DNA of 64,000 nt, taken from contig JAWXAY010000100.1 in NCBI GenBank assembly GCA_034439715.1, forward strand, positions 55,353 to 119,352, read 5' to 3'. The translations under genes and the position numbers were made by a program. This document shows positions 1 through 64,000 of the stretch, in pieces (within the stretch, counting starts at the first letter, position 1; every line of letters starts with the position of its first letter). The DNA is from Pseudomonadota bacterium. Its GTDB lineage: Bacteria; Bdellovibrionota; Bdellovibrionia; Bdellovibrionales; SG-bin7. Under the pieces are notes generated by a model. That model was given only the letters and a program-made list of their open reading frames with translations. It did not search any database and was not told the origin of the DNA.

Positions 1-370
1 CGCGGTGAACTTTGCTTTGTTTTGGAAGGCTTATCCTTATCTCAGTTATGTAGACAAAAATAAGTTTCATAGCAGATCAAACGGTTTATCTAACTATCCC
101 CCTGGCATTTTGGGTTCAACGACAATCGACAATAAATTTTTTGGATTGGGCTATACCGACTCTCCTATAGGATTTCCAAGTATTTTTTCGGCATTTATGT
201 ACTACCAAAATAAAGTCACAAGAACAACCTTGGTTCGATTTTCACTCTCTCGCTCGGGTGTTTCAATGAACTCCGTAATTACTGAGGTCGTATTTGAAAA
301 AATCGCTCAATTGAAGGATATATTTAAATTGAAAGCAAAGGCCCTGCCATCCTGCCACGGAATCTTCTAA
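1..370 (+). CDS. hypothetical protein, probably 5'-truncated by the window edge
   Basis: Frame is open from position 2 to TAA at 370; no recognised motif. Confidence 0.4.
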   Translation, partial: AVNFALFWKAYPYLSYVDKNKFHSRSNGLSNYPPGILGSTTIDNKFFGLGYTDSPIGFPSIFSAFMYYQNKVTRTTLVRFSLSRSGVSMNSVITEVVFEKIAQLKDIFKLKAKALPSCHGIF

Positions 371-801
371 TTTCCTAACGTACAGAAAAAACTTCGACGT
401 TTGAATTCTTTTTCTCCACCATCGTTATCATAAAAACCAAAAGATATTGGCGTGTGATCTTTGTCGATATTTAGGGTAGCCATTGCCTTAGTCGCGCCAA
501 TATCGGTGGAATCTGCTTGATTGGGTTTTATGGTACTTCCGGTATACATTTCTGGCACAGATCTAAAAGCGGTGTTTAGCTGCTCTATTGGATGAGTGAG
601 ACTAAATAAATCCTGGCTATAACTGAAAGTAACTTTAATCTGATGATTTGTTAGTAGTGATTCTTTCTCATTTTTTACTTCAATGATATTGACCCAACAA
701 GGACTTTGATAATTATCAATTCCGGATAGTTTTCCTGTTTGAATGGCGGCCACTGAGTACGAGCCGGATAAGATTAAAACACCAGTTAATATAAACTTCA
801 T
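367..801 (-). CDS. secreted hypothetical protein
   Basis: 144 aa with signal peptide MKFILTGVLILSGSYSVA; GAGG RBS upstream. Confidence 0.7.
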   Translation of the reverse strand: MKFILTGVLILSGSYSVAAIQTGKLSGIDNYQSPCWVNIIEVKNEKESLLTNHQIKVTFSYSQDLFSLTHPIEQLNTAFRSVPEMYTGSTIKPNQADSTDIGATKAMATLNIDKDHTPISFGFYDNDGGEKEFKRRSFFCTLGN

Positions 802-1016
802 TAGTCACCTCTTGGTGGACAAATCTATTGCAGGATATATGCCTGATTTTGAGAGGTTGAATAGAGATGAAAATCTGTAATTCAAATATAACATTTAGGA
901 GCGACAAAAATAGTCATCAGCGGTCAATTTGGGGTCGCTTAGGAGATTGCCTGGACTAAAGACTTTGACGCGGGCTGGCCGTTGTGATCAATGCTCCCAA
1001 ATGTCATAATTAAAAA

Positions 1017-2171
1017 ATGTATCCCATTTATATGGACAACCATGCGACCACGAGAGTTGATGAACGCGTTTTAGCAGTAATGTTGCCGTATTTTTGTGAA
1101 CACTATGGGAACTCCTCACTAACTATGCATCGCTATGCTCGGCGAGCGGAGAGTGCGGTAGATGGCGCTCGTCTTCAAGTAGCAAAAATCATAGGTGCGA
1201 CCAAAGACGAAATATTTTTTACTGGCACTGCAACCGAATCCATAAATCTGGCCATCAAAGGGGCTGCGTTTGCAAACAAAAATCATGGCGAGCACATCAT
1301 TACCTCGATGGCCGAACACAAGGCCGTACTAAATTCTTGCCAAAGCTTGGAGAAGCAGGGTTTTAAGGTGACTTACCTCAAGCCTGAAAGCGATGGGAGG
1401 ATTCTGCCCGAAAAAGTTTTTACAGCAATCACCGATAGAACCATATTAGTAACTTTGATGCTCGCGAACAATGAAAACGGTGTCATCCATGATGTAAAAA
1501 CAATTGGCAAGGAACTTTCGAAAAGAAAAATTTTATTTCACATCGACGCCGTCCAAGGAGTAGGAAAAATTCCTTTTGATGTGACATCTAGCCACTCCGA
1601 CTATGTATCCCTTTCTGCACACAAAATGTATGGCCCAAAGGGTGTTGCTGCCCTCTTTATTCGTAAAAATCCGAACACATTAATGGAGCCACTAACTGAT
1701 GGTGGTGGCCAAGAGCAGGGAATACGATCTGGAACTCACAATGTTTCAGGAATCGTAGGGTTTGGGGAGGCCTGTCGTATTGCGCAGGAAGAAATGCCTG
1801 AGGAGAGTCAGCGACTGCTTAATCTTCGCGAATCGTTGCATCAAAAAATAATTAGTCAGCTCGACGGTGTTTTTCTTAATGGCCCCCTGGAAAACCGGTT
1901 ACCTGGAAATCTCAATATGAGTTTTGCCGAAATTGAAGGAGATGTACTTCTCGCATCTCTCATAGAAATCGCAGTGTCCTCAGGTTCCGCTTGCTCTGCA
2001 GGTAATCAAAACAGCTCTCACGTTTTACGTGCCCAAGGCGTTCCTGACGATTTAGCTAAGGCCGCCATCCGCTTCGGGTTAGGTCGATATAACACTCAGG
2101 AGGAAGTCGACTTTGCCGCACAACTTGTTATACGCCATGTAAAGCGACTGCGCCAATTTTCTGCTTTCTAA
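1017..2171 (+). CDS. iscS: cysteine desulfurase (IscS/NifS group I)
   Basis: YMDNHATT start, PLP Lys in SAHKMYGPKG, catalytic Cys in SSGSACS. Confidence 0.92.
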   Translation: MYPIYMDNHATTRVDERVLAVMLPYFCEHYGNSSLTMHRYARRAESAVDGARLQVAKIIGATKDEIFFTGTATESINLAIKGAAFANKNHGEHIITSMAEHKAVLNSCQSLEKQGFKVTYLKPESDGRILPEKVFTAITDRTILVTLMLANNENGVIHDVKTIGKELSKRKILFHIDAVQGVGKIPFDVTSSHSDYVSLSAHKMYGPKGVAALFIRKNPNTLMEPLTDGGGQEQGIRSGTHNVSGIVGFGEACRIAQEEMPEESQRLLNLRESLHQKIISQLDGVFLNGPLENRLPGNLNMSFAEIEGDVLLASLIEIAVSSGSACSAGNQNSSHVLRAQGVPDDLAKAAIRFGLGRYNTQEEVDFAAQLVIRHVKRLRQFSAF

Positions 2172-2995
2172 AATTTTTCGATAACTGAGGCGTGTAGTTT
2201 CTTATTCTCACCGGACAGATTATGCACAAAATAAACGTCTTCCCCAACTTGATAAGCTTTTGTCTGCACGTAACATTCATCAAATAGAAAGTAAGCTTTT
2301 TTAAGTTCGGCATTTATTTTCTTTAGGGGATGACTAAGGCCTTTAAGAAGAGAATCTCCTTTGTCAGTATTTGCTTGAACTAGATTTTCGCGTCCTCTTC
2401 CAACGATACCCATGAGCTCTACGAAACACCATTGATCAGCAACTTCGCAAAGGTGGCGGTGAATTGTAAGTGAAATATTCCCCTCAGCTAAGATCTCCCC
2501 CGACGTTTCAATTTCGCTGAGAAGCACAGGAACAACCCTATCTGGTGTGGTATCATCTATTTCATCTGGTCGAAGTTTTTTTAGTAAGGACCCCTCAACT
2601 TTGCCAGTAACCCCGGCTAAAGAGGCATCTAAGTGCGCAACTTTAAGTGCAAATAAAAGTATTTTAACTTTAGCAATTTGTTTTTCCGCAGTTCTGAACT
2701 CTATATTAAAATCTAAGAGTGTTCCATTTTTGCGAAGGGTGGCACCCTTAACTTCGACAGTAAAACCATCATCGTCAAAAAAATCAACTCGGTCTTGATA
2801 AGCTATATCGATACCAACGATTACCCAACTCAGCCCGTGATTTTTAACTCCATCCCGAAAGCTAACAAAGTGTGTTCGCAGCCACCCCCACATAACATTA
2901 AAACTGACAGATAATAAGGAGCGCGATTGAAATTGATGGGGAGTGAATTGGCTCGTATCAAATGGGTAGTCGACAGTATGTGAACGCGGCATCAA
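2168..2995 (-). CDS. putative double hot-dog fold (thioesterase-like) protein
   Basis: WVIVGIDIAY..FTVEV and LKKINAELKK..F strand patterns resemble acyl-thioesterase hot-dog domains; last gene of the ACAD-MoaD operon. Confidence 0.5.
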   Translation of the reverse strand: MMPRSHTVDYPFDTSQFTPHQFQSRSLLSVSFNVMWGWLRTHFVSFRDGVKNHGLSWVIVGIDIAYQDRVDFFDDDGFTVEVKGATLRKNGTLLDFNIEFRTAEKQIAKVKILLFALKVAHLDASLAGVTGKVEGSLLKKLRPDEIDDTTPDRVVPVLLSEIETSGEILAEGNISLTIHRHLCEVADQWCFVELMGIVGRGRENLVQANTDKGDSLLKGLSHPLKKINAELKKAYFLFDECYVQTKAYQVGEDVYFVHNLSGENKKLHASVIEKF

Positions 2996-2998
2996 CGA

Positions 2999-3268
2999 TT
3001 ATCCTCCTGCAATCGCTGTTAAAATTTCTAAACAGTCCGTTTCTTGCAATTGGCGCTTCATATCTTCAGGTAGAAGTTGCTCACCATTTAAAAATAACTG
3101 GTGGGCACCTCTCACGCTGCCATGGGTATCATAGAGAATAGATTTTAACGTCGGATAAGTTGTCGTCAAAGAATCGAGAGCCGCCGTGATGGTACGAGCT
3201 TCACCAATGATATGCTCCTTTTTATAACCTACAAATCGCAACAGAGTTCCTGAAAGTTTAACTATCAT
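2999..3268 (-). CDS. MoaD/ThiS family ubiquitin-like sulfur carrier
   Basis: 89 aa; LFLNGE and C-terminal AIAGG di-glycine. Confidence 0.9.
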   Translation of the reverse strand: MIVKLSGTLLRFVGYKKEHIIGEARTITAALDSLTTTYPTLKSILYDTHGSVRGAHQLFLNGEQLLPEDMKRQLQETDCLEILTAIAGG

Positions 3269-4410
3269 GGTGCCTTCTTCCTGTGTTGTCTTTGTTCAAA
3301 ATTATGTGTGGCCCACACGCCAAGATCGACTTCAATGGTATCTTGGGCTCCAACGGTAGGGATTAGACCCGTAAAATCTCGTTGAAATCTTCCATACTGT
3401 TGGTCCTGAATATAACCTTTGCCCCCTGCCAATCGAAATACCTGTAGCATGAATTGGTTAGCTTGATCGACGATATGATATTTCGTAGCAGTCAAGAATG
3501 GATCCCAAAGGGGTTCAATATTTTTGTCTCTTAATTTTTCTAATGCACGATAAAGCATGGCCCGGCTTGTCTCGATAGAAACATACATCTTTCCTAAGAG
3601 AGATTGGACATTTTGCATGACTGTTAGGGGCCGCTCATATCGGGTGGTGCCTATCAGATTATTCATCAGGTCGTCGTAGATCGACTGCATTTTTCCAACC
3701 AGGCCACAAATGACAGAGATTCTTCTTAGGTTTAAAAAACGCTGAACGTGGCTGAGTCCATCAGCTGGTGTTAATATTCGGTTGGCATCCAGTACTATGT
3801 TATTGAACTTGAGCCCCGCCAGACCTACAGAGCGAAGGCCACTCATTGTGGTGAGTGGAATAATTTCAAGCCCGTCATCATCGCGTTCAATAAGAAAGGT
3901 AAGAAGATCATTTTTTTCGTCTCGTACGTAAACCATAAAGAGATCGGCCTGCATTCCGCCCATGACATAAAATTTTTCGCCATTTATAATATATTTATCG
4001 CCTTTTTTTTCGCACGAGGAGCGAAAAGAGAAAGGATCAGCCCCCTCTGTATAAGCAAATGAAGCTAAGCACTTGCCATGAACTGCAGGACGCAAGTAGC
4101 GCTCAATCATCCAAGGCGTCGCTGTTTCTTGAATTGTATTGGCAACAGCTGGAAAAAGTGAACTGAGCATAACAAAGGAAAAATCGGTGCTGTGTTTTCC
4201 TAAATCTTCTAAGAGTAGCCCATAACTCAATGGATCCAGGCCACCTCCACCAATATTTTTAGAAAGTGAAGCAGAAAATAGACCTAACTCTGCGGACTCG
4301 ATAAATATATCTTTGGGGATGGGAGTTGCCAACTGATCTCGGGTAATAACATGGCGATTAACTTGTTCATCAAGAAAAGATCTCATCTTGGGATTTAGAG
4401 CACTTTTCAT
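3265..4410 (-). CDS. acyl-CoA dehydrogenase family flavoprotein (atypical)
   Basis: SFAYTEG, YIINGEKFYV, GLRS and LAGGKGY..RFQRD motifs; start uncertain (TTG at 4452 possible). Confidence 0.85.
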   Translation of the reverse strand: MKSALNPKMRSFLDEQVNRHVITRDQLATPIPKDIFIESAELGLFSASLSKNIGGGGLDPLSYGLLLEDLGKHSTDFSFVMLSSLFPAVANTIQETATPWMIERYLRPAVHGKCLASFAYTEGADPFSFRSSCEKKGDKYIINGEKFYVMGGMQADLFMVYVRDEKNDLLTFLIERDDDGLEIIPLTTMSGLRSVGLAGLKFNNIVLDANRILTPADGLSHVQRFLNLRRISVICGLVGKMQSIYDDLMNNLIGTTRYERPLTVMQNVQSLLGKMYVSIETSRAMLYRALEKLRDKNIEPLWDPFLTATKYHIVDQANQFMLQVFRLAGGKGYIQDQQYGRFQRDFTGLIPTVGAQDTIEVDLGVWATHNFEQRQHRKKAP

Positions 4411-4517
4411 ATGAAAATTTATCGGGAAAGAATCAGGGGAACGGTAGGCCAAATCTGATGCCCAACATCAATGGGAAAACTGTAAAGTTTTGGTTACTTA
4501 TGACGATAGAACGGAGT

Positions 4518-5678
4518 ATGCCCAGACCTTTATCCAGCACAGCGTTAAAACTCTCAAAAGAAGAAGTGCGTCGTTACAGTCGACATCTCTTAATGCCCCA
4601 GGTGAAAATGGAAGGTCAGCTCAAACTAAAAGCGGCACGTGTATTGATTATCGGCACGGGCGGTTTGGGTGCGCCGTTAGGGTTATATTTAGCTGCGGCT
4701 GGAATAGGAATGCTAGGCTTGGTTGATTTCGATGTGGTCGATGCTAGTAACCTCCAGCGACAAGTTATATTTACCAATGATGATATCGGTCGCCCCAAGG
4801 TAGAGGCGGCACGTGACCACCTTTCAAAACTAAATCATTACATAGAAATCATGTCGTATAATGAACTCTTCACAAGTCAAAATGCCCTCCGTATTATGCA
4901 GGAATACGATGTGATCGTAGATGCGACTGATAATTTTCCGACAAGATACTTAATTAACGATGCCTGTGTGTTTACGCAGAAGCCCTATGTTTATGGGAGT
5001 ATTTTTCAACATGAAGGACAGGTCACGGTTTTTGCGAAAAGTGATGGTCCCTGTTACCGCTGTTTGTTTCCGGAACCACCGCCGCCGGGAATGGTACCCA
5101 GTTGTGCCGAGGGGGGAGTGCTGGGAGTTTTGCCAGGAATCATTGGTTCCCTTCAAGCCAATGAAGCTCTCAATTTAATTTTAAATATTGGTGAGGGCCT
5201 AGCGGGCAGGCTTGTGAGGTTTGATGCTATCAATGTTCGTTTCAAAGAACTAAAAATTAAAAAAAACCCAAACTGTCCTGTCTGCGGAGCGAATCCTTCG
5301 ATTACCAAGCTTATCGACTATGAAGAGTTTTGTGGATTGTCCGATAAAAATGCCACTCACGAAGGCCAAGAAATTGAACCTATCCTACTAAAGCAATGGT
5401 TAGACCGAAACGAACAGGTGTCCCTAGTCGATGTAAGGGAACCCGGCGAGTACGAAATTTGTAATTTGGGCGGACAACTAATACCTTTATATGAAATACC
5501 ATTGCGGATGCACGAATTTGATTCGAGCCTGCGAATTGTTATTTTATGTAGTGGTGGCCAGCGGTCAGCCCGTGCCGTAGAGTTATTACGAAAATCTGGT
5601 TTTAAAAATGTTTGGAATTTAAAAGGTGGTTTGTTTGCGTGGAGTGACCAGATTGACCCGACTTTTGTGAAATATTGA
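4518..5678 (+). CDS. moeB: MoeB/MoeZ sulfur-carrier adenylyltransferase with C-terminal rhodanese domain
   Basis: RYSRH, GTGGLG, SNLQRQ, CYRC/CPVC Zn sites, PSCAEGG, rhodanese CSGGQRS; start uncertain (4458-4518). Confidence 0.92.
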   Translation: MPRPLSSTALKLSKEEVRRYSRHLLMPQVKMEGQLKLKAARVLIIGTGGLGAPLGLYLAAAGIGMLGLVDFDVVDASNLQRQVIFTNDDIGRPKVEAARDHLSKLNHYIEIMSYNELFTSQNALRIMQEYDVIVDATDNFPTRYLINDACVFTQKPYVYGSIFQHEGQVTVFAKSDGPCYRCLFPEPPPPGMVPSCAEGGVLGVLPGIIGSLQANEALNLILNIGEGLAGRLVRFDAINVRFKELKIKKNPNCPVCGANPSITKLIDYEEFCGLSDKNATHEGQEIEPILLKQWLDRNEQVSLVDVREPGEYEICNLGGQLIPLYEIPLRMHEFDSSLRIVILCSGGQRSARAVELLRKSGFKNVWNLKGGLFAWSDQIDPTFVKY

Positions 5679-5683
5679 TTTTA

Positions 5684-6364
5684 TTAGGGCTTACCCGAAA
5701 GCACTCTTGTGCCTAAAGGCTTTGACGAACCACCCTTTGGTTCACGAGTAATTAAGATCGAAGAAAGTTTTTTAGGATCTGATATTGGTAATTCCTCCAA
5801 TTTGAAAACTTTTAATTCTGGAGAGTCGACAGAAAAACTCATTAGATTTAGATTTACGGAGCCCTGTTGAACCATCCATAGCTGATATTCCGAGGTGTCG
5901 GCGTTGGATTTAAGGCCCGATACCAACAGGCTCGCTGTCTTAAGGCCGGGTACCCAAAAAAATTTGCCATTAGCTTTAGATTCAGGGTCAGAAGTTATCA
6001 ACGGTATAATTTTGAGTTTTGAAGAATCCAGAATTGCGGTGAGTTCGCTAAACTTTTTACTTAAAGTCTCGAGATTTTCAATTTTGACTTGATCTTGAGC
6101 GGATTTCTCACTCGCCGCTGCTATCTGTTGTTCCATCCCCTTGGATTTTTGCCCAATTTGATCCAACTCGGACTGCAGTTGGTCAACTTCACTTTTTCTA
6201 TTTAAAAGTTCTGAGCTTAAGTTGCCCAGCTGATTCCTTAACTCTCGAGCGCCCGTCACATAGTGTAAAGCAACAAACAGACACACTATAGCCAAAAAGT
6301 ATCCTATAAAAATGGGACTCATAAGGCCTTTTAGTTTTTCAAACTTCTTTACTATTTCGTTCAT
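5684..6364 (-). CDS. anti-sigma-K (RskA-like) domain membrane protein
   Basis: TM helix, coiled coil, then EYQLW and ITREPKGGSSKP motifs of the RskA C-terminal domain. Confidence 0.7.
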   Translation of the reverse strand: MNEIVKKFEKLKGLMSPIFIGYFLAIVCLFVALHYVTGARELRNQLGNLSSELLNRKSEVDQLQSELDQIGQKSKGMEQQIAAASEKSAQDQVKIENLETLSKKFSELTAILDSSKLKIIPLITSDPESKANGKFFWVPGLKTASLLVSGLKSNADTSEYQLWMVQQGSVNLNLMSFSVDSPELKVFKLEELPISDPKKLSSILITREPKGGSSKPLGTRVLSGKP

Positions 6365-6765
6365 TGAATTGTGGGGACCACCGAGAATTTCATCTCATTT
6401 TTATCGCCATTAGACGAACCTACGGTAATTTCTGCTTCACCCCCATCAAGAGCAAAAATCTGAGGGGTAGAAATAATTTTTTTCTTACCATCTATCGTCT
6501 GACTTATGACGAAATTCATATTGATGCCTGCGATTGCGTCGACCTTTGTTTGTTTGGCATGAACTTCAATAAAGGTCTCATTGAACTCATTTATTTCTGT
6601 CGCGCGCTGCGAGATCATAGCTTTTTCTCCATCTAAAACCACGACGACGGGAGCAGACACATCTCGACCATCGATCGTAAGTTTCATGTCAAGTTTTATC
6701 GATTTTGTCGCAGAAAACGCAAAGGAAGACGCAAAAAGAACGGCTAAAGTTAAAATATGTTTCAT
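6361..6765 (-). CDS. secreted hypothetical protein
   Basis: Signal peptide; beta-rich with duplicated sP.v...dG..A.I motif; GGAGG RBS. Confidence 0.7.
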   Translation of the reverse strand: MKHILTLAVLFASSFAFSATKSIKLDMKLTIDGRDVSAPVVVVLDGEKAMISQRATEINEFNETFIEVHAKQTKVDAIAGINMNFVISQTIDGKKKIISTPQIFALDGGEAEITVGSSNGDKNEMKFSVVPTIQ

Positions 6766-6866
6766 AGGGCCTCCGACTTATGATTGTCCGAATTGCACTA
6801 AGCTATTGTCAACAACGATCTTTATTAGTACAGTGAATGTTCTATCTTTTAGGGGAGCTATCACTA

Positions 6867-7655
6867 GTGCCAGCCGTTTTCATAGGTCACGGATCGCCCG
6901 CCATCGCTCTTGAGAAAGACGAATTTAACAGCAGTCTCCTAAAATTTTTTTCAAATTTAAAGCCCATGCCCAAAGCAATAATTGCACTTTCAGCCCACTG
7001 GCTGACCCAGGGAAATGAAATTCTAGTAACTGGTAAGTCTCAACTGAACAGCATATACGACTTCTTTGGTTTTCCGGCCCCGCTTTATGATTTAAAGTAC
7101 GAACCACAGGGAGATTTTCAGCTGGCCGAAAAAATTCAGGCAGAATTAGAAAAAAACGGGTTCGAGTGTAGTATAGATTTTAATCGCGGAATTGATCATG
7201 GCGTTTGGATACCACTATTAATTGGTAGACCACAGTGTGATTTTTCAGTTGTTGAGGTTTCTATACCAAATACCGACGATGCGAAAATACACTTTAAATT
7301 GGGTCAGTCGTTGGGAGCGCTATTAACAGACGAGGTTCTGTTACTTGGCAGTGGCAACTTAATTCATAATTTAGGAGAGGTATATTGGGATGAACCTCGT
7401 GGCGAGCCAATTCCGTGGGCTCAAGATTTTGAAAATTGGTTTTTTGACACCCTTAAAACTGGTGATTGGGAAAAATTATTTAATTGGCGACAAGAGGTCA
7501 GCGACCCGTCAAGAATTCATCCCAGTCCTGAACATTTTTACCCTGTATTTTCGGTGTTGGGTGCTTGTCAAAAACGAGAATCCTTAAAATTCATTTATCA
7601 GGGCTTTCATAATCGCTCGGTCTCCATGACCAGCTTTAGTTTTGATTTAGTTTAA
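6867..7655 (+). CDS. 4,5-DOPA extradiol dioxygenase family protein (LigB/YgiD)
   Basis: FIGHGSP, SAHW, YDFFGFP, DHGVW, GSGNLIHNL, HPSPEHFYP; GTG start after GGGGAG. Confidence 0.9.
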   Translation: MPAVFIGHGSPAIALEKDEFNSSLLKFFSNLKPMPKAIIALSAHWLTQGNEILVTGKSQLNSIYDFFGFPAPLYDLKYEPQGDFQLAEKIQAELEKNGFECSIDFNRGIDHGVWIPLLIGRPQCDFSVVEVSIPNTDDAKIHFKLGQSLGALLTDEVLLLGSGNLIHNLGEVYWDEPRGEPIPWAQDFENWFFDTLKTGDWEKLFNWRQEVSDPSRIHPSPEHFYPVFSVLGACQKRESLKFIYQGFHNRSVSMTSFSFDLV

Positions 7656-8138
7656 TTCGTCGTAGCCAAAAATGCTAATTTTGGGTTCTTGCAGGGTTTC
7701 GTCGGTATAATTTATTTGCCACATTAGGCGACCCATGGTGTTCCGATAGATAAACCATTGTTGGCTAAAGGAAATAATTTTATTGCCATCGATTAATTTG
7801 CCATAGGTCTTAACATAAAGTTGGCGATCCTTACATTGGGCGACTTCATAAACATCTTTGTAAAGGGCACCCAAATCTTTTGGTTGGGGATGCCCACTAG
7901 CTATTAGCTTCCAGTTCCAAACAGGTCCGTTTACCGAGGGCATCACGAGATTATAGACTTTATCGTCGCCTAACATATGCGTAGATATTTGCAGTTCGGC
8001 AGCTGTGGTCGATGGATACGTCTGCTTAAACTTTCCTTCAACATTGGGGCAAGTGTGGTCCGAAGTAAAGGCCGAAGAAAAAAACAGTGGAACAAAACCA
8101 AAAGTAACTACGACCATTGCGTTTTTTAATAGATTCAT
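7647..8138 (-). CDS. secreted hypothetical protein
   Basis: Signal-like N-terminus after AGGAG RBS; CPNVEGKF motif. Confidence 0.65.
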   Translation of the reverse strand: MNLLKNAMVVVTFGFVPLFFSSAFTSDHTCPNVEGKFKQTYPSTTAAELQISTHMLGDDKVYNLVMPSVNGPVWNWKLIASGHPQPKDLGALYKDVYEVAQCKDRQLYVKTYGKLIDGNKIISFSQQWFIYRNTMGRLMWQINYTDETLQEPKISIFGYDELN

Positions 8139-8348
8139 ATTGATCTCCTTCTGTGAATTAGACAACCATTTTATAGTTGAGATTTAGTAGACTTTCACTC
8201 TAGAACTGGCTATTAGTGCGCGTCGTTATGATGGGGCAAGATACCCCGAAATGCCTTCAAGTCCTGGATTTTACTTGCCACAAATCCAGCTCACTTGGCA
8301 TGATGAGCGGTGGCATCTACTTAATTTGGCCCTTGGGAGGAATTACTA

Positions 8349-9884
8349 GTGAGAGCAAGAATCACTGCTAAATATAAAGATAAAAAATTTTTTGGTCATC
8401 CGGCAGGACTTTGTATTTTATTTTGTGCCGAGATGTGGGAGCGAATGTCTTTCTATGGAATGAGAGCCTTGCTTGTTCTTTATATGGTAAAATATTTGTT
8501 TGTTGATCCCACCCGAATGGCAAATGTACTAGGATTCGATACATTAAGGTATATTCTTGAAACTGGATTTGGCCCACTTGAAAATCAGCCTTTTGCGTCG
8601 CACATTTACGGTCTCTATACTGGATTTGTTTATCTATCGCCTTTTTTTGGTGGGATTCTTGCTGACAAGATTTGGGGTAAACGAAAAAGTGTATATGTTG
8701 GTGGCGCATTAATGGCAATTGGTCACTTTTTAATGGCTTTTGAAAGTCTTTTTATTCCGGCCCTGTTCTTTTTGATTTTAGGTAATGGTGCTTTTAAACC
8801 AAATATCTCAACTCAGGTTGGTGCATTGTACAAAGCAGGGGACTCTCGTCGAGATGGAGCCTTTACAATATTCTATATGGGTATAAATCTCGGGGCTTTC
8901 TTCTCTCCATTCTTATGTAAAAACTTTGCTGTAAAGCTTTGTGAGTGGCTGGGTATTACAGATCCAGGTGCTCCGTGGCATCTTGGTTTTGCCCTTGCAG
9001 GAATTGGGATGCTTATTGGACTTTTTACTTATCACATCGGTCGTGGGCTGCTGCCTGAAGAAAACCTAACGACTCTCGCTCCTACGCCTAAGCGAAATCC
9101 CATATTATTAAAAACTGTTGGCGGACTCTTGGCTACCATGGCCGGCTTTTTAGCAATTCTTATGCTACCCGTTAAATATAAGGTTATAATTATTGTCGCA
9201 ACGGTCGCTGGAATTATTTATTCTATTAAGAGAATTGCAGATGCCGGTGATCGCGCTAAAGTAGGAGCGCTCGTAACACTGTGTACGGCTACGATTTTTT
9301 TCTGGGCGATATTTGAACAGCAGGGCAATGCACTGCAGATTTGGGCAGATGAAAAGGCTGATTGGGCAAGACTTGGTTTGGAAGCAGAAAATTATCAATC
9401 ACTTAATCCATTTTTTATTTTCTTATTTGCCCCACTTCTAGATATGTGGTGGACCTTTCGGGCCACAAAGGGCGCTAGATCAAGTTCAATGCGTAAAATG
9501 GCCGTTGGCTCAAGCTTAGCTGGTGCGGCTTTTCTCATTATTCCGTTGGCTACAAATTTCATTACAATTGATAAATCTTTAACAAATATGTTCTGGCTAG
9601 CACTAACAACATGGATGTTCACTATGGGTGAACTTTATCTTTCACCAATTGGCCTCAGTTTTGTTACAAAAGTCGCGCCGGTCAGGCTTATGTCAATGAT
9701 GATGGGCATGTGGTTTGTGTCGTCATTTATTGGTAATTATTTAGCAGGGTATTTGGGGACATTTTACAGTACCATGTCACAGACAAATTTTTTCATGCTC
9801 TTTGCAGTAATGGGTTTTGTAATCGGTGTGTTTTTCTTTATCTCGGAAAAGAAAATTCAAGGTATTGTAGGAAACGACGTTTAA
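8349..9884 (+). CDS. POT/PTR family proton-dependent oligopeptide transporter
   Basis: EMWERMSFYGM (ExxERFxYY-like), FKPNIS, FYMGINLG, YQSLNP, GELYLSPIG. Confidence 0.93.
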   Translation: MRARITAKYKDKKFFGHPAGLCILFCAEMWERMSFYGMRALLVLYMVKYLFVDPTRMANVLGFDTLRYILETGFGPLENQPFASHIYGLYTGFVYLSPFFGGILADKIWGKRKSVYVGGALMAIGHFLMAFESLFIPALFFLILGNGAFKPNISTQVGALYKAGDSRRDGAFTIFYMGINLGAFFSPFLCKNFAVKLCEWLGITDPGAPWHLGFALAGIGMLIGLFTYHIGRGLLPEENLTTLAPTPKRNPILLKTVGGLLATMAGFLAILMLPVKYKVIIIVATVAGIIYSIKRIADAGDRAKVGALVTLCTATIFFWAIFEQQGNALQIWADEKADWARLGLEAENYQSLNPFFIFLFAPLLDMWWTFRATKGARSSSMRKMAVGSSLAGAAFLIIPLATNFITIDKSLTNMFWLALTTWMFTMGELYLSPIGLSFVTKVAPVRLMSMMMGMWFVSSFIGNYLAGYLGTFYSTMSQTNFFMLFAVMGFVIGVFFFISEKKIQGIVGNDV

Positions 9885-9899
9885 TTGGAAATACGCCTC

Positions 9900-10571
9900 A
9901 TGCAGTCAAAAGAATATTGGGATAAATACTATCAGGATTCACCTTTTCTAACCGGAAAGGCACCGCTTAAATTTTTGGTAGATATGTTCCCACGTTTGCA
10001 AAAAGGAAAGGTCTTAGACATTGGCATGGGTGAGGGTGCTAACGCCGTTTATCTGGCGCAAAAAGGCATGACAGTTAAGGGAGTGGATGTTTCGACTGTG
10101 GCCGTAGAGCGCGCCAATCAGTTGGCTCGAGATACTGGTGTGAGTATTGAGGCTAAGGCAACAGACCTTGATTTGTTTTTAATGGGGCTTATGGAGTATG
10201 ACAGCATTATTATGACTTTTTTTAAACCATCGGTTTCCCGTTACTATTCCGAAATTATTCGGGCGCTCAAGCAAGGCGGAATGCTATTGGTTCACTCTTA
10301 CATGATAGAAGAAATGAAAGTACCCATGGCGGCGGAGGACTATCGAAATTTTTATTTTCATACGAATGAATTGTTAAGAGGCCTTCAGGGCCTCCAGATA
10401 TTTTACTATAATGAAAGCGAAATTGACGGCAAATCTTGTGTGCAGTGCTTAGCTCGCAAGCCACTCGACAAGGATGCCGCTAAATATAATCTTTTTAATA
10501 TGCAGTCGGCTCAAGAAAAACCAAAATCTACTCAGCGAGATCTCGCAGAGACACTGTTTAAGAAAAAATGA
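9900..10571 (+). CDS. class I SAM-dependent methyltransferase (TehB-like)
   Basis: WDKYY, VLDIGMGEGANA, ALKQGG. Confidence 0.85.
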   Translation: MQSKEYWDKYYQDSPFLTGKAPLKFLVDMFPRLQKGKVLDIGMGEGANAVYLAQKGMTVKGVDVSTVAVERANQLARDTGVSIEAKATDLDLFLMGLMEYDSIIMTFFKPSVSRYYSEIIRALKQGGMLLVHSYMIEEMKVPMAAEDYRNFYFHTNELLRGLQGLQIFYYNESEIDGKSCVQCLARKPLDKDAAKYNLFNMQSAQEKPKSTQRDLAETLFKKK

Positions 10572-11287
10572 AACTCACTCACTGCCAAAAAAAAATTAAA
10601 AGTGTTGCCAGCCCTAGAAAGGGAATATTTCTGCAGCGTTTTTTCAAAACAGGCAAAGGTCAGTATGGCTACGGCGATAAGTTTTTGGGGATTACAGTTC
10701 CAGTAATTAGACAAATTGCTAAAGAGTTTATGGATTTAAAGTTAGATGATGTGGTGAAGTTACTAAAGTCGATTTGGCACGAAGAAAGACTTCTGGCGCT
10801 AATTATGCTAACGATGAGGTATGAACAGGCGGACCGCATGGGCCGCGTAAAAATTTATAAGACGTACTTCTCGAATCTGAGGTTTGTTAATAATTGGGAT
10901 CTCGTCGATGCCACCACCCCTAATGTAGTTGGCAGACATATGTTTGAAGTTTTGGGTTTAAAAAAATCGAGACCCCTTCTGACAAAGCTCGCGCGATCCA
11001 AAATACTATGGGAGCGCCGAATTGCCGTGCTTGCAACGTTTTATTTTTTGAGACAAAAGCATTTTGCTGAGACTCTTCGATTGGCTGATCTACTTTTAAA
11101 TGACAAAGAAGATCTAATGCACAAAGCAGTGGGTTGGATGTTGCGTGAAGTTGGCAAGCGTGACGAAAAGGTCTTAAAGGCTTTTCTCAAAAAGCGGTAC
11201 GCAAAAATGCCGCGCACGATGCTGCGTTATTCTATCGAAAAATTTTCTAAAGTATTGAGGCAAAAGTACCTCTCTGGCCTCGTCTAA
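10568..11287 (+). CDS. DNA alkylation repair enzyme (AlkD-like)
   Basis: FLGITVP, NNWDLVD, WERR, HKAVGWMLRE, MPRTMLRYSIE. Confidence 0.92.
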   Translation: MKLTHCQKKIKSVASPRKGIFLQRFFKTGKGQYGYGDKFLGITVPVIRQIAKEFMDLKLDDVVKLLKSIWHEERLLALIMLTMRYEQADRMGRVKIYKTYFSNLRFVNNWDLVDATTPNVVGRHMFEVLGLKKSRPLLTKLARSKILWERRIAVLATFYFLRQKHFAETLRLADLLLNDKEDLMHKAVGWMLREVGKRDEKVLKAFLKKRYAKMPRTMLRYSIEKFSKVLRQKYLSGLV

Positions 11288-11577
11288 AAGTATGTTTAGT
11301 GAGGAAATAGCATTTTCAAAAAGGCAGCACCTACGCCGATTGTCACAACTGGTCCACATAACAAATTAATGTAGACGAACAACATAAACGAAAAGCCTAA
11401 AATCATTCTTACAGTACTTCTCAAGGTCATGGCCGCCCCTCCATGCCCTAAATTTGCTAGGTATTGCTGCCCTAGTCAAGCTGTGCTAGCCCTCTGACCC
11501 CACAAAATATGCCATTCAAAAGAGCAGTAGGCGCAAGGCACTTGAGTAAATTTGTGAATAGGGTATTTACTCGTCAA

Positions 11578-12288
11578 ATGCTGAATCAACTCCAAATTAT
11601 CCTATCGCAACCCACTTACCCCGCTAACATTGGGGCAGTCGCACGGGCTTGCGCTAATTTTGGTGCAGAGAATCTCATTCTCGTTTCACCCAAATGTGAT
11701 ATCGATGTGAGTGACGCTCGAAAATTTGCTACATTTCACGGTAAAAAAATACTGCTTAACGCACGTGTCGAAAATAGTTTAGTCAGTGTCTTGAGCGCCT
11801 CTCGTGCCGTAGTAGGCTTTACTGCCAGAGTTGGAACCGCACGTGTGCCAACGATTGCTGTCGGTCAGATCGGCAATTTTTTAAAAGGGGGTGTTGCGAC
11901 TTCTCTTCTATTTGGAAACGAAGAAAATGGTTTAGATTCCCACGATATTTCTCTATGCACTCATGTCTGCCAGATTCCAACGGTAAGGGAGCATGGCGCA
12001 ATTAACTTAAGTCACGCTGTTGCGATAGTATTGTCTCGAGTATTTGAAGATGTCAGTGGGCTATCGCCCGAGAAAAGATTTGTCTTAGAACTTGCGAGCC
12101 AAAGTGAACTCCAAGTATTGGCTAAAAAAGTAAAGGGTCACTTTCAGATTGAAGATGAACTCTCCGCACGAATTGAACGGATGATAAAGAAGGCCAACTT
12201 TACTTCGTCAGAGGTTCGATTAATTTATTTTTTGTTAGGGAAGGCCAATGCTTTTAAAGTCTCAGAAAACACTAGTTTAAGTAGGTAA
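11578..12288 (+). CDS. trmJ: TrmJ/LasT family SPOUT RNA methyltransferase
   Basis: PANIGAVARA, FGNEENGL, INLSHAV. Confidence 0.85.
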   Translation: MLNQLQIILSQPTYPANIGAVARACANFGAENLILVSPKCDIDVSDARKFATFHGKKILLNARVENSLVSVLSASRAVVGFTARVGTARVPTIAVGQIGNFLKGGVATSLLFGNEENGLDSHDISLCTHVCQIPTVREHGAINLSHAVAIVLSRVFEDVSGLSPEKRFVLELASQSELQVLAKKVKGHFQIEDELSARIERMIKKANFTSSEVRLIYFLLGKANAFKVSENTSLSR

Positions 12289-12333
12289 TTTCGTCAATAA
12301 TAGAACGATAATGTTTAAAACCAAAGGAAATCT

Positions 12334-12744
12334 ATGAAAAATTTAATGGGTTTGATTGCCGCAAGTATTTTATTTTTAGGTTGTGCTCATCACCAAGATG
12401 TACGCCCGGGTGCTGAGGGTGTTCATCGTGTTGTTATCCAAACGGATAATGAGGACGAGGGAGAAAGAGGTGCTATCAGCCAAGCCAATCACTACTGTAA
12501 GGGACTGGGTAAATCCGCTGCGTTTATTGATGAAAATAAAAAGTACACCGGAGACATGAGCGAACAAAAATACAAAGATGGCAAAAGACTCAGTAACGTG
12601 GCCAAAGTTGCTGGTGGCGCAACCTATGTAATGGGCGGAAGACGAGAATCAAATCTCGGTGGAATAGTGGGTCTGGGTGGAGCCGTCGCCGATGCCGCTC
12701 TTGGCAAAGCTTATACTGTCGAGATGAAATTTAAGTGCATGTAA
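12334..12744 (+). CDS. lipoprotein, hypothetical
   Basis: Lipobox FLGC; glycine-zipper-like C-terminus. Confidence 0.75.
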   Translation: MKNLMGLIAASILFLGCAHHQDVRPGAEGVHRVVIQTDNEDEGERGAISQANHYCKGLGKSAAFIDENKKYTGDMSEQKYKDGKRLSNVAKVAGGATYVMGGRRESNLGGIVGLGGAVADAALGKAYTVEMKFKCM

Positions 12745-12851
12745 TATAAATAAAACCTACTACAATTATATAATTTATTAATTATATTTATAAGTAGGAT
12801 GGTTATAGAGTTCTTCTGTGAAGAGTGGTAAACCAAAACCCGGAGGTCGAA

Positions 12852-13118
12852 ATGAAACTACTGATTTTAAATATTTTTGTTACCTTAATGACGTTTGGTC
12901 AAGCGCAAGCCGCCGATGGTGATTTTCATTTAAAGGAAATTATTCCCACCGCTTACATGACAGAAGAAGATGGATTCAGATTGGCAGAAGGGGTCTTATT
13001 CAAAAAAGCCAGTCAAATTTGTGGCAAAATTATTGCGGTTAGAGTTACTGACTTTATCGCTTCAAAACCGCATCCTTTTAGTGTTAGCCTTGAGGCTGAT
13101 TTTCACTGTGGAATTTAG
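12852..13118 (+). CDS. small secreted hypothetical protein
   Basis: GGAGG RBS, signal peptide ending AQA, two Cys. Confidence 0.65.
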   Translation: MKLLILNIFVTLMTFGQAQAADGDFHLKEIIPTAYMTEEDGFRLAEGVLFKKASQICGKIIAVRVTDFIASKPHPFSVSLEADFHCGI

Positions 13119-13218
13119 CCAGTTGATTCTAAATAAAGCGAACACGACCTCACCCTAGGTCACGTCCATAACACAAACTTGTGACCCCTCCTCCTAAAAG
13201 AGGACTAAACTGTAATCT

Positions 13219-14421
13219 ATGTCAGCCGCTCTGTTTTCTCGAAAAGAAAAAAGCCTTATTGCAGTTTGCGCAGTTGTGCAATTTAGTCACATCGTCGACT
13301 TTATGGTTATCATGCCTTTGGGTCCAACGCTGATGCGTTTATTCCAAATTTCACCTGAGCAGTTTGGCCTTTTAGTATCTAGTTATACCTTTAGTGCTGC
13401 CATCAGCAGTTTCTTGGCGTCATTTTTTTTGGATAATATTGATCGCAGAAAGGCGCTTTTATTTTTCTATTTTGGTTTTGCCTTGGGTACCTTTATGTGC
13501 GCCGCTTCTCCCGGTTACTACTGGCTTTTAATCGCACGCTCGATCACGGGGATTTTTGGTGGGATTTTGACGTCGACCGTACTTTCAATAATAAGTGATA
13601 CGATAGATTACCAGAGGAGGGGAACCGCACTAGGGTTTGTCATGGGTGCATTTTCTGTAGCCTCCGTCTTTGGAGTGCCATTCGGATTGTTACTTGCGAA
13701 CCAAATAAGTTGGCATGCCCCCTTTATATTTTTGGCTACGATTTCAGTTATGGTTTGGCTGTTAGCGTTTAAAGCAATTCCAACGATGACTGCGCACCTT
13801 AAGGGTCCTCATGGTGAGCCTGCTTGGAATTCGATAATACATATTTTTAAATCTCCGCATCAGATGTGGGCTTTGGTATTTATGTTCTCATTAATTGTGG
13901 GCCACTTTACTATTATTCCATTCTTGAGTCCTTCATTTGTCGCCAACGTGGGTCTTTCTGAAAGTCACTTGGCTTTTGTCTATTTAATTGGTGGTTTGGT
14001 TTCCATGATTGCTTCTCCCACCGCTGGTAGACTTTCCGACAAATATGGCAAAAAGCCGGTGTTCGCAATTTCACTTGTTCTATCTTTGATTCCAATTTTT
14101 ATTATCACAAATCTTGGGCGTCAGCCGGAGTGGCTACTATTAATAATTACCAGTTCCTTTTTTTTGACGATGAGTGGTCGCATGGTGCCAGCAATGGCCA
14201 TGCTTTCTGCTTCCGCTACACCTAAATATCGCGGAAGTTTTATGAGTATCTCAGCTTCGTTTCAACAATTGGCCTCTGGCATTGCCAGTTTTATTGCGGG
14301 GCAATTGATCGTGAAAAGTTCTGACGGAACTTTACTTCACTATGATAAAGCGGGCTATATTGCAGTCGGTTCAAGTTTGGTAGCGCTAGTGATTGTCGGA
14401 AAACTTAGGCCTTCAGAATGA
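13219..14421 (+). CDS. MFS transporter
   Basis: About 12 TM; DFMVIMPLGP, LDNIDRR, GRLSDKYGKK. Confidence 0.9.
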   Translation: MSAALFSRKEKSLIAVCAVVQFSHIVDFMVIMPLGPTLMRLFQISPEQFGLLVSSYTFSAAISSFLASFFLDNIDRRKALLFFYFGFALGTFMCAASPGYYWLLIARSITGIFGGILTSTVLSIISDTIDYQRRGTALGFVMGAFSVASVFGVPFGLLLANQISWHAPFIFLATISVMVWLLAFKAIPTMTAHLKGPHGEPAWNSIIHIFKSPHQMWALVFMFSLIVGHFTIIPFLSPSFVANVGLSESHLAFVYLIGGLVSMIASPTAGRLSDKYGKKPVFAISLVLSLIPIFIITNLGRQPEWLLLIITSSFFLTMSGRMVPAMAMLSASATPKYRGSFMSISASFQQLASGIASFIAGQLIVKSSDGTLLHYDKAGYIAVGSSLVALVIVGKLRPSE

Positions 14422-14588
14422 TAAAAACTGTGTATTTTCAATGAGATACATGATGTGCTAGATTTTTGTTCCGATTTTAAGATGAATCTGGTACATTGCC
14501 CGACAGGTTTAACTTAGTCGCAGATACGAGTCCTTGAGCGTTTTGTTCCAGTCTCCATCGCGGCACCCCGGCCAAATAAGGAGGCATC

Positions 14589-14921
14589 ATGGGTAAAAAG
14601 CTATACGTAGGCAATCTATCATACTCACTCGATTCTGAAGGACTTCAGAATCTTTTCACTCAATACGGTAACGTTGAGTCAGCGAACGTAATCACAGATC
14701 GTGATTCTGGACGCAGCAAAGGTTTCGGTTTTGTTGAAATGTCAACAGACGAAGAAGCTAATGCAGCTATCGAAAAACTTAACGGTTCTGAAATTGAAGG
14801 ACGTAAAGTTACTGTTTCCGAAGCAAAACCCCAAGCTCCACGTACAAATCGTGCCGGTGGTGGTTTTAGCAGAGACAACAATCGCCCCAGCGGCGGCGGT
14901 TTCGGTAGAAATCGTTACTAG
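14589..14921 (+). CDS. RRM RNA-binding protein with Gly/Arg tail
   Basis: RNP2 LYVGNL and RNP1 KGFGFVEM; AGGAGG RBS. Confidence 0.95.
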   Translation: MGKKLYVGNLSYSLDSEGLQNLFTQYGNVESANVITDRDSGRSKGFGFVEMSTDEEANAAIEKLNGSEIEGRKVTVSEAKPQAPRTNRAGGGFSRDNNRPSGGGFGRNRY

Positions 14922-14960
14922 TTTTTAGTACTTTGCGCGAAATTAAAATTTTAGCAATTG

Positions 14961-14992
14961 AAAAAACCATCTTTAAAAAAGATGGTTTTTTT
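14961..14992. terminator. bidirectional Rho-independent terminator
   Basis: AAAAAACCATCTTT..AAAGATGGTTTTTTT hairpin between convergent genes. Confidence 0.8.
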
Positions 14993-15026
14993 GTATCTAC
15001 TCTGGTTTAGCACTTTAGTTTAAAAA

Positions 15027-16187
15027 TTAATGCCTGGGGTGATGGGATGAGCGAGCGCCCTTCCGCTGATGATTTCTTTCTAAGATATCACCACCTTTAA
15101 TTTTGTATTTTTGCGCGAGGCTTTGCCAGGCCTTGTAGTCGTTTGGCAATAGAAGTGTAATTGCCTCGCCACTGGCACCGGCGCGTGCGGTTCTGCCGAC
15201 ACGGTGAACGTAATCCTCATCGAACATTGGTAAATCATAATTCACAATAAGGGCGATGTCGGGTACGTCAATGCCACGTGAGGCAATGTCCGTCGCTACT
15301 AGTATACGAAATTTTCCGTCGCGAAAACCTTTTAATGCTTGGTTTCTCTGGCCCTGTGTTCGACCACCATGAAGTGCAGCAACTGAATATCCGTAGGATA
15401 AAAGATGCCTGGCTATTTTATCCGTACGTTTTTGGGTTCTGGCAAAAATGATGACTGAGCCTTTTCTAGCATTAAGCTCAATCATTAGCTGGTCATTTTT
15501 ATTTTCCATCGTAACTCTGATGGCCTTTTGGCGAATTTTATCAACTGGCTGTGATTCGGGTCCGACCGTAATTGACACTGGTTTAGCAAGATAACTTTCG
15601 GCTAACTTTCTGACCTTTGCAGGCATCGTGGCAGAGAAAAGCATAGTTTGTCGCTGTTTGGGTAAAAATTTTAGAATTTCATTAAGTTGAGGAGCAAATC
15701 CCATATCGATCATGCGGTCGCCTTCATCAAGCACCAAAAACTTAGTGTTTTTTAGCGACAAGTAACCCCGGCGCAAATGATCGTTGAGCCGCCCTGGTGT
15801 AGCCACAATGATCCGAGGTCCTCGTCGAAGAGAGTTTACTTGCCGACTCATGTCAGATCCACCAATTATTAAGGCGTGCGTAAAGCCTGGAATGAAAGAA
15901 GTCAAATCTCTGATCACATCGCCAATCTGCTGCGCCAGTTCGCGCGTGGGTGCCAAAACTAAAGCCGAGGCCTCGAGATTTTCGCTAAGACGGGTAATTA
16001 TAGGAATACAGTATGCCGCTGTTTTGCCAGAGCCCGTCTGAGCACAAGCAATAAGATCTTGATATTGAAGAGCCACGGGAATCGTTCGAGCCTGAATTTC
16101 GGTGGGCGTAATCCACTCTTGATTGCGAATGGATTTCTCGATCGGCTCCGGTAGTTTGAAATCAGAAAATTGGATCATTTGACTCAC
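15027..16187 (-). CDS. DEAD-box RNA helicase (RhlE-like, DEGD variant)
   Basis: AQTGSGKT, PTRELA, TPGRL, DEGD, SAT, HRVGRTAR. Confidence 0.92.
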   Translation of the reverse strand: MSQMIQFSDFKLPEPIEKSIRNQEWITPTEIQARTIPVALQYQDLIACAQTGSGKTAAYCIPIITRLSENLEASALVLAPTRELAQQIGDVIRDLTSFIPGFTHALIIGGSDMSRQVNSLRRGPRIIVATPGRLNDHLRRGYLSLKNTKFLVLDEGDRMIDMGFAPQLNEILKFLPKQRQTMLFSATMPAKVRKLAESYLAKPVSITVGPESQPVDKIRQKAIRVTMENKNDQLMIELNARKGSVIIFARTQKRTDKIARHLLSYGYSVAALHGGRTQGQRNQALKGFRDGKFRILVATDIASRGIDVPDIALIVNYDLPMFDEDYVHRVGRTARAGASGEAITLLLPNDYKAWQSLAQKYKIKGGDILERNHQRKGARSSHHPRH

Positions 16188-16261
16188 TCTTAACAGATTT
16201 TAAACTTCGGTGATATCAATTTTCTCAAATAACATATAGGGGGGCCCTAAGAGTAATTTCT

Positions 16262-16714
16262 TCATTTTTTACCTTTTAAGAGGGACTGAATGATTTGGTC
16301 AAGTGTAGATAAAAACTGCGAACGATTCATTTTTGTCATCGGTGCAGGACCTGTTTTGGTGTCGCCTAGATTTCGTAAGTGTGACATGAGTTCGCGCGTA
16401 CCAAGGATATCGCCAATATTTTCTTCGGTTAACTCGCGTCCTTTAGGGCCAAGTACTCGAGCTGCGCGCTTAATGGCCCGATCGGCCAGTAAAAGGTCTG
16501 ACGTCACGAGAATGTCACCAACGCCAATATTTTCTGCGATCCAGTCGTCAGCGGCATCAAACGAACCTGACACTACTTGCATTTCAATATTTGCGTCTAA
16601 AGGAATTGTCAGAGCTTTGTTGGCCACCAGCTTAACTTTTAACTTATATCGGGCCGCTACTTTATAAACTTCGTCTTTAACTGCGCAGCCATCGGCGTCG
16701 ATGTAAATAATCAT
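16262..16714 (-). CDS. YaiI/YqxD (UPF0178) family protein
   Basis: [25 protein letters not shown]. Confidence 0.9.
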
Positions 16715-16724
16715 ATTTGAAAAT

Positions 16725-17222
16725 TCAATCTTTTATCTCGTAGCGACAGGCAAGAACAAAGGTGCTGAGGCCACCCAATAAAAATAATCCGCCCATATAG
16801 CCAAAAATCGCAAAGGCCTCTTTAGCTTCGGCGCGTCCCATTTCGGGGCCGTATATTCCTGCGAACAGCCAAAGAAAAGGATAAAAGAACCCGCCGAGGG
16901 CGACAGCAAACGAAGATATTGTGACTAACCGCATGGGAGCCCTAAGGCGCTTTAGAAATAATAATAGACCCATCATCATCGCCGAAATTCCGTTGGCGTG
17001 AAAGTGAAAGCGCTGGTAATACCGCCAATTTTTATCAGCTTCGGAAGTCATTTTATCGGCACGCTTTGCGGGGTCTTCAATTTGTTGAATTTTAACGTTT
17101 TTTTCAAGACCAGATTTAATTTTATCTTTAAATATATCCTCATTAAGTCCGAACAGAATTGCAATAAACACTCCGCCAATTATTCCTAAAATCGCTAAAA
17201 GAAACGGAATCTTTCGAATCAT
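16725..17222 (-). CDS. membrane hypothetical protein
   Basis: About 4 [10 protein letters not shown] motif; AGGAG RBS before ATG at 17222. Confidence 0.7.
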
Positions 17223-17297
17223 GATTGCTCCTTGTAATAATCCATTTACTAGTATTAAACTCGACCCACATTGGCAACTCAGAAATAGCGAGGTTCT

Positions 17298-17804
17298 ATG
17301 CTTTACGAGATTACAATTCCTCAACACATAAAAATGCTTAAAAATCTATCGGCCATTCTTGACAAGAGTGCCCAATATGCAGAAGCAAAAAAGTTTGAGA
17401 TGGAGGTTTTACTTCAGGCGCGGCTCGCTCCCGATCAGTTTAATTTAGTAAAGCAGATACAGATAACCTGCGATACCGCCAAGCTCTGTGCCGCCCGTCT
17501 GACTGGCATAGACGCGCCAGTTCATCCTGACACCGAAAAAAGTCTTCCTGAGCTCCGAGCTCGAATTGCCAGTGTGGTTTCTTTTTTAGAAACTCTAACG
17601 GCTAAAGATTTTCTGGAATCAGAGGGCCGACGAATTTCCCAGCCGCGCTGGGAGGGAAAGTATCTCACTGGCGAAGAGTTTGCGTTTCAACACGCCATTC
17701 CTAATTTTTATTTTCATATGGCTACTGCATATTCGATTTTACGACATAACGGAGTCGACGTCGGAAAAAAAGACTACCTCGGTAAGATGCCTTTTAAAAG
17801 TTAG
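17298..17804 (+). CDS. DUF1993 family protein
   Basis: ARLAPDQF.L..Q, PNFYFH..TAY.ILRHNGV..GK.DY. Confidence 0.9.
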   Translation: MLYEITIPQHIKMLKNLSAILDKSAQYAEAKKFEMEVLLQARLAPDQFNLVKQIQITCDTAKLCAARLTGIDAPVHPDTEKSLPELRARIASVVSFLETLTAKDFLESEGRRISQPRWEGKYLTGEEFAFQHAIPNFYFHMATAYSILRHNGVDVGKKDYLGKMPFKS

Positions 17805-18624
17805 AAAAGTTAGAAAAATATTTTTCGATTTGCGTATCAAATTTTGCCTGTTGTTCTATTTTGCAGTCGTAGGGGTAGCGAGCATTTGAGCGCTGCCACC
17901 TATCATACCATGGTTTATCTAGGGGTGATTTCAACATCGAAATATCAGTAGCTGCTTCAGTGGTCTGAGTTTTTAGTCCCGTAGATTTACCATATCCAAC
18001 AAAAAACCCGGCATTAATGAGTGCGACCCGGACGCGTGTGGCTTGACTGTATGTATATAGCGATGTGCCTCCGTCCTTCAACTCGCGAGATATCCTGCGA
18101 ATTTTTTCAAAACACTTGCTGGTCCACATCTCTTGATTCACATTTGGAGAATAGGGATCAAAGAAAATAAGGTGAGGTCTTTGAACTTCAGTAGCGATGG
18201 TTTCTAAAAATTCACCTTGGCGAAGTTCCCAAAATACTTTCTGGTTAGACCAATAGCCTTGAGTTAAGATTGCCTCAATAGCTCCCTCAAATCCCCTGAA
18301 GTGTTCAAACTTTGCTGTATGATAATGGGCAAACTTGAGAAGTTCTAAATCTCTTTCAAAACTTATGAGTCGGAGAGCACGAGTTCTAGCGCAAGATATA
18401 GCAGCAAGAGCGTTAGCCGCAGCACCTAGGCCAACATCAAATACTACTAATTCTTCAGTGGCAGATTCAGTTAAGCGCTGCTTGAGGTTAGATTGATCTA
18501 TGTAAAGTGCGTTGGCCTCAATCCAGGGGCCGACGGGATTGTGCATGATTTCGTTTACTTCGATGTTACGAATAGAAATCGCTCCAGTGGTAGTTGTTAC
18601 AATTTCAAATTTAGGATTGTCCAA
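17794..18624 (-). CDS. MnmC/MnmD-type tRNA methyltransferase domain protein (stand-alone)
   Basis: E.MH...G...EA..LY, DVGLGAAAN, FFDPYSP..N.EMW, TYS. Confidence 0.8.
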   Translation of the reverse strand: MDNPKFEIVTTTTGAISIRNIEVNEIMHNPVGPWIEANALYIDQSNLKQRLTESATEELVVFDVGLGAAANALAAISCARTRALRLISFERDLELLKFAHYHTAKFEHFRGFEGAIEAILTQGYWSNQKVFWELRQGEFLETIATEVQRPHLIFFDPYSPNVNQEMWTSKCFEKIRRISRELKDGGTSLYTYSQATRVRVALINAGFFVGYGKSTGLKTQTTEAATDISMLKSPLDKPWYDRWQRSNARYPYDCKIEQQAKFDTQIEKYFSNFSNF

Positions 18625-18723
18625 GTGAATTTACCTCGAGCTTGGTCATACCACGTAAGAGCCGTTTGTAGAAAGTAAAACTCCCTTGCCAACTGCCGTC
18701 AGTTGATGCAAAAAGTCCTTTCT

Positions 18724-19884
18724 ATGTCAAAGCTGAAAATCAAGCTGTCAAAGAGTCTTCGTAAGACCATCATGCGTGGCCACCCATGGGTTTATAAAGA
18801 AGCGATTTTGCAACCAGGAATGGTTGAGCGAGCGCAACTTTGCGAAGTTGCAGATCCTAAGGGCGAGTTTGCCTGGGCAATTTTTGATCCTCATGGCCCG
18901 CTTTCTCTTCGTATTTTGAGTACGGCAAAAGCGGCGCCCACAAATATATTTTTTGAAAAACGGTTTGTGCGCGCCTTTAATATTAGAAATAGCGTGAGGG
19001 CAGAGCACACTAATTCTTATCGTTTATTTAATGGTGAGGGAGATCTTTTGCCGGGACTTGTTTGTGATATTTATGGACCGGTAGCAGTTTTACAGTTTGA
19101 CGGACAGGGTCCTAGCGAGTTTTGGGATAAAAAGTTTGTGGCCGACTGGTTGCTCAGTCGTTCGGGATGTCAAACAGTGATTGAAAAAACTCGGCGGAAT
19201 ACGGAACGAACGACGGAACATATTGCAGGCGATTCGACTGAGAATGAAGTGCTGATCAAAGAAAATGGCGTTCATTTTAAAGTGAATATCGAAAAGGGTC
19301 AAAAGACCGGATTTTTTTTAGATCAAAGAGAGAATCGAAACCACATACGTCATTTGTGTGCCGGTAAAAGTGTGTTAAATCTTTTTAGTTATACCGGTGG
19401 TTTTTCTGTTTACGCAGGTCTTGGCGGCGCAAAACGAGTGGCAAGCCTTGATGTATCACGTGGTGCCATCAATATGGCAGAAGAAAACTGGGCGCTTAAT
19501 GGACTTGATAAATCTAAACACACAGGTCTTTGCGTTGATGTCTTTGAGTATTTAAATGGCCCACGTGAAATGTGGGACCACATTATTGTGGACCCGCCCT
19601 CGATGGGTCATGCCGAAAATCAAAGGGAAATGGCAAAATTAAAATATGTCGAACTTTTTGCGGCGGCGGCACAACGGGTAAATTCGGGAGGTGCGCTAAG
19701 TTTAAGTTCTTGCTCCAGCCATGTTTCATTTAATGATTTTTTTGAAATAGTTGATGAGGCCCTTTCAAATTCGCGAAGAACGGGGCAGATCCTGCGAGTG
19801 TCGGGTCAGGGCATTGATCATCCCTTTCCCCATGCCTGTCACGAACTTAGGTATTTAAAGTTCGTGCATTTAGTGCTTGATTAG
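18724..19884 (+). CDS. rlmI: RlmI-like rRNA m5C methyltransferase
   Basis: GHPWVY, GEGDLLPGL, GQKTGFFLDQR, LNLFSYTGGF, DPP, SSCS. Confidence 0.85.
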   Translation: MSKLKIKLSKSLRKTIMRGHPWVYKEAILQPGMVERAQLCEVADPKGEFAWAIFDPHGPLSLRILSTAKAAPTNIFFEKRFVRAFNIRNSVRAEHTNSYRLFNGEGDLLPGLVCDIYGPVAVLQFDGQGPSEFWDKKFVADWLLSRSGCQTVIEKTRRNTERTTEHIAGDSTENEVLIKENGVHFKVNIEKGQKTGFFLDQRENRNHIRHLCAGKSVLNLFSYTGGFSVYAGLGGAKRVASLDVSRGAINMAEENWALNGLDKSKHTGLCVDVFEYLNGPREMWDHIIVDPPSMGHAENQREMAKLKYVELFAAAAQRVNSGGALSLSSCSSHVSFNDFFEIVDEALSNSRRTGQILRVSGQGIDHPFPHACHELRYLKFVHLVLD

Positions 19885-20030
19885 AGTTTGCAGTCTTAAG
19901 AAAGCACCGACGGCAAACAAAGTTGCTGCTACATTACGCCCACTCTTTCGCAGTGCTTCTTTAAAAAGAAACTGGTACCTTAGAGGCAAATTCACTATTC
20001 TTTTTTTAGAGATACCTAAGGGATTTTAAA

Positions 20031-21590
20031 TTGGATCAAGAAATATTTGAGTGGCTGCTTTTATTAGGTCGATGGCTTCATATCACTGTCGCCATGGCGT
20101 GGATTGGCGCTTCATTCTTTTTCATGTGGCTCGATCGTACGCTTCAAAATAATGAACTCTGGATGGTCCACGGCGGCGGATTTTACCAAGTTAAAAAACA
20201 TCTCATGGGTCCGACAAGGGTTCCCAATCATTTGCACTGGTTTAAATGGGAGTCGTATTGGACCTGGCTCAGCGGACTTTTTTTAGTCATTCTGGTTTTT
20301 TATACCGGTAATGGTACTTTTCTTTTAGATTCGTCGGTTTCACAGGTCACTTACTGGCAGGCCGTTGGCATAAGTGTGGCATCGATGCTGGTATCCTGGC
20401 TGTATTATGATTTTTTATGGGAAAGTAAACTTGCTAAAAATAAACCTATAGTTGGGCACTTGCTAACTTTGTTGTGGTTTGTGGGTATGTCTTACTTTTT
20501 ATGTCATACTCTCAGCGGTAGAGCTGCGTATATTCATGTTGGTGGCATGCTTGGTACCTGGATGACCGCTAATGTGTTTTTGCGAATCATTCCTCGTCAA
20601 CTTAAAATGGTTGAGGCCGCAAAGCTTGGCGAGACGGTAAATCAAGAGTGGAGCAAGAACGCTAAGAATCGATCGACTCACAATACCTATTTTACCTTAC
20701 CTGTGATTTTCATAATGCTCAGCAATCACTTTCCGATGACCTATGGTCATAACTTCAACTGGCTCATTCTATTAGTTATCAGCGCGGCTGGTGCTGCGAT
20801 TCGTGAGTATTTTGTAGTTCGTCTGCAAAACCCTATTCGTGCGAAAATATTCGCTGCCGTCGGGGTCGTGTTGATTTTGGGAGTTATGTTTTTTACCAAG
20901 CAGAAGACACTTGTTCCCATAGAAACATATTCGGCTAAAGTTTCTGTAGAAAATCTTGGTCCAACGGCAAATGTTAAAGGTGTTGTAAAGTTTGTAGGAC
21001 CAGTACCGGTGGGCGAAAAGTTGCAGTTACCATTGGAGTGTAGGCAGGGCCGCGAGGGCGAGACTTTTTCAAATGAAGTTGTGGTTAATAACGGTAGGAT
21101 AAAAAATGTACTGATAAGAATCACCAAGGGGCTTGAAGGCAAAGTTTTTGGCGATGTGCCCGAGACTCCCGTACTCTTGGATCAAATAGATTGTCTCTAT
21201 GAACCAAGGGTGATTGGTGTTCGAGTTGGCCAAAAAATAGAAATTATTAATAGTGATTCTTTATTTCACAATGTGCGAGCGCTTACCAAAAACAATGAAG
21301 AGTTTAATATTTCAATGCCACAAAAAAACGATCGCTTTACTAAAGTATTTATGAAACCCGAAGTATTTTTACAAACAAAGTGTAGTGTACATCCCTGGAT
21401 GAGTGCCTATATTGCCGTTATAGAACACCCCTTTTTTAGCGTTACTAATGATACTGGCGAGTTTTTGATTAAGGATTTACCTTATGGGAACTATGCACTT
21501 GAAATTTGGCACGAAGTGTTCGGCGTTCAGACAAAAGAGATATCAGTAACTAAAGATCAGGATATTGAGTTTACCTTCAAAAGGGAGTGA
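20031..21590 (+). CDS. puuD: PuuD-type membrane urate hydroxylase N-domain fused to a cupredoxin/carboxypeptidase-regulatory-like domain
   Basis: RWLH...WIG.SF, WMVHGGGFY, LHWFKWESYWTWLSG, RSTHNTY, MLSNHFP; C-terminal DQ..C.Y.P, HNV, CSVHPWM, WHE; no CxxCH. Confidence 0.85.
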   Translation: MDQEIFEWLLLLGRWLHITVAMAWIGASFFFMWLDRTLQNNELWMVHGGGFYQVKKHLMGPTRVPNHLHWFKWESYWTWLSGLFLVILVFYTGNGTFLLDSSVSQVTYWQAVGISVASMLVSWLYYDFLWESKLAKNKPIVGHLLTLLWFVGMSYFLCHTLSGRAAYIHVGGMLGTWMTANVFLRIIPRQLKMVEAAKLGETVNQEWSKNAKNRSTHNTYFTLPVIFIMLSNHFPMTYGHNFNWLILLVISAAGAAIREYFVVRLQNPIRAKIFAAVGVVLILGVMFFTKQKTLVPIETYSAKVSVENLGPTANVKGVVKFVGPVPVGEKLQLPLECRQGREGETFSNEVVVNNGRIKNVLIRITKGLEGKVFGDVPETPVLLDQIDCLYEPRVIGVRVGQKIEIINSDSLFHNVRALTKNNEEFNISMPQKNDRFTKVFMKPEVFLQTKCSVHPWMSAYIAVIEHPFFSVTNDTGEFLIKDLPYGNYALEIWHEVFGVQTKEISVTKDQDIEFTFKRE

Positions 21591-21591
21591 C

Positions 21592-21915
21592 ATGATAAGC
21601 ACACATATTTTAGACACAAGTAAGGGCGTGCCAGCCGCAGGCATACCCGTTAAGTTAAGGTTTAGAAATGGGGACTCGTGGGCGGAGTTAGCGGTTGGAA
21701 AAACCAACTCTGACGGGCGATGCTCCTTTGAGTGCGAAATTGCTATGGGCATTTATAAAATTGTTTTTGAGGTGGAAGAATATCTCAAAAAACAAACTAA
21801 AGATTATTTTTACTCAAAAGTACCAGTCGTATTTAAGGTAACAGATGTTGGCCGCAAGTATCACGTGCCACTACTCTTGAATCCGTTTGGCTACTCCACT
21901 TATAGAGGTAGCTGA
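21592..21915 (+). CDS. uraH: 5-hydroxyisourate hydrolase (transthyretin-like)
   Basis: ISTHILD, TNSDGR, YHVPLLL and C-terminal YRGS. Confidence 0.95.
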   Translation: MISTHILDTSKGVPAAGIPVKLRFRNGDSWAELAVGKTNSDGRCSFECEIAMGIYKIVFEVEEYLKKQTKDYFYSKVPVVFKVTDVGRKYHVPLLLNPFGYSTYRGS

Positions 21916-21954
21916 AATCTGAAAACAAGAGAGATTCCTTACTATCAAGACTAT

Positions 21955-24900
21955 GTGACAGATGCGTTATTGAATTATTTGAAGCGCGAAAGCCGTCCAG
22001 TTGTCGGCGTATCTGAGTTGATGGAAGTCGGAAAAGGAGGAGGACTTGAGAATAAAGAATCGTTAAAATTTTTGTGTGAATTATACGACCAGCTAAAAGA
22101 GAATCTTAATCAAGTTTTAAACCAGAGAAAAACTGATCGTCACTTTATCGATCAGCGAACCCGCGCTTGTTATGAGCTCAATAAAAACCTTGGTATCGAT
22201 TTTATATCTCCTCAATACGAAACAATTATTGGCCATGAGGATGCAAATGGCCGAATCGTTATCGGCCCCAAAAATGATTTTTATGCAAAAAGTGGTGGCG
22301 GTAAACCTATTGCGCAATTGCCCGATTTTTTACAGGGTCACCACGTGACTTTATTTGGTCCGCCAGATGATGCCAAACTTTCTATAAATGCCATGAATGC
22401 CTTTTATAGAAAAACCAAGGACGAACCTGAAATCGTATCGGAACTACTTTCAACCCACTTGAGTAATCCCAAGTGGGGTGCCGACGATGAAGATTCTAAG
22501 ACGCCACTTAGAGCTGATTTAGTTGCGGCCGGTGAAAATCTTACCAGGTGTTTTGCTGGCGATCTTGAGTATACCGATCCCAAAACACAAAAAAAATATG
22601 CGCTAGAAAAGGGACGACTCGCTCTCCCTATTAAGCGATTCCCGGGTTTAGCTTTACCCTGTACTTTTCTGCTATATCGAGACAATCCGCTGCCGCTTCA
22701 CCTTTACGATTTTGCTCTTCATCTTTTTGAGAATTGGCATAACGAACAAGCGTTATCGTTTTATGTGCCTAAGCTCGAAAATGAAGAAGAGGCCCGATAT
22801 ATTTACTTGATGTGCGACACTGCAGAGGCGATGATTCAAAAACTCCACCCCGAGTATAAAAAGGGCGCCATCAGGCTGTTTGTCGTTCTAGAAAATCCTC
22901 GGGCGATTTTTCGTGTCAATGAAATCATGGATGCACTTTACCCTTATTTTGCTGGCGCCTCTCTAGGCTGGCACGATTATTTAAGCTCCGCCGCTCGTTT
23001 GTTTAAGAATGATGCTAACTATCGGATTCCTGTTAAAGCTGATCCAGATATAGTAATTAAATATATTAAGGCTTCACATGATTTGCTGGCACAGGTTGTT
23101 GGTTCGCGTGGTGGAGTCAAAATTGGTGGAATGTACGGCGTTCTGCCAATGGATAGTGATCTGTTTAGTCCCTCATACCAAATTGCCATAAAGGGTTTTA
23201 TAAAAGATGTCGTTACCGAGCTTAAAAGAAATCTCTCAGGTTTTTGGGTGGCACATCCCGATTTTATTCGGTGTGCACTGGCCATAGTTGAAAGCTGGAA
23301 ATTTTATCAGTCAGGTGATAAATCAAAACTAGATACCTTGGTCACCTGCCTTTTAGATAAAAAATACCATAAGGAAATTAGGGAGTTTATCCATGCCCGC
23401 GATTTGGCGGGACTCGACGTCAATGACCCGCTCTATGCAAGGTCATTGATTGTCGCCGATATTAAAGAATCGACGTTTATTGCCAATAATCATCCCGATG
23501 AAATTCGTTACAATGTGTTTCAGTCTCTGCAGTATTTGACGGATTGGTTAAGTGGCAATGGTTGTGTGGCGTTACCAGCCGAAATAGAGGGTGTGCCGGT
23601 ACGAGTAATGGATGATTTGGCTACGGCCGAACGCTCCCGGTGGGAGGTCTGGCATGAGCTGCACCACGGTCGCTTTAATCTAGAGGAATTTTTGAAAATT
23701 GCGCATGAAGAGATGATATTTATACGCAAAGATCTTTCGAACTCAAAAAAAATCGTACAGGTTAAGTGGAATGAGCGGACTGAAAAATGGTACCCAGTGG
23801 CCATGAGGCTAATGATTGAACTAATGACTAGCCCGGCGCCAGTTGAATTTGCGACTGAGCTTTTAATGTCATTTACAGTGGACTCGATTAGGCAAGAAGC
23901 AGATCCTCTTTTGGCATTGAGTAAGATAGATCCCGGCAAACTTGCTTTGAATTCATATATAGAGCGCTTTAATTACTATTTTTTAATTTGCGGCAATCTT
24001 GTTTTTGCAAAGACGATGGCCCAAAATATATCGGTTGATTTAGCGCTGGCAGAAAAACTTATAAACAACTTTACTTTGGATGAAGTTAAGGCCGCCGCGT
24101 ATTTTCATGGTGACATTGGCGAGAATAAGAAAACACTTGATGAAATGGCATCAAATGAGCAGGCGCTGGTGCTGAATGAGGACAATAAAATTAAGTCCGA
24201 GTTAGCCGATCTTGGTTTTAAATACCTGCAAAAATTTGGAGTAAAGTTTTTAATTTCTGCAAAAAACAAATCTGGAAAAGAAATAGTGTCAGCGCTTAGG
24301 ACGCGCCTCGAAAATACGGCTTCACAAGAATTGATCAATGCCAAGTCTGCGCTTTGGGAAATTAGCCTTAAGCGATTAAAAACTCAAGCGGAGCAAAGCC
24401 TTCATCAGCAAATCGAGAGATTGCGAGCTATGCACAATATTGGAGATGCCGCAGTCAGTGTTTCATTGCCGGGGGGAAGTGGGCAATTGCTTTGTTTTGG
24501 TGGGGCGACCGAGCAAACCTGGTTTCAATATGCGTCTTTAAGTAAAACGTTGTCCAGTTGTTTTGCCGTCGAATACTTTCACAATAAAAATATTTCTCTC
24601 GATACTCCCGTGGATTCTTTGTTAGAAAAAACAGAATCTGCATTTCGCATAAAGTCTGCTGAGGTTACGCTCCGTCACCTTATGAATCACACAGCGCTAA
24701 ACATGCATTACGTCAACGGAGTGCCAACAGCAGAAAAAATGCCAAATGTACGTGAGTTGCTTGACCCGATTGTCGTGACCAATGTGCCGGGCACGAGATT
24801 TCAGTATTCTGGCGGCGGATTTCTAGTGCTCCAACATCTTATCGAAGCTTTAGAAGGAAAAACTATTGTTGAGATTACCAAAACGTTTTTTGACAAGTTA

Positions 24901-26496
24901 GATTTAAAAAATTTAAGCTTTGCACCAGTGCCTGCTCCTAATATGGAAAAAATGTTCCCCGCTTTTGCGGCGGGCGTCCTAGGTACTGCCACTGACATGT
25001 CGCGATTTTTAGGGTGCCTCACTGGCGCCTATAAATCGTTAGACGGCGCGGGCCCCATTTCTCATAATACTGCGATAGAGATGTTACACGGTGCAGACGT
25101 TGGAAGTTTTAAGTTCATAGGAGCAAAAATGGGGCTCGGTGTTTTTATAGCCGAAGCTGGCCCTAATCGCCTCATGTTACATCAGGGCGCGAATGATGGG
25201 TTCCGATCGGTTTTTGTTCACTGCTTTGATGGCCCCGATAGCGGCACTGGGTTTGTGGTGCTGTGCACTGGTGATTTTAATGGGGTCTTGTTTATTTCTG
25301 AAGTAGCGCAATTAATATTTAAGGAACTTAACCTAAAAGGTGTCGACACAAATAAATTTCTGAATAAATTTGAACTCTTAAATATCCCGCCTGAGGAAGT
25401 AGTCAATCGAGCCTATAAAAATTTACTGTTTGATGCCTTTGAGCCAGATTTGCCGGAAGTGATCAAACAAAAGGGCCCGCTTGACCCCCTCGCTTCAAAA
25501 AATCTCGCCGTAGGCGGTAAAATCGTAGAGACCAGCAATCAAGGCTTTGCCCGAGCTGAAAATCTTTTATCTCCGCACTTGCCGACATTTGATTCTGAGC
25601 TTTATGGCCGTCAAGGAAAAATAATGGATAGCTGGGAATCTGTACGTCATAACCCTAATTCAAACGACTATCTCATTTTTGAGTTAAAAAAACCGTCAAC
25701 AATTTCTCAGGTTTCTCTATCCACAAAATATCACCTCGGGAATCACGCTGAGGCAGTGGAAATCGAAGGTCTCGACAGTCAAGGGCAGTGGCAGAGAATT
25801 ATCGCGAAAACTGAGTTAAATGGACATGCCATTAAATTTCTCCTATCGCTGGCTAATAAATCGATTTTTACGACTATTAAAGTTTCGATGTTTCCTGACG
25901 GAGGATTAACCCGATTGGGTCTCTACAAAGATGAGCTCCCGGAACAGCCAAAAAACCAGATTTTTAGTGAAGGCATTCCTCACACTAATAAGCCGCTCAC
26001 ACCTCAGTTTAAGGGAGCACCACGTTTTTCGTCTGGCATCGAAATAGATATTGCCAGCCAGGCTTACGGCGGAAAAATAATTAGTGTGTCGAATCAGCAT
26101 TATGGTCCGGCTTCTCAAATTATTTCACCCTATCCGCCAATCAACATGTTCGATGGTTTTGAATCTGCGCGCAGTCGAGAAGCAGATCATTTCGAAGATG
26201 TGATTATTGAACTGGGTCGACCCGCAAAAATTAGCCGTATCGAAATAGATTTTACCTACTTTAAAAACAATAACCCTCGCGAATTAAGCATAGAGGGATT
26301 ATCTAAAAATGGCTGGGTTGTTTTAGTGACAAAAACAAACGTCAAAGCGTATGCCGGTAATGTGGTAGAGTTTAAGCCAAAAAATACAGAGGAGATCAAA
26401 CAAGTGAAAGTCGTGGTTTTTCCAGATGGCGGAATAAATCGGGTCAAAGTTTTTACGAGACCAGAGAAGAGACCTGAGAAGGGACCAGCAACATGA
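21955..26496 (+). CDS. fusion: malate synthase / OHCU decarboxylase / beta-lactamase-fold serine hydrolase / allantoicase
   Basis: MS: ADDEDS, YVPKLE, LENP, GWHDY, WVAHP, GNGCV, MDDLATAE. OHCU: HGDIG, EQ, Y..KFG..F, RLEN, KRL. Hydrolase: SLSK, YSGGG, HQG. Allantoicase: two repeats with DSWES/DGFES and PDGG..R. Confidence 0.88.
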   Translation: MTDALLNYLKRESRPVVGVSELMEVGKGGGLENKESLKFLCELYDQLKENLNQVLNQRKTDRHFIDQRTRACYELNKNLGIDFISPQYETIIGHEDANGRIVIGPKNDFYAKSGGGKPIAQLPDFLQGHHVTLFGPPDDAKLSINAMNAFYRKTKDEPEIVSELLSTHLSNPKWGADDEDSKTPLRADLVAAGENLTRCFAGDLEYTDPKTQKKYALEKGRLALPIKRFPGLALPCTFLLYRDNPLPLHLYDFALHLFENWHNEQALSFYVPKLENEEEARYIYLMCDTAEAMIQKLHPEYKKGAIRLFVVLENPRAIFRVNEIMDALYPYFAGASLGWHDYLSSAARLFKNDANYRIPVKADPDIVIKYIKASHDLLAQVVGSRGGVKIGGMYGVLPMDSDLFSPSYQIAIKGFIKDVVTELKRNLSGFWVAHPDFIRCALAIVESWKFYQSGDKSKLDTLVTCLLDKKYHKEIREFIHARDLAGLDVNDPLYARSLIVADIKESTFIANNHPDEIRYNVFQSLQYLTDWLSGNGCVALPAEIEGVPVRVMDDLATAERSRWEVWHELHHGRFNLEEFLKIAHEEMIFIRKDLSNSKKIVQVKWNERTEKWYPVAMRLMIELMTSPAPVEFATELLMSFTVDSIRQEADPLLALSKIDPGKLALNSYIERFNYYFLICGNLVFAKTMAQNISVDLALAEKLINNFTLDEVKAAAYFHGDIGENKKTLDEMASNEQALVLNEDNKIKSELADLGFKYLQKFGVKFLISAKNKSGKEIVSALRTRLENTASQELINAKSALWEISLKRLKTQAEQSLHQQIERLRAMHNIGDAAVSVSLPGGSGQLLCFGGATEQTWFQYASLSKTLSSCFAVEYFHNKNISLDTPVDSLLEKTESAFRIKSAEVTLRHLMNHTALNMHYVNGVPTAEKMPNVRELLDPIVVTNVPGTRFQYSGGGFLVLQHLIEALEGKTIVEITKTFFDKLDLKNLSFAPVPAPNMEKMFPAFAAGVLGTATDMSRFLGCLTGAYKSLDGAGPISHNTAIEMLHGADVGSFKFIGAKMGLGVFIAEAGPNRLMLHQGANDGFRSVFVHCFDGPDSGTGFVVLCTGDFNGVLFISEVAQLIFKELNLKGVDTNKFLNKFELLNIPPEEVVNRAYKNLLFDAFEPDLPEVIKQKGPLDPLASKNLAVGGKIVETSNQGFARAENLLSPHLPTFDSELYGRQGKIMDSWESVRHNPNSNDYLIFELKKPSTISQVSLSTKYHLGNHAEAVEIEGLDSQGQWQRIIAKTELNGHAIKFLLSLANKSIFTTIKVSMFPDGGLTRLGLYKDELPEQPKNQIFSEGIPHTNKPLTPQFKGAPRFSSGIEIDIASQAYGGKIISVSNQHYGPASQIISPYPPINMFDGFESARSREADHFEDVIIELGRPAKISRIEIDFTYFKNNNPRELSIEGLSKNGWVVLVTKTNVKAYAGNVVEFKPKNTEEIKQVKVVVFPDGGINRVKVFTRPEKRPEKGPAT

Positions 26497-27275
26497 AAAA
26501 GTTACGGAGGTGGGTGATTAAGGCAGGTAGTAAAATGGTGTGCGATGGTGGTCCTCTCCTTTTACTGAGTTGGATGCGGCAAGTTGATGAGTTAAGACGC
26601 AAACATAAAATCGAAGTTATTTGGGTGACTTCAGGAGCCATTTCCTGGGCTGTGAATCGCACCAAGTTTAAAAAACTGAATCGTAAACTTCAGCAAAAGC
26701 AGGCACTAAGTGCCATTGGGCAACCGTTGGTAATGGAACAGTATAATCTGGCCCTTCATAAATTAAACCTATTGGGCTCTCAGGTTTTGTTAACAGCGGG
26801 AGACATGCGAGATCGCACTCGGCGGAGAAATTTACAAAATACGCTCAATGAAATCTTACGCTGGAAGGTCACTCCAATACTCAATGAAAATGATGCTGTT
26901 GCCACCGAAGAAATCCAGTTTGGTGACAATGATTCATTGGCCTCGCAAGTAGCCATCATGATGAAAGCCGAACGTTTGGTATTGATGACGGATGTAGACG
27001 GTCTTTTCGATGATGATCCCAAAAAGAATAAGAGAGCTAAGTTGATCAATTATCGGCGCCGAATTAGTAAAGTAGACCTTCGCTTAGCTCGCAAAAAATC
27101 TAAATCTCTGCAAGGCACGGGCGGAATGTTTTCAAAACTTTTGGCTGTCCGTAGAGCGAGTCGCTCAGGTGTCGTCTGCCATTTGGTGCGTGGTGACTCT
27201 CCTAAAAATCTGTTAGAGATTGCCTCTGACCGGTCGGTCGGCACTCAAATAGGTGGACTCTATGAAAACAAATAG
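26493..27275 (+). CDS. proB: glutamate 5-kinase (no PUA domain)
   Basis: VIKAGS, TSGA, NENDAV, FGDNDSLA, GTGGM.SK. Confidence 0.93.
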   Translation: MKKLRRWVIKAGSKMVCDGGPLLLLSWMRQVDELRRKHKIEVIWVTSGAISWAVNRTKFKKLNRKLQQKQALSAIGQPLVMEQYNLALHKLNLLGSQVLLTAGDMRDRTRRRNLQNTLNEILRWKVTPILNENDAVATEEIQFGDNDSLASQVAIMMKAERLVLMTDVDGLFDDDPKKNKRAKLINYRRRISKVDLRLARKKSKSLQGTGGMFSKLLAVRRASRSGVVCHLVRGDSPKNLLEIASDRSVGTQIGGLYENK

Positions 27276-28521
27276 CGAAATGGAGCAGGCGCTCGTGTCT
27301 CTCCGCCAAGGAAACCGTCAGCTGCGAGGATTAAGTGCTGCGCGAAAAAACAAAACGTTAATAAAACTAGCAGAGATTATAGAAAGCGAAGCTCCGACAA
27401 TTTTGAGCGCAAATCTCATTGATCTAAAACAGCTACCCAAAGACACAACAGCCGCATTTCGTGACCGACTTGCGCTAGATCAAGACCGTGTGTTGGCTAT
27501 GGTGCAAAGTCTGAGGGAAGTGGCAAACCTCACTGATCCCGTCGGTGAAGTCATCGATGAAAAAACTCTTTCTAATAATTTAAGACTGAAGCGGGTGCGT
27601 TCTCCTTTGGGTCTTATCTTTATGATTTTTGAGTCCCGACCAAACGTGATTCTTGAGGCCTTTTCGCTCGCATTTAAATCCGGGAATTCAATAATACTTC
27701 GCGGCGGGTCAGACTCAGGCGCCACGAGCAAAGTAATTTATGGGTTAATGGCTAATGCCCTTTCAGAAAGTGGCGTGGAGTTTTCGGTATTCTATGGCTT
27801 GCAAGATTATGACCGAGGCATCGTCGAGAATTTGCTAAAAAGAAAAAATCTTATCGATGTCGTTGTTCCGAGAGGTGGAGAAAAATTAATAGATTTTGTG
27901 CAGAGTCATGCTCTTATGCCAATTATTAAAAATGATCGTGGTCTATGCCATACCTATGTAGACGAAGACGCCGATCTCGAAATGGCGGTGCGAATTGTAG
28001 CAAATGCAAAAACTCAGAGGCCCGGTGTGTGTAACGCTCTAGAGACAGTTCTCGTTCACCAAAATTGCGCTAAGGATTTTATTCCTAAGCTTTACCAGGC
28101 AACCGAATCCGTAAAATTAACCTGGCGAGTGGACCAGGCGAGCCTAAGTATTTTAAAAAATGAATCACGTGTACAGTTGGCTTCGCCAGCGGATTGGGAT
28201 ACAGAGTATCTTGATCTTATCATGAATTGTCGTATTGTTTCTAATTTGGATAGCGCCATTGAGCATATTGAGCGACACGGCTCAAAACACTCCGAAGCCA
28301 TTGTGACAAGTTCTGAAAAAAAAGCTCGGAATTTTCAAAATGAGGTCGATGCGGCGGCCGTTTATTGGAATGCTTCGACTCGATTTACAGATGGTTTTGA
28401 GTTTGGTTTGGGGGGCGAGCTTGGTATTAGCACTCAAAAAATTCACGTGCGGGGACCGGTTGGACTTCGCGAATTAACTACTCCCCGCTGGATTATCGAT
28501 GGCGACGGGCAAGTTCGGTAA
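27262..28521 (+). CDS. proA: gamma-glutamyl phosphate reductase
   Basis: FESRPNV, VCNALET, HSEAI, NASTRFTDG, GISTQKIH.RGP. Confidence 0.95.
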   Translation: MKTNSEMEQALVSLRQGNRQLRGLSAARKNKTLIKLAEIIESEAPTILSANLIDLKQLPKDTTAAFRDRLALDQDRVLAMVQSLREVANLTDPVGEVIDEKTLSNNLRLKRVRSPLGLIFMIFESRPNVILEAFSLAFKSGNSIILRGGSDSGATSKVIYGLMANALSESGVEFSVFYGLQDYDRGIVENLLKRKNLIDVVVPRGGEKLIDFVQSHALMPIIKNDRGLCHTYVDEDADLEMAVRIVANAKTQRPGVCNALETVLVHQNCAKDFIPKLYQATESVKLTWRVDQASLSILKNESRVQLASPADWDTEYLDLIMNCRIVSNLDSAIEHIERHGSKHSEAIVTSSEKKARNFQNEVDAAAVYWNASTRFTDGFEFGLGGELGISTQKIHVRGPVGLRELTTPRWIIDGDGQVR

Positions 28522-28524
28522 AGA

Positions 28525-29019
28525 CTAACTAGATTGATCCTTTTTTTGTTCAACAGCTTTAGCAGCAGGAGCTCCCGGATTGGCGCCTTTGGCATCCTTA
28601 GCGCCTTTATCTTTTGGGGGGCCTCGTCTGTCTCCGCCACCACCGCCACGTCCACCACCACCACCGCGACCACCTTGACCTCCGCCGCGTCCACCTTTAC
28701 CTTTGGGTGAGGGTGGTTTGATAAAAGGTACAACAAGCGATTCGGGCATATAATAATGTTCTTCTACTTTAGCGGCTTTAGCTGGAACGCTTTCACCCTC
28801 TGCAAAAGTAACAACTAACACGCGCTTGAGATTTTCGAGATTTTTTTCGGCAACATCAATGGCGTTAATAAAATGCTTTAGTTTGTCGCCTTCGAATTTA
28901 AAAGTAGCGCCTAGGCCCGTTTGGATTTCTTCGGGCGTTTTGCCTTCAGCAGTAAGGGCCGTTTTAGAAGTAAGGGCTTGTTTTAGTGTGAAACTCGCAA
29001 ATTCAGTTACTGATTTCAT
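28525..29019 (-). CDS. hypothetical protein with RGG/Gly-rich basic C-terminus
   Basis: AGAGGA RBS before MKSVTEF; tail GKGGRGGGQGGRGGGGGRGGGG. Confidence 0.7.
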   Translation of the reverse strand: MKSVTEFASFTLKQALTSKTALTAEGKTPEEIQTGLGATFKFEGDKLKHFINAIDVAEKNLENLKRVLVVTFAEGESVPAKAAKVEEHYYMPESLVVPFIKPPSPKGKGGRGGGQGGRGGGGGRGGGGGDRRGPPKDKGAKDAKGANPGAPAAKAVEQKKDQSS

Positions 29020-29165
29020 GGCATGAATCCTCTCAAAAAATTTAAAGGCAATACTGGGTATAATATTGATTGCTGTCAAATGAAACAGAAAAAATTATAG
29101 GGACTTGCTTGAACTTCCTTTGACCTTCTCTTGACCTTTTAAACAGGTGCGTGCACTTTGGGCAG

Positions 29166-31418
29166 ATGTTGATAGATCCTGTATGTGGCATGAAAGTAGA
29201 TCCAGCAACCGCAAAAGGCGGTAGCAGCCAATATGGGGGCAAATCCTATTATTTCTGTAATTCAAAATGCCAAGGTAAATTTATTGCTAACCCTGAGAAG
29301 TATCTAAATCCCACTTCTTCAAGTTCAGCAACTGTAGATAAGGAAACCATTTACACCTGTCCCATGGATCCCCAAATCCGTCAAAAAGGGCCTGGCAATT
29401 GTCCTATTTGTGGCATGGCACTCGAGCCCGAAGAAGTTAGCCTCGAGGAAGTAGTTAATCCAGAACTCAAAGACATCACATTACGCTTAAAAATTTCTGT
29501 GGCACTGAGTCTTCCATTAATGGTTTTAGCCATGGGGCACCTCAGCGCCAAAATCCAATTTATTATGGCAACGCCTGTAGTGCTTTGGGGTGGCTTGCCA
29601 TTTTTTATGCGTGGCTGGATGTCGCTAAAAAGCCGAAATCTAAATATGTTCACTCTCATAGGCATCGGAACAGGCGTAGCCTATATTTATAGTGTTATTG
29701 CCACTTTCTTTCCTGATTTATTTCCTAGGGAATTGCGAGTTCATGGTGGCGAACCTGCAGTCTATTTTGAGGCTGCGGCAATTATCGTGACTCTCGTTCT
29801 TTTGGGTCAGGTTCTGGAACTTAAAGCTCGTAATCAAACCGGTCAGGCATTAAGGGCCTTATTGGGACTTTCTCCCAAAACCGCTCGCAAAATTGAAGCT
29901 GATGGGTCCGAAGTAGATACTCCTATTAGTCAAATTCAGGTCAGCGATAACCTTCGTGTTCGGCCCGGAGAGAAAATACCCACTGACGGCAAAATAATTG
30001 AAGGAAAAAGTACGGTTGATGAAAGCATGATTACCGGCGAGCCCATGCCGGTTGAAAAGCTTTTGGATAGTGCCGTAACCGGCGCCACGGTAAATGGTTC
30101 CGGCAGCTTTATTATGCAGGCAACGCGGGTGGGTTCAAATACGTTACTCGCGCAAATTGTAAAGTTGGTATCTCAAGCGCAAAGAAGTCGTGCCCCTATT
30201 CAAAAACTTGTAGATATGGTCTCAAGTTTTTTTGTGCCAGTGGTTATTGGAATAGCGCTTATATCCTCAGTTGTCTGGTTTTTCTTTGGACCCTCGCCTT
30301 CGATATCCTATGCCGTGGTTTGTGCCGTAACTGTACTTATAATTGCCTGTCCGTGCGCACTAGGATTGGCTACCCCCATGTCGATTATGGTGGGAATTGG
30401 AAAAGGCGCGTCTTACGGCGTACTCATAAAAAATGCGGAATCATTAGAAGTGATGGAAAAAATCACCACTCTCGTAATCGATAAGACGGGAACTTTAACA
30501 GAAGGCAAGCCCAAGCTTTCTGAAGTAAAAGCTCTGAGTGAATTTGAAAGTGATTATCTTTTAAAACTCGTGGCTTCACTTGAAAAGGCCAGCGAGCACC
30601 CACTGGCTGACGCTATAATTCAAGGAGCAAAAGAGCGAAATTTAAAAAATGTTTTAGTACAAAAATTTGATTCCATCGCGGGCATGGGTGTCAGAGGTGA
30701 ACTCGAAAATAAAACAGTATTAGTAGGCAATAAAAAATTGTTAGAAAAATTTAATGTGGTTACTGATCAGCTTTCGCCAATGGCTGAGGAGCTTCAAAAG
30801 CAAGGCCACGGTGTAATGCTCGTTGCGATTGACGGCCGCCCGGCAGGAGTGATTGCCGTTCGCGATCCGATTAAAAAGACAGCTCGTGAGGCCATTACTT
30901 ATTTTCATGAGCGAGGAATCGAAGTCATGATGGTGACGGGCGACAATCAGCACACAGCCCAGGTTGTAGCAGTTGAGCTCAAGATTGATAGCGTGATGGC
31001 AGAAGTATTGCCGGAGCAAAAATTTGACATTATCAAAAAACTTCAGGCACAAAGAAAAATTGTAGCTATGGCGGGCGATGGCATCAACGATGCGCCGGCG
31101 CTAGCTCTTGCCAATATTGGCATCGCCATGGGAACTGGCACTGACGTTGCGATGGAAAGCGCTGGCGTAACTTTGGTAAAAGGGGATCTCATGGGGATCG
31201 TGCGCGCGCATAGGCTTTCGCAGCAAACAATGAAAAATATTCGACAGAATCTTTTCTTTGCATTTTTTTACAATGCGCTGGGTGTGCCTGTTGCAGCGGG
31301 TGTACTTTATCCCTTTTTTGGAATTCTTTTAAGCCCCATGCTAGCTAGCCTTGCCATGAGCCTCAGTTCGGTTTCGGTCATTGTTAATGCTTTGCGCTTG
31401 AGGGGTTTGCGACTTTAA
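29166..31418 (+). CDS. copA: Cu(I)-translocating P1B ATPase with N-terminal YHS and heavy-metal-binding motifs
   Basis: DPVCGM, YTCPM, CPICGM, TGE, CPC, DKTGT, HP, GDGIND, YN, M..SS. Confidence 0.93.
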
Positions 31419-31540
31419 CCAAGTTCCAGAATTAGCAAATTTTTCTTAAAATCTCTTTCGGGCAGTTTTAACTAGTAATTATTTAGGCAATGTACTAACT
31501 TGCGCCACAGTCAACCCCACCGACCATATATGGAGTAAAA

Positions 31541-33307
31541 GTGAATACTTTCGATGATTTAGGCCTCAGCCCCGAAATATTAAGAGCCGTTCATGAACTT
31601 GGATATGAAAAGCCAAGCGCCATTCAAGCCGAGACGTTACCTATTTTACTTGGCCCTCCATCAGACTTTATCGGAATCGCTGCCACGGGCACGGGTAAAA
31701 CCGCTGCATTTGGCATTCCCATGTTAGAAAAAATTGATGCAACAAAAAAATCTGTGCAGGGGCTCATCATGTGTCCAACGAGAGAGTTGGCATTACAGGT
31801 ATGTGGTCAAATCAATCTTTTGGGTAAATTTAGAGGTATCAAAGCAATTCCAGTTTATGGTGGCGCTAGTTTAATGGACCAAGCCCGTGGACTACGTAAT
31901 GGGGCGCAAATTGTTGTAGGTACGCCGGGGCGACTTATTGATCACTTGGAGCGCACAACACTTAAACTTCAAGATGTTCAAATGATCGTGCTTGATGAAG
32001 CTGACGAAATGATTTCAATGGGATTCAAAGAAGATCTCGAAACGATTTTACAAGCCTCTCCGCGCGAAAAATCACAAATCTGGTTATTTTCGGCAACGAT
32101 GGACCGAGAAGTTTCTCGTGTGGCAGATACCTACTTACGAAATGCTAAGCAAGTAAAATCCAATCGCAACGAAATGTTATCTACAACCGTCGAGCAGATT
32201 TTTTATCCAACACGTGAAGGTGATAAACCTGAAATCCTCGTGAAAATTATCGAAATGGCCGAAAAATTTTATGGCCTCATTTTTTGTCAAACAAAGGCCT
32301 TGGTTGTCGATCTAACTCACTATTTGAATAGTCGTGGGTACCGTGTCGACTGCCTTCACGGTGATAAGACACAAAGTGATCGTGAGCGAACAATGCAATC
32401 GTTTCGCGATCGAAAAGTTTCTATACTCATTTGCACTGATGTAGCGTCGCGTGGTTTAGATGTTAAAGATATTACTCATGTGATCAATTATTCTATTCCG
32501 CGAGAGCTTGATGTTTATATTCATCGTATTGGCCGAACCGCACGAGTTGGTAAAGCCGGGGTCGCCATAAGTCTTGTGACACCCAGTCATCGAAATCTCG
32601 TTGGCCGAATAGAAAATATGACGAAAAGTAAAATTAAAGAAGGCAAAATTCCGACGCGAAAAGATATTGGCAGTAAAAAAGTAGCTAAAATCTTGCCCGC
32701 CTTTCAAGCGCAAACTTTTTTTGCTCGTGCGGTTGAACATTTAGGTGATGATTGGAAAGCCGTAATTGGTAGTATGCCCGTTGAAGAAGTGGTTGGCAGA
32801 TTCTTAACTTTGATGTCTCCTGAAGTTTTCAAAGATCAAGAAAAACTAAAAATGTTGCAACAATCACCAGGCCGTCCGGAATTAGCGGACAGGTCGGGCT
32901 CGGACAAACGCGATCGCAATCGAGACCGAGACCGAGACCGAGACCGAAATCGAGACGAGCGCGCGCCTCGCCGCGATGAACATCGCCCGCCTCGCCGCGA
33001 ATTTAGTGGTCCCCCGCGCCGCGACCGTGATGACCGCGCGCCTCGCCGCGATGAACATCGCCCACCTCGCCGCGAATTTAGTAGTCCCCCAGCGCGTGAT
33101 CGTGATGACCGCGCCCCTCGGCGTAGTGATGAAGCTCCGCCGCGGCGAATTGCTGGTGCAGGTGTTGGTGGCGAAAGACCCCCGATTCGCAGCCAAAAAA
33201 ATGACCAAAAAAATTACCAGAGACGCGATGAGCGCTCTGGCGAGCGCCGCGATAATCAGCATTGGAAAAAGAATAAACCCGCTGGAAGTCATCGCACCGA
33301 TCGCTAA
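31541..33307 (+). CDS. DEAD-box RNA helicase (DeaD/CshA-like) with Arg/Asp-rich tail
   Basis: TGTGKT, PTRELA, DEAD, SAT, HRIGRTAR. Confidence 0.93.
   Translation: MNTFDDLGLSPEILRAVHELGYEKPSAIQAETLPILLGPPSDFIGIAATGTGKTAAFGIPMLEKIDATKKSVQGLIMCPTRELALQVCGQINLLGKFRGIKAIPVYGGASLMDQARGLRNGAQIVVGTPGRLIDHLERTTLKLQDVQMIVLDEADEMISMGFKEDLETILQASPREKSQIWLFSATMDREVSRVADTYLRNAKQVKSNRNEMLSTTVEQIFYPTREGDKPEILVKIIEMAEKFYGLIFCQTKALVVDLTHYLNSRGYRVDCLHGDKTQSDRERTMQSFRDRKVSILICTDVASRGLDVKDITHVINYSIPRELDVYIHRIGRTARVGKAGVAISLVTPSHRNLVGRIENMTKSKIKEGKIPTRKDIGSKKVAKILPAFQAQTFFARAVEHLGDDWKAVIGSMPVEEVVGRFLTLMSPEVFKDQEKLKMLQQSPGRPELADRSGSDKRDRNRDRDRDRDRNRDERAPRRDEHRPPRREFSGPPRRDRDDRAPRRDEHRPPRREFSSPPARDRDDRAPRRSDEAPPRRIAGAGVGGERPPIRSQKNDQKNYQRRDERSGERRDNQHWKKNKPAGSHRTDR
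32921..33135 (+). repeat. intragenic repeats: (CGAGAC)x4 and a 75-bp tandem repeat (~2.2 copies)
   Basis: Units begin at 32960, 33035 and 33110 and encode RAPRRDEHRPPRREFSxPPxRDRDD. Confidence 0.9.
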
Positions 33308-33328
33308 TTTGTGATCTAATATTCTCAA

Positions 33329-34561
33329 ATGAGTAATGAGTCTTTTAGCAAGGATCAAAAGCGAGCCTGGGAATTACTCCAGAGTGAATACAATGTTTTT
33401 GTGACCGGCGAAGCTGGTAGCGGCAAAAGTTATATCATCCGTCACTTTATGTTAAACCGAGACGTTAAAAAATTTCCTGTTTTAGCTAGTACAGGCGCCG
33501 CTGCCGTATTAGTTGGTGGCCGCACCTTTCACAGTTTTATGGGGCTGGGAATTATGGAGGGAGGAGTTGATGCCACTGTGGAGCGAGCTCGCCTCGATCG
33601 TCGCTTACGTAAGCGATTGCGTGATGCTGAAGGCTTTATTGTTGATGAAGTTTCGATGTTGTCGGGTCCCATGTTGCAGGCTGCCGAGAGGATTTGTCGC
33701 ATGTGTCGCGAGGTTGAAGAGCCATGGGGTGGACTGAGAGTGATTGCTGTTGGAGATTTTGCGCAGTTGCCCCCCGTTCAACAAGGAAACCAGCCTCGGT
33801 CTTGGGCCTTTTTGGATTCGGTTTGGGAGATGACAAACTTTCAAGCAGTGGTACTAAAGCAAAATATGCGAAGTGGTGACGGTGAATTTCTCACGATCCT
33901 CAATGATATTCGCCGTGGTAAAGTTAATGATGTCGTCGAGACTTTTTTGAATCGGAAAACGATAACTCCTGAAGAAATTTTTGAGGGAACTCGGCTTTTT
34001 CCAAGACGAATTCAAACAGATGCCTATAACAGTCGGGAACTTGAAAAATTACCGGGTAATGTGACTTGTTTTCAATCGGTGTATTCGGGTAAGGCCAAAG
34101 CCATTGAACAATTAAAAAAACACTCGCCTTTACCCGATGAACTTTTTGTAAAAACCAATGCGTTGGTGATGTTGCGCCAAAATGATCCTAAGCAGCGCTG
34201 GGTTAATGGTAGCACGGGGTATATTCGTCAAATTTCAAAGATTGAAATTTCAATTGAACTTTTAAATGGCCGCATGATCAAAATTGAACCGGCGAGTTTT
34301 TCATTACTTGATGCCGAAGGTATTCCTGTCGCAGCGGTTACCAACTTTCCGATTTCATTAGCTTACGCAGCGACTATTCACAAAGCGCAGGGCATGACAC
34401 TCGATCGCTTAATGGTAAACCTCAATGCCTTGTGGGAACCCGGGCAAGCTTATGTAGCTCTTAGTCGGGTGATTGATCCCGTTCATTTACGGATTGAAGC
34501 CTGGCAAGAAAAGTCGATTAAGGCCGACCCCATTGTCGAAAAATTTTATCAGAGTTTATAA
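33329..34561 (+). CDS. Pif1-family DNA helicase
   Basis: GEAGSGKS, DEVSM, GDFAQLPPV, FPISLAYAATIHKAQG, GQAYVALSR. Confidence 0.92.
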   Translation: MSNESFSKDQKRAWELLQSEYNVFVTGEAGSGKSYIIRHFMLNRDVKKFPVLASTGAAAVLVGGRTFHSFMGLGIMEGGVDATVERARLDRRLRKRLRDAEGFIVDEVSMLSGPMLQAAERICRMCREVEEPWGGLRVIAVGDFAQLPPVQQGNQPRSWAFLDSVWEMTNFQAVVLKQNMRSGDGEFLTILNDIRRGKVNDVVETFLNRKTITPEEIFEGTRLFPRRIQTDAYNSRELEKLPGNVTCFQSVYSGKAKAIEQLKKHSPLPDELFVKTNALVMLRQNDPKQRWVNGSTGYIRQISKIEISIELLNGRMIKIEPASFSLLDAEGIPVAAVTNFPISLAYAATIHKAQGMTLDRLMVNLNALWEPGQAYVALSRVIDPVHLRIEAWQEKSIKADPIVEKFYQSL

Positions 34562-35088
34562 CGTTTAATTTCAGTCTGCTCACTTTTATTTCCCGCACTT
34601 ATAGTGAGTAATTGATCATCGTAAAGTAGTTGCCAGCGTACGTCTCGGGGCAAATCCACTCCCAATGCTTCTAAAAATTTTGGCTTAAAGGCATAAATTT
34701 CAATTTTTTCAGAGTTATGAATTTCTTTGGACTGTGCTTCACGCAAGATATGTTCAGGATCTTTATAGGTATATATTTTTACTTGGGCAGCGGCCTTTGC
34801 AGCTTTATGAAGTTTTCGTGCGCTGGGATTTCCGATTTCAATCCACAGACTGATTCGGCCATTGGCGTGATTTGCTGATATCGATGGACCCTCGGGATCA
34901 CTTAAACCACTACGCGAAAACTCCAATCCTTCTTGCGTATTTAAGCAAAATGCTAAAACGCGCGTCAGCAGATACAGCATTGATTCTGACGGATGCATTG
35001 CTAAGCGAAAATCCAGTTTTTCGTAAACTCCGCGCTCGATGTCAGAGACATCAATACGAAATCGATACAATGTTGTTGAGACGCTCAT
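34549..35088 (-). CDS. yaeQ: YaeQ family protein
   Basis: AMHPSES..Y...R.LA, GLSDPEGP, WIEIG.P. Confidence 0.92.
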   Translation of the reverse strand: MSVSTTLYRFRIDVSDIERGVYEKLDFRLAMHPSESMLYLLTRVLAFCLNTQEGLEFSRSGLSDPEGPSISANHANGRISLWIEIGNPSARKLHKAAKAAAQVKIYTYKDPEHILREAQSKEIHNSEKIEIYAFKPKFLEALGVDLPRDVRWQLLYDDQLLTISAGNKSEQTEIKRYKL

Positions 35089-35739
35089 CTATAGATCGAT
35101 TCCTAATGATAGATTTTCGGCAATCTTTGCATTTTTAGCGAGGATTTCAACGCCAATTGCATTGAACCCGAGTTCATTTGCAACAGCTAGAACTGCGCCG
35201 TGTCCACAAAAAGGATCGACTATAGTGCGTGTGTTTGTGTGTTCCAAAACAAACTGGCAGGCCAGACGACAGGCTTCAACACCCATGCCACGAATCCACG
35301 TGACGTTTCCGGCGGTAGGCAAAACGTCAGCTGAAGGTTTGGAAATGTCGGGGCGAATGTTTTTAGAAAAACAAAGTAAGTGAGAATAGCTGGGCCGACC
35401 ACGCGTTGTTATGCCGGCCGGTACACGACAAACAATTTTGTGACCTATTAACTCATGACCAACTTGTTCGGCAGCTTTTTGGATGAGGTAAGATTTGTCG
35501 ATCCAAGCGCCTTGAACCTTAATGTCCGACTGATAGAAAATCGTAACACCATCATCGGAACATCGAGAAAGTACTAATGCCGCTGTGCTGACAAACCAAG
35601 TCTTCCATTCGCTGAGATTGAATTTAGGAAATTCAGAAATGTCGGGCAGCGAGGTAATAATCGAACAACCCACCAGCGTGGTTTGGTTTTCAAGCCAGCT
35701 GAGTGCATCGGCATGATGAATTATACGTGTTGTTTCCAT
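35089..35739 (-). CDS. SAM-dependent methyltransferase (N4/N6-MTase-like layout)
   Basis: ADALSWL, ITSLPD, C-terminal VDPFCGHG...A..GVE. Confidence 0.8.
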   Translation of the reverse strand: METTRIIHHADALSWLENQTTLVGCSIITSLPDISEFPKFNLSEWKTWFVSTAALVLSRCSDDGVTIFYQSDIKVQGAWIDKSYLIQKAAEQVGHELIGHKIVCRVPAGITTRGRPSYSHLLCFSKNIRPDISKPSADVLPTAGNVTWIRGMGVEACRLACQFVLEHTNTRTIVDPFCGHGAVLAVANELGFNAIGVEILAKNAKIAENLSLGIDL

Positions 35740-35829
35740 ATATTTTGTGGATTTCCTTTGTCATTTTAGGCTTACATAAATTCCCTAACAGGGCTAGTTT
35801 AAACTTAGATTATGTGCTACAGATTCGTT

Positions 35830-36903
35830 ATGTCGCCATTGTCGATTTCAAAAACTAAATCGTTTAAAAATAAGCCTAGTGCCAGAGATCTTGGTTTTGG
35901 TAAGTATTTTTCCGACCATATGTTCCAAGTAAATTATTCCGAAGGTAGGAGCTGGCATTCACCACGAATTACTCCGTATGAACCACTACTTATTGAACCT
36001 GGCGCTTCGGTGTTGCATTATGGACAAGCGTTATTTGAGGGAATGAAGAGCTTTAGACAAACAGATGGCACCACCATTTTATTTCGTCCTGAATTCAATG
36101 CCAAAAGACTACAAAGTGGCGCTGAGCGGCTTTGCATGCAGGTGCCGCCAACCGAGCTGATGCTTGAGGGAATTCGTACTTTAGTTAAGACGGATCAAGA
36201 CTGGATTCCTCGAGAGAAGGGGACATCTTTATATATTCGGCCCACGTTAATTGGGACGGAGTCATTTTTAGGCGTCAGGCCGTCAAAAGAATATTTATTT
36301 TATGTGATTTGTTGTCCTGTGGGCTCATATTATGCGACAGGTGCTGATCCCATAAAAATTTGGGTTGAAGACAAGTATGTGCGCGCTTCGCTGGGCGGCT
36401 TAGGTGCCACTAAAGCTGGGGCCAATTATGCCGCCAGTCTTAAGGCAGCTCTTGAAGCTAAGAAGAGGGGCTATGCTCAAGTATTGTGGCTCGACGTCAC
36501 TCATCAGTACATCGAAGAAGTTGGCACCATGAACGTTTTTTTTGTTTTCGAAAACGAGATTGTGACACCAGCCCTTAACGGATCTATTTTGTCGGGTGGA
36601 GTTCGTGATTGTGTGATTACATTGCTCAAACATTACGGTTTAAAAATTACAGAACGTGAATTGTCTATGCAAGAAGTTATTGAGACCCACGCTGGTGGAA
36701 AGCTTAAAGAAATCTTTGGTACTGGCACTGCGGCAGTGATTTCTCCAGTAGGTGAGTTAGCCTCAGAAAAATTTGATTTAAAAATAAATAGTGGCGTGCG
36801 TGGCCCCATTGCCGCTCGTCTTTATCAAGACATAAGTGATATTCAATACGGTGATAAACCTGACCTGTTTAAATGGACCGAAAAGATTTTTAGAGCTACC
36901 TAG
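35830..36903 (+). CDS. ilvE: branched-chain amino acid aminotransferase
   Basis: LHYGQALFEGMK, YIRP, KAGANY, EEVGTMN, GTAAVISP. Confidence 0.95.
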   Translation: MSPLSISKTKSFKNKPSARDLGFGKYFSDHMFQVNYSEGRSWHSPRITPYEPLLIEPGASVLHYGQALFEGMKSFRQTDGTTILFRPEFNAKRLQSGAERLCMQVPPTELMLEGIRTLVKTDQDWIPREKGTSLYIRPTLIGTESFLGVRPSKEYLFYVICCPVGSYYATGADPIKIWVEDKYVRASLGGLGATKAGANYAASLKAALEAKKRGYAQVLWLDVTHQYIEEVGTMNVFFVFENEIVTPALNGSILSGGVRDCVITLLKHYGLKITERELSMQEVIETHAGGKLKEIFGTGTAAVISPVGELASEKFDLKINSGVRGPIAARLYQDISDIQYGDKPDLFKWTEKIFRAT

Positions 36904-38038
36904 ATATAGCTTTTGCGGTATTTTTTGTTTTAGCGCGAATACTGTCTAAACGGTCGACCAGATTCTGATCCCGTTCAGTCACAAAATTGACAACCAAACC
37001 TTTACGACCTGCACGTGCTGTACGGCCTACTCGGTGAATGTAGTTCTCCATCTGATGAGGCATGTGATAGTTTATCACGCGACCAACACATTCTAGGTCT
37101 AATCCTCGCGATGCCAAGTCGGTAGAAATTAACAGGCCGATTTTACCGTCACGGAATTCTTTTAGGTTAGAGCGACGTTCGACTTTGTCCATCTCACCTC
37201 GGTAAATGGCACATTTGCGGCCAGTTTGCTTGATGAGGTCGGCAAGTTTATCGCATTGTTCGCGAGTGTTGGTGAAGATCAATGTACCCCCTTTTACAGG
37301 GTCGCTCAATAAGTCTTCGAGGATAGGTAAGCGCTTGCCGTCAATGACGATTTGATTTCTCGTAGTCAGACTTGGTACCACTCGATGATGGCCCTCGCTG
37401 CGGATTACTTCGGCTTCTGAGAAAAGTTCATTCATGAGTTCCTGCACAGCGGGCGATATAGTTGCCGAGAATAAAGCGAGTTGGCGTTCGGGAGGGCAGT
37501 CCTTAACAATTCGCGTGGCGTCGGGCAGAAAGCCCTGGTCCAACATTTGATCGGCCTCGTCGAATACAAGGACGCGAATGTCGCTTAAATTTATTAAACC
37601 GCGCTCAAGGAGCTTTACTAAGCGTCCTGGGGTGGCGACTAGAATCTCGAAGGGTCCCTTAATATTATTCTTAGCGACGTCTAAAGTGGTGCCGCCAAGA
37701 ACCGATCGCACACGCAGGCGCGTCGTATGAGTAAAAACTTTAAATACTCGAGAGACTTGCTCTCCGAGCTCACGGGTGGGGACAATCACTGCCGCACGAG
37801 GTTGGCTATCTTTCGTGACCGCTTGCCCAGAACTTTCTAATCGCTTTAGCATATTCAAAACAGGTAGTGCATAAGCTAAGGTCTTGCCACTGCCGGTTTC
37901 AGCCACGCCCACTACAGAGCGTCCGCCCAAAAGTGCGGGAAGCGCCCGATTCTGGATTTCGGTGGGTTTCGCCATGCTCTTTTCGCTCAATGTCGCTTGG
38001 AGAGTTGGGAGTAAGTCGAAATCAGTAAATTTGCTCAT
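36896..38038 (-). CDS. DEAD-box RNA helicase
   Basis: AETGSGKT, PTREL, DEAD, SAT, HRVGRTAR. Confidence 0.93.
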   Translation of the reverse strand: MSKFTDFDLLPTLQATLSEKSMAKPTEIQNRALPALLGGRSVVGVAETGSGKTLAYALPVLNMLKRLESSGQAVTKDSQPRAAVIVPTRELGEQVSRVFKVFTHTTRLRVRSVLGGTTLDVAKNNIKGPFEILVATPGRLVKLLERGLINLSDIRVLVFDEADQMLDQGFLPDATRIVKDCPPERQLALFSATISPAVQELMNELFSEAEVIRSEGHHRVVPSLTTRNQIVIDGKRLPILEDLLSDPVKGGTLIFTNTREQCDKLADLIKQTGRKCAIYRGEMDKVERRSNLKEFRDGKIGLLISTDLASRGLDLECVGRVINYHMPHQMENYIHRVGRTARAGRKGLVVNFVTERDQNLVDRLDSIRAKTKNTAKAISR

Positions 38039-38080
38039 TGGTAAGGAAGTAGCAGGTTATATATATTCGGTCATGTAAAA

Positions 38081-38626
38081 CTAGGCCGAACAACACTTTT
38101 TATATTTTTTACCGCTGCCACAAGGGCAAGCGTCATTGCGGCCGACCTTGGCGGACTCTCGTACCATTGGCTGAGTTTTTTCATGGTGATGTTGGTGGCC
38201 TTCTCCGTCTTCGTGAGTATGAGACTCCCCATCAACAAAACGCCACTCGCCTTTTCCATTTCTTTGGAACTGAGACACTTCGTGATGCTCATAAGTCTTT
38301 TCTTTGTGGCTATAGGTCGCCGCAAATTCAACAGTGCCAGTTTTGTCGGACTCTTTACCCAAATCGGTCGAAATAATTTTCAAGCCCTTCCACTCTGACT
38401 GATTAGCCCACTCCTTGGCAGCGACTGGGTCAAAATCTTTCGAGGAAGCGGTGGCCAGAGTCTTTTTAATATAGTCGAGTTCGGAAATCGCGTAGGCTGT
38501 GTACCTCGAACGCATCAAGGCCTCTGCCGTGGGCGGCAAGGATTTGCCGCTAATAAATGGCGCGCAGCAGGTTTCATAATCTCGCTCGGTGCCGCAAGGG
38601 CAGAGTTTTGAATCTTTGTTGTTCAT
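38081..38626 (-). CDS. ychJ: YchJ family protein with SEC-C motifs
   Basis: CPCG...[34 protein letters not shown]. Confidence 0.92.
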
Positions 38627-39360
38627 TGTTTAAACCTCGGTGAAATTAAGTCTACCACATGAATACCTTGGTCAACAATCTGCCATTGCACGTCGAAGTC
38701 AAAAAGTCTAAAGGCAAACTTGCGACCTTCACTTTCAGGCTCAATTATCGGAAGGGCTTGCCGCTGAGAGGTGGGTCGGGGATCTAATTCTAGCATTTGT
38801 ACTAGCAATTCTTTGAGATCAGGATGTTGGGAAGTTGCAGACTGTTTAATCGCTGACAGACTTCGGGATGAAAAAGTTACCGGGTATTTGGGAATCGCAT
38901 TTATAGCCCAACCTGATTTAGCCTCGGGAATGCTGTCGGCATATGAAAGATAGGGCTTAATGTCGAGAAGGGGCGAACCATCCAAAATATCAAGGCCACT
39001 GACATGAATTTCAATTCCGTTTTTGGCCACTAAATCAATTCGTTCAAGTTTTAAAGCTGACTGACCAATGGGATTGGGTCGATGGGGAGAGCGAGAGGCA
39101 AAAACCCCGACGCGGTTGGGTCCATCGAGTCGAGGCGGGTTTACTGTGGGATGCCAAGGCGTTTCAATATTTTTATGAAAAACATAAAGAACCCAAACAT
39201 GAGAAAATCCTTCTAGATCTTTAACCGCAAGAGAGAAAGCAGGATTTGGATCTAACTTTAGTACGCCAAGTGCCTGACTCATCATTAAAGATTGGCGAGC
39301 CACCCCAAATTTTTCTTTAAAACAACTATGTATAACTCCGATCTGAGAAAATTCAAACAT
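38623..39360 (-). CDS. trmO: tRNA (t6A37) N6-methyltransferase TrmO
   Basis: [37 protein letters not shown]. Confidence 0.92.
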
Positions 39361-39363
39361 TGG

Positions 39364-39939
39364 CTATTTCACCATGGTCTCTTCGATTCGCCGGTCTGGG
39401 ATTAGCCACATTATCGTCACAAAGATATAAAAAACTATGGCCAACCATGAAACAAAAAACGAAACAAGAATGGCCAGTGCATAGATGCCCAGAGAAATTC
39501 TACCTTTAGTGTCGCTGCCAAGCGCCTTACTTAAAGTAGAGTTTGCGCCGTGGTGAGCGAGTAGAGTTTGGCTAAGAAAAAAATATGCGACAGCAGTAAA
39601 AAAAAGAACTACCCCATAAAGTGCTACGGGTAGTGCCGCAAAGTTACTCTCACTCATCCAGTTGGTAACAAAAGGAACAAGGGAGAGCCAGAACAGCAAA
39701 TGCATGTTTGCCCAAAGAATCGGGCCATTCACTTTGTGGGTAGCTTGCAACAAGTGGTGGTGGTTGTTCCAATAAATACCTATAAAAACAAAACTCAAAA
39801 CATAACCCAGAAAGACAGGTAAGATGGGTTTTAAAGATTCAAAATCATGGCCAAGTGGAATTTTCAGCTCCAAGACCATAATAGTAATAATGATCGCAAT
39901 AACTCCATCACTGAAAGCTTCAAGCCGATTTTTACTCAT
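39364..39939 (-). CDS. TMEM175 family K+ channel
   Basis: RLEAFSDGVIAIIITIMVLEL, YWNNHH. Confidence 0.93.
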   Translation of the reverse strand: MSKNRLEAFSDGVIAIIITIMVLELKIPLGHDFESLKPILPVFLGYVLSFVFIGIYWNNHHHLLQATHKVNGPILWANMHLLFWLSLVPFVTNWMSESNFAALPVALYGVVLFFTAVAYFFLSQTLLAHHGANSTLSKALGSDTKGRISLGIYALAILVSFFVSWLAIVFYIFVTIMWLIPDRRIEETMVK

Positions 39940-39982
39940 AAAGCCTCCCAGAGTGAATGCTGTCTCTGATTAAATTTAAAAA

Positions 39983-40720
39983 TTAATGAATAATCACTGC
40001 GCCCATTTCGGCAAACTGTCTTAACTCGTAGCTACTAAACGGAGCCGCAATAACAGAGGCAGTGGCCGGACGAATAACTCTTTCAATGATATTTCGAACA
40101 TCATAAGCACTGTAGGGTGCTCCCAATATAACAGAGCCTCCCATTTCTGCAAAGCTGCGGCAATCATAGGTGCTAAATTTTCCGCAACGAACCGAAACGC
40201 GACTATGTCCAATACCTATAAAAGTTTTAATATCATAACTACTATATTCATAACCTACTACGACCGAGCCACCTTTCTCGAGCCGTTGTCTAATTTCATA
40301 GGCACTGGTATTGGGATTTTGTTGTCCATCAATGCCTGCGCCCATTTCTGCGAATTGTCGCAGCTCATAGTCACTGTAGCCATGGGCCATTACAATGGCC
40401 GTTGCAGGACTAATAATTTCTTCTAGTATTATACGAACTTCGTAAGCGCTGTAGGGTTGGCCTAAAATCGTAGATGCACTTTTTTCTGCAAACCCTCGGC
40501 AATCATAGACACTAAATCCAGCACCACATCGTACTGTTACTCGGCTTTTACCGATATCTATGAAAGTCCCCACCTCATAAGTACTAAATTCGTTTCCAAC
40601 AACGACTGATCCCCCAGCTTCAAGCTCTTGACGAATTTCATAGGCGCTGGCCCCTAAAGCAGAAGCCGCTGCAAATAAAACTAGGGAGGAACTAAGGATT
40701 AGTTTTTTAATAGGATTCAT
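39983..40720 (-). CDS. secreted repeat protein of unknown function
   Basis: Signal peptide; two ~110-aa halves, 10 SxY[ED]hx motifs in total. Confidence 0.75.
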   Translation of the reverse strand: MNPIKKLILSSSLVLFAAASALGASAYEIRQELEAGGSVVVGNEFSTYEVGTFIDIGKSRVTVRCGAGFSVYDCRGFAEKSASTILGQPYSAYEVRIILEEIISPATAIVMAHGYSDYELRQFAEMGAGIDGQQNPNTSAYEIRQRLEKGGSVVVGYEYSSYDIKTFIGIGHSRVSVRCGKFSTYDCRSFAEMGGSVILGAPYSAYDVRNIIERVIRPATASVIAAPFSSYELRQFAEMGAVIIH

Positions 40721-40875
40721 AAATTCTCCAGTTGGGATTTGAGCTAACACGGCGCAGAGATTACCACAGAGAGCGAAAGACTCAAGGATTTAGCATTTTT
40801 TAGACCTGACGTAGCAAAAATGTAATAGCAGAGTGGACTAGGTTAGAGTAGGATTTTTCATAGATTGAGGTGTGA

Positions 40876-41520
40876 ATGGACCTTGAGATAGGTAATTCCA
40901 GCAAAGCGGTAATAGATTTATCTGATCAAAAAAACCTCTTAGTGCGGCAGGTTCATGAGGTCGCCGAGTTTTTTGGTTTTGAAACGCGCAACAAATACGA
41001 AGTGCTAGATCAAAACCAGAATCTTGTTGCCTTTGCCGCCGAACAACAAAAAGGTTTTTGGGGCTGGTTTATGCGTCAGTTTTTAGGGCATTGGCGCACC
41101 TTTGAAATTCATTTTTTTGATTCGTCAAGAAAACAGTTTATGACGGCCTACCACCCATTTCGATTTTACTTTCAAAGGCTCGAGATTTCCGACGCTAACA
41201 ATTCCGGCCTGGGCGTCATTCAACAAAGGTTCAGCATTTTCTCAAAACGCTTTGATGTTCAAAATCACCGTGGACAAGTTATCTTAGAGGTAGCATCACC
41301 CCTTTGGCGTATTTGGACATTTGATTTTTTTCACAACAATAGGGTTGTCGCAAGCATCAAGAAAAAATGGTCAGGATTATTTTCGGAGGCCTTTACCGAC
41401 AAAGATAATTTTATGATAGAGTTTTCTGATCCTAGTCTATCAAATGAAAAAAAACAGCTTATTCTGGCGGCCGCGGTTTTTGTAGACCTGAAATATTTTG
41501 AACGCAAGGCGCGTAGCTAG
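40876..41520 (+). CDS. phospholipid scramblase / LURP-one-like protein
   Basis: GFETRNKY, IKKKWSG...EAFTD.DNF. Confidence 0.85.
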   Translation: MDLEIGNSSKAVIDLSDQKNLLVRQVHEVAEFFGFETRNKYEVLDQNQNLVAFAAEQQKGFWGWFMRQFLGHWRTFEIHFFDSSRKQFMTAYHPFRFYFQRLEISDANNSGLGVIQQRFSIFSKRFDVQNHRGQVILEVASPLWRIWTFDFFHNNRVVASIKKKWSGLFSEAFTDKDNFMIEFSDPSLSNEKKQLILAAAVFVDLKYFERKARS

Positions 41521-41658
41521 GGTTCGAATTCTCCTTTTGCTTTCGATTCTTACTAGACTAAAATAGGGGAATTCACGAGTCCAGTATAGCCTTTTTTTAA
41601 GAAAAGTTAAAGCATTCCGATAATACCATAGAGGGCAGTACTGTCCAAAGGAGCCGTC

Positions 41659-42687
41659 ATGATGAGATTAATTTTATCCTTATTTATTTTTATTAATTCG
41701 CCTATTTTGATGGCGAAACAACTTAAAATTAATAACGTGGCAGAAAATAAAGCTCTTGAAAAATATATGAATTCCTTTAAAAATCTCGCAGAGGTTTTTG
41801 AAAACCTAGTTCAATTTGGAATCATTACTATTGGTGACAAGGACGAGATCGTCAAATTTCTAGTTAAAGAAAATGTAGATGTAAAAGCTAACCTGCCGCC
41901 CGTTAAGGCGGTTGGGGACAAGTTGTTAGTTGGCAAAGCATCCGGCTTTGTGCTGGATACGGCATATGATATTCGCACCTTAGAAGGTGAGCTTATCAAG
42001 GTTCCAAAAGGCATGTCAGTTGCAGAGACTTTCGAATACATCTATCGCAAACAAACTCGAGCGAAAAGTACTGCTTTTTTAGAATTATTCATTAGCGTAG
42101 CCCATGCAGTTAGGAATGACGAAATAGCTCTTGAGGGCGCAAAAGCTTCGCTAGCTGATATGGTCGCGCGCTTTGGAAAGATATACTCGGGACTTTCAAG
42201 TTTTTTTAAAAGCGATGCTGCAGCAACAGACGGGGTTGATAACGGAGTAACCGCCACGCATTTGTGGCCAGTTCGCGAGTTTTTATCGAAGGGGTCGGTG
42301 TTTTGTCAGGGTAAGGACTTTCAAATTGCAGGAATTTATCCTAGCAATGAATGGCTAGAAGTTTTCCGAATTTTTTCTCTTAAATCGCTTGAAGAGCCTA
42401 AAAAATCGTGCGCTTCCGGTCGACTAAGTAAAGATGAAGGTCGTTCAACGAATTTCTGTAAGTTGATCAGTGCTACTCTTGTTTTTAAGGACTCAGTAGA
42501 CTTACAAAAGGACATCTTTTACATAAAGAATGAGAAGGCTCAAAAGTTTTTAGGCGAATCCCGCCCCCGATGTAATAAAGAGAATGCAAAGAAAGTCAAA
42601 AATGCAATGATAAGTGAAATTCAAACCATACTCGAAGAGAAACCCAAAGTAGGTTTAGATAAATCCATTCAGCCTGGCACTGACTAA
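41659..42687 (+). CDS. secreted hypothetical protein
   Basis: AGGAG RBS, signal peptide, 342-aa ORF. Confidence 0.65.
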   Translation: MMRLILSLFIFINSPILMAKQLKINNVAENKALEKYMNSFKNLAEVFENLVQFGIITIGDKDEIVKFLVKENVDVKANLPPVKAVGDKLLVGKASGFVLDTAYDIRTLEGELIKVPKGMSVAETFEYIYRKQTRAKSTAFLELFISVAHAVRNDEIALEGAKASLADMVARFGKIYSGLSSFFKSDAAATDGVDNGVTATHLWPVREFLSKGSVFCQGKDFQIAGIYPSNEWLEVFRIFSLKSLEEPKKSCASGRLSKDEGRSTNFCKLISATLVFKDSVDLQKDIFYIKNEKAQKFLGESRPRCNKENAKKVKNAMISEIQTILEEKPKVGLDKSIQPGTD

Positions 42688-43259
42688 GTGCTAAGTAATT
42701 TGGAGTAAACAGTTTCCCAGCCTTGGTTTTCGCCCAGTAGAGTGACGTCCTGAGCGCCTGAACTATCTAATACATTTTTTGCTTGTCTGGCTTCGTCGGC
42801 ACTACTCACGTGAACCGACATTAAAATGCCGCCTGAGTCCACATAGTCGCCGTAGCGTTTGCCCGCGCTTTCAGGCGTGCCGATTCCAACCAAGGCGCCG
42901 CTGGCGGCCCCAAGAACCACCCCGCTAATAAGTCCGCCCAAAACTAAAAGCATTTGATTTGGAAAAACTGCTAAGTTCTGTAAGGCCATCACAGGAATGG
43001 CGCCCATGCTTACCAACATGCTAACGACCATAAGCAGAGGTCCGCCAATAGCCGCACCCACTAGCGCACCAGTTAGGATCAATGACCTCTGTCGTTGTGG
43101 AAAATCCTGTGGACCACGGTGGGGAGGGTAAAGAATCGCAATATTCGATTCAGTAAATCCTCGTGCGTGCAATTCGTCTTTAGCTAAGCTGACCTCCGAC
43201 TCGGTACGAAAAACTCCAAAAGCAGCCTTGCTTTCCTCTAAATTTTTTTGAATCTCCAT
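42684..43259 (-). CDS. general-stress-type membrane protein
   Basis: FGVF....V..A..EL...GF, Gly-rich TM hairpin, GALVGIG.PE....Y....GG.L.SVH. Confidence 0.7.
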   Translation of the reverse strand: MEIQKNLEESKAAFGVFRTESEVSLAKDELHARGFTESNIAILYPPHRGPQDFPQRQRSLILTGALVGAAIGGPLLMVVSMLVSMGAIPVMALQNLAVFPNQMLLVLGGLISGVVLGAASGALVGIGTPESAGKRYGDYVDSGGILMSVHVSSADEARQAKNVLDSSGAQDVTLLGENQGWETVYSKLLST

Positions 43260-43271
43260 TTTAAACTCCTT

Positions 43272-43946
43272 TTATTGTATTGAACCAACGTGCACTGAAC
43301 CGTCTTTTTCTAGCGATGTGTGAATGGGTGGAGTCGGAACTGCTTTTGCCAAGCACTTTTCGACGAAGCTCCAATCGACCACTTGCCAAAAATTCTGAAT
43401 ATAGGTTTTGCGATCATTTTTGTAATCCAAGTAGTACGCATGCTCCCACACGTCACAAGCCAACAATGGAATCTTGCCATATACCAATGGATTTTCTGCG
43501 TTACTGCTGCTGAAAATCTCTAGTGATTGATCGGGGTTTTTTACCAACCAAGTCCAGCCCGAACCAAATAGTTCACTGGCCTCTAAGCTAAATTCATCCA
43601 CAAATTGTTTTGCACTGCCAAAATTTTCACTGAGAACCTTAGTCAGTCTTTTTGAGGGCTTTTGGTTGTGATCACTGCTCAAACAGTTCCAAAAAAAAGT
43701 ATGGTTCCAAGTTTGACTGGCGTTGTCGAAGATTTTTTTTTCTTTGTCTGAGTTTTTCATGTTCGCCGTCTTTAATATAATTTCAACCAATGACAGCTTA
43801 GCGTAGGGCGTACCACGAACCAATTTGTTGACTTTATCCACATAATTTTTGTGGTGCTTTTTATAATGAAACTTTGTAGTTTGTGATGAGATATAGGGCT
43901 CAAGAGCATCAAAATCGTAAGGTAACGGCGAAAGTTGAATTGGCAT
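43272..43946 (-). CDS. sodB: Fe/Mn superoxide dismutase
   Basis: LPY..DALEP, HY.KHH, WNHTFFW, FGSGW.WL, DVWEHAYY. Confidence 0.92.
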   Translation of the reverse strand: MPIQLSPLPYDFDALEPYISSQTTKFHYKKHHKNYVDKVNKLVRGTPYAKLSLVEIILKTANMKNSDKEKKIFDNASQTWNHTFFWNCLSSDHNQKPSKRLTKVLSENFGSAKQFVDEFSLEASELFGSGWTWLVKNPDQSLEIFSSSNAENPLVYGKIPLLACDVWEHAYYLDYKNDRKTYIQNFWQVVDWSFVEKCLAKAVPTPPIHTSLEKDGSVHVGSIQ

Positions 43947-44014
43947 TATCTCTCCTTTTTTGCTTTTTTTTGACATATAGCGATAGGCGCGACCGGTGAC
44001 TAATGTGTTGTATC

Positions 44015-44030
44015 TGCAATTTCTTGTCCA
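44015..44030 (-). promoter_or_regulatory. putative sigma54 (-24/-12) promoter of sod
   Basis: TGGACA-N5-TTGCA on the minus strand. Confidence 0.55.
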
Positions 44031-44127
44031 AGGTGTTCAGGTGGGATCAATAGCGATAGACGCTTGGTTCGCAGATAAGATCGGGGTAAAATGGGATCTT
44101 TGGGACATAACTCCACATAACAACTGA

Positions 44128-45510
44128 CTAAGCAGCTATCAACTTTGACTGATCTTGTTTTAAGGGAAGCTCAATAACAAAACGTGTTCTGGAGGAGGTG
44201 GAGTCATAGCGAAGACTGCCTTGATGATCCTCAATAATTCCTTTTGAAATACTCAACCCTAACCCCGTGCCCTTTCCAATCTCTTTGGTCGTAAAGAATG
44301 GCTGCATTAATTTATCAACAATATGTGGTTGTATACCGTAACCACTATCAGTTACCGAGATTTGAACTCTTTCATTCGAAGATTTTATATCAATGCGCAC
44401 CCATTTCTCTGGTAAAGAGCTTACAGCATCAAAGGAATTATTTAGAAGATTTGAAAGTACCTGAGCTATTTGAGTGGCGCGACCTTCTACTAACGTCTTA
44501 GGAAATGAATTTAACACGAGCTCTACAGAATAATTTTTAAATCTCTCGGAGCACAGAGAAAAAACATCTTTAAACAGATCGGATAAGTCCACTGAAGCGA
44601 AAGGATCTTTATCGCCATTCCTTGAAAAGGCGACCAATCCGCGAACGATTTTTGCAATCCGCTCGGATTCCGAAAAAATACTTTCGAGCTGTACGATTCC
44701 ATTTTCTAAGGTAAATTTATTGCCGTGAATAAGTCTTATAAGGTGACTTGCTTTTCCTTGAATAATCGCCAGGGGATTATTTATTTCATGTGCAATACCA
44801 CCAGACATTTCTCCAAGAGACGACATCTTTGAGGCATTAACCAATTGAGCCCGTTGTTCATCTATTTGTTTTTCTCTGACAACAGCCTCTGTCATATCGC
44901 GAAAAAACCAAACTCTGGCAATTATGGTGGTTTCAAGAGTAAGTGGCACAGAATAGCAGTTAAAAATCCGTCCATCGCGAAAGACTAACGCGTCGTAACT
45001 CACAATTTCTGGAGACGAATGCAGACCTTTTACTAATTCGAAAAACTGGCCAGGTTCAGCAAGTTGACCTAAGACATAGCCAATAATTTTCGGATCATCT
45101 TTTTGCTCAGAGAGTTCTTCTGAAATATTCCACATACTTAAAAGTCGTTGGTTATTTCTTATGATCTTTCCGGATTTATGATCAACGACAAGAATACCGT
45201 CAGTCGAAGCTTCTAATATAGAATCTGTAAAAGCTAAAAGTCGTTTGTGTTCCGAAGCATTTAAGAGAAGCTCGCTGTTTGTGCGTTCAAGTTCAGATTC
45301 AGATCTATTTTTAAGTTTCCTGTAGAGTTCTTCCATTTCCACGGTGGAAACAGCCAAAGTGTTTTCAGTAAGTTCAAGGCGGTCTGTGGCTTCTGACACT
45401 AAATTAGATAGTGATTTGAGAATTGCCTGCCAGGCCTCTAGCTGAGTGGGAAGGGAGTCAGAGTTCATTCCCAACTGACTAATGCAGCGTAATACCTTGG
45501 GATGAAGCAT
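44128..45510 (-). CDS. PAS-domain cytoplasmic sensor histidine kinase
   Basis: PAS (DGILVVD..N...W); H-box AHEINNPL; N, D, F and G boxes. Confidence 0.92.
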   Translation of the reverse strand: MLHPKVLRCISQLGMNSDSLPTQLEAWQAILKSLSNLVSEATDRLELTENTLAVSTVEMEELYRKLKNRSESELERTNSELLLNASEHKRLLAFTDSILEASTDGILVVDHKSGKIIRNNQRLLSMWNISEELSEQKDDPKIIGYVLGQLAEPGQFFELVKGLHSSPEIVSYDALVFRDGRIFNCYSVPLTLETTIIARVWFFRDMTEAVVREKQIDEQRAQLVNASKMSSLGEMSGGIAHEINNPLAIIQGKASHLIRLIHGNKFTLENGIVQLESIFSESERIAKIVRGLVAFSRNGDKDPFASVDLSDLFKDVFSLCSERFKNYSVELVLNSFPKTLVEGRATQIAQVLSNLLNNSFDAVSSLPEKWVRIDIKSSNERVQISVTDSGYGIQPHIVDKLMQPFFTTKEIGKGTGLGLSISKGIIEDHQGSLRYDSTSSRTRFVIELPLKQDQSKLIAA

Positions 45511-45511
45511 A

Positions 45512-46666
45512 TTATGCTGCCTTTTTTTCTTGTATCCACGTCAAAGTGACCGTTTGATTATGTAAGTCTCCGATATTGGACTCTCCAGGGGCAAGTTCTC
45601 CGTAAGAATAAAAACCAGTCTGTAGGGATTGTTTTGGCAACAGCTCAAATATTCTCTGCACTTCGTCTTGAGTGCTCGAGCCAAGAACAATTCTTCGTCC
45701 CACACAAGATACCATAATGCTAAGTATCGGACTGTCTTTGGCTAAATCGTCCCGGCAGGCCTGCGCACACAAGGACGCAGCTTCTAGAAGACTTTTCTCA
45801 GTTGAACGCATGAAACGCACATTCTCGCCCTCAGGAATATCGCCGGCAAATGTCATAGATTGATTTTTATCATCAACGGCTAAGATTGTACGAACTAAGT
45901 TATGTATGTTCTTTTGACCGCTCAGGTTTTTTGAAATGAGTAGTAGTGGAAAATACAAAGCTGAGGCCGGTAACTTTTTTGCACCTTCACCCAAAAATTC
46001 TTTATAGAGCTCTAGCGCGGGAATATCATCAAGTGCATAAAGAATATTACCTTTCGATGATGTAACCTTTCTTTCAATGCCAAATGGAATCCAGCCCCCC
46101 ATAGCATGCGCCGTCATAACAAGTGACTCACCATAAAATGCGACTACTGAAACTAAATCCTGGGAACATATTTGGTCATGCAAAACTTGAGTGCTTTGGA
46201 ATCGAGTTCCATCTCCTGCGAGTCCCCCACTTATGAGGACACCGGGTTCAATTTGAGAGCGAATTCCCGACATAAGCTCGCTTCCATTCACCTCAATACC
46301 CTTGCTAAAAACACATATTCCACGTAAATTTTTGCCTCTCGCGGCAACTGCAATTTGTTGACCCGTCTTAAAACAATCTGAAACATTGGTGATTTTGAAA
46401 GAAAAGCTATTGATTTGAGATTTTTCAAAGACTGCAGTAGTGACAATTATTTTTTGGTCAACGAGCGAATTGTTTGCAATCTCTCCTGCTCCGCTACATC
46501 CTACAATATGAGAATTGGGCAAGATTTTCTTAATTTCTTTAACTACATTACTCAAATTGGCATCAGGGTGAAAAAATACAAACGAAACTGTGTTCTTTGA
46601 GTCTAAAGATGGATCAAGGGGCGACTCCCAGTTCCCATTATAAATAATATTTTGACTCAATTTCAT
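45512..46666 (-). CDS. FIST-domain (NosP-like) sensor protein
   Basis: VGCSGAGEI, SGGLAGDG, GW.PFG, SCVGRR, GFYSYGE. Confidence 0.92.
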   Translation of the reverse strand: MKLSQNIIYNGNWESPLDPSLDSKNTVSFVFFHPDANLSNVVKEIKKILPNSHIVGCSGAGEIANNSLVDQKIIVTTAVFEKSQINSFSFKITNVSDCFKTGQQIAVAARGKNLRGICVFSKGIEVNGSELMSGIRSQIEPGVLISGGLAGDGTRFQSTQVLHDQICSQDLVSVVAFYGESLVMTAHAMGGWIPFGIERKVTSSKGNILYALDDIPALELYKEFLGEGAKKLPASALYFPLLLISKNLSGQKNIHNLVRTILAVDDKNQSMTFAGDIPEGENVRFMRSTEKSLLEAASLCAQACRDDLAKDSPILSIMVSCVGRRIVLGSSTQDEVQRIFELLPKQSLQTGFYSYGELAPGESNIGDLHNQTVTLTWIQEKKAA

Positions 46667-46791
46667 ATTTTGACCTAAAGTGGTGTATTCACTATCGGTA
46701 AATACTCAAAATACTAAATATAAAACTACAATTTGTCGTCTAAAAATGAGACAGAAAAGATTCATGCGGGACAGAGAGCTGCCTTTTTGTT

Positions 46792-47232
46792 TCATTTTTT
46801 TTCTCCTATTTTTTTTGAATATGCGAAAGCTCGCTTAGTCCAACCATTTTTCTCATAAAATTTAATTCCACCTTCATTCTCAATACCTGTGCAGAGTCGA
46901 AGGCCACTGCAATTAAGTTCTTTAGCCATACTTTCGGCATAATTAAGAAGTTCGGCGCCCAGACCTCTTGACCTCGAATTTTCAGTTGATACTAGGTCAT
47001 CAACATACATATGCTTGCCGCGAACATAGTCGAATAGAATTCGGTAGCCCATAACCGCCAAAACTTTGCCATCCACTTCGGTTGCTATAATTTCATAGCC
47101 ATCACTTTTATGTGATTGCTCATAGATAGAAAAATAATCGTTTATATTAAGGTGTGGTCTTAGCTCTTTTATAATGGGGAAGCATCTTTCCAAATCAGAA
47201 CTGGTGCGAGCTACAAATATTGTTTTTGTCAT
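46792..47232 (-). CDS. GNAT acetyltransferase
   Basis: ELRPHL, YVDDLV....RS.G.G, FYEKNG. Confidence 0.9.
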   Translation of the reverse strand: MTKTIFVARTSSDLERCFPIIKELRPHLNINDYFSIYEQSHKSDGYEIIATEVDGKVLAVMGYRILFDYVRGKHMYVDDLVSTENSRSRGLGAELLNYAESMAKELNCSGLRLCTGIENEGGIKFYEKNGWTKRAFAYSKKIGEKK

Positions 47233-47343
47233 AAAATCTCCCGAATTTCTATAATAAACCCAAATGTACACGGTTAGTTGGAAAAAGAAAAGAGTGAGAA
47301 GAGATTCTGTGTTGAAATTTGTTCGGCAATGTGACTTGTATAG

Positions 47344-48702
47344 CTACGAGAGCGAAATACAGACGCTTTTTAGTCGTTTCAGTTGAGCGGTTTGGTAAGC
47401 ACCGAAGGCGCCATTGAAAAGGCAACGTATTAATGGGTCTTCGACAACATCTGCAGACCCAATTTCTTTTTCAATATCGGAGTCGAAGATCCGGTCGTTG
47501 ATTCGCATATACATTGAGGTTAACGATTCTCCTAAATTTAAAGCTGCATAAAGTTTAGAAATAGGAACTTCGGTGGACCAGGATATGCTCGCATCGTCTT
47601 GGGGAGCGCGTTTAATGCCATCGCTGTTTAAAACGTAACGGAAAATCCTGACCTCTCCCTTGTGATCATAGAGGGATAACTGCCAAAGTCTTGGTTTTTT
47701 GAAGTAGGAATCCACAGGTGGTTCCATCGAGTTGTATTTTTCAAGAAGGCCTGAACGACAATAGTCGTAAACGCTTTCTGTTTGTTCCAACGTCAGCGGC
47801 GCGAATTGTCTAGAAATTTCTGCTGTCGCAGGCGGGTTCACGTTCCCGTTGTATTGGTAATCGAGGTCCTGTTCTCCAACCGGTTGAATCCAAGTCAACG
47901 AAGAAGACATCTCGAGGGAGGTCTTATTTAACTCGACCGCGACCGACGGGTTTAATCTCACGACGCGAGAACTTGGCAGCGCGGATTCGACCTCTTGTTT
48001 AAACTGCCGGTAAGAAATGGGAAACAAAGCTTGGTTGTACCATGACCAGCTTTCCTGAACGAACTGACAAGAACTTGGCACGATGTATCTGGGATTTAAT
48101 ATTTTTAATTGCTCTATCCATTCAGATGGCAGCTGAACGGCAGCTTTATTAGCTCTTGAAGGTGTTAGAACTTCGATTTCACGCATGGTCTGAAATGGCC
48201 AAAGAACCATGTCCCATGGTGCAATTCTGCCAAGTTCCTTTAGTGTTGAAGAATCGATCCACGAATCGACAACATTTAGAACATTAAGACCACCCGCTTT
48301 GATTTGAAACATCGAGTCTACATCTGAATCTAGTGCTTTGCGTGGAGTGATTTCAATCGAACATATTGTAATGGGCGCGTCGATTTCCAATTGTTGAACA
48401 TTTTTGAAGCCGAGTTCTCTAATCAAAAAAAAGAGTTCCTCAAAGAGGCAGAAGATATAAATTGGGGTATTTCGGTCTAAGAAATTCAAACTTTCTAAAG
48501 AACAGTGATCGTCGTGAAAGTGAGAAATAAAGATCGCTGCAAATTTAAGTTTTTTGATTTTCTCATGGTCAAACCTAACATTAGGGAAAGCGTGACAGTT
48601 CTTGCTAAATGGATTTTCGAAAATTGGGTCAAAAGCGATTTGAGTTTTGTCATGCTCGAATATGTACCCAGCGTGGAGGATTCGGGAAATTTTGAGCGTC
48701 AT
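47344..48702 (-). CDS. MBL-fold metallo-hydrolase
   Basis: HAGY, FDP, SHFHDDH (HxHxDH). Confidence 0.8.
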   Translation of the reverse strand: MTLKISRILHAGYIFEHDKTQIAFDPIFENPFSKNCHAFPNVRFDHEKIKKLKFAAIFISHFHDDHCSLESLNFLDRNTPIYIFCLFEELFFLIRELGFKNVQQLEIDAPITICSIEITPRKALDSDVDSMFQIKAGGLNVLNVVDSWIDSSTLKELGRIAPWDMVLWPFQTMREIEVLTPSRANKAAVQLPSEWIEQLKILNPRYIVPSSCQFVQESWSWYNQALFPISYRQFKQEVESALPSSRVVRLNPSVAVELNKTSLEMSSSLTWIQPVGEQDLDYQYNGNVNPPATAEISRQFAPLTLEQTESVYDYCRSGLLEKYNSMEPPVDSYFKKPRLWQLSLYDHKGEVRIFRYVLNSDGIKRAPQDDASISWSTEVPISKLYAALNLGESLTSMYMRINDRIFDSDIEKEIGSADVVEDPLIRCLFNGAFGAYQTAQLKRLKSVCISLS

Positions 48703-48774
48703 GTAGACTGATATTATACAATGACGTTTCAAGTGTCCAATAAAACTTTCGCAATTACACGTATTTCACCACTC

Positions 48775-48835
48775 TTGACAAACCCCCCCTTTCCTTTATA
48801 GTTAACTATATAGTTAATTAACCAATTGGATAATT
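48775..48835 (+). promoter_or_regulatory. sigma70 promoter with tandem palindromic operator (likely ArsR autoregulation)
   Basis: TTGACA-16-TATAGT; perfect palindrome TTAACTATATAGTTAA (48802-48817) and near-palindrome at 48816-48835. Confidence 0.7.
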
Positions 48836-48847
48836 ATAAAGATTATT

Positions 48848-49207
48848 ATGAATCGAGACCAACTGAGCTTAACATTTGCGGCTTTGAGTGACCCTACACG
48901 GAGGGCTATGCTGGTTCGGCTGTCAAAAGGCGAAGCCAGTGTCTCAGAATTAGCAAAGCCCTTTATGAAAGAAATGAGTGCTCCCGCGATTACAAAGCAT
49001 CTCAAGGTCCTAGAAAAAGCGGGACTGATTTCTAAGGGTCGAGAGGCACAATGGCGACCTTGCAAATTAAATGGTGAGCCTTTTAAGAAAATCGCTGATT
49101 GGGTCGAGCATTATCGAAAATTTTGGGAAGAAAGTTTTAATCGGCTAGATGATTATTTAAAAACAATGACAATTAGGAAGGAAAAGAAAAATGGTCGCAA
49201 AAAATAA
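48848..49207 (+). CDS. ArsR/SmtB family transcriptional regulator
   Basis: FAALSDPTRR, V.ELA.P, KHLKVLE.AGLI. Confidence 0.93.
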   Translation: MNRDQLSLTFAALSDPTRRAMLVRLSKGEASVSELAKPFMKEMSAPAITKHLKVLEKAGLISKGREAQWRPCKLNGEPFKKIADWVEHYRKFWEESFNRLDDYLKTMTIRKEKKNGRKK

Positions 49208-50132
49208 ATCCAACGAAATTTATATTACCCGAATCTTTGAGGCTCCTGTGAAGATGGTTTGGGACGCATGGACGGACCCGAAACAAGTTGCTAAATGGTG
49301 GGGCCCGCGCGGCTTTACTATTACGACTCTTAGCCATGACCTTAAAACCGGCGGCACTTGGAGTTATATTATGCACGGACCCGATGGTGTCGATTATCCC
49401 AATAATACTAAATATCTAGAAGTGGAAAAATATTCTCATATGGTTTATGACCACGGCGGCAGTGATAAAAAACCGCCTATGTTTAGGGTGAGCGTTAATT
49501 TTACTGAAGTTAACGGCAAAACTAAAATGGAAATGAGTATGGCGCTTCCCACTGCCGAAGCAGCGAGTGAAACGAAAAAATTCATTAAAAAAGTGGGTGG
49601 CGATGCGACTTGGGACAGACTTGCTGAGTATTTGTCTCCCATCGATAAATTTGTAATCAATCGCAGTTTTGATGCTCCCATCGATCTTATGTTTAAGTTG
49701 TGGACTGACCCAAAACACGTTTCGAAGTGGGTGCCACCTACAGGTTTCACTATGGAGTACCTAAAAGTCGATATCAAACCCGGGGGTACCGGCTTTTACG
49801 TTATGAAAGGTGGTGGTGGTATGAAAATGTATGGTAAGGCCAATTATATAGAAATCACCAAACCCAATCGCATTGTCTATACTCAAATCTTTTGCGACGA
49901 AAATGAAAAAATCAGTCGCCACCCTATGGCCCCAACTTGGCCAGAAACCATGTTAACCACTGTTGCTTTGACAGAAGAGGGACCTGATAGAACACGAGTC
50001 ACTATCACGTGGGAAGTCTATGGCGAAGCCAGTGCGCTCGAGCGTGAGACGTTCAACAAGGCCAAAGGCGGCATGACACAGGGCTGGAGTGGATCATTTG
50101 AAAAGCTAGAAGAGTATTTGACGGGAGTTTAA
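49191..50132 (+). CDS. tandem SRPBCC (AHSA1-like) domain protein
   Basis: Two R.F.AP....WTDP....W repeats. Confidence 0.9.
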   Translation: MVAKNKSNEIYITRIFEAPVKMVWDAWTDPKQVAKWWGPRGFTITTLSHDLKTGGTWSYIMHGPDGVDYPNNTKYLEVEKYSHMVYDHGGSDKKPPMFRVSVNFTEVNGKTKMEMSMALPTAEAASETKKFIKKVGGDATWDRLAEYLSPIDKFVINRSFDAPIDLMFKLWTDPKHVSKWVPPTGFTMEYLKVDIKPGGTGFYVMKGGGGMKMYGKANYIEITKPNRIVYTQIFCDENEKISRHPMAPTWPETMLTTVALTEEGPDRTRVTITWEVYGEASALERETFNKAKGGMTQGWSGSFEKLEEYLTGV

Positions 50133-50263
50133 TTCTTCTTTTTTGAGACGTTTTTATTACGGGCGTATCAATTCCCGACGTCGAACTTCTAGTTAATTTT
50201 AGCGAGATAGACAGCCTCATCTCAAAGTAATCCGGCTGCGGGGTCCTGTATTTGAGCCTTTAC

Positions 50264-50278
50264 TGGCACCCTTGTTGC
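50264..50278 (+). promoter_or_regulatory. sigma54 (-24/-12) promoter
   Basis: Consensus TGGCAC-N5-TTGC about 40 bp before the ATG at 50317. Confidence 0.7.
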
Positions 50279-50316
50279 TATTATAATTCATGTAACGTTC
50301 GTCAACTGGGGGTTTT

Positions 50317-50790
50317 ATGAAAAAACAAGTTTTAGCAATAATCGTCTTTGGTTTTGCGTTGTTGGCTATGTTTCAAAACTGCGGACCTAATCCCATTGCT
50401 TTTAACTCCGGCGAAACTGGGCTCACTAAGGTTAGCCTCTCTAGCGCACCCGATGGCGAATCTACTTCTACAGACGATGATCAATCGGTTGATGACTCGG
50501 ACGTTGATCAATCGGTTGATGACTCGGACGATGATGCTGATTCTGCCGGTCTCAACTATATTTGTATTCTTGAAGGTCCGGGCAAGTCAGTAGCTGCGGG
50601 ATATAGCCAGGGTGCTCTTGATGGTCAAAACTCTACACCCGGAGTAGTATGTATGTCTCAATCAGCTTGTAAAGACCTCATCAGCAAAAAATTCACTGTT
50701 AAGGGACCTGAAAAACGTGGCTATTGCCCCAACAAAAACAAACACGTTGTACCCCTGTCAAATGAACAAATTGCTGATCTTGTAAAATAA
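50317..50790 (+). CDS. lipoprotein with FQNC signal, hypothetical
   Basis: FQNC lipobox variant, acidic linker, 4 Cys in the C-terminal domain. Confidence 0.75.
   Translation: MKKQVLAIIVFGFALLAMFQNCGPNPIAFNSGETGLTKVSLSSAPDGESTSTDDDQSVDDSDVDQSVDDSDDDADSAGLNYICILEGPGKSVAAGYSQGALDGQNSTPGVVCMSQSACKDLISKKFTVKGPEKRGYCPNKNKHVVPLSNEQIADLVK
50473..50535 (+). repeat. 27-bp in-frame tandem duplication
   Basis: GACG(A/T)TGATCAATCGGTTGATGACTCG x2, encoding DxDQSVDDS. Confidence 0.9.
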
Positions 50791-50845
50791 GATTAGTCGA
50801 CATTATTTAACTCGTCGGCCAATAAGCGATAACGTCAGCCTTTTG

Positions 50846-51592
50846 CTATTCACGATGAATTGCAAAAGGCGCAAAGGCTTGCTGAACCGGCATCATTGAA
50901 ATTACATTTATGTTTACATGTGCTGGCCGCGACACTACCCAATGTACTGTTTCTGCAATATCCTCTGAAGTTATAGGCACGACACCCTTATAAATGGACT
51001 CAGCTTTTGCTTTATCACCTTTAAAGCGAACGTCAGAAAATTCCGTACCCCCACACATACCCGGTTCAATACAAGTTACTCGCAACGCTGTGCCGAGGAG
51101 ATCAGCTCGGAGATTGAGACTAAACTGATGCACAAACGCTTTCGTGGCGCCGTACACATTTCCATTGGGGTATGGAAATTCTCCGGCCACTGATCCCAAG
51201 TTTACGATATGCCCTCTGTTTCTAGCAATCATCCCGGGCAATATCGCATGCGTGCAATTCAGAAGTCCTTTTATATTAGTGTCGACCATTGTTTCCCAAT
51301 CAGAGAGCAAAGATTTTTGCGCAGGCTCCATGCCCAAGGCAAGACCGGCATTATTTATCAGAACGTCGATTTTACTAAATTTTTCTGGCAGAGTCTTAAT
51401 AGATTGAATGACCGCATTTTTATCTTGAACATCTAAAACTAGAGGATGCACTTTATCGCCAAAATCTCTTTGCAGGGACTGCAACTTCTCTATTCTGCGT
51501 CCGCTCGCAACCACAAGGTCTCCGTTAAGCGCAAAGTGCTTGACCATCATCGCCCCGAAACCGGCAGTTGCTCCTGTAATAAAAATCACCAT
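50846..51592 (-). CDS. ydfG: SDR oxidoreductase (YdfG-like 3-hydroxy acid dehydrogenase)
   Basis: TGATAGFG, NNAGLALG, YGATK, GTEFS.VRF, PAHVNIN. Confidence 0.85.
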   Translation of the reverse strand: MVIFITGATAGFGAMMVKHFALNGDLVVASGRRIEKLQSLQRDFGDKVHPLVLDVQDKNAVIQSIKTLPEKFSKIDVLINNAGLALGMEPAQKSLLSDWETMVDTNIKGLLNCTHAILPGMIARNRGHIVNLGSVAGEFPYPNGNVYGATKAFVHQFSLNLRADLLGTALRVTCIEPGMCGGTEFSDVRFKGDKAKAESIYKGVVPITSEDIAETVHWVVSRPAHVNINVISMMPVQQAFAPFAIHRE

Positions 51593-51823
51593 AAGTCATA
51601 CTATGAAACTGGTGTGAAAATGCAAATCTTTTAATGTCCGTTGCTCAAATCTTGATATCTGCTGTCCTGGTGCTTTTTAGCAAGAAACGCGGGTACATTT
51701 GCCCCGCTCGGGGTACGAATTTGTACTCTCTTGAGTTTCTTTAAACATTTTTCAAAAATGAGTTTCTTTAGTCAAATTTATTGATTGGTGGTAGAAGGTT
51801 CAACAATACAGGGGGGGCTCTCT

Positions 51824-52429
51824 ATGTCTAATAATTTTCTACTAGCTGTAATTTTGGTTTTTTCGATGACTGCCTGCACGCGGTCTACAAGCAAGCTCGT
51901 GAAGGAACAACAAGATAAAGTTAATAATACCCCCTTGCCTGATGACAAACTATCCGAAAATGGTGATGCTGTTACATACACATCGATAAAGGCCTTTAAT
52001 TGCCGACTGTCAGTTTTAACCTTCAATAAAGTTATTGTTAATGCTGAGGCTGATGAAATTGATTTTAATGCCCATGATAAAAATAAAAATTTATATACGA
52101 CATCTGAGTTCGCTGAGCACTGCGTAGGAATTTCTCGGGCAGGGGATAGACAATTTCTTGTTACCGATTTTTTTAACTTTAATAATTCGACATTTGCAGC
52201 TCAAGTAAGATTTGAAATTATTCGATCTTCGAGTCCTCTAAATTATTTTTATCAATATAGAACACAACTCTACAATCGACAGGGAGATCAAGTTTTTCCT
52301 ATTGGATCAGAAATCAACTATTGGATTGGTGGTAAAACATATTCACCTGTAAGTTGGGAGGGCTGGATTAATCAGGGGCCTGATAAATATCTGTTGATGT
52401 GTGAACCAGTGAAGGCTTGTGTTAAATGA
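51824..52429 (+). CDS. lipoprotein, hypothetical
   Basis: Lipobox MTAC. Confidence 0.65.
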   Translation: MSNNFLLAVILVFSMTACTRSTSKLVKEQQDKVNNTPLPDDKLSENGDAVTYTSIKAFNCRLSVLTFNKVIVNAEADEIDFNAHDKNKNLYTTSEFAEHCVGISRAGDRQFLVTDFFNFNNSTFAAQVRFEIIRSSSPLNYFYQYRTQLYNRQGDQVFPIGSEINYWIGGKTYSPVSWEGWINQGPDKYLLMCEPVKACVK

Positions 52430-52869
52430 ATAAAATTGTATTTTTAATAATTTCACTCGGAACCTCTTTAACAACATTTGCTGCTGTTCCCGCGGGGCCC
52501 TGTGCTGATTTTTCTGGATCTTATAAAGCTGCTGAAGCTCCGAATCTATCTATGATTACTTTGGCGCAACAGAATTGTGAAAACATCTCCTTTGACTTCG
52601 ATGGAAAAAGTTTGCTGTGTTATTTAGACAGTCAAAGTAGGGTGATAAAAAATGATACTTTAATTAAAGTTATTCAGGCAGGAAAAATTAATCAAAAGTA
52701 TATGATGATTTTTTTAACTGTCGCCTATTATAGATTAAATGGACCTCAACAGAAAGAATCAATCTTATTATTTGAAAAATCCAGTACAGGCGAAGTCTGG
52801 CTTACTTTCAAAGGTGATGTTCCAGATGAAGTTGTTGCCGAAAGAAAGTATAGTCTTATAAGACAGTAA
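52426..52869 (+). CDS. secreted hypothetical protein
   Basis: Signal peptide, CADFSGSY motif, ATGA overlap with the upstream gene. Confidence 0.65.
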   Translation: MNKIVFLIISLGTSLTTFAAVPAGPCADFSGSYKAAEAPNLSMITLAQQNCENISFDFDGKSLLCYLDSQSRVIKNDTLIKVIQAGKINQKYMMIFLTVAYYRLNGPQQKESILLFEKSSTGEVWLTFKGDVPDEVVAERKYSLIRQ

Positions 52870-52932
52870 TTATATACAGTTGGACTGATTAGCTCTGCGC
52901 TTGGCATCTCGACAAGTAGAAAAACGGCACCA

Positions 52933-53284
52933 ATGACTATTAAAAATTTAATCACCACAACCCGACGTGCCCTTCGAGGCGAGAATCACGATTACACGCA
53001 AGGGGACATCTCCGAGGCTGTCATTTTACTTGCTATTCCCATGATTCTTGAACTCAGTCTTGAAAGTGTATTTGCCTTGGTCGATATTTGGGAGTGGCAG
53101 GAGCCTACTTCGCAGAGGATATTTGCGTTTGATGGGGGCGAGCCCTGAAGTGGTGGCAGAGGGGACGTCCTTTGCTCAAATCATGTTGGGCGGGAGCACC
53201 GTGATTGTCCTATTATTTCTGATTAACGGTATTTTTCGAGGCGCGGGAAACCCCGCAATGGCGATGAAAAGTCTTTGAATAGCC
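52933..53284 (+). pseudogene. MATE efflux transporter remnant
   Basis: DYTQG....V.LLAIPMILE..LESVFA.VD, then an internal deletion, a frameshift near 53122, LMGA...FLINGIFRGAGN...AM, and TGA where W is expected. Confidence 0.8.
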
Positions 53285-53294
53285 CGTGTGTTCG

Positions 53295-54470
53295 TCAATG
53301 CATTTGGATGACGACTTTTCGATACTCCTCTTTCGAATCATTAAATTTCTTATAAGCTTCGGGACCTTCACTAATATTAATTCGGTGACTTATAATGATT
53401 GATGGATCTATTTTGTCGTCGAGAATATATTTAAGAAGCAGTGGCATATACTTTTGCGTGTGCGTCTGCCCCATATTAAACTTTAAACCTTTGGCGAATG
53501 CTGCTCCGAAAGGAATTTTATCAAGCATGGCAGCATACACGCCCGGTACAGAAACAGTTCCACATTTCCGACAGGACTGAATGGCTTGCCTCAATACATC
53601 CGGTCGATCAGTCGCCAGTCCAACTTTCGTCTTAGCTTGATCTATAATTGCTGTGATTGAATGGCCATGAGCTTCTAGTCCAACTGCATCTAAGCATGAA
53701 TCTGGCCCTACACCGCCCGTCAAGTAGTTGATTTCATCAAGTATACCATCATGTGTTTCGTCAAAATTTATACATTCTGCACCAGCCTTCGCTGAGAGTT
53801 CCAATCGAGCTTTAATATGATCAATCGATAGAACTCTTTCTGCGCCTTGCAAAAAAGCACTTCGAATTGCCATTTGTCCGACGGGGCCCGCTCCCCAGAT
53901 AGCTACAGTGTCGCCAGGTTTAATGTTGCAGTTTTCTGCCGCCATCCAACCGGTAGGAAATATATCACTTAAAAAAATAACTTTTTCATCATCGATACCT
54001 TTTGGAATAACTAAGGAGTTGGTGTCCGCGTAGGGGACTCTTAAATATTCAGCTTGGCCGCCCGCATACCCACCATTCATGTGAGAAAAACCAAAAAGAC
54101 CAGCACCGCCGTGCCCATACATTTTATCTGCCAAATACCGACTGGGATTAGAATTGTCGCACGCGGAAAACTCCTTGTTTGTGCAGTGATGACAGTGCCC
54201 ACAGCCAATATCAAATGAGACTACAATTCTATCGCCCACTTTCAATTTTTTAACAGTCGATCCGATTTCAACCACCTCACCCATGTTCTCGTGTCCAAGA
54301 ATGTCGCCCTTTTTCATGGTAGGGACATAACCATTTTAAAGATGAAGATCGGAGCCGCAAATGGCTGCTGTGGTAATTTTAATGATGAAATCATCAGGTC
54401 GTAATATCTTTGGATTACGAACATCTTTAACTGCGACCGTTTGTTTTCCTTCCCAACATAATGCTTTCAT
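53295..54470 (-). pseudogene. Zn-dependent alcohol/formaldehyde dehydrogenase with premature stop
   Basis: MKALCWEG...[24 protein letters not shown]; in-frame TAA at 54336-54338, rest intact. Confidence 0.85.
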
Positions 54471-54483
54471 TTAACATCCTCGC

Positions 54484-55080
54484 TTAGTGTTTCAAATCTG
54501 GGGACTGATCTTCATCTCTTCCGCTTGATTGTCCGTCGATCGTCGGGACGTGCCCGGTTTCACAAAAAGATTTTAATCGTTGAAGGGTCTTCCTGGTTAT
54601 GGTGTCCGCGCTTTTGCCAAAAAGTTTTTCAATTTTGCTAACAAAATCTCCAGTGGCTCCCTCATAGCTCGTTTTCATACGCACTATGGTTCCACGGTTG
54701 GCCTGAGCCGGACTTATTTCAATAGCAACAGCGTACTTAAAACCGGCACCGTCCTCAGTAGTGTATAGGAGTTTGTGTTTGCCAATAGATTTAAGTTTGA
54801 TAATGACAGCAAGATCGGAGTCAATTTCGTCTCGATTTTTAAAATGCCATTTATATAGAGAATTTCCCGCGAATTCGACTTTCTCCAGGTTTTCAAGAAA
54901 GTAAGGAAAGTTTTTAATCTGGTTCAGCAACTTGAAAACTTTTGCGCCTGGCATTTGAATTGTTTCAGACATGGGCCGCTTATTTGGGTTTCGATCATGT
55001 ATTCTAGAATTAAAAACATGTTGGGAACTTTTGACTTTATTTTCATTAATTAAATGAGATCTTGAAAGTTCATTAGACAT
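54484..55080 (-). CDS. SRPBCC (cyclase/dehydrase-like) protein
   Basis: NFP.F...LE.V, RGT.V, L.RLK...ETG.VPT..GQ.SGR. Confidence 0.75.
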   Translation of the reverse strand: MSNELSRSHLINENKVKSSQHVFNSRIHDRNPNKRPMSETIQMPGAKVFKLLNQIKNFPYFLENLEKVEFAGNSLYKWHFKNRDEIDSDLAVIIKLKSIGKHKLLYTTEDGAGFKYAVAIEISPAQANRGTIVRMKTSYEGATGDFVSKIEKLFGKSADTITRKTLQRLKSFCETGHVPTIDGQSSGRDEDQSPDLKH

Positions 55081-55118
55081 ATTGATTCCTCACACCGACC
55101 GTATTTGGCCGATCCTGT

Positions 55119-55454
55119 TTAGGCTGGTGACTGACTGTCAGAACCATGGGTTTTCACAATTTTATTGTAAAGCCCAAGCATTAAAAAAGAGGGAGCCCAA
55201 AGTCCAACAAAGTTAGCTAAATCCCTGCGTTTTGATGACGCCGCCAAGGCAGCGGATATCACCATCGAGCCGATGGACAGTGCAAGATAAAAGCCTGAAG
55301 GAATTTTAGACGTTTGATTTTCGATAACCTTTGTTACTTTGCCCTCTTGATGATCCTCATTCATGGTTAACAGATCGTCGGCTTTTTCCATTAGAGATCC
55401 CATTCCATTTAAAGATTGGTTCGGACTTTTAGATAAATTTTGATACTGTTCCAT
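55119..55454 (-). CDS. small membrane stress-type protein
   Basis: AGGAG RBS; EG.VT..IE.QT.KIPS, FVG.WAP.F...GLYNK.VK. Confidence 0.75.
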   Translation of the reverse strand: MEQYQNLSKSPNQSLNGMGSLMEKADDLLTMNEDHQEGKVTKVIENQTSKIPSGFYLALSIGSMVISAALAASSKRRDLANFVGLWAPSFLMLGLYNKIVKTHGSDSQSPA

Positions 55455-55508
55455 AAGAACTCCTTTATTTTTTATTGGCGACAAGGACAAGGTGGCCAAC
55501 AATCAATC

Positions 55509-55524
55509 TGCAAAGGCCTGGCCA
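55509..55524 (-). promoter_or_regulatory. putative sigma54 promoter
   Basis: TGGCCA-N5-TTGCA on the minus strand upstream of the 55454 operon. Confidence 0.6.
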
Positions 55525-55648
55525 TTATATAAGATTGTCTGTGGCGAACTGAAGCGCCTTAATAGCGAGAGCGCATTTTGGGGGGTCAAAAAGCACAACT
55601 TGATGAGGAGAGTGTACCCATCCCCAATCCCATGCTGTTTTTAGCACG

Positions 55649-55852
55649 CTATGTTGTAAAACCCAAGCGATCAGCTTCACTCATTTTTTTCAGAACTATC
55701 GAAATGGTTTCAGAATCAATGTTTGCCTGCCTCATGAGTGATTGAGCTTTATTGAAGTTATCTGAATCAATGGCATCAAAAAAGTCATCGACCTTATTTA
55801 TTTCGGCAAGCTTCTCAAGTACTAATGTGCCTTCAAAATCATTTTCGTCCAT
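55649..55852 (-). CDS. small acidic hypothetical protein
   Basis: MDENDFEGTLVLEKLAE... 67-aa helical ORF. Confidence 0.55.
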   Translation of the reverse strand: MDENDFEGTLVLEKLAEINKVDDFFDAIDSDNFNKAQSLMRQANIDSETISIVLKKMSEADRLGFTT

Positions 55853-55912
55853 ATCCACTTTAAATCTTCCATGGCCTGCTAGTTGAAATTTGCTCAACGG
55901 TGTTATGAGCTC

Positions 55913-56116
55913 TTAATTTCCGTCCCGGATTTCAGGTTCAACCAATTGAGTCAGCAAATTGAGCGACTGTTGCCATCCCAGGTAACACATCTCTGCTGGA
56001 ATCACATCTGGAATTCCCTCTTAAGTAACTTTTAGCTCAGTGCCACAAATAACTTTGCGAAAAGTGACCGTAACTTGCATTTCGCCCGGCATATTTGGGT
56101 CATCGAACTTATCCGT
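55913..56116 (-). pseudogene. SRPBCC family C-terminal remnant
   Basis: TDKFDDPNMPGEMQVTVTF...GTEL.VT*EGIP.VIP.EMCYLGWQQSL; TAA at 56021-56023; N-terminal half absent. Confidence 0.8.
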
Positions 56117-56200
56117 GATGTTCCTATTACTCTTGCCTTTGAAGCATGTTAATCTCCCCAACACCTTTCACAGTGGTGGGGCCAGGAGACCCTTAAATAG

Positions 56201-56836
56201 ATGATAAAGACAAAAAATCCGCGAGAGACTCATCCCTACGGACATTTTGTTCCAAAAGACATGTCCATTTTGCTTTTAGGAAGCTTTCCTATAGGGCAAT
56301 TCACAAATCCAAAACGTCGACGCCAAATAAATCCTGAAACAGAAATTGATTTCAATTATGGCGGAGCGAAAAACCAATTTTGGCGAATTATTGAAAAATG
56401 TTTTGATGAGAAATTAAATTCTGTTGATGCGATTCAAAATTTTTTAACGAAAAATAAAATGGGTCTAGCAGATGTGATCGAATCTTGTCGCCGTAAAAGC
56501 GGTAGCTCAGCAGACAGTGACTTATACGATATTAATTTTAATCCACATTTGGAAAAGCTACTGACTATTTCCACGTTAAGAACTGTGTTATTCACTTCTA
56601 AAAATGTCGAACGTTGGTTTTTTAAACACTGGCAACTCCCACAACAAATAAAAGGAATTGTTTTGATTTCACCCTCAGGTCGAGCATTAGCGAGCCTAGT
56701 TCAGAACGCCGATTATAAAAAATGGCGAATTGTGAATCCTAGTGGAACCCCTACAGAATTTAGGCTTTTCGACTATGAAAGAAAATTGACTTTAGTGGGT
56801 ATGCTTTCTGCCGAAAGTGTCGTTTTACCTCGGTAA
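56201..56836 (+). CDS. uracil-DNA glycosylase superfamily protein (MUG/hypoxanthine glycosylase-like)
   Basis: HP, LLGSFP, Y....NQFW, S.DS.L, SPSG. Confidence 0.8.
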   Translation: MIKTKNPRETHPYGHFVPKDMSILLLGSFPIGQFTNPKRRRQINPETEIDFNYGGAKNQFWRIIEKCFDEKLNSVDAIQNFLTKNKMGLADVIESCRRKSGSSADSDLYDINFNPHLEKLLTISTLRTVLFTSKNVERWFFKHWQLPQQIKGIVLISPSGRALASLVQNADYKKWRIVNPSGTPTEFRLFDYERKLTLVGMLSAESVVLPR

Positions 56837-56901
56837 CGGGGAAAATCTCCTCGGTTCCCAACTTTATTCTAATCTAAAGTGGTCAATACCAACCGAGAGC
56901 A

Positions 56902-56917
56902 TGGCCCTGCTATTGCA
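56902..56917 (+). promoter_or_regulatory. putative sigma54 promoter
   Basis: TGGCCC-N5-TTGCA about 25 bp before the ATG at 56942, which has a GGAGG RBS. Confidence 0.6.
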
Positions 56918-56941
56918 ACTGGGATTATATGGAGGATTATT

Positions 56942-57913
56942 ATGAAAGCAAAATCTCCACAAATCAGATCCAGGAAAAAGGTCATTCGTAGGTCGAGAAA
57001 AGTTAGCCCGAAAAAACTTCCGGCGTACAGCCTTAAGGATAAAGTGGCAATTGTAACTGGAGCGGGTACGGGGATTGGCGAAGCCACTGCTCATAAGTTT
57101 GCGAGCCTTGGTGCCAAAGTGGTTTGTGCGGGGCTGCCTGGTGACCCCCTTGGTGATGTTGTTGCAGCGATCAGGCGTCGTGGTCATGAAGCGATCGCTT
57201 TTGAGGGCGATCTTTCCAATCTCGAAATTTCAGCGGCCTGCGTACAATTTACCATTAAAAATTTTGGGAAGCTTCATATTTTAGTGAACAACGCCGGTAT
57301 AGCGATTTCAAATACCGAGCACACTGAAGAAGTGACCGAAGAAATTTTTATGCGCACGGTGCGAAATAACATCTTCTCGGTTTTTTACATGACGCGCGCG
57401 GCATTACCTGAACTTAAAAAGACTCAAGGGGTGTTGCTTGCAACAGGTTCTGTAGCTGGCTTAAAAGGTGAACCCGGTGATACCGTTTATGGTGGCACGA
57501 AAGGTTTTGTGCACTCTTTCATGCAGGGAATCGCAATCGAACATGCTCCCCATGGAATTCGGGTGAACTGCGTTTGTCCAGGGGCTATCGATACAGGTCT
57601 CGCTCGTCGTGGGCATTCGGCCATGACAAAGGTTGATGAAAAGGAAATGATTGAAGGCATACCAATGCGGCGGCTTGGAACTCCTGAAGAGATTGCGAAT
57701 GTCTTTGCGTTTTTAGCATCTGATCTTGCGACTTACGTAAGCGGAGCACTTTGGCCGGTCGATGGAGCCTACACGCTTGGTCTGGGAGCTACTGAAGATG
57801 TGCCGTCGAGTGTAAAACGTCGGCCCCGGGGAGTGCTGGATGCAGTTTTGCGGCACTCAATTGATGGCGGGTATAAGAAGAACAATCCGGAGCCGCGAGA
57901 GAAGTTGGCTTAA
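56942..57913 (+). CDS. SDR family oxidoreductase
   Basis: TGAGTGIG, NNAG, YGGTK, RVNCVCPG, VDG. Confidence 0.92.
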   Translation: MKAKSPQIRSRKKVIRRSRKVSPKKLPAYSLKDKVAIVTGAGTGIGEATAHKFASLGAKVVCAGLPGDPLGDVVAAIRRRGHEAIAFEGDLSNLEISAACVQFTIKNFGKLHILVNNAGIAISNTEHTEEVTEEIFMRTVRNNIFSVFYMTRAALPELKKTQGVLLATGSVAGLKGEPGDTVYGGTKGFVHSFMQGIAIEHAPHGIRVNCVCPGAIDTGLARRGHSAMTKVDEKEMIEGIPMRRLGTPEEIANVFAFLASDLATYVSGALWPVDGAYTLGLGATEDVPSSVKRRPRGVLDAVLRHSIDGGYKKNNPEPREKLA

Positions 57914-58219
57914 AAATGACTTAAATTCGGCAAATGCCTTTTTATTCTTGGCAGCGCTCACAATAATGGCTGAGGCGCTCTAACTTTCCAGTGACTTTTC
58001 TCGTAACTAGCCCCTCGCAGTTGGGGGTCCGAAAAGAAAAGCCGGTTAGTTGCGAATTATGGGAGTAACTGGATCTCCGAACTCACTCTTGTAGTATTCA
58101 GAAATCAGTTTATGCTTCTGTTCGATAAGAACTAAATCGTTCATCGCAACGGTCATATTACGCGATTTAGGCAGGTGGCAAAAACAAAATGCGCGCTCTA
58201 AGCTATTGATTCCTTGTGG

Positions 58220-58291
58220 AACCACGGAACCTATTGAACTATTGGGAAAGGTTTCAGCGTAGAAACGAGCTGCTTGCTCGGCATCTTTGTC
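58220..58291 (-). pseudogene. VOC (3-demethylubiquinone-MT/PhnB-like) N-terminal fragment
   Basis: DKDAEQAARFYAETFPNSSIGSV matches the family N-terminus; flanks do not match. Confidence 0.6.
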
Positions 58292-58385
58292 GAGCATCTC
58301 TATACCATTTCTGTATTGCCGCAATTCGTAGTTGTACTTTTGCAAAGTACAACGTAATTTTGAACGTATCTGGGAGGAACTTTTT

Positions 58386-58442
58386 ATGGTGGAAATTCTG
58401 CTCATTGTTCTTTTAGTAGTTGTCATCGTTAAAATCATATAA
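58386..58442 (+). CDS. 18-aa hydrophobic small protein
   Basis: GGGAGG RBS, MVEILLIVLLVVVIVKII*. Confidence 0.55.
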   Translation: MVEILLIVLLVVVIVKII

Positions 58443-58457
58443 GGGCATTGAAATTCA

Positions 58458-59144
58458 ATGCAGCTAACAGTTCGAGGCCTCAGTAAAGTCTACGGGCCCG
58501 ATAAAGGGCTTTTTCCCGTCAGTTTTGACGTCAGGGCAGGCGAGCTTGTTGCTATTGTTGGACACAACGGTGCTGGAAAATCGACTTTATTGAAAATGCT
58601 TTCGAACTGGATTCAGCCAGACAGCGGCGAAATATTGGTCAACGGGTTAAATCTCAAAAATAGGCAAACCGTCGTTAAAACGATCGGTTTTGTACCCGAA
58701 GTGCCAAACCTTTTTGATTTTTTCTCAGTCGGATACAATCTAAAATTCTTTGCACGCCTTTTTGGATCCCCACTTTCTCGCGTCGACGAGATTCTACGAG
58801 AATTTAATCTGATATCGTTTAAAAAAACCAAAGTAAGAACGCTTTCCAAAGGCTTAAGACAAAGAGTTAATATCGGGCGATCGCTCATCGCGAATCCTCC
58901 TTTTTTGCTTTTTGATGAGCCGACGTCGGGACTTGATGTAGATATGACGAGCGAGGTTTACCGAATGATGCTTCAAATGAACAAAGCTGGCAAAACCATT
59001 CTTTTTACGACCCATCGGCCGGAAGAAATTAAAGATCTTGCTACACGGATCCTTGTATTTAACAAAGGGGTTTTGATCTTTGACGGCACCCCCGCAGATT
59101 ATTTTCAGACCTCTTTCTATAAAAACTCATCACCTCGATTGTGA
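58458..59144 (+). CDS. ABC transporter ATP-binding protein
   Basis: GHNGAGKST, LSKG, DEPTSGLD, TTH. Confidence 0.93.
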   Translation: MQLTVRGLSKVYGPDKGLFPVSFDVRAGELVAIVGHNGAGKSTLLKMLSNWIQPDSGEILVNGLNLKNRQTVVKTIGFVPEVPNLFDFFSVGYNLKFFARLFGSPLSRVDEILREFNLISFKKTKVRTLSKGLRQRVNIGRSLIANPPFLLFDEPTSGLDVDMTSEVYRMMLQMNKAGKTILFTTHRPEEIKDLATRILVFNKGVLIFDGTPADYFQTSFYKNSSPRL

Positions 59145-60184
59145 GAAATATTTTTGTTCTCCTCTGCCATGACTTTGCATTTGCGATTAAGAGCAAAAGT
59201 ATTTATCTCGTTCTATTTATTCCACTGTTTGTGTTTGCCTCTGAATATTTGTTAGATCGATCAAAGACTGAAGGCGATAAATTTAAAATAGCCTTAGTCA
59301 GCTCCGATGCCTATTCGTCGCCAATCGCACAAGCGCTTGAACAAGCCGAAAAGGCCGAAAAGAAGATAGTCGAGTTCATAACGGTCAAAAATGAAGCTGA
59401 GGGACGAACATTTTTAAGAGAGCATACCGTGCACGGTGTTGTCGTCCAAGAGGAACCACGATCAAACCAACTGTCTTTGATTGTTTTACGCAAAGACTCT
59501 GCCGAGACGCTCGCAATCGTACAACTTTTTTCAGCGCTGCAGAGGGCCCAGGAGAAAAATAATCCTAGCTGGATCTCTCAAATTACAGGTTTGCGTGAAG
59601 GGGGACTCCAAAGCCTGAATCTAGCGACCTGGATATTGATGCTAGTTCTTCTGGTGGGTTTTATTATTCTTCCCGCTCAAGTCGCCGAAGAAAAAGAAAA
59701 AAAATTAATTTTGGCTGTGCTTCAAACTCCAATTAAAGAAAGCCAATGGCTGCTCAGTAAAATCCTATTTGGAATCGCGTTAAGCATGGCCGCAGTTTTT
59801 TTGCTTATGCTTTTAAGTCAGTTTGTTCCGAATAATTGGCTTGGGTGTCTCGCTTTCATAGCGTTGGGGGGTTATTGCTTTAGCGCGTCTGGAGTCTTCT
59901 TAGGCCTTCTCTGTCGTCATCAGGCCAGTGCCCGAACTTTAGGTTTTATTTTTTATTTACCTCTTCTGTTGCCCTCGGCCTTAGGCGACTTTTCAAAAAA
60001 ATTAACCGCCGTAGCGCCACTTTTACCGTCTTACCAATTCTTTTCGCCACTACATGTTCTTTTGTTTGATGGAACTAACTTGACCGCATTGATTTTTCCT
60101 ATGGCCTATCTGTTTGTTTTGGGCTCAGTTCTCTTGGGTCTTTCATATTTATTGATGCAAAAGCGTTGGCTGATGAACACGTGA
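59141..60184 (+). CDS. ABC-2 type permease
   Basis: About 6 TM, EEKEK....L.TP motif; overlaps the ATPase stop. Confidence 0.88.
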   Translation: MRNIFVLLCHDFAFAIKSKSIYLVLFIPLFVFASEYLLDRSKTEGDKFKIALVSSDAYSSPIAQALEQAEKAEKKIVEFITVKNEAEGRTFLREHTVHGVVVQEEPRSNQLSLIVLRKDSAETLAIVQLFSALQRAQEKNNPSWISQITGLREGGLQSLNLATWILMLVLLVGFIILPAQVAEEKEKKLILAVLQTPIKESQWLLSKILFGIALSMAAVFLLMLLSQFVPNNWLGCLAFIALGGYCFSASGVFLGLLCRHQASARTLGFIFYLPLLLPSALGDFSKKLTAVAPLLPSYQFFSPLHVLLFDGTNLTALIFPMAYLFVLGSVLLGLSYLLMQKRWLMNT

Positions 60185-60222
60185 CGTGCGGGCAAAAAGA
60201 ATTCTTGCCATTTCATGTCAGC

Positions 60223-61653
60223 CTAAAGTTCAATTTGGCGCGACGTTTGTCGAACGGTAGATGTCGGTTTTTTTAAATGCGCACCTACCGGTCTTCTGCG
60301 AGGAAGAGAGAAAGTAAAGGTGGTGCCATGCCCACTATTGCTATCAACCCGTACAGTACCGCCATGAGATTCAACAATAGTTTTAACAATTGCAAGACCG
60401 ACGCCGGCACCTTGCTCGGCAGTTTTGCGAGCTTGCCAAAAATGATCAAAAATCTCCGCAAGCCTATTTTCGGGGATTCCCGGGCCGCTATCAGCCACGG
60501 AAACATAAACAAATTGCTGGTCACTTCGAACCTTAACTACAACTTTATTGTGCTTTGGACTAAATTTAATTGCATTACCAACTAAATTTGAAAGCACTCT
60601 CACCACACGCTCGTGATCAAGAAAAGCCATAACCGGGGGGTTCACTGATTCAAATTGAAGTCGAATATCTCGTTGTTTAGCAATTGGTTGCATCATCAGC
60701 CGAGCGTCCTCAAGTATCACATCGAGAGAAAGCTGATCCAACCGCAGAGTTAAGCCCCCATTATCCATCTTGGTTTGATCAACAATATCTTTAATTAGTT
60801 GTTCGATGACAACCACGGAACTTTTAATAATTTCAGTGCTGTCGTTACCTTTCGCCTCAGCAGCCTGAGTGATCACAGTCAATGGATCTTTTAAATCTTG
60901 CGAAATCGCAGCGACTATCTCGTCACGAGCTAGAACCGCTTTTTTAGCTTCGTCAAAAAGACGAGTGCGCTCCGCAATTTGGCGAGTGCGTTCTTTCAAC
61001 ATACGAATCACCAAAAGCGCTATACCCAAAAATAGGATTCCCATAATTGCCGAAAGCCACGTCATGCCCCGAGGAATCTGAACCTCAGCCTTGGCTGCCG
61101 CTTCTCGAGCGTGACCACGGGTGCGGTCCAGCTCAGCGTTGTACAATTTTACGATCTCATCGAGGCTTTCATTTAATTGCGTACGGAGCGGATTTGTTTT
61201 TGACTGGTAAAACTGTGCTACCGCCTTTTCATCCGTTTGCTTTTCACGAAGATCCATTGTTTGACCAAAAATTTCTTGATGCTGTTGTTGTATGGAATCA
61301 ATGCGTTTGATGATTTCCGGAATCTGCGGCAGCGTATATTGTTTTTCAAAATTGGATAATGATTCGGCAAACGTCTCTTTGTCTTTTTTCTGTTTATCAA
61401 AGAGAGCTTTTGTGCCAAGCAAGAAGAAGGCTCTACCATCTGCAATCTGAGATACAGCGGCATTGCGAAGTTTCTCTACGCTCACCAAGGCAGTCACATC
61501 GACATTCACCACAGCATTGGCAGCAATTGTCTGACGTAAATTCATGGCGTTTATCCAAGCACCTAAGATTGCGACCACAAAGCCAACCAAAAGTATTAGC
61601 AGTGATAATTGCTCAAAATTCCAGCGGATAACTTTTTTAAGATTTTTAGTCAT
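60223..61653 (-). CDS. membrane sensor histidine kinase-like protein lacking the phosphoacceptor His
   Basis: 2 TM with helical periplasmic domain; H-box reads SQDLKDPL; NAIKFS, DSGPG, F and G boxes intact. Confidence 0.85.
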   Translation of the reverse strand: MTKNLKKVIRWNFEQLSLLILLVGFVVAILGAWINAMNLRQTIAANAVVNVDVTALVSVEKLRNAAVSQIADGRAFFLLGTKALFDKQKKDKETFAESLSNFEKQYTLPQIPEIIKRIDSIQQQHQEIFGQTMDLREKQTDEKAVAQFYQSKTNPLRTQLNESLDEIVKLYNAELDRTRGHAREAAAKAEVQIPRGMTWLSAIMGILFLGIALLVIRMLKERTRQIAERTRLFDEAKKAVLARDEIVAAISQDLKDPLTVITQAAEAKGNDSTEIIKSSVVVIEQLIKDIVDQTKMDNGGLTLRLDQLSLDVILEDARLMMQPIAKQRDIRLQFESVNPPVMAFLDHERVVRVLSNLVGNAIKFSPKHNKVVVKVRSDQQFVYVSVADSGPGIPENRLAEIFDHFWQARKTAEQGAGVGLAIVKTIVESHGGTVRVDSNSGHGTTFTFSLPRRRPVGAHLKKPTSTVRQTSRQIEL

Positions 61654-61782
61654 GGAAACCACATATCAATGGCGCGCAGTCTGAGCAATCAAAATTTCGT
61701 GAGACTCAATCAGTGGCTTCTCAGCTAATTTTTGAACAGAGCAACAAAGCGGAAGACGATTCCCCCAGAGTAGCTTGTCCTC

Positions 61783-62838
61783 TTAATAACTGTTAGCCAG
61801 AATAGGTTCACCGAAATATCCTGGATGATATTTATTCAAGTAGCCAGCTTTTCGATTTGATGACTTCGGTGATCTTAAAAACCGAATAGCATCCACTTGC
61901 TTTCTCTGCAACCCATTGCTCCCTTTAAACGCCTTTCTAGCGTCAGTTATGTCAGAATCAGAATCGCCATAAAAAACATCGAGATCCAAGGCCTCAATTC
62001 TGTCAGTTTTCCCTGCTGGGTTTCCTGGCAAATCCATTTCAGGCTCAAAGTACACATCGGCCTTTACAATCCCAAATTCCGATTCAATGTATTCACGAAG
62101 TGCCTCACCATTTATGTCTGGTCGAGCAGTGATAGCATAGACCCGATGCCCTAAAGCCAAATGACGCCTCACCAATGCAACGGCTAAAGATTTTGGAGTG
62201 CTCGCTACGTTAGCAGGAAGCTCCTTTTTCGTTCCATTTGGAAGAATAATTGATTCTTCTGCGCAACCTTTGTCGCAAGCATTCACATGAGTCCAAAAGA
62301 GTGTGTCGTCCGGTTTGGGAAGACCACCTGTTGCAAACCCACGAACAAATGCCGGAGACGTGAATGAAAGTGTATCGTCGATGTCAAATCCAACGGCCTT
62401 CACATTACGAATTTTGGGAAGTGCGACTGGCTTGATGCCAAAGAATCGAAGGAGTGTTCCTCGTTTGACATTGCACAAAATTTGAATGTTCTTTGTGTTG
62501 TCTTTGTAACTCACAAGGTGTGGTCCATGGTTCAAAGCAATTTCAAGCTTTGTCGAACTGTCCACGGGAACTACTTCAAGTCCCTTGGGATTCAAATCGA
62601 CGAACTCGTTAACATCATTGCTTGCTCCGTCCTCAATTCTAACATTTAGTGCAGGTCTTTGATCTTCCAATTTGAATAGGACTGTTGAGCCCACAGTTAC
62701 TTGGATAGTAAAAGCATCGTTCTTTTGGACAAGTTCCATAACCGCATCTCCCGGCGCCCCTTGAAAACATTTTAAAGTCATTGAACCCGCGTAGGCTTGA
62801 GTCGAAAACAAAACCACCAATAAAGTTACTAATTTCAT
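61783..62838 (-). CDS. class B (AphA-like) HAD acid phosphatase with N-terminal extension
   Basis: Signal peptide; FDIDDT, ITAR, K, YGDSDSDI. Confidence 0.8.
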   Translation of the reverse strand: MKLVTLLVVLFSTQAYAGSMTLKCFQGAPGDAVMELVQKNDAFTIQVTVGSTVLFKLEDQRPALNVRIEDGASNDVNEFVDLNPKGLEVVPVDSSTKLEIALNHGPHLVSYKDNTKNIQILCNVKRGTLLRFFGIKPVALPKIRNVKAVGFDIDDTLSFTSPAFVRGFATGGLPKPDDTLFWTHVNACDKGCAEESIILPNGTKKELPANVASTPKSLAVALVRRHLALGHRVYAITARPDINGEALREYIESEFGIVKADVYFEPEMDLPGNPAGKTDRIEALDLDVFYGDSDSDITDARKAFKGSNGLQRKQVDAIRFLRSPKSSNRKAGYLNKYHPGYFGEPILANSY

Positions 62839-62951
62839 TTTTTTTCCTTTGTGATCAACGAACCCAATGTTCCTTGTCGAAAGGGATCATACTCAAAATA
62901 AATATTTAAATAAATGTGACAATAGTGAATATTATGTTTAAATAATTAAAC

Positions 62952-63827
62952 ATGAAAATACCGAAATTTGATCTACTAGAAACATTGGTTAGCGTAGCCG
63001 AATCAAAAAACTTCCTAGAAGCAGCTCATCGACTAGAACTCTCGCAGGGAGCCGTATCATTGAAACTGAAGGCTCTTCAAGAACACTTGCCACTTCCTCT
63101 TTTCACTCTAAAGGGTAAAAGAAAGATTCTGACCCCATATGGAAATGAGATCTACAAGTATGCAAGAGTGCAGCTCGATAGATCACTGGCCGACTTTGGT
63201 GTCGTCAGTAGAAAATACATGAAACCAGAAAACACAGTCCTCAAGATCAGCTGTCGGAGGGAACTGTTTCAGTCGCTCTACTCCAGATTAGATTTTGGCG
63301 GAAGTATTCACTTCGAAGAAGCTTCCGGCCGAGAAGCCCTTCGATTATTATTGGAGAGAAAGGTGGACCTTGCCTTAACATACATTAAACCAGACCTAAC
63401 AGAAGTGATCGCACGACCCATTTTAGATTCTCGGTGTCACCTCCTAGTTCATAAGAAGCATGTGAAAGCACACGGTTCCAAATTCTTTCGGTCTGAGGAG
63501 TTTTTAACTACAGTTCCATGTCTCATTTACACAGGTGGCGGCCACCTCCTGGACAAGTGGGTTCGTCACCTGGGCATAGACTTCTCGAAATTAAGACCTC
63601 GTGTGATCGCGGAGGATTGGGGAATACTTAGAGATTTGATTGATGAGGGTCACGGATATGCCGTGGCACCAGATTTTGTTCAAACTCGGTCGGCAGACGT
63701 GGTCTCAGTTGAGATTCCCTCTTTGGCACTTGAAACCTATAAATACTATGCGATTTTCTTTAAGGATTTAAAACAGATTCCAGCGATAAAGAACGTTTTG
63801 AAATCCATTGAAATGTCCGTTCGATGA
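62952..63827 (+). CDS. LysR family transcriptional regulator
   Basis: NF..AA..L..SQ.AVS....L....LF......LT..G. Confidence 0.92.
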   Translation: MKIPKFDLLETLVSVAESKNFLEAAHRLELSQGAVSLKLKALQEHLPLPLFTLKGKRKILTPYGNEIYKYARVQLDRSLADFGVVSRKYMKPENTVLKISCRRELFQSLYSRLDFGGSIHFEEASGREALRLLLERKVDLALTYIKPDLTEVIARPILDSRCHLLVHKKHVKAHGSKFFRSEEFLTTVPCLIYTGGGHLLDKWVRHLGIDFSKLRPRVIAEDWGILRDLIDEGHGYAVAPDFVQTRSADVVSVEIPSLALETYKYYAIFFKDLKQIPAIKNVLKSIEMSVR

Positions 63828-63830
63828 AAT

Positions 63831-63881
63831 TGGCCAAGCAATGCGATCAATTTTTGGTCGTTCTCGCGAAATCCATTTCAA
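63831..63881 (-). pseudogene. chromate resistance protein ChrB N-terminal remnant
   Basis: (M)KWISRERPKIDRIAWP resembles the ChrB start MKW.TR.RPKIDRIACPW, then breaks off. Confidence 0.65.
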
Positions 63882-64000
63882 ATTTTTCCCTTGCTCAATT
63901 TTGAAAACATCTCTCCAACATGTTGATTCTCTGTAGAACCACGGAACCAGAAGACTCCTCCCCCAGAGGGGAGAAATGAATCTCATTAATTACTTAGAAC

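What the first reader, a model, noticed from the sequence alone, without database searches (positions are those of the whole stretch)
1017..5678. Complete sulfur relay around an acyl-CoA dehydrogenase and hot-dog protein: candidate thio-metabolite pathway
Seen: IscS(+), then hot-dog <- MoaD/ThiS(GG) <- ACAD on the minus strand, divergent from MoeZ (E1 + rhodanese). The carrier overlaps the ACAD stop, and no moaE, thiG, cysM, iscU or mnmA is in the window. Known: MoeZ plus a carrier thiocarboxylate supplies sulfur in PDTC (pdt) and thioquinolobactin (qbs) biosynthesis, and an ACAD and a thioesterase occur in tropodithietic acid synthesis. Inference: this is a dedicated route putting sulfur onto an acyl-thioester, giving an unknown thioacid, thiol or thioether.
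Basis: partly seen in the sequence, partly recalled or inferred. Interest (0 to 1): 0.72.

Follow-up and report, generated by a model that had tools for sequence, protein, structure and literature searches.

The report
Sulfur-insertion cassette with unstudied enzymes
Five intact neighbouring genes, three of which recur side by side in many unrelated bacteria, likely form a self-contained route that puts a sulfur atom onto a small fatty-acid-like molecule, using a sulfur-carrier protein and two enzymes whose job is predicted but untested.

Summary
All five genes are real and intact. The genome (95.7% complete) shows no Moco, ThiG or JAMM genes. It has one sulfur carrier, this one, and three other desulfurases for housekeeping, so the relay looks dedicated.

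What is conserved is a three-gene core, not five genes. In 80 GTDB loci picked on the double hot-dog protein, the carrier is present in 78, the ACAD-like protein in 69 and both in 68. MoeZ is present in 18 and a desulfurase in 2.

The ACAD-like protein has lost the catalytic glutamate (0 of 86 at the MCAD site; Arg in 83 of 86 at the IVD site). Eight Burkholderia-type loci replace it with a malate-synthase-like domain lacking the motif aspartate. Larger versions add a fatty acyl-AMP ligase, ACP, an ordinary dehydrogenase and a methyltransferase-like domain.

Best reading (inferred): the carrier thiocarboxylate adds to an enoyl-thioester and the hot-dog protein releases a thiol. A thioacid route is the main rival. 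Ten paper searches found no description. This scan noted the same core earlier on other DNA (e1-3920177). Verdict: new variant of a known kind; product unknown.

The parts
1017..2171 (+). IscS-type cysteine desulfurase, a fourth copy in the genome; likely sulfur source for the cassette (accessory gene)
   Evidence: Pfam PF00266, best NCBIfam IscS subfamily but under cut-off; PLP Lys and catalytic Cys motifs present; 47% identical to the iscA-linked copy on C56
2168..2992 (-). Double hot-dog protein (274 aa) of a family without a Pfam model; motif R179-x-x-C-E183-x-A-D186-Q-W188, R201, H257, E272; core gene
   Evidence: 232 representatives at E<=0.001; conservation; fold; motif DNA at 2391-2458
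2999..3268 (-). Ubiquitin-fold sulfur carrier (ThiS/MoaD family, 89 aa), free C-terminal Gly-Gly with no cap; core gene
   Evidence: PF02597; the only carrier in the genome (the second hit lies inside a 740-aa RelA/SpoT-like ORF); present in 78 of 80 loci
3265..4410 (-). ACAD-fold flavoprotein (381 aa) without catalytic Glu (Val353 at the MCAD site, Arg229-Arg230 at the IVD site); core gene in most loci. Longest ORF extends to 4452
   Evidence: Pfam ACAD N/M/C; alignments to the genome's own ACADs and to PDB entries; column counts; 69 of 80 loci
4411..4517 (.). 107-nt divergent intergenic region, presumed shared promoter region (inferred)
   Evidence: Sequence; the sigma-70 scan listed no site inside it, and 12 sites overall against 9.9 expected
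4518..5678 (+). MoeZ: E1-like adenylyltransferase plus rhodanese, the carrier-activating enzyme (accessory gene). Longest ORF starts at 4458
   Evidence: PF00899 + PF00581; NCBIfam MoeZ match begins at residue 21, i.e. ATG 4518; motifs; only full-length copy in the genome; 18 of 80 loci

Best explanation
The five genes likely form a dedicated sulfur-insertion unit in which IscS and MoeZ would load sulfur onto the carrier's Gly-Gly end as a thiocarboxylate, the glutamate-less ACAD-fold flavoprotein is predicted to bind an alpha,beta-unsaturated acyl-CoA or acyl-ACP so that the thiocarboxylate adds at C3, and the double hot-dog protein would cut the carrier-S-acyl thioester to free a 3-mercaptoacyl product. 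Shown here: gene content, intact motifs, the conserved core, loss of the catalytic Glu, and absence of other carrier clients. From established chemistry: desulfurase + MoeZ + GG-carrier gives a thiocarboxylate. Inferred: substrate, site of addition, and the roles of both enzymes. In this minimal version the enoyl-thioester would come from host metabolism. In the larger versions a fatty acyl-AMP ligase, ACP and ordinary ACAD would supply it, and a methyltransferase-like domain would S-methylate the thiol. The flavin might also oxidise the thiol to an enethiol, which needs no alpha-proton base. I put the broad claim (dedicated sulfur transfer to a small acyl compound) at about 0.8 and this specific chemistry at about 0.4.
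For: - Carrier in 78 of 80 hot-dog loci, 72 within 150 bp; 77 of 78 end in GG.
- Pairwise identities of the three core proteins track each other over 62 loci (Mantel rho 0.66-0.76).
- In 5 of 5 other genomes checked there are 3-5 ThiS-family matches; in four the cassette carrier is listed as a weaker extra match, and in G393 I did not map it.
- No Moco, ThiG, JAMM or TtuA client in G000.
- Closest folds act on protein-bound thioesters: acyl-ACP thioesterases and LnmK. Conserved acidic residues lie just before the second hot-dog helix.
- A thioester-linked adduct needs no JAMM protease, which fits its absence.
- 44 of 80 loci have an AMP-ligase, 30 an ACP, 34 a second ACAD that keeps FEGT, and 33 a methyltransferase(-like) unit. 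The ligase upstream of the carrier in L016 is FAAL-like.
- The replacement partner in 8 loci, a malate-synthase-like domain, reads LMEG where solved malate synthase 3cux reads LMED, a parallel loss of a carboxylate.
- Precedent for a carrier plus a cleaving enzyme yielding a thiol: chuangxinmycin CxnE/CxnF and thienodolin ThnL/ThnF (passages).
Against: - No activity, product or expression data.
- The window version has no enoyl-forming enzyme or ligase.
- 11 of 80 loci lack the ACAD-like gene and 2 lack the carrier (L028; L042 at a contig edge).
- A lower-scoring Glu-less ACAD in L159 sits beside what I read from sequence as a ligase and a methyltransferase (not scanned), with no carrier or hot-dog gene in 12 kb. 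Glu loss is therefore not tied to sulfur.
- Glu-less ACADs can be heteroatom oxygenases (ChmG).
- The hot-dog protein lacks the DxNxHVNN motif of acyl-ACP thioesterases, and the profile comparison was not significant (E 0.53).
- Loci were chosen on the hot-dog motif, and 27 of the 76 tree rows form one close actinomycete clade, so counts overstate independence.
- The fused methyltransferase-like tail has a degenerate SAM motif and no NCBIfam hit at 1e-15.
- Some loci look decayed: split ACAD in L035 and L070.
Confidence: 0.4

Rival explanations
1. Thioacid route: the hot-dog protein does the job of the type III CoA-transferase PtmU4, moving sulfur from the carrier to the carbonyl of an acyl-thioester to give R-COSH. 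The flavoprotein then oxidises the sulfur or a methyltransferase caps it as an S-methyl thioester.
For: The hot-dog/carrier pair is the most constant unit (78 of 80). LnmK shows acyl transfer in this fold. Acyl-activating ligases are in 44 of 80 loci. Thioacid formation, flavin S-hydroxylation and an S-methyl shunt product are all known in sulfenicin and thioplatensimycin.
Against: It does not explain why a Glu-keeping ACAD that would make an enoyl-ACP lies between the genes in 34 loci. The sulfenicin S-hydroxylase is a group B monooxygenase, not an ACAD.
Confidence: 0.27
2. Oxygenase route: the Glu-less ACAD is a ChmG-like heteroatom oxygenase or oxidase that turns the carrier's sulfur electrophilic, so that it bonds to a nucleophilic carbon. 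The hot-dog protein then releases the thiol.
For: Ligase + ACP + Glu-keeping ACAD + Glu-less ACAD mirrors chmGHIJ, where the Glu-less member is an N-oxygenase. New conserved polar residues R24, D217, R229, R230, D303, Q356.
Against: No flavin reductase recurs among annotated neighbours (one in L012). The 8 malate-synthase-type loci have no flavoprotein partner of this kind.
Confidence: 0.13
3. The carrier is a ubiquitin-like protein modifier or serves housekeeping sulfur needs (tRNA, cofactor, cysteine), and the neighbouring enzymes are its targets or bystanders.
For: The carrier's best NCBIfam and PDB matches are archaeal SAMP1, under cut-off. MoeZ's E1 part matches defence E1-E2 models. IscS scores against DndA/SspA models.
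Against: No JAMM, MoaE, MoaC, MoeA or ThiG. The two PP-loop hits read as TilS and TtcA, not TtuA. PALP enzymes are unlinked. The hot-dog family is missing from 389 other genomes of the class, unlike a housekeeping gene.
Confidence: 0.1
4. A catabolic or detoxifying module running the other way: removing sulfur from an organosulfur acyl-CoA (as a desulfinase-type ACAD does) and capturing it on the carrier.
For: The ACAD scores weakly against the 3-sulfinopropanoyl-CoA desulfinase model (E 3.7e-23, far under cut-off). Amino-acid permeases flank several loci.
Against: MoeZ and the desulfurase spend ATP and cysteine to charge the carrier, which points to synthesis. MFS transporters, FAAL/ACP and PKS/NRPS genes flank many loci.
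Confidence: 0.05

Closest known systems
Deubiquitinase-like sulfurtransferase systems: chuangxinmycin CxnE/CxnF/CxnC and thienodolin ThnL/ThnF/ThnM/ThnE (PMC12087186 and 10.64898/2025.12.11.692455, passages)
   Same: Pathway-specific carrier plus MoeZ plus one enzyme that hands over sulfur and frees the carrier, giving a thiol
   Different: There the enzyme is deubiquitinase-like and the substrate an alpha-keto acid from tryptophan. Here it is a double hot-dog protein, no JAMM gene is found, and partners point to acyl-thioesters
Thioacid cassette PtmA3/PtmU4 (thioplatensimycin, PDTC, thioquinolobactin; PMC6006322, passages) and sulfenicin TaaHIJ (10.1101/2024.10.16.618611, parts 1-2 of 6)
   Same: Carrier thiocarboxylate made by MoeZ and a desulfurase donates sulfur to an acyl-CoA
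   Different: Defined by a type III CoA-transferase beside a ligase, absent here. The ptm and taa pathways borrow the carrier from elsewhere in the genome, whereas this one is uncapped and encoded between the enzymes
Acyl-ACP thioesterases (PDB 2own, 4gak, 2ess) and LnmK (6x7l, 4hzo)
   Same: Double hot-dog fold over the whole length, Z 20-22
   Different: 7-10% identity; motif RxxCExADQW in place of DxNxHVNN; no Pfam hit; tied to a sulfur carrier
ChmG/ChmH pair of chalkophomycin N-hydroxypyrrole synthesis (PMC10849742, part 1 of 7 and passages)
   Same: Two ACAD-fold proteins with ligase and ACP, one keeping and one lacking the catalytic Glu, as in the large actinomycete versions
   Different: No sulfur in that pathway (0 occurrences of 'sulfur' in the text); substrate is prolyl-ACP; Met replaces Glu there, Arg and Gln/Ala/Val here
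CysO-CysM-Mec+-MoeZ cysteine synthesis (recalled; also named in e1-3920177)
   Same: Thiocarboxylate adds to an activated alkene held by a partner enzyme
   Different: Needs a PLP enzyme and a JAMM protease after S-to-N shift; neither is linked here
Paulomycin paulic acid genes (PMC4802897, passages)
   Same: MoeZ-like gene, acyl-CoA synthase and ACP in a cluster making a small sulfur-bearing acyl unit
   Different: Isothiocyanate product; the text has 0 occurrences of 'sulfur carrier' or 'thioesterase'; sequences not compared

Membership tests
Carrier-thiocarboxylate sulfur relay (general kind) | Ubiquitin-fold carrier with C-terminal Gly-Gly | tested here: met
   PF02597, ends TAIAGG; G88 and G89 invariant in 76 rows
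Carrier-thiocarboxylate sulfur relay (general kind) | E1-like activator with rhodanese Cys, and a sulfur source | tested here: met
   ThiF + rhodanese, CSGGQRS; desulfurase SAHK and SGSAC
Carrier-thiocarboxylate sulfur relay (general kind) | Thiocarboxylate actually formed and consumed | not testable with these tools
   Needs intact-protein MS
Thioacid cassette (PtmA3/PtmU4, pdt, qbs) | Type III CoA-transferase within two genes of an acyl-CoA ligase | tested here: not met
   None among the five genes or flanks; the genome's single PF02515 match is on contig C52; none among 45 recurring families and 83 other neighbours scanned (163 were listed)
Deubiquitinase-like sulfurtransferase system; CysO/Mec+ | JAMM/MPN protease-like partner | tested here: not met
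   PF14464 0 matches in G000; none in scanned neighbours. That CxnF belongs to this Pfam family is recalled
Molybdopterin synthesis | MoaE, MoaC, MoeA in the genome | tested here: not met
   0 matches each, controls 11 of 14; genome 95.7% complete
Thiamine thiazole synthesis | ThiG | tested here: not met
   One 21-bit partial match under cut-off
Canonical acyl-CoA dehydrogenase | ACAD fold with FAD-binding motifs | tested here: met
   Three Pfam domains; K146, R257, K310, G329 invariant in 86 rows; Atlas model pTM 0.90
Canonical acyl-CoA dehydrogenase | Catalytic Glu at the MCAD or IVD/LCAD site | tested here: not met
   Column 353: Q39 A35 V6 G5 S1 of 86; column 229: R in 83, E in 1 of 86; mapping
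Acyl-ACP thioesterase | Double hot-dog fold | tested here: met
   Z 22.3, rmsd 3.0, 240 aligned; Foldseek E 4.7e-13
Acyl-ACP thioesterase | Pfam PF01643/PF20791 match and DxNxHVNN motif | tested here: not met
   No Pfam hit; G000 0 matches to PF20791; motif seen in 13 real members but not here, hhalign E 0.53
Ubiquitin-like conjugation or defence (SAMP, CBASS E1-E2, Bil) | E2 and/or JAMM partner | tested here: not met
   Only the E1 part matches PADLOC E1-E2 models; no hit for carrier, hot-dog or ACAD; no JAMM
DNA phosphorothioation (Dnd/Ssp) | dndBCDE or sspBCD beside the desulfurase | tested here: inconclusive
   IscS scores on DndA/SspA models but the flanks scanned show no such genes; not searched genome-wide
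Tropodithietic acid (tdaDE) | Orthology to TdaD/TdaE and linkage to phenylacetate/tropone genes | not tested

The most novel reading that the evidence does not exclude
A fourth way to unload a sulfur carrier: a hot-dog sulfurtransferase works with interchangeable partner enzymes (an ACAD, or a malate synthase) that have each discarded their own catalytic carboxylate, because the carrier's C-terminal thiocarboxylate enters the active site in its place as nucleophile. That would be a portable thiol-installing module behind an undiscovered class of mercapto- and methylthio-acyl natural products across at least eight phyla.
Probability: 0.2. Interest if true: 0.85.

Novelty: new variant of a known kind. 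Interest (0 to 1): 0.58.

Why it matters
How sulfur enters natural products is known for few enzyme types. This cassette supplies a new candidate sulfurtransferase family (232 representatives at 50% clustering, no Pfam model) and a glutamate-less ACAD clade. It also gives a genome-mining handle for dozens of orphan clusters in actinomycetes, myxobacteria, Burkholderiaceae and pseudomonads. The window copy is useful because it carries its own MoeZ and desulfurase in a genome with no other carrier client found, so five genes should be enough for reconstitution.

Tried and rejected
- Complex prediction (hot-dog with carrier) was not available, and a second fold for the ACAD was not accepted. Binding and active-site geometry are untested.
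A near-identical protein motif covers 82 of 122 aligned members, so loci are missed.
- The metagenome scan with the ACAD returned 1 locus from 79 candidates, 100% identical to this genome: no new information.
- Profile mapping of hot-dog catalytic residues onto acyl-ACP thioesterases was not significant.
- Sequencing runs: no RNA holder listed among 10 runs.
- Promoter and terminator scan at chance level. No tRNA boundary. GC of the five genes (0.41-0.45) is like the genome's 0.42, so no sign of recent transfer.
- Sulfenicin, chalkophomycin, paulomycin and thiolactomycin were each considered as the known product and rejected on gene content described in the passages read; sequences were not compared.
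- Paper searches listed no description of this cassette. The library lacks most subscription journals and no supplements were read, so absence from print is not shown.
- The desulfinase structure paper was not held; its active-site residues are not used as evidence.
- The tree is the quick one; the careful search did not finish.

Full report
OBSERVATION. The five ORFs are present, intact and arranged as described: iscS 1017-2171(+), hot-dog 2168-2992(-), carrier 2999-3268(-), ACAD-like 3265-4410(-), moeZ 4518-5678(+). The three minus-strand genes are tightly packed (ATGA overlap; 6-nt gap), moeZ diverges across 107 nt, and iscS converges with overlapping stops. Family assignments are from Pfam and NCBIfam. 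The 274-aa protein has no family hit, but its model (pLDDT 86) matches acyl-ACP thioesterases and LnmK over the full length, and the Atlas agrees.

IS THE RELAY DEDICATED? G000 is 3.26 Mb and 95.7% complete. It shows no MoaE, MoaC, MoeA or JAMM and no ThiG over cut-off, with controls ringing in 8-14 of 14 genomes. Its PP-loop proteins read as TilS and TtcA (my reading of the sequences). The carrier and MoeZ are single copies. Three other desulfurases sit beside iscA, mnmA and suf genes, so the window IscS is a fourth. The hot-dog family was found in 1 of 390 genomes of the class, this one; 11 others gave only 19-21-bit partial hits. MoeZ was found at E<=1e-40 in 0 of 3 same-family genomes and 7 of 80 relatives. 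The cassette therefore looks acquired as a unit (inferred), though its GC is not unusual.

WHAT IS CONSERVED. A profile search gave 232 representatives with a conserved R-x-x-C-E-x-A-D-Q-W motif plus R201, H257 and E272. A DNA scan of GTDB for that motif gave 106 matches, all confirmed by the profile; 80 had flanks. Of these 80: carrier 78 (72 within 150 bp), ACAD-like 69, both 68, MoeZ 18, core plus MoeZ 11, desulfurase 2 (L045, L057). Short contigs lower these counts; selection on the hot-dog gene and a clade of 27 close actinomycete rows inflate independence. The loci span eight phyla in the quick tree, and the three proteins' identities correlate (Mantel rho 0.66-0.76, 62 loci). The window's hot-dog protein is sister to a Nitrospiraceae one (56%) and groups with Pseudomonas and Yersinia copies. 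The L057 desulfurase is SufS-type while the window's is IscS-type, suggesting separate recruitment. Reciprocal test with the ACAD profile: 6 of 401 genomes of L033's genus matched at E<=1e-90. One is the centre, and the five others all have carrier and hot-dog genes adjacent, but most duplicate contigs already found by the motif scan. In L004's family 3 of 208 matched: the centre, one lower-scoring hit with neither partner in 12 kb, and one cut by the contig end.

THE ENZYMES. The ACAD-like protein keeps FAD-binding motifs but not the catalytic base. The MCAD-site Glu (IYEG in solved structures) is Gln, Ala, Val, Gly or Ser in 86 of 86 rows. The IVD-site Glu is Arg in 83 of 86 and Glu in 1. 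Three architectures occur.
(a) Minimal: ACAD-like, carrier, hot-dog, with or without MoeZ, as in the window.
(b) Large, mainly actinomycete: fatty acyl-AMP ligase, carrier, hot-dog, an ordinary ACAD keeping FEGT (34 of 80 loci), ACP, and the Glu-less ACAD. In 30 loci the last carries a tail homologous to free-standing proteins that follow the hot-dog gene in three more loci, one of which Pfam calls a methyltransferase.
(c) Burkholderiaceae: the hot-dog domain fused to a malate-synthase-like domain with Gly for the motif Asp in 8 of 8 (that this Asp is the catalytic base is recalled), with no such ACAD.
The constant pair is carrier plus hot-dog; the partner varies but has lost its carboxylate in both forms.

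MECHANISM. Charging of the carrier follows from established MoeZ and desulfurase chemistry (described in PMC6006322). The rest is inference. Type (b) supplies an enoyl-ACP and a probable methyl cap. The closest folds of the hot-dog protein cut or transfer protein-bound thioesters. No JAMM is present, and none is needed if the carrier stays linked by a thioester. The simplest joint reading is conjugate addition of the thiocarboxylate at C3 on the Glu-less flavoprotein, then hot-dog release of a 3-mercaptoacyl group (0.4). A thioacid route is the main rival (0.27), then a ChmG-like oxygenase role (0.13). Against my reading: the window has no enoyl-forming gene; a Glu-less relative exists without a carrier; the thioesterase motif is not kept and residue mapping failed; and there are no expression or binding data.

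COMPARISON. It works like other carrier-based sulfur-insertion systems: the deubiquitinase-like ones and the thioacid cassettes. It is a member of neither, since JAMM and type III CoA-transferase were tested and not found. Moco and ThiG routes are excluded at the completeness given.

What I saw of each paper: sulfenicin preprint, parts 1-2 of 6; chalkophomycin, part 1 of 7 and passages; thiolactomycin preprint, abstract, outline and introduction; PMC6006322, PMC4802897, PMC12087186 and the P422 preprint, passages only; no supplements. Ten searches listed no account of this cassette, but subscription journals are mostly outside the library. I reached the core before opening it, and it is not independent evidence.

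VERDICT. Real, conserved and apparently uncharacterised: a new variant of the carrier-thiocarboxylate kind, with a new acceptor module. Interest 0.58; 0.85 if the carrier proves to stand in for the lost catalytic carboxylate of interchangeable partners (probability 0.2).

Noticed in passing
window 21955-26496 (+), after 20031-21590 and 21565-21915: One 1513-aa ORF fuses malate synthase, OHCU decarboxylase, a beta-lactamase-like domain and allantoicase repeats, directly after urate oxidase (Urate_ox_N) and HIU hydrolase genes. It looks like most of urate-to-malate catabolism in one chain.
   Followed up: partly
L019, L027, L048, L053, L061, L068, L077, L079: Burkholderiaceae-type version: malate-synthase-like/hot-dog fusion, carrier, small ACP-like gene, LuxE, FabI-like and FabG-like reductases, ligase, LuxC, MoeZ (L019 is cut after the carrier). 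LMEG replaces LMED in 8 of 8.
   Followed up: partly
L025, L080, L056: Cassette followed by a HemN/ChuW-like radical SAM gene; L056 also has a flavin halogenase-like gene and L080 a methyltransferase.
   Followed up: no
L159:4122-5636: A related Glu-less ACAD lacking the Arg pair, between an apparent transposase and an apparent AMP-ligase (read from sequence, not scanned), with no carrier or hot-dog gene in 12 kb.
   Followed up: partly
L001:18410-20864: The three-gene core is on the Streptomyces clavuligerus megaplasmid in 3 of 72,556 plasmid records, with no annotated feature listed there.
   Followed up: partly
P0124: Natural hot-dog/ACAD-like fusion of 682 aa among the representatives.
   Followed up: no
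window 5684-6364 (-): RskA-type anti-sigma protein with a coiled coil converges on moeZ, 5 nt after its stop; seems unrelated to the cassette.
   Followed up: no

Follow-up and report, generated by a model that had tools for sequence, protein, structure and literature searches.

A compact urate-degradation locus in a member of the Bdellovibrionales, with a predicted copper-binding PuuD and a beta-lactamase-fold candidate allantoinase

The window analysed here, a stretch of 64,000 nucleotides from a genome of the order Bdellovibrionales (95.7% complete), contains three co-oriented genes of purine catabolism, which lie on the + strand together with all the features described below. These are a puuD-like gene for a membrane urate oxidase (20031–21590, 519 aa), uraH, coding for 5-hydroxyisourate hydrolase (21592–21915, 107 aa from ATG), and a four-domain fusion gene (21955–26496, 1513 aa counted from a GTG codon, to which all residue numbers of the fusion refer). 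In terms of Pfam families the fusion reads, in order, MS_TIM-barrel plus MS_C, OHCU_decarbox, Beta-lactamase, and two Allantoicase repeats. A preliminary description of this DNA had already recognized the three genes, and their identities hold by Pfam and TIGR02962, although the two most unusual points were missed; it said nothing of what the beta-lactamase-fold domain does or of the copper domain of PuuD. The common orientation and the 1-bp gap between puuD and uraH that it reported are correct, but the 39-bp gap between uraH and the fusion applies to the GTG start call and shrinks to 3 bp if the gene begins, as seems likely, at the CTG at 21919. Upstream of the GTG the reading frame stays open as far back as 21916 and contains the N-terminal family motif IPYYxD, which favours the CTG. 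This codon has an AGAGGT 9 nt upstream (21904–21909) that could be its ribosome site (21904–21921 for the pair), and the protein would then have 1525 aa. Of 76 homologous ORFs, 57 have the motif within their first 45 residues, usually some 22 nt after the uraH stop; here the distance is 24 nt.

The fusion cannot be put down to misassembly, as the best 120 of its 636 database matches all have the same domain set. Contigs from four further runs, possibly of one campaign, show zero substitutions or indels over the stretch, with no single contig spanning the whole. The three genes are intact and syntenic across Bdellovibrionota and Planctomycetota. Of 78 related loci, 70 have uraH and 13 come from records titled Planctomycetota; cultured carriers include Bdellovibrio sp. 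HCB337, Peredibacter sp. HCB2-198, and Halobacteriovorax marinus. Within the source order the full fusion was found in only five of 61 genomes sampled. This rarity and the planctomycetal loci weaken the earlier proposal that the pathway would suit a predator digesting the nucleic acids of its prey. The genes proB and proA follow downstream, overlapping the fusion gene by 4 nt, and were rejected as part of the unit (0/78 related loci carry them). A search for riboswitches or other RNAs upstream gave one chance-level Rfam match only, and counts of promoters and terminators were at the level of shuffled sequence. Fusion can go further in this group of genes, as a five-enzyme version including uricase exists.

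Three of the activities can be assigned by family. UraH scores 128.8 bits with TIGR02962 (cut-off 87.45), ends in YRGS, and would carry out the second step of the route, giving OHCU. The OHCU decarboxylase (UraD) domain (23956–24390, about residues 668–812) exceeds the cut-off of PF09349 and retains the conserved His; this residue, H718, corresponds in the alignment to the catalytic H67 of chain 5uou_A. H718, E735, and R807 are found in all 120 fusions listed. Its score with TIGR03180 is below the cut-off (70.9 vs. 139.4 bits), and by family membership the domain would perform the third step, yielding (S)-allantoin. The allantoicase domain (25468–26460, about residues 1172–1502) consists of two jelly-roll repeats (PF03561 twice) with D-x-W/F-E-x-x-R motifs, and yeast allantoicase is its best match in both sequence and fold. 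It would produce ureidoglycolate and urea in the fifth step, and its 196.9 bits with the equivalog TIGR02961, below the cut-off of 277.9, mark it as a divergent clade. Purine-catabolic enzymes are likewise joined or clustered in the allantoicase-UraD fusions (PRK13797) and in the yeast DAL cluster; here, in contrast, four enzymes share a chain and the order is different.

By family and fold, the first gene codes for a membrane urate oxidase of the PuuD kind in which a blue-copper domain replaces the cytochrome c. It matches Urate_ox_N (DUF989, PF06181) over the full length of the membrane domain (residues 5–287, profile positions 3–292 of 295, E 3e-102, 342 bits). In its AlphaFold model (pTM 0.78) the helical membrane part ends at residue 288, and the whole-protein model gave no clear fold match for this part. 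CxxCH is absent from the ORF. Instead, residues 380–464 (21168–21422) form a cupredoxin domain with a predicted type-1 copper site (H413, C451, H454, and M457, i.e., His...Cys-x2-His-x2-Met), inserted in a transthyretin/CnaB-like beta-sandwich (about 310–378 and 465–519). The best Foldseek matches of the copper domain are cupredoxin, amicyanin, and plastocyanin, and VIA-align superposes it on 1b3i and 5fc9 with Z 10.3 and rmsd 1.7–1.9 Å over 82–85 residues, a score with which the beta-sandwich matches of the flanking part tie (Z 10–10.6). Both copper motifs are present in 120 of 120 listed homologues and CxxCH in none of them; among 56 puuD loci, 50 have the copper motifs, four have CxxCH, and two are cut off. 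PuuD occurs in 56 of the 78 related loci and Uox in nine, never both. The PuuD described in Agrobacterium fabrum (COG3748/DUF989; PMC4562309) shares the full-length membrane domain, the adjoining uraH/uraD, and the alternation with Uox, but carries a cytochrome c with CxxCH, which was described as invariant in full-length DUF989 proteins (Doniselli et al., 2015, PMC4562309). The copper PuuD contradicts that claim and implies that any one-electron carrier may serve. In the present genome no other uricase was found in a search that left HpxO/HpyO aside. In the first step PuuD would oxidise urate to 5-hydroxyisourate at the membrane, with electrons probably passing to the periplasmic type-1 copper.

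The preliminary description had suggested looking through the genome for xdh, allB/puuE, allA, and urease. XdhABC is encoded elsewhere in the genome, and neither a canonical allantoinase nor AllA was found. The AllB-type matches are two dihydroorotases and one dihydropyrimidinase, and the search also found no AllC/D/E, second malate synthase, Gcl, GlcB, AceA, or urea carboxylase; glyoxylate reductases and aminotransferases were outside its scope. Urease is missing from this genome and from five of five further fusion genomes. For this 95.7% complete genome we therefore rejected the possibility that canonical enzymes encoded elsewhere (AllB, PuuE, AllA, AllC/D/E) carry the steps, so that the missing ones have to be supplied by the three polypeptides. 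The proposal that nearly the whole route is compressed into three polypeptides stands in so far as it describes a compressed purine-catabolic operon; its extension to malate is only a possibility. Seven steps lead to malate and six catalytic domains are present; malate would arise only with a malate-synthase-like domain that catalyses two of the steps or with spontaneous decay of ureidoglycolate. The reading that we consider reasonably probable is that the three polypeptides, supplied by XdhABC, hold a full oxidative pathway that takes urate to glyoxylate and two molecules of urea.

The malate-synthase-like domain (22012–23904, about residues 20–650) was compared with malate synthase A (MSA). 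It scores far below the TIGR01344 cut-off (136.7 vs. 594.5 bits) and has the catalytic Arg, Mg ligands, and catalytic Asp of MSA; it shares with Escherichia coli AceB (3cuz) the equivalents of R166, E250, D278, and D447 and of the adenine-site residues G96 and P369, at about 25% identity, but is longer and differs from it around the pantetheine channel throughout the clade. Seven residues that all 14 canonical MSA rows share (T95, R168, T251, N273, R276, W277, and E446) are replaced in the clade, and T95F, R276W, W277H, and A331Y are seen in 120 of 120 fusions and in 112 of 112 standalone MS-like copies. At the seven acetyl-CoA-site positions named in PMC3112382, G96, M330, P369, and C438 are identical, I94L and M102L are conservative, and T95F is the change; the equivalent of W365 is also retained (W431). 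Eukaryotic MS-like proteins act as ureidoglycolate lyases, as shown for zebrafish DrMSL/UGL (Dembech et al., 2023, PMC10120013), a group reported as confined to eukaryotes and marked by W365M and a lost acetyl-CoA site. The MS fold, the tie to allantoicase, the replacement of R276 (Trp here, Ile in DrMSL, with W277 changed to H here), and the glyoxylate and Mg ligands are common to both, but unlike the DrMSL group the present domain keeps W365 and most acetyl-CoA-site residues. The same authors proposed a two-function enzyme from which MS and UGL may both descend (PMC10120013).

The genome profile of this clade is like that of a lyase, accompanying allantoicase and excluding AllA. Allantoicase is present in 26 of 28 genomes with the MS-like clade vs. 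36 of 223 without it, and AllA, among the genomes with allantoicase, in one of 26 MS-like carriers (a weak match, 42.9 bits) vs. 17 of 36 others (Fisher p 1.6e-4, an overstated value because related genomes are not independent). Absence of AllA is in itself common (19 of the 36 allantoicase genomes without the clade also lack it), and at 16 of 20 unfused MS-like loci there was no purine gene within about 7 kb. It seems quite likely that the domain has ureidoglycolate lyase activity and would split ureidoglycolate into glyoxylate and urea in the sixth step; whether it is a lyase only is an evenly balanced matter, and lyase plus synthase is rather doubtful. As the acetyl-CoA-site residues are mostly kept and the genome profile is lyase-like, glyoxylate and malate are both possible end products, glyoxylate release being more likely than malate making. 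If the domain were a lyase only, its glyoxylate and the urea would have no known use, given the absence of gcl, glcB, aceA, urease, and urea carboxylase from the genome. One could also imagine that the beta-lactamase-fold domain is the allantoinase while ureidoglycolate decays spontaneously or through the allantoicase domain, the N-terminal domain making malate alone. Such an arrangement would agree with the retained MSA residues, with a genome in which neither a further malate synthase nor a glyoxylate carboligase was found, with the lack of a second malate synthase in 14 of 16 fusion-bearing genomes tested (only two have one), and with the malate synthase DAL7, which lies beside the allantoin genes in the yeast DAL cluster (PMC13751858). 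We regard it as unlikely, however: a downstream synthase would be expected together with AllA, which the clade avoids, 17 of the 28 MS-like carriers (Myxococcota) already have a canonical MSA over the cut-off, and the seven MSA-invariant residues are gone.

The remaining domain (24397–25449, about residues 815–1165) would fill the fourth step. It has the PF00144 fold by sequence and structure, matching R61 DD-peptidase, AmpC, and LACTB, and carries SxxK (S861-L-S-K864), the Tyr of motif 2 (Y951), and the HxG of motif 3 (H1076-Q-G). YSG stands for the YxN motif and HQG for KTG, and the domain is no class C beta-lactamase (NF033085, 20.7 bits, cut-off 415). S861, K864, Y951, H1076-Q-G, N1080, and R1084 are present in 120 of 120 fusions listed. 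Allantoinase is known in two folds, the amidohydrolase AllB (TIGR03178) and the polysaccharide-deacetylase-fold PuuE (TIGR03212); this domain has neither, and we claim that it works like AllB/PuuE, not that it is one of them. We judge it highly probable from genome context that it is a third kind of allantoinase. By analogy with SxxK hydrolases, Ser861 would attack the carbonyl and open the hydantoin ring, with Lys864 and Tyr951 as the base, and the acyl-enzyme would be hydrolysed to allantoate; this predicted serine-lysine-tyrosine chemistry differs from the metal or TIM-barrel site of the known enzymes.

In the pathway, as in gene clusters, the domain stands where AllB or PuuE would, and the two are mutually exclusive in the genomes tested. 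Two sets of fusion-bearing genome handles gave no AllB over the cut-off (0/25 and 0/27), and PuuE and AllA are found in 0 of 52 (at most 50 distinct and mostly incomplete genomes, two pairs of handles having identical match coordinates). Conversely, four of 20 Myxococcota loci with an unfused MS-like gene are purine clusters, three with AllB and one with PuuE over the cut-off, and the beta-lactamase subfamily is absent from those four genomes (0/4, positive control detected). The subfamily forms one clade in a quick tree (SH-aLRT 100; two rows labelled "other" inside it are truncated members). A transcript of the predatory dinoflagellate Polykrikos kofoidii (P0173), which may derive from its prey, joins the domain to a PF04115 ureidoglycolate lyase and a canonical allantoicase and ends in SKL; having its own lyase and allantoicase, it argues that the beta-lactamase-fold domain is not the lyase. 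PTS1-type C-terminal tripeptides are present in 19 of 26 standalone copies vs. 0 of 46 allantoicase-fused copies and five of 542 background ORFs. A metagenome scan with one standalone protein as query found nothing, while a scan with an alignment worked, and ESM Atlas gave generic names only.

Two other roles for this domain have to be weighed. It could act on a side product, (R)-allantoin, ureidoglycolate, or a urea-type carbamoyl, with a dihydropyrimidinase or dihydroorotase moonlighting on allantoin, which we hold to be improbable. No allantoinase is known to use a serine nucleophile, the genome does have a dihydropyrimidinase beside an NCS1 permease, and one of the 78 related loci has one nearby; the gene in this genome, however, belongs to a full pyrimidine operon. 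Moreover, six of 25 (1e-60) and 17 of 27 (1e-70) fusion handles have no amidohydrolase match, and the domain is missing exactly where AllB/PuuE occurs and sits between UraD and allantoicase. That flux ends at allantoin, or that the domain is a passenger unrelated to purines (linker, relic, or cell-wall/beta-lactam hydrolase), as its nearest solved relatives, DD-peptidases and class C beta-lactamases, might suggest, is very improbable given its invariant catalytic residues, its position within a cytoplasmic-type fusion, its joining to allantoicase in several arrangements, the peroxisomal signals on standalone copies, and the YSG in place of YxN.

In a literature search in which subscription journals were mostly not covered, we found no paper on a copper PuuD, on the four-domain fusion, or on a beta-lactamase-fold allantoinase; the supplements and datasets of PMC10120013 could include the eukaryotic orthogroup. 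A serine allantoinase, also peroxisomal in many algae and protists, together with a copper urate oxidase and a bifunctional MS-fold lyase/synthase is, taken jointly, a tentative and not very likely combination; were it true, purines would be burned for carbon and electrons and the urea discarded. An MS-fold lyase in bacteria would widen the range of a function so far reported only from eukaryotes, and the idea of a bifunctional MS/UGL enzyme could be tested on it directly. If the beta-lactamase-fold domain is indeed an allantoinase, a family labelled "serine hydrolase" or "CubicO peptidase" in databases would have a role in primary metabolism, and a gap in the pathway of Bdellovibrionota, of Planctomycetota, and probably of several groups of protists would be closed.

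The three open reading frames proposed in the preliminary description are present in the sequence, all on one strand: a puuD-like gene (20031-21590), uraH (21592-21915), and a fusion gene (21955-26496 from GTG). Profile searches confirmed their identities, with a PuuD membrane domain in the first product, a score over the UraH cut-off for the second and four enzyme domains in the third, in the order malate-synthase-like (MS-like), OHCU decarboxylase (UraD), beta-lactamase fold, and allantoicase. The 1-bp gap between puuD and uraH is correct; the 39 bp reported before the fusion appears to be an artefact of calling the start at GTG. Comparison with homologues places the first motif of the family in frame upstream of this codon, and a CTG at 21919, preceded by a ribosome site and leaving a 3-bp gap to uraH, would be the start suggested by the sequence (residues of the fusion protein are counted here from GTG). 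Downstream lie proB, which overlaps the stop codon end of the fusion gene by 4 nt, and then proA, both on the same strand (26493-28521), an arrangement not conserved in related loci.

The full domain set was found in 120/120 of the best of 636 database matches (56-66% identity), and a genome scan for the fusion gave 78 loci, by record title 61 of Bdellovibrionota type, 13 Planctomycetota, and four others. uraH is present in 70 of these loci, puuD in 56, xdhA/B in 21, and a guanine-deaminase-like gene, whose name rests on a deaminase Pfam match and context, in seven, while canonical uricase occurs in nine, never together with puuD. Locus L016, titled Chitinophaga pinensis, has the gene order of planctomycete loci L019 and L063, and its title may be wrong. 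A DUF3891 gene stands after xdhABC, ahead of molybdenum cofactor genes, in planctomycete loci L017, L063, L067, and L070. Variant fusions include a 1940-aa ORF (L133:156-5975, + strand) with a uricase (TIGR03383 over cut-off) ahead of the four domains, i.e., five purine enzymes in one chain, and a similar ORF broken into three frames (L123:279-6170). In a split form (L117), beta-lactamase-allantoicase is a 772-aa protein of its own and the MS-like part has a separate gene; puuD is also present, and the genes lie on opposite strands. Eukaryote-like versions (P0211, P0145, P0221, P0191, and P0166/P0277), some ending in SKL or ARL, come from records that include Amoebophrya sp. and a protein from Oithona nana that may be contamination.

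The preliminary description had named xdh, allB/puuE, allA, and urease as genes to look for elsewhere. The window's genome (95.7% complete) contains xdhABC, and we found in it no PuuE, AllA, AllC/D/E, Gcl, GlcB, AceA, second malate synthase, urease, or urea carboxylase; the three proteins in it that resemble AllB turned out to be two dihydroorotases and one dihydropyrimidinase, the last in a pyrimidine operon. Among handles of fusion-bearing genomes, AllB over cut-off was found in 0/25 and 0/27, and PuuE and AllA each in 0/52 (genomes of 49 of the 78 loci plus three relatives, with two duplicate pairs and hence at most 50 distinct, mostly incomplete genomes). Thus the allantoinase and ureidoglycolate lyase steps are left without a gene, against two domains of the fusion without an obvious step.

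One of these, the beta-lactamase-fold domain, is probably a serine allantoinase. By structure comparison it resembles DD-peptidases, AmpC, and LACTB in fold, its score is far under the class C beta-lactamase cut-off, and S861, K864, Y951, H1076-Q-G, N1080, and R1084 are found in 120/120 homologues. Four lines point to this function, the first being its placement between UraD and allantoicase. Secondly, a natural exchange is seen in Myxococcota, where the same MS-like gene stands unfused in 20 loci; four of these are purine clusters (uricase or PuuD, UraH, UraD, and allantoicase), three with AllB and one with PuuE over cut-off, and the beta-lactamase subfamily was found in none of these four genomes. 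Thirdly, in a Polykrikos kofoidii transcript (P0173, a single record that may come from prey) the domain shares one chain with a canonical PF04115 lyase and a canonical allantoicase, which argues that the domain is not the lyase. Lastly, EukProt and MMETSP records, including Phaeocystis cordata, contain standalone copies of ~400 residues, and in a metagenome scan 19 of 26 such copies with complete C-terminus (near-duplicates included) end in a peroxisomal signal (SKL, SRL, AKL, or CRL), compared to 0/46 allantoicase-fused copies and 5/542 background ORFs. Signals of this kind are also present on the urate oxidase and the allantoinase of a cryptophyte (PMC9244630). In a quick tree, fused and standalone forms group in one clade (SH-aLRT 100), to the exclusion of 30 generic members of the family. 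By analogy with the usual chemistry of the fold, the cyclic amide of allantoin would be opened via an acyl-serine.

For the MS-like domain (residues numbered after E. coli malate synthase A, MSA), a role as lyase only seems about evenly balanced. Dembech et al. (PMC10120013) demonstrated ureidoglycolate lyase activity, and no synthase activity, for the MS-like protein of zebrafish; they called its group eukaryote-only and raised the idea of a bifunctional ancestor. The bacterial clade is present in 28/251 Myxococcota genomes; allantoicase is found in 62/251, i.e., 26/28 carriers vs. 36/223 others, and among these AllA occurs in 1/26 carriers (a weak partial match) vs. 17/36 others, canonical MSA being also present in 17/28 carriers. 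Such a distribution fits a lyase, although related genomes are not independent. The residues give a mixed picture. T95F, R276W, W277H, and A331Y are found in 120/120 fusions and 112/112 standalone copies, whereas canonical MSA keeps T95, R276, and W277 in 14/14 rows; T95 is given as a possible pantothenate contact in PMC3112382, which also supplied the list of acetyl-CoA-site residues. Equivalents of R166, E250, D278, and D447 are kept, as are those of W365, G96, M330, P369, and C438, so the residue signature differs from that of the zebrafish lyase. Counting against a lyase-only role, no second malate synthase was found in 14/16 fusion genomes tested and, with no urease, nitrogen is not recovered and a gain of carbon would make sense. 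A domain acting as both lyase and synthase is rather unlikely, and synthase only quite unlikely. Standalone MS-like proteins P0304, P0305, and P0314 (61-65% identity) come from the anaerobes Desulfogranum and Desulfosediminicola.

The PuuD of the window also departs from the known form. The PuuD-defining paper gives a C-terminal cytochrome c as invariant (PMC4562309), whereas here CxxCH is absent from the C-terminal part and a structural model (pTM 0.78) predicts a cupredoxin fold, with residues 380-464 matching amicyanin, plastocyanin, and other cupredoxins within a beta-sandwich stalk. The H413, C451, H454, and M457 motifs are found in 120/120 PuuD homologues listed, and copper motifs in 50/56 puuD loci vs. 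the cytochrome form in 4/56. Many homologues were already labelled "membrane protein/plastocyanin" by JGI. In the window's PuuD, the first loop (20139-20160) lacks ~10 residues relative to the family consensus.

Overall, the operon is a real, conserved, and compressed purine pathway on three genes, as first proposed, with UraH, UraD, and a divergent allantoicase as known enzymes, a predicted copper PuuD as a new variant and, probably, a serine allantoinase and a bacterial MS-fold lyase as two others. We found no paper on copper PuuD, serine allantoinase, or bacterial MS-fold lyase in a literature covered mostly as titles and abstract openings. The rationale of a predator digesting prey nucleic acids is not needed to explain the fusion, since it is found in 5/61 sampled genomes of the window's order, and 13/78 loci are from records titled Planctomycetota, a group of mostly non-predators. 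The window's genome also has a complete reductive pyrimidine catabolism operon with an NCS1 permease (G000:C16, L007:2400-11407), so it degrades both kinds of base. From the urate-to-malate route originally described, the purine pathway stands and malate is a possible end product, but it is safer to describe the route as "urate to glyoxylate and urea".

Follow-up and report, generated by a model that had tools for sequence, protein, structure and literature searches.

The locus described here raises the question of how urate is broken down by a bacterium in which several of the usual enzymes were not found, and in particular what two domains of one very long protein contribute to that breakdown. 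Within the window (the whole 64,000-nucleotide stretch of DNA that was analysed), the following features are relevant, the last four being the domains of the fusion:

20031..21590, + strand: PuuD-type membrane urate oxidase, 519 aa (Pfam Urate_ox_N PF06181, 342.4 bits, aa 5-287)
21592..21915, + strand: 5-hydroxyisourate (HIU) hydrolase, 107 aa (TIGR02962, 129.5 bits, cut-off 87.45; PF00576, 120.4 bits)
21955..26496, + strand: four-domain ORF, 1513 aa, GTG start, frame unbroken in the ORF listing
21955..23904, + strand: malate-synthase-like domain of the 'GWHD' type, aa 1-650, candidate ureidoglycolate lyase (Pfam MS_TIM-barrel, aa 229-444, 69 bits; MS_C, aa 515-635, 39.6 bits; alignment to 3cuz)
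24040..24381, + strand: OHCU decarboxylase domain, aa 696-809 (OHCU_decarbox PF09349, 63.6 bits, aa 699-809)
24388..25374, + strand: serine beta-lactamase / DD-peptidase-fold hydrolase domain, aa 812-1140, candidate allantoinase (PF00144, 84.7 bits, aa 820-1109)
25465..26469, + strand: two-repeat allantoicase domain, aa 1171-1505 (PF03561, two stretches from aa 1187, 190.8 bits)

From the ORF listing, the Pfam set and the homologs, it is clear that the 1513-aa ORF encodes a real and conserved multi-enzyme for breaking down urate, as the earlier note had claimed in describing one uninterrupted, four-domain purine (ureide) catabolic protein. Every Pfam match along it lies above the gathering score. 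A sequence search gave 636 matches at E ⩽ 0.001, and the best 120 listed among these cover 94–100% of the query (99–100% for 117 of the 120) at 56–66% identity and show the same set of Pfam domains, the four-domain architecture being common to at least 120 full-length homologs. An intact full-length copy is present in 21 of the 201 genomes sampled from the phylum. The domain boundaries proposed at the outset agree with Pfam and with the solved-structure sequence matches. Literature searches yielded neither a characterised protein with this architecture, in line with the note, which knew of none, nor a paper describing the fusion, and the database name for the protein is "serine hydrolase".

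Key residues of the OHCU decarboxylase domain are H718, E735-Q736 and R807. H718, singled out before, lies within 'HGDIGE', which aligns with 'HPRIGE' of 5uou/3o7h (E about 1e-12; solved-structure sequence match to 5uou, E 2.3e-11), and aa 651-695 are either a linker or the unmatched N-terminal part of this domain. The two-repeat allantoicase is likewise present as had been claimed, matching 1sg3 at E 4.9e-32 (1sg3/1o59 about 5e-32) and scoring 196.9 bits against TIGR02961, under the cut-off of 277.9.

The trio of PuuD, HIU hydrolase and fusion is conserved in all ten other genomes examined, with the PuuD gene at most 2.5 kb from the fusion and the HIU hydrolase directly upstream of it (eight found via Pfam and two via tblastn, the latter with 47–49% identity over 107 aa). 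In our locus the HIU hydrolase start was taken as ATG 21592 (the mechanical ORF begins at TTG 21565), and the PuuD-type oxidase has an extra C-terminal beta-sandwich region with CarboxypepD_reg-like Pfam matches at aa 459-516. Xanthine dehydrogenase genes adjoin the fusion in three of the ten genomes, and the Planctomycetota copies have a uricase and a deaminase beside it. Since the compared genomes are kin (mostly from one phylum), these and the following counts overstate independence, and since many are incomplete MAGs, absences mean 'not found'.

On balance, we lean slightly towards the view that PuuD, HIU hydrolase and the fusion encode every step from urate to glyoxylate and two urea. PuuD would oxidize urate to HIU, HIU hydrolase would convert this to OHCU, and the OHCU decarboxylase domain would form (S)-allantoin. 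The beta-lactamase-fold domain would then open the hydantoin ring to give allantoate via a serine nucleophile (S861, K864, Y951, H1076), the allantoicase domain would produce urea and (S)-ureidoglycolate, and the malate-synthase-like N-terminal domain would release the second urea to leave glyoxylate. The two reassigned activities, allantoinase and ureidoglycolate lyase, are what we infer from the observed architecture, conservation, neighbourhood, missing usual enzymes and catalytic motifs. If true, these two domains would represent new types of enzyme for long-known reactions, as unrelated stand-ins for the usual allantoinase and ureidoglycolate lyase.

Judged by its sequence, the N-terminal domain falls outside the canonical malate synthases. 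Its key residues are R228, E313, W339-H340-D341, W431 and D554, and it matches malate synthase A (MSA) structure 3cuz at E 6.1e-28; however, it reaches 136.7 bits against TIGR01344 (cut-off 594.5), is split from 22 canonical MSA sequences by a branch with an SH-aLRT of 100, and is changed at 35 of 85 MSA-invariant positions, including R276W, W277H, R168P and E93T, with K353 also lost. Thus, the malate synthase that the earlier note placed at aa ~1-650 stands as a malate-synthase-like domain by Pfam, but neither its canonical identity nor the role given to it held up well. Arg276 is not universal in true malate synthases, as a haloarchaeal isoform has Glu190 there. At the acetyl-CoA-site positions of ecMSA (taken from PMC3112382), G96, M330 and P369 are each kept in 25/26 sequences of the large family and C438 in 24/26, M102 appears as Met or Leu in 23/26 and I94 as Leu in 24/26; T95, the only named position changed, is Phe in 26/26. 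W365 is also kept. Since these residues are mostly kept, the domain may catalyse the condensation of glyoxylate with acetyl-CoA, either in addition or instead, meaning that malate-synthase or dual activity may be present.

We consider it reasonably likely that this domain fills the ureidoglycolate-lyase step, the slot in which comparative genomics places it. Across the 34 genomes with an allantoicase, the sixth gene is AllA in one, DUF6986 in 11 and the GWHD-type domain in 22, with no two of them together in any of the 34, and AllA (PF04115) was found in 0/22, 0/5 and 0/50 genomes with the GWHD-type domain. The predicted release of the second urea would make the domain a replacement of AllA, for which the zebrafish protein described below is a precedent. 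GWHD-type domains also occur with allantoicase in two-domain proteins (P0424, P0437); the fusion partner of canonical GRWD-type domains is instead isocitrate lyase. A free-standing GWHD-type member shares an operon with (S)-ureidoglycine aminohydrolase and allantoate amidohydrolase in Desulfosediminicola flagellatus and in one Geopsychrobacteraceae genome (aminohydrolases at 333 and 330 bits against TIGR03214, cut-off 200); these two enzymes constitute the other route to ureidoglycolate.

The earlier note had instead named the domain a malate synthase; that it is a working malate synthase only, trapping toxic glyoxylate as malate with acetyl-CoA, is a reading that we find rather unlikely. Ureidoglycolate would then be split by the allantoicase domain or decay by itself, and the beta-lactamase-fold domain may still be an allantoinase. 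In its favour, the N-terminal domain retains the catalytic Arg and the two Mg ligands as well as Trp365 and the Asp447 base, five to six of the seven named acetyl-CoA-site positions (PMC3112382) are kept or conservatively replaced, and a reference title in PMC10120013 calls ureidoglycolate 'a substrate of allantoicase'. The source genome also has no other malate synthase, isocitrate lyase, glyoxylate carboligase, urease or, over the cut-off, urea carboxylase that we could find, so that malate would be the only assimilable product, and a domain acting only as a lyase would leave glyoxylate with no sink found. Against it stand the score far under the MSA equivalog cut-off, the separate clade and the lost MSA-invariant residues, together with the exclusive sharing of the sixth slot with AllA or DUF6986, and the separate canonical MSA-type gene that is also kept in 19 of 55 carrier genomes. 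Bona fide malate synthase genes are known from purine operons and from the DAL cluster of yeast, but in all of the cases cited in the consulted parts of PMC10120013 a dedicated lyase stands beside them, and AllA was in none of the genomes searched here.

The beta-lactamase-fold domain, which the earlier note had correctly recognized but given no function, is probably a new serine-type allantoinase, and we hold this with good confidence from its motifs, distribution and fusion partners. The motifs S861-x-x-K864, Y951-S-G and H1076-Q-G are invariant in the family alignment (A1), with SxxK, YSG and HQxxN in 120/120 full-length homologs listed. The confident AF2 model (pLDDT 94.6) resembles amide- and ester-hydrolysing serine enzymes, the Foldseek matches being R61 DD-peptidase, LACTB and D-amino-acid amidase (identity 15–22%, TM 0.68–0.76). 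With its proposed serine nucleophile, the domain would be a non-homologous replacement of the AllB/PuuE allantoinases. It is strictly complementary to AllB, which over the cut-off is in 0/22 (phylum sample), 0/5 and 0/50 fusion-family genomes searched, versus directly beside allantoicase in 12/12 sister genomes with a free-standing allantoicase. PuuE over the cut-off was in 0/27 fusion-family genomes (searched sets 0/34 and 0/5), and the source genome (95.7% complete) has neither AllB over the cut-off nor PuuE; of its three AllB-model matches, one is a dihydroorotase (NF006559, 671.9 bits), another a dihydropyrimidinase (TIGR02033, 603.2 bits) and the third a pyrC-type protein. Other fusions of the family have a single partner, which is HIUase in P0351, OHCU decarboxylase in P0292 and P0312, and allantoicase in others (e.g. 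P0242, P0249, P0261, P0324). Free-standing homologs occur in algae with peroxisomal signals, and a PTS1-like C-terminal tripeptide ends 27 of 71 free-standing homologs of 380–480 aa (5/13 among the eukaryote-labelled). As the evidence points to an allantoinase, the earlier statement that the last three domains follow pathway order would be literally true.

It is improbable that the domain is instead a peptidase, an esterase, a scaffold or an enzyme for another ureide, with allantoin opened by a dihydroorotase/hydantoinase paralog or an unrecognised enzyme. No allantoinase is among its closest solved structures (DD-peptidases, LACTB, esterases and D-amino-acid amidases, at the low identities above), and the source copy uniquely lacks about 16–20 residues after aa 998, including 'YAxG', that all 119 other full-length homologs in the alignment have, so that this copy could be impaired. 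A DHOase or hydantoinase paralog matches the AllB model at E ⩽ 1e-60 in 11 of 22 fusion genomes and could in principle hydrolyse allantoin; however, the other 11 have no AllB-like match even at that threshold. The source genome's two best AllB-like paralogs (about 277–280 bits) pass the dihydroorotase and dihydropyrimidinase cut-offs, and its dihydropyrimidinase adjoins pyrimidine-catabolic genes. The invariant motifs, the strict complementarity to AllB and the four different fusion combinations with only ureide enzymes as partners also argue for an allantoinase.

There is a negligible probability that the long ORF arose by chimeric assembly or is a pseudogene in decay, for although the source genome is a metagenome-assembled draft in 111 contigs and in-frame stops occur in 3 of 22 phylum-sample copies (G107 in two pieces with stops; G177 and G073 with one stop each), this reading is refuted by the uninterrupted frame, the intact copies in sampled genomes, the catalytic motifs kept in all 120 full-length homologs listed, and contigs from four other runs, none marked as a possible source, which bridge all junctions with 0 differences (for example X4 record 2, 22140-25258; X5 record 10, 24384-25629; X6 record 17, 25091-26086), settling the junction check in the same sense as the homologs.

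Among known systems, the R61 DD-peptidase of Streptomyces, D-amino-acid amidase and LACTB (PF00144) share the fold and catalytic motif layout of the beta-lactamase-fold domain, but differ in sequence by the margin given; moreover, our domain has no signal peptide context and forms part of a catabolic fusion in the cytoplasm, and its eukaryotic relatives carry peroxisomal signals. AllB, of the amidohydrolase superfamily, and PuuE, of the polysaccharide-deacetylase family, catalyse the reaction proposed for the domain and take the same gene-cluster place, between OHCU decarboxylase and allantoicase, and AllB has the complementary distribution; neither is homologous to the domain, whose fold and SxxK, YSG and HQG motifs suggest a covalent acyl-enzyme in contrast to metal-assisted or deacetylase-type hydrolysis.

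The N-terminal domain shares with MSA (E. coli AceB, 3CUZ) the TIM barrel, the C-terminal domain and equivalents of Arg166, Glu250, Asp278, Trp365 and Asp447, but is about 120 residues longer, has a 5–13-residue insertion before the Asp447 loop, and differs in its changed invariant positions and separate clade. Unlike the malate synthase–isocitrate lyase fusions, GWHD-type domains are joined to ureide enzymes and never to isocitrate lyase among the proteins examined. The zebrafish malate-synthase-like protein (DrMSL/UGL) was shown biochemically to be a ureidoglycolate lyase with no malate-synthase activity, and is without Arg276 (PMC10120013, consulted parts). As described there, it resembles our domain in the malate-synthase fold, the ties to allantoicase and uricase rather than isocitrate lyase, the kept glyoxylate-site residues with Arg276 lost, and the absence of an AllA-type lyase from the genome. 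In the same parts of that source, the UGL group holds only eukaryotic sequences, as opposed to the bacterial GWHD-type family, the Arg276 and Trp365 positions are Ile and Met (both Trp in the fusion), and the acetyl-CoA-site residues are lost where the fusion mostly keeps them; our domain is also joined to three other enzymes.

Finally, allantoin synthase is a natural HIU hydrolase–OHCU decarboxylase fusion of plants, diatoms and some bacteria, for which channeling, the role that the earlier note suggested our protein may have, is not demonstrated according to the parts consulted of a 2026 review (PMC13751858). Like our protein, it joins enzymes of successive ureide-pathway steps with unstable intermediates, but it has two domains and different partners, whereas at the locus studied here HIU hydrolase has a gene of its own and OHCU decarboxylase shares its chain with three domains for later steps.

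From the ORF listing of the window, it is clear that the fusion is encoded by a single unbroken reading frame with a GTG start (21955–26496, plus strand, 1513 aa), in which an N-terminal malate-synthase-like part (the N-domain, aa 1–650) is followed by OHCU decarboxylase, beta-lactamase-fold (aa 812–1140) and allantoicase domains. The Pfam matches along it are:

aa 229–444, plus strand: MS_TIM-barrel, PF01274 (69 bits against a gathering score of 26.4)
aa 515–635, plus strand: MS_C, PF20659 (39.6 bits against a gathering score of 23.1)
aa 699–809, plus strand: OHCU_decarbox, PF09349 (63.6 bits against a gathering score of 24)
aa 820–1109, plus strand: Beta-lactamase, PF00144 (84.7 bits against a gathering score of 27)
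from aa 1187, plus strand: Allantoicase, PF03561, two repeats (190.8 bits against a gathering score of 27)

Since all of these domains exceed their gathering scores and the sequence matches to solved structures concur (allantoicase 1sg3, malate synthase A 3cuz, OHCU decarboxylase 5uou/3o7h), the four-domain single ORF described in the earlier note is borne out. Its junctions are real as well, as both homologs and contigs of other runs bridge them. A protein search gave 636 matches at E ⩽ 0.001, and the best 120, which were examined, show query coverage of 94–100% (99–100% in 117), identity of 56–66% and an identical domain set; they come from Bdellovibrio, Bacteriovorax and related bacteria, under database names such as 'serine hydrolase', 'malate synthase' and 'allantoicase/malate synthase/CubicO group peptidase'. 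All three junctions are also spanned, with zero differences, by contigs of four runs not flagged as a possible source.

The fusion is widespread and present in public databases. An intact full-length copy was found in 21 of the 201 genomes sampled from the window's phylum, with one more genome holding it as two pieces with stops. Relatives of the N-domain are encoded by 395 loci of the genome collection, and the 80 kept are mostly from Bdellovibrionota; also among them are Planctomycetota MAGs and two Desulfobulbales-like genomes that have a free-standing form. We found no description of the four-domain architecture in the literature. In-frame stops, which may reflect decay, sequencing error or recoding, were seen in three of the 22 phylum-sample copies:

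G107, C32:4765–9206: two pieces, with one TGA and three TAG
G177, C6:115815–120473: one TAA
G073, C52:7039–11640: one TGA

The fusion locus is a urate-degradation locus. In the window, two same-strand genes directly precede the fusion:

20031–21590, plus strand: PuuD-type membrane urate oxidase (PF06181, 342 bits)
21592–21915, plus strand: 5-hydroxyisourate (HIU) hydrolase (TIGR02962, 129.5 bits against a cut-off of 87.45)

The fetched neighbourhoods of ten other genomes all place PuuD at most 2.5 kb from the fusion and HIU hydrolase directly upstream of it (eight via Pfam, two via tblastn); xanthine dehydrogenase genes flank the fusion in three of the ten, and molybdenum-cofactor genes in one. 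The window's own genome has one xanthine-dehydrogenase-type gene, located away from the fusion. The Planctomycetota copies adjoin either a classical uricase with a cytidine/deoxycytidylate-deaminase-family gene, or HIU hydrolase.

Several further features of the window were observed. The described PuuD has a cytochrome c part; the PuuD at 20031–21590 carries about 230 extra C-terminal residues, which hold a carboxypeptidase-regulatory-like beta-sandwich (aa 459–516) that recurs in eight of ten fusion-adjacent PuuD genes, and a faint amicyanin-like match (aa 391–462, E 0.0056). Directly after the fusion come one gene of the amino-acid-kinase family and one of the aldehyde-dehydrogenase family (26493–28521), which resemble proB and proA by size and family. 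The ATG of the kinase-family gene shares bases with the fusion's stop codon (26493–26496), an overlap suggestive of co-translation in this genome; in the other ten fusion loci this neighbour was not seen. Three ORFs, judged by eye from their translations, are DEAD-box-helicase-like, and the second of them has a long, repetitive C-terminal tail rich in Arg, Asp and Pro:

15027–16187, minus strand: DEAD-box-helicase-like ORF
31541–33307, plus strand: DEAD-box-helicase-like ORF with the repetitive tail
36896–38038, minus strand: DEAD-box-helicase-like ORF

We infer the functions of all fusion domains from their sequences, from predicted structures and from the way genes are distributed. In the OHCU decarboxylase domain, H718 in 'HGDIGE' aligns with 'HPRIGE' of the solved decarboxylases 5uou and 3o7h, and in the same structures the Glu of EQ and the Arg of RL are the counterparts of E735 (of E735-Q736) and R807; we take the three to be the active-site His, Glu and Arg positions. 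The PF09349 match is limited to profile positions 41–155, and the score with the OHCU decarboxylase equivalog TIGR03180 is 70.9 bits, below the cut-off of 139.4. The allantoicase domain matches 1sg3 at E 4.9e-32 and scores 196.9 bits with the allantoicase equivalog TIGR02961, again below the cut-off (277.9).

To our knowledge, AllB and PuuE are the only described allantoinase families; our literature search found no third one, nor any description of a beta-lactamase-fold or serine-hydrolase allantoinase. Neither AllB (TIGR03178) nor PuuE (TIGR03212) was matched by any domain of the ORF, so what we propose for the beta-lactamase-fold domain is functional replacement of these enzymes, not membership in their families. 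Before any other family was counted, the 34 genomes of the phylum sample that bear an allantoicase were divided by architecture: 22 carry the fusion, and in the other 12 allantoicase is free-standing (~350 aa). AllB above its curated cut-off was found in 0 of the 22 fusion genomes, as against 12 of the 12 with free-standing allantoicase, where it directly adjoins that gene in every case, and PuuE above cut-off in 0 of the 34; these genomes are mutually related, many are incomplete MAGs, and absence means not found with the given model. Further genomes carrying the family gave the same picture (AllB above cut-off in 0/5 and 0/50, PuuE in 0/5). The window's own genome, 95.7% complete in 111 contigs, yielded no AllB above cut-off and no PuuE (best match 20.9 bits). 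Its three AllB-like matches are a dihydroorotase, a pyrC-type protein and a dihydropyrimidinase, the last adjoining methylmalonate-semialdehyde dehydrogenase and a nitrilase-family amidase.

The canonical clusters read:

L021: PuuD–AllB–allantoicase–OHCU decarboxylase–HIUase–DUF6986
L020: PuuD–AllB–allantoicase ... DUF6986
L022: PuuD–AllB–allantoicase–OHCU decarboxylase–HIUase, with a divergent AllA

When they are compared with the order PuuD–HIUase–[MS-like–OHCU decarboxylase–beta-lactamase fold–allantoicase] of the fusion locus, only the beta-lactamase-fold domain qualifies for the AllB slot. Other, independent fusions point to the same slot: outside the four-domain proteins, the nearest relatives of this domain have allantoicase (many, e.g. 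P0242, P0249, P0324 and the EukProt protein P0261), OHCU decarboxylase (P0292, P0312) or HIU hydrolase (P0351) as their single fusion partner.

The domain carries the motifs that PF00144 calls for: S861..K864 (SxxK), Y951-S-G (Y-x-N type) and H1076-Q-G (K/H-x-G type), all three present in 120 of the 120 full-length homologs. In the family alignment A-S-L-S-K (S861, K864), H912, H918-Y919, Y951-S-G, P1002, A1005-A1006-G1007, D1048 and G1050 are invariant, and H1076-Q1077 nearly so (at least 90% of the 29 rows). A confident AlphaFold model (pLDDT 94.6, pTM 0.93) gave Foldseek matches at probability 1.00 (TM 0.68–0.76, identity 15–22%) to the R61 DD-peptidase, LACTB, alkaline D-peptidase, D-amino-acid amidase, ClbP, a family-VIII-type esterase and class C beta-lactamases. 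Since the matched enzymes cleave amide, ester or cyclic-amide bonds via an acyl-serine, opening of the hydantoin ring of allantoin by the same chemistry is plausible. The ESM Atlas returned generic 'beta-lactamase domain' clusters only. A resistance-enzyme label has no ground, the class C beta-lactamase model NF033085 scoring 20.7 bits against a cut-off of 415. The copy in the window calls for some caution: it lacks some 16–20 residues after aa 998 (window ~24946–24951), a 'YAxG' stretch included. This deletion is unique, the stretch being present in the other 119 full-length homologs aligned; homologs free of it include those in the complete genomes of Bdellovibrio sp. HCB337 and Peredibacter sp. 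HCB2-198 (loci L032 and L061). A second, shorter deletion is common to several homologs.

Free-standing relatives of the domain are about 400–450 aa long, and several come from eukaryotic algae and protists; P0258–P0342 include homologs from Prymnesium parvum, Amorphochlora amoebiformis, and EukProt and MMETSP transcripts. Many of the algal and protist homologs were seen to terminate in SKL, SRL or ARL. Among the 71 free-standing homologs of 380–480 aa, 27 end in [SAC][KRH][LM], the peroxisomal PTS1 pattern (SKL in 14), as do 5 of 13 labelled as eukaryotic. Eukaryotic ureide enzymes work in peroxisomes, and the termini suggest that the algal and protist homologs may be a peroxisomal enzyme with the same function. 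A peroxisomal site is stated for both the malate-synthase-like ureidoglycolate lyase (UGL) and malate synthase in the available text of PMC10120013.

The earlier note called the N-domain a malate synthase, a label that has to be qualified. The domain scores 136.7 bits with the malate synthase A (MSA) equivalog TIGR01344, far below the cut-off of 594.5, and free-standing members of its family score 41–140 bits; 35 of the 85 MSA-invariant positions (at least 90% identical in 22 canonical sequences) are altered in the family; and in a quick IQ-TREE maximum-likelihood tree of 22 canonical and 29 family rows, the two sets are split by a branch with an SH-aLRT of 100. Judged by sequence, the N-domain is not a canonical MSA. 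The MSA-invariant R276, W277, R168 and E93 (ecMSA numbering) correspond to W339, H340, P230 and T132, changes shared by 24 to 29 of the 29 members, and the first two changes give the family the name 'GWHD'. The N-domain is also ~120 residues longer than the E. coli MSA, with a 5–13-residue insertion before the Asp447 loop. As for domain partners, the canonical GRWD-type domains are those fused to isocitrate lyase (P0464, P0492, P0504, P0475), and those of the GWHD type either have allantoicase as fusion partner (P0424, P0437) or lie within four-domain proteins.

The ecMSA residues Arg166 (catalytic), Glu250, Asp278, Trp365 and Asp447 correspond to R228, E313, D341, W431 and D554, and are kept in 26 of the 26 large-family members; the text available from PMC3112382 gives Asp447 as the base and Glu250 and Asp278 as Mg ligands. 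The acetyl-CoA site, as predicted by alignment from positions given in that text (I94, T95, G96, M102, M330, P369, C438), has degenerated in just one small group (P0434/P0424/P0437). In the large family G96, M330 and P369 are each kept in 25/26 and C438 in 24/26, M102 is Met or Leu in 23/26, I94 is Leu in 24/26 and T95 is Phe in 26/26. The change at R276 was dropped as a discriminator between lyase and synthase, since the same text lists a haloarchaeal synthase isoform with Glu190 at this position, so that not every malate synthase has Arg276.

According to the available text of PMC10120013, a zebrafish malate-synthase-like protein (DrMSL) with a 2-aa insertion and without malate-synthase activity is the missing ureidoglycolate lyase of animals, the UGL clade comprises eukaryotic sequences only, and bacterial malate synthase genes of purine operons were judged genuine because a dedicated lyase was present. 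By this logic the GWHD family becomes a lyase candidate: AllA was found in 0/22, 0/5 and 0/50 carrier genomes, and none was found in the window's own genome. The sixth gene among the 34 allantoicase-bearing genomes is AllA in 1, DUF6986 in 11 and the GWHD-type domain in 22, never two together. No eukaryotic UGL sequence appears among the 150 best representatives.

A free-standing GWHD-type member was also observed in an operon of two anaerobes, Desulfosediminicola flagellatus (complete genome, L030:5867–14004) and a Geopsychrobacteraceae genome (L058:6019–13882). The gene order is ABC transporter, MS-like, (S)-ureidoglycine aminohydrolase, allantoate amidohydrolase and GntR regulator; the two hydrolases are the other route to (S)-ureidoglycolate, and AllA was not found in these genomes.

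The N-domain probably acts as a lyase, alone or together with synthase activity; that it is a lyase only is our tentative first choice, by a small margin. Against it stand the acetyl-CoA-site positions, which are mostly kept, unlike those of the zebrafish lyase, and the failure to find a glyoxylate sink or a use of urea in the window's own genome, where we found neither a second malate synthase nor an isocitrate lyase, no glyoxylate carboligase, no urease alpha subunit and no urea carboxylase above cut-off. A site serving as both lyase and synthase is almost as likely as a lyase only, and a synthase only is somewhat less likely again; a separate canonical MSA-type gene (277–750 bits) is present in 19 of 55 carriers. 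Some other activity is very improbable.

DUF6986 (PF22484, ~450 aa) was seen in the ureide cluster of 11 of the 11 AllA-less genomes with free-standing allantoicase, two copies being:

L021:9657–11039, plus strand: DUF6986 gene in a ureide cluster
L020:9761–11116, plus strand: DUF6986 gene in a ureide cluster

Further genomes with it are G175, G004, G171, G151, G077, G013, G046, G108 and G022. Its motifs are malate-synthase-like (DFEDG, LPKV, VETTQ, GTYDY, GWDLHP, DDAAT), profile comparison with the GWHD family gave E 3.5e-4 (probability 37.5%), and we found neither an NCBIfam name nor a description in the literature. One possibility is that DUF6986 is a further compact enzyme with ureidoglycolate lyase or malate synthase activity.

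Given both reassignments, three genes would cover the six steps from urate to glyoxylate and two urea, with four of the six carried by one chain. It is distinctly unlikely that this chain takes OHCU all the way to malate and two urea, with DUF6986 acting alike. In such a scheme, the beta-lactamase-fold domain would represent a third allantoinase class, one with a serine nucleophile, that marine-algal peroxisomes also have, and the N-domain would be a bifunctional ureidoglycolate lyase and malate synthase: urea would be expelled from Mg-bound ureidoglycolate, and the nascent glyoxylate condensed with acetyl-CoA in the same pocket, so that free glyoxylate would never be released. DUF6986 would then provide bacteria with a second such bifunctional enzyme, a compact one.

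A serine-hydrolase allantoinase, if true, would be a third, independent invention. It would close a gap in the pathway of many Bdellovibrionota and Planctomycetota, and probably also in that of algae with peroxisomal-signal homologs. A bacterial MS-like lyase, if true, would widen a 2023 discovery reported as eukaryote-only and bear on its origin. The automatic labels 'serine hydrolase' and 'malate synthase' would mask the completeness of urate degradation when the metabolism of these predatory bacteria is reconstructed.

Compared with known systems, the fusion belongs to a known pathway, in which two enzymes are apparently replaced by non-orthologous ones, and its architecture is new. The GWHD family resembles the UGL group in having Arg276 replaced, by Trp in 29/29 members and by Ile in DrMSL (PMC10120013, available text). 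It differs in keeping Trp365 in 29/29, which is Met in DrMSL, and in mostly keeping, in its large branch, the acetyl-CoA site that is unconserved in the zebrafish lyase.
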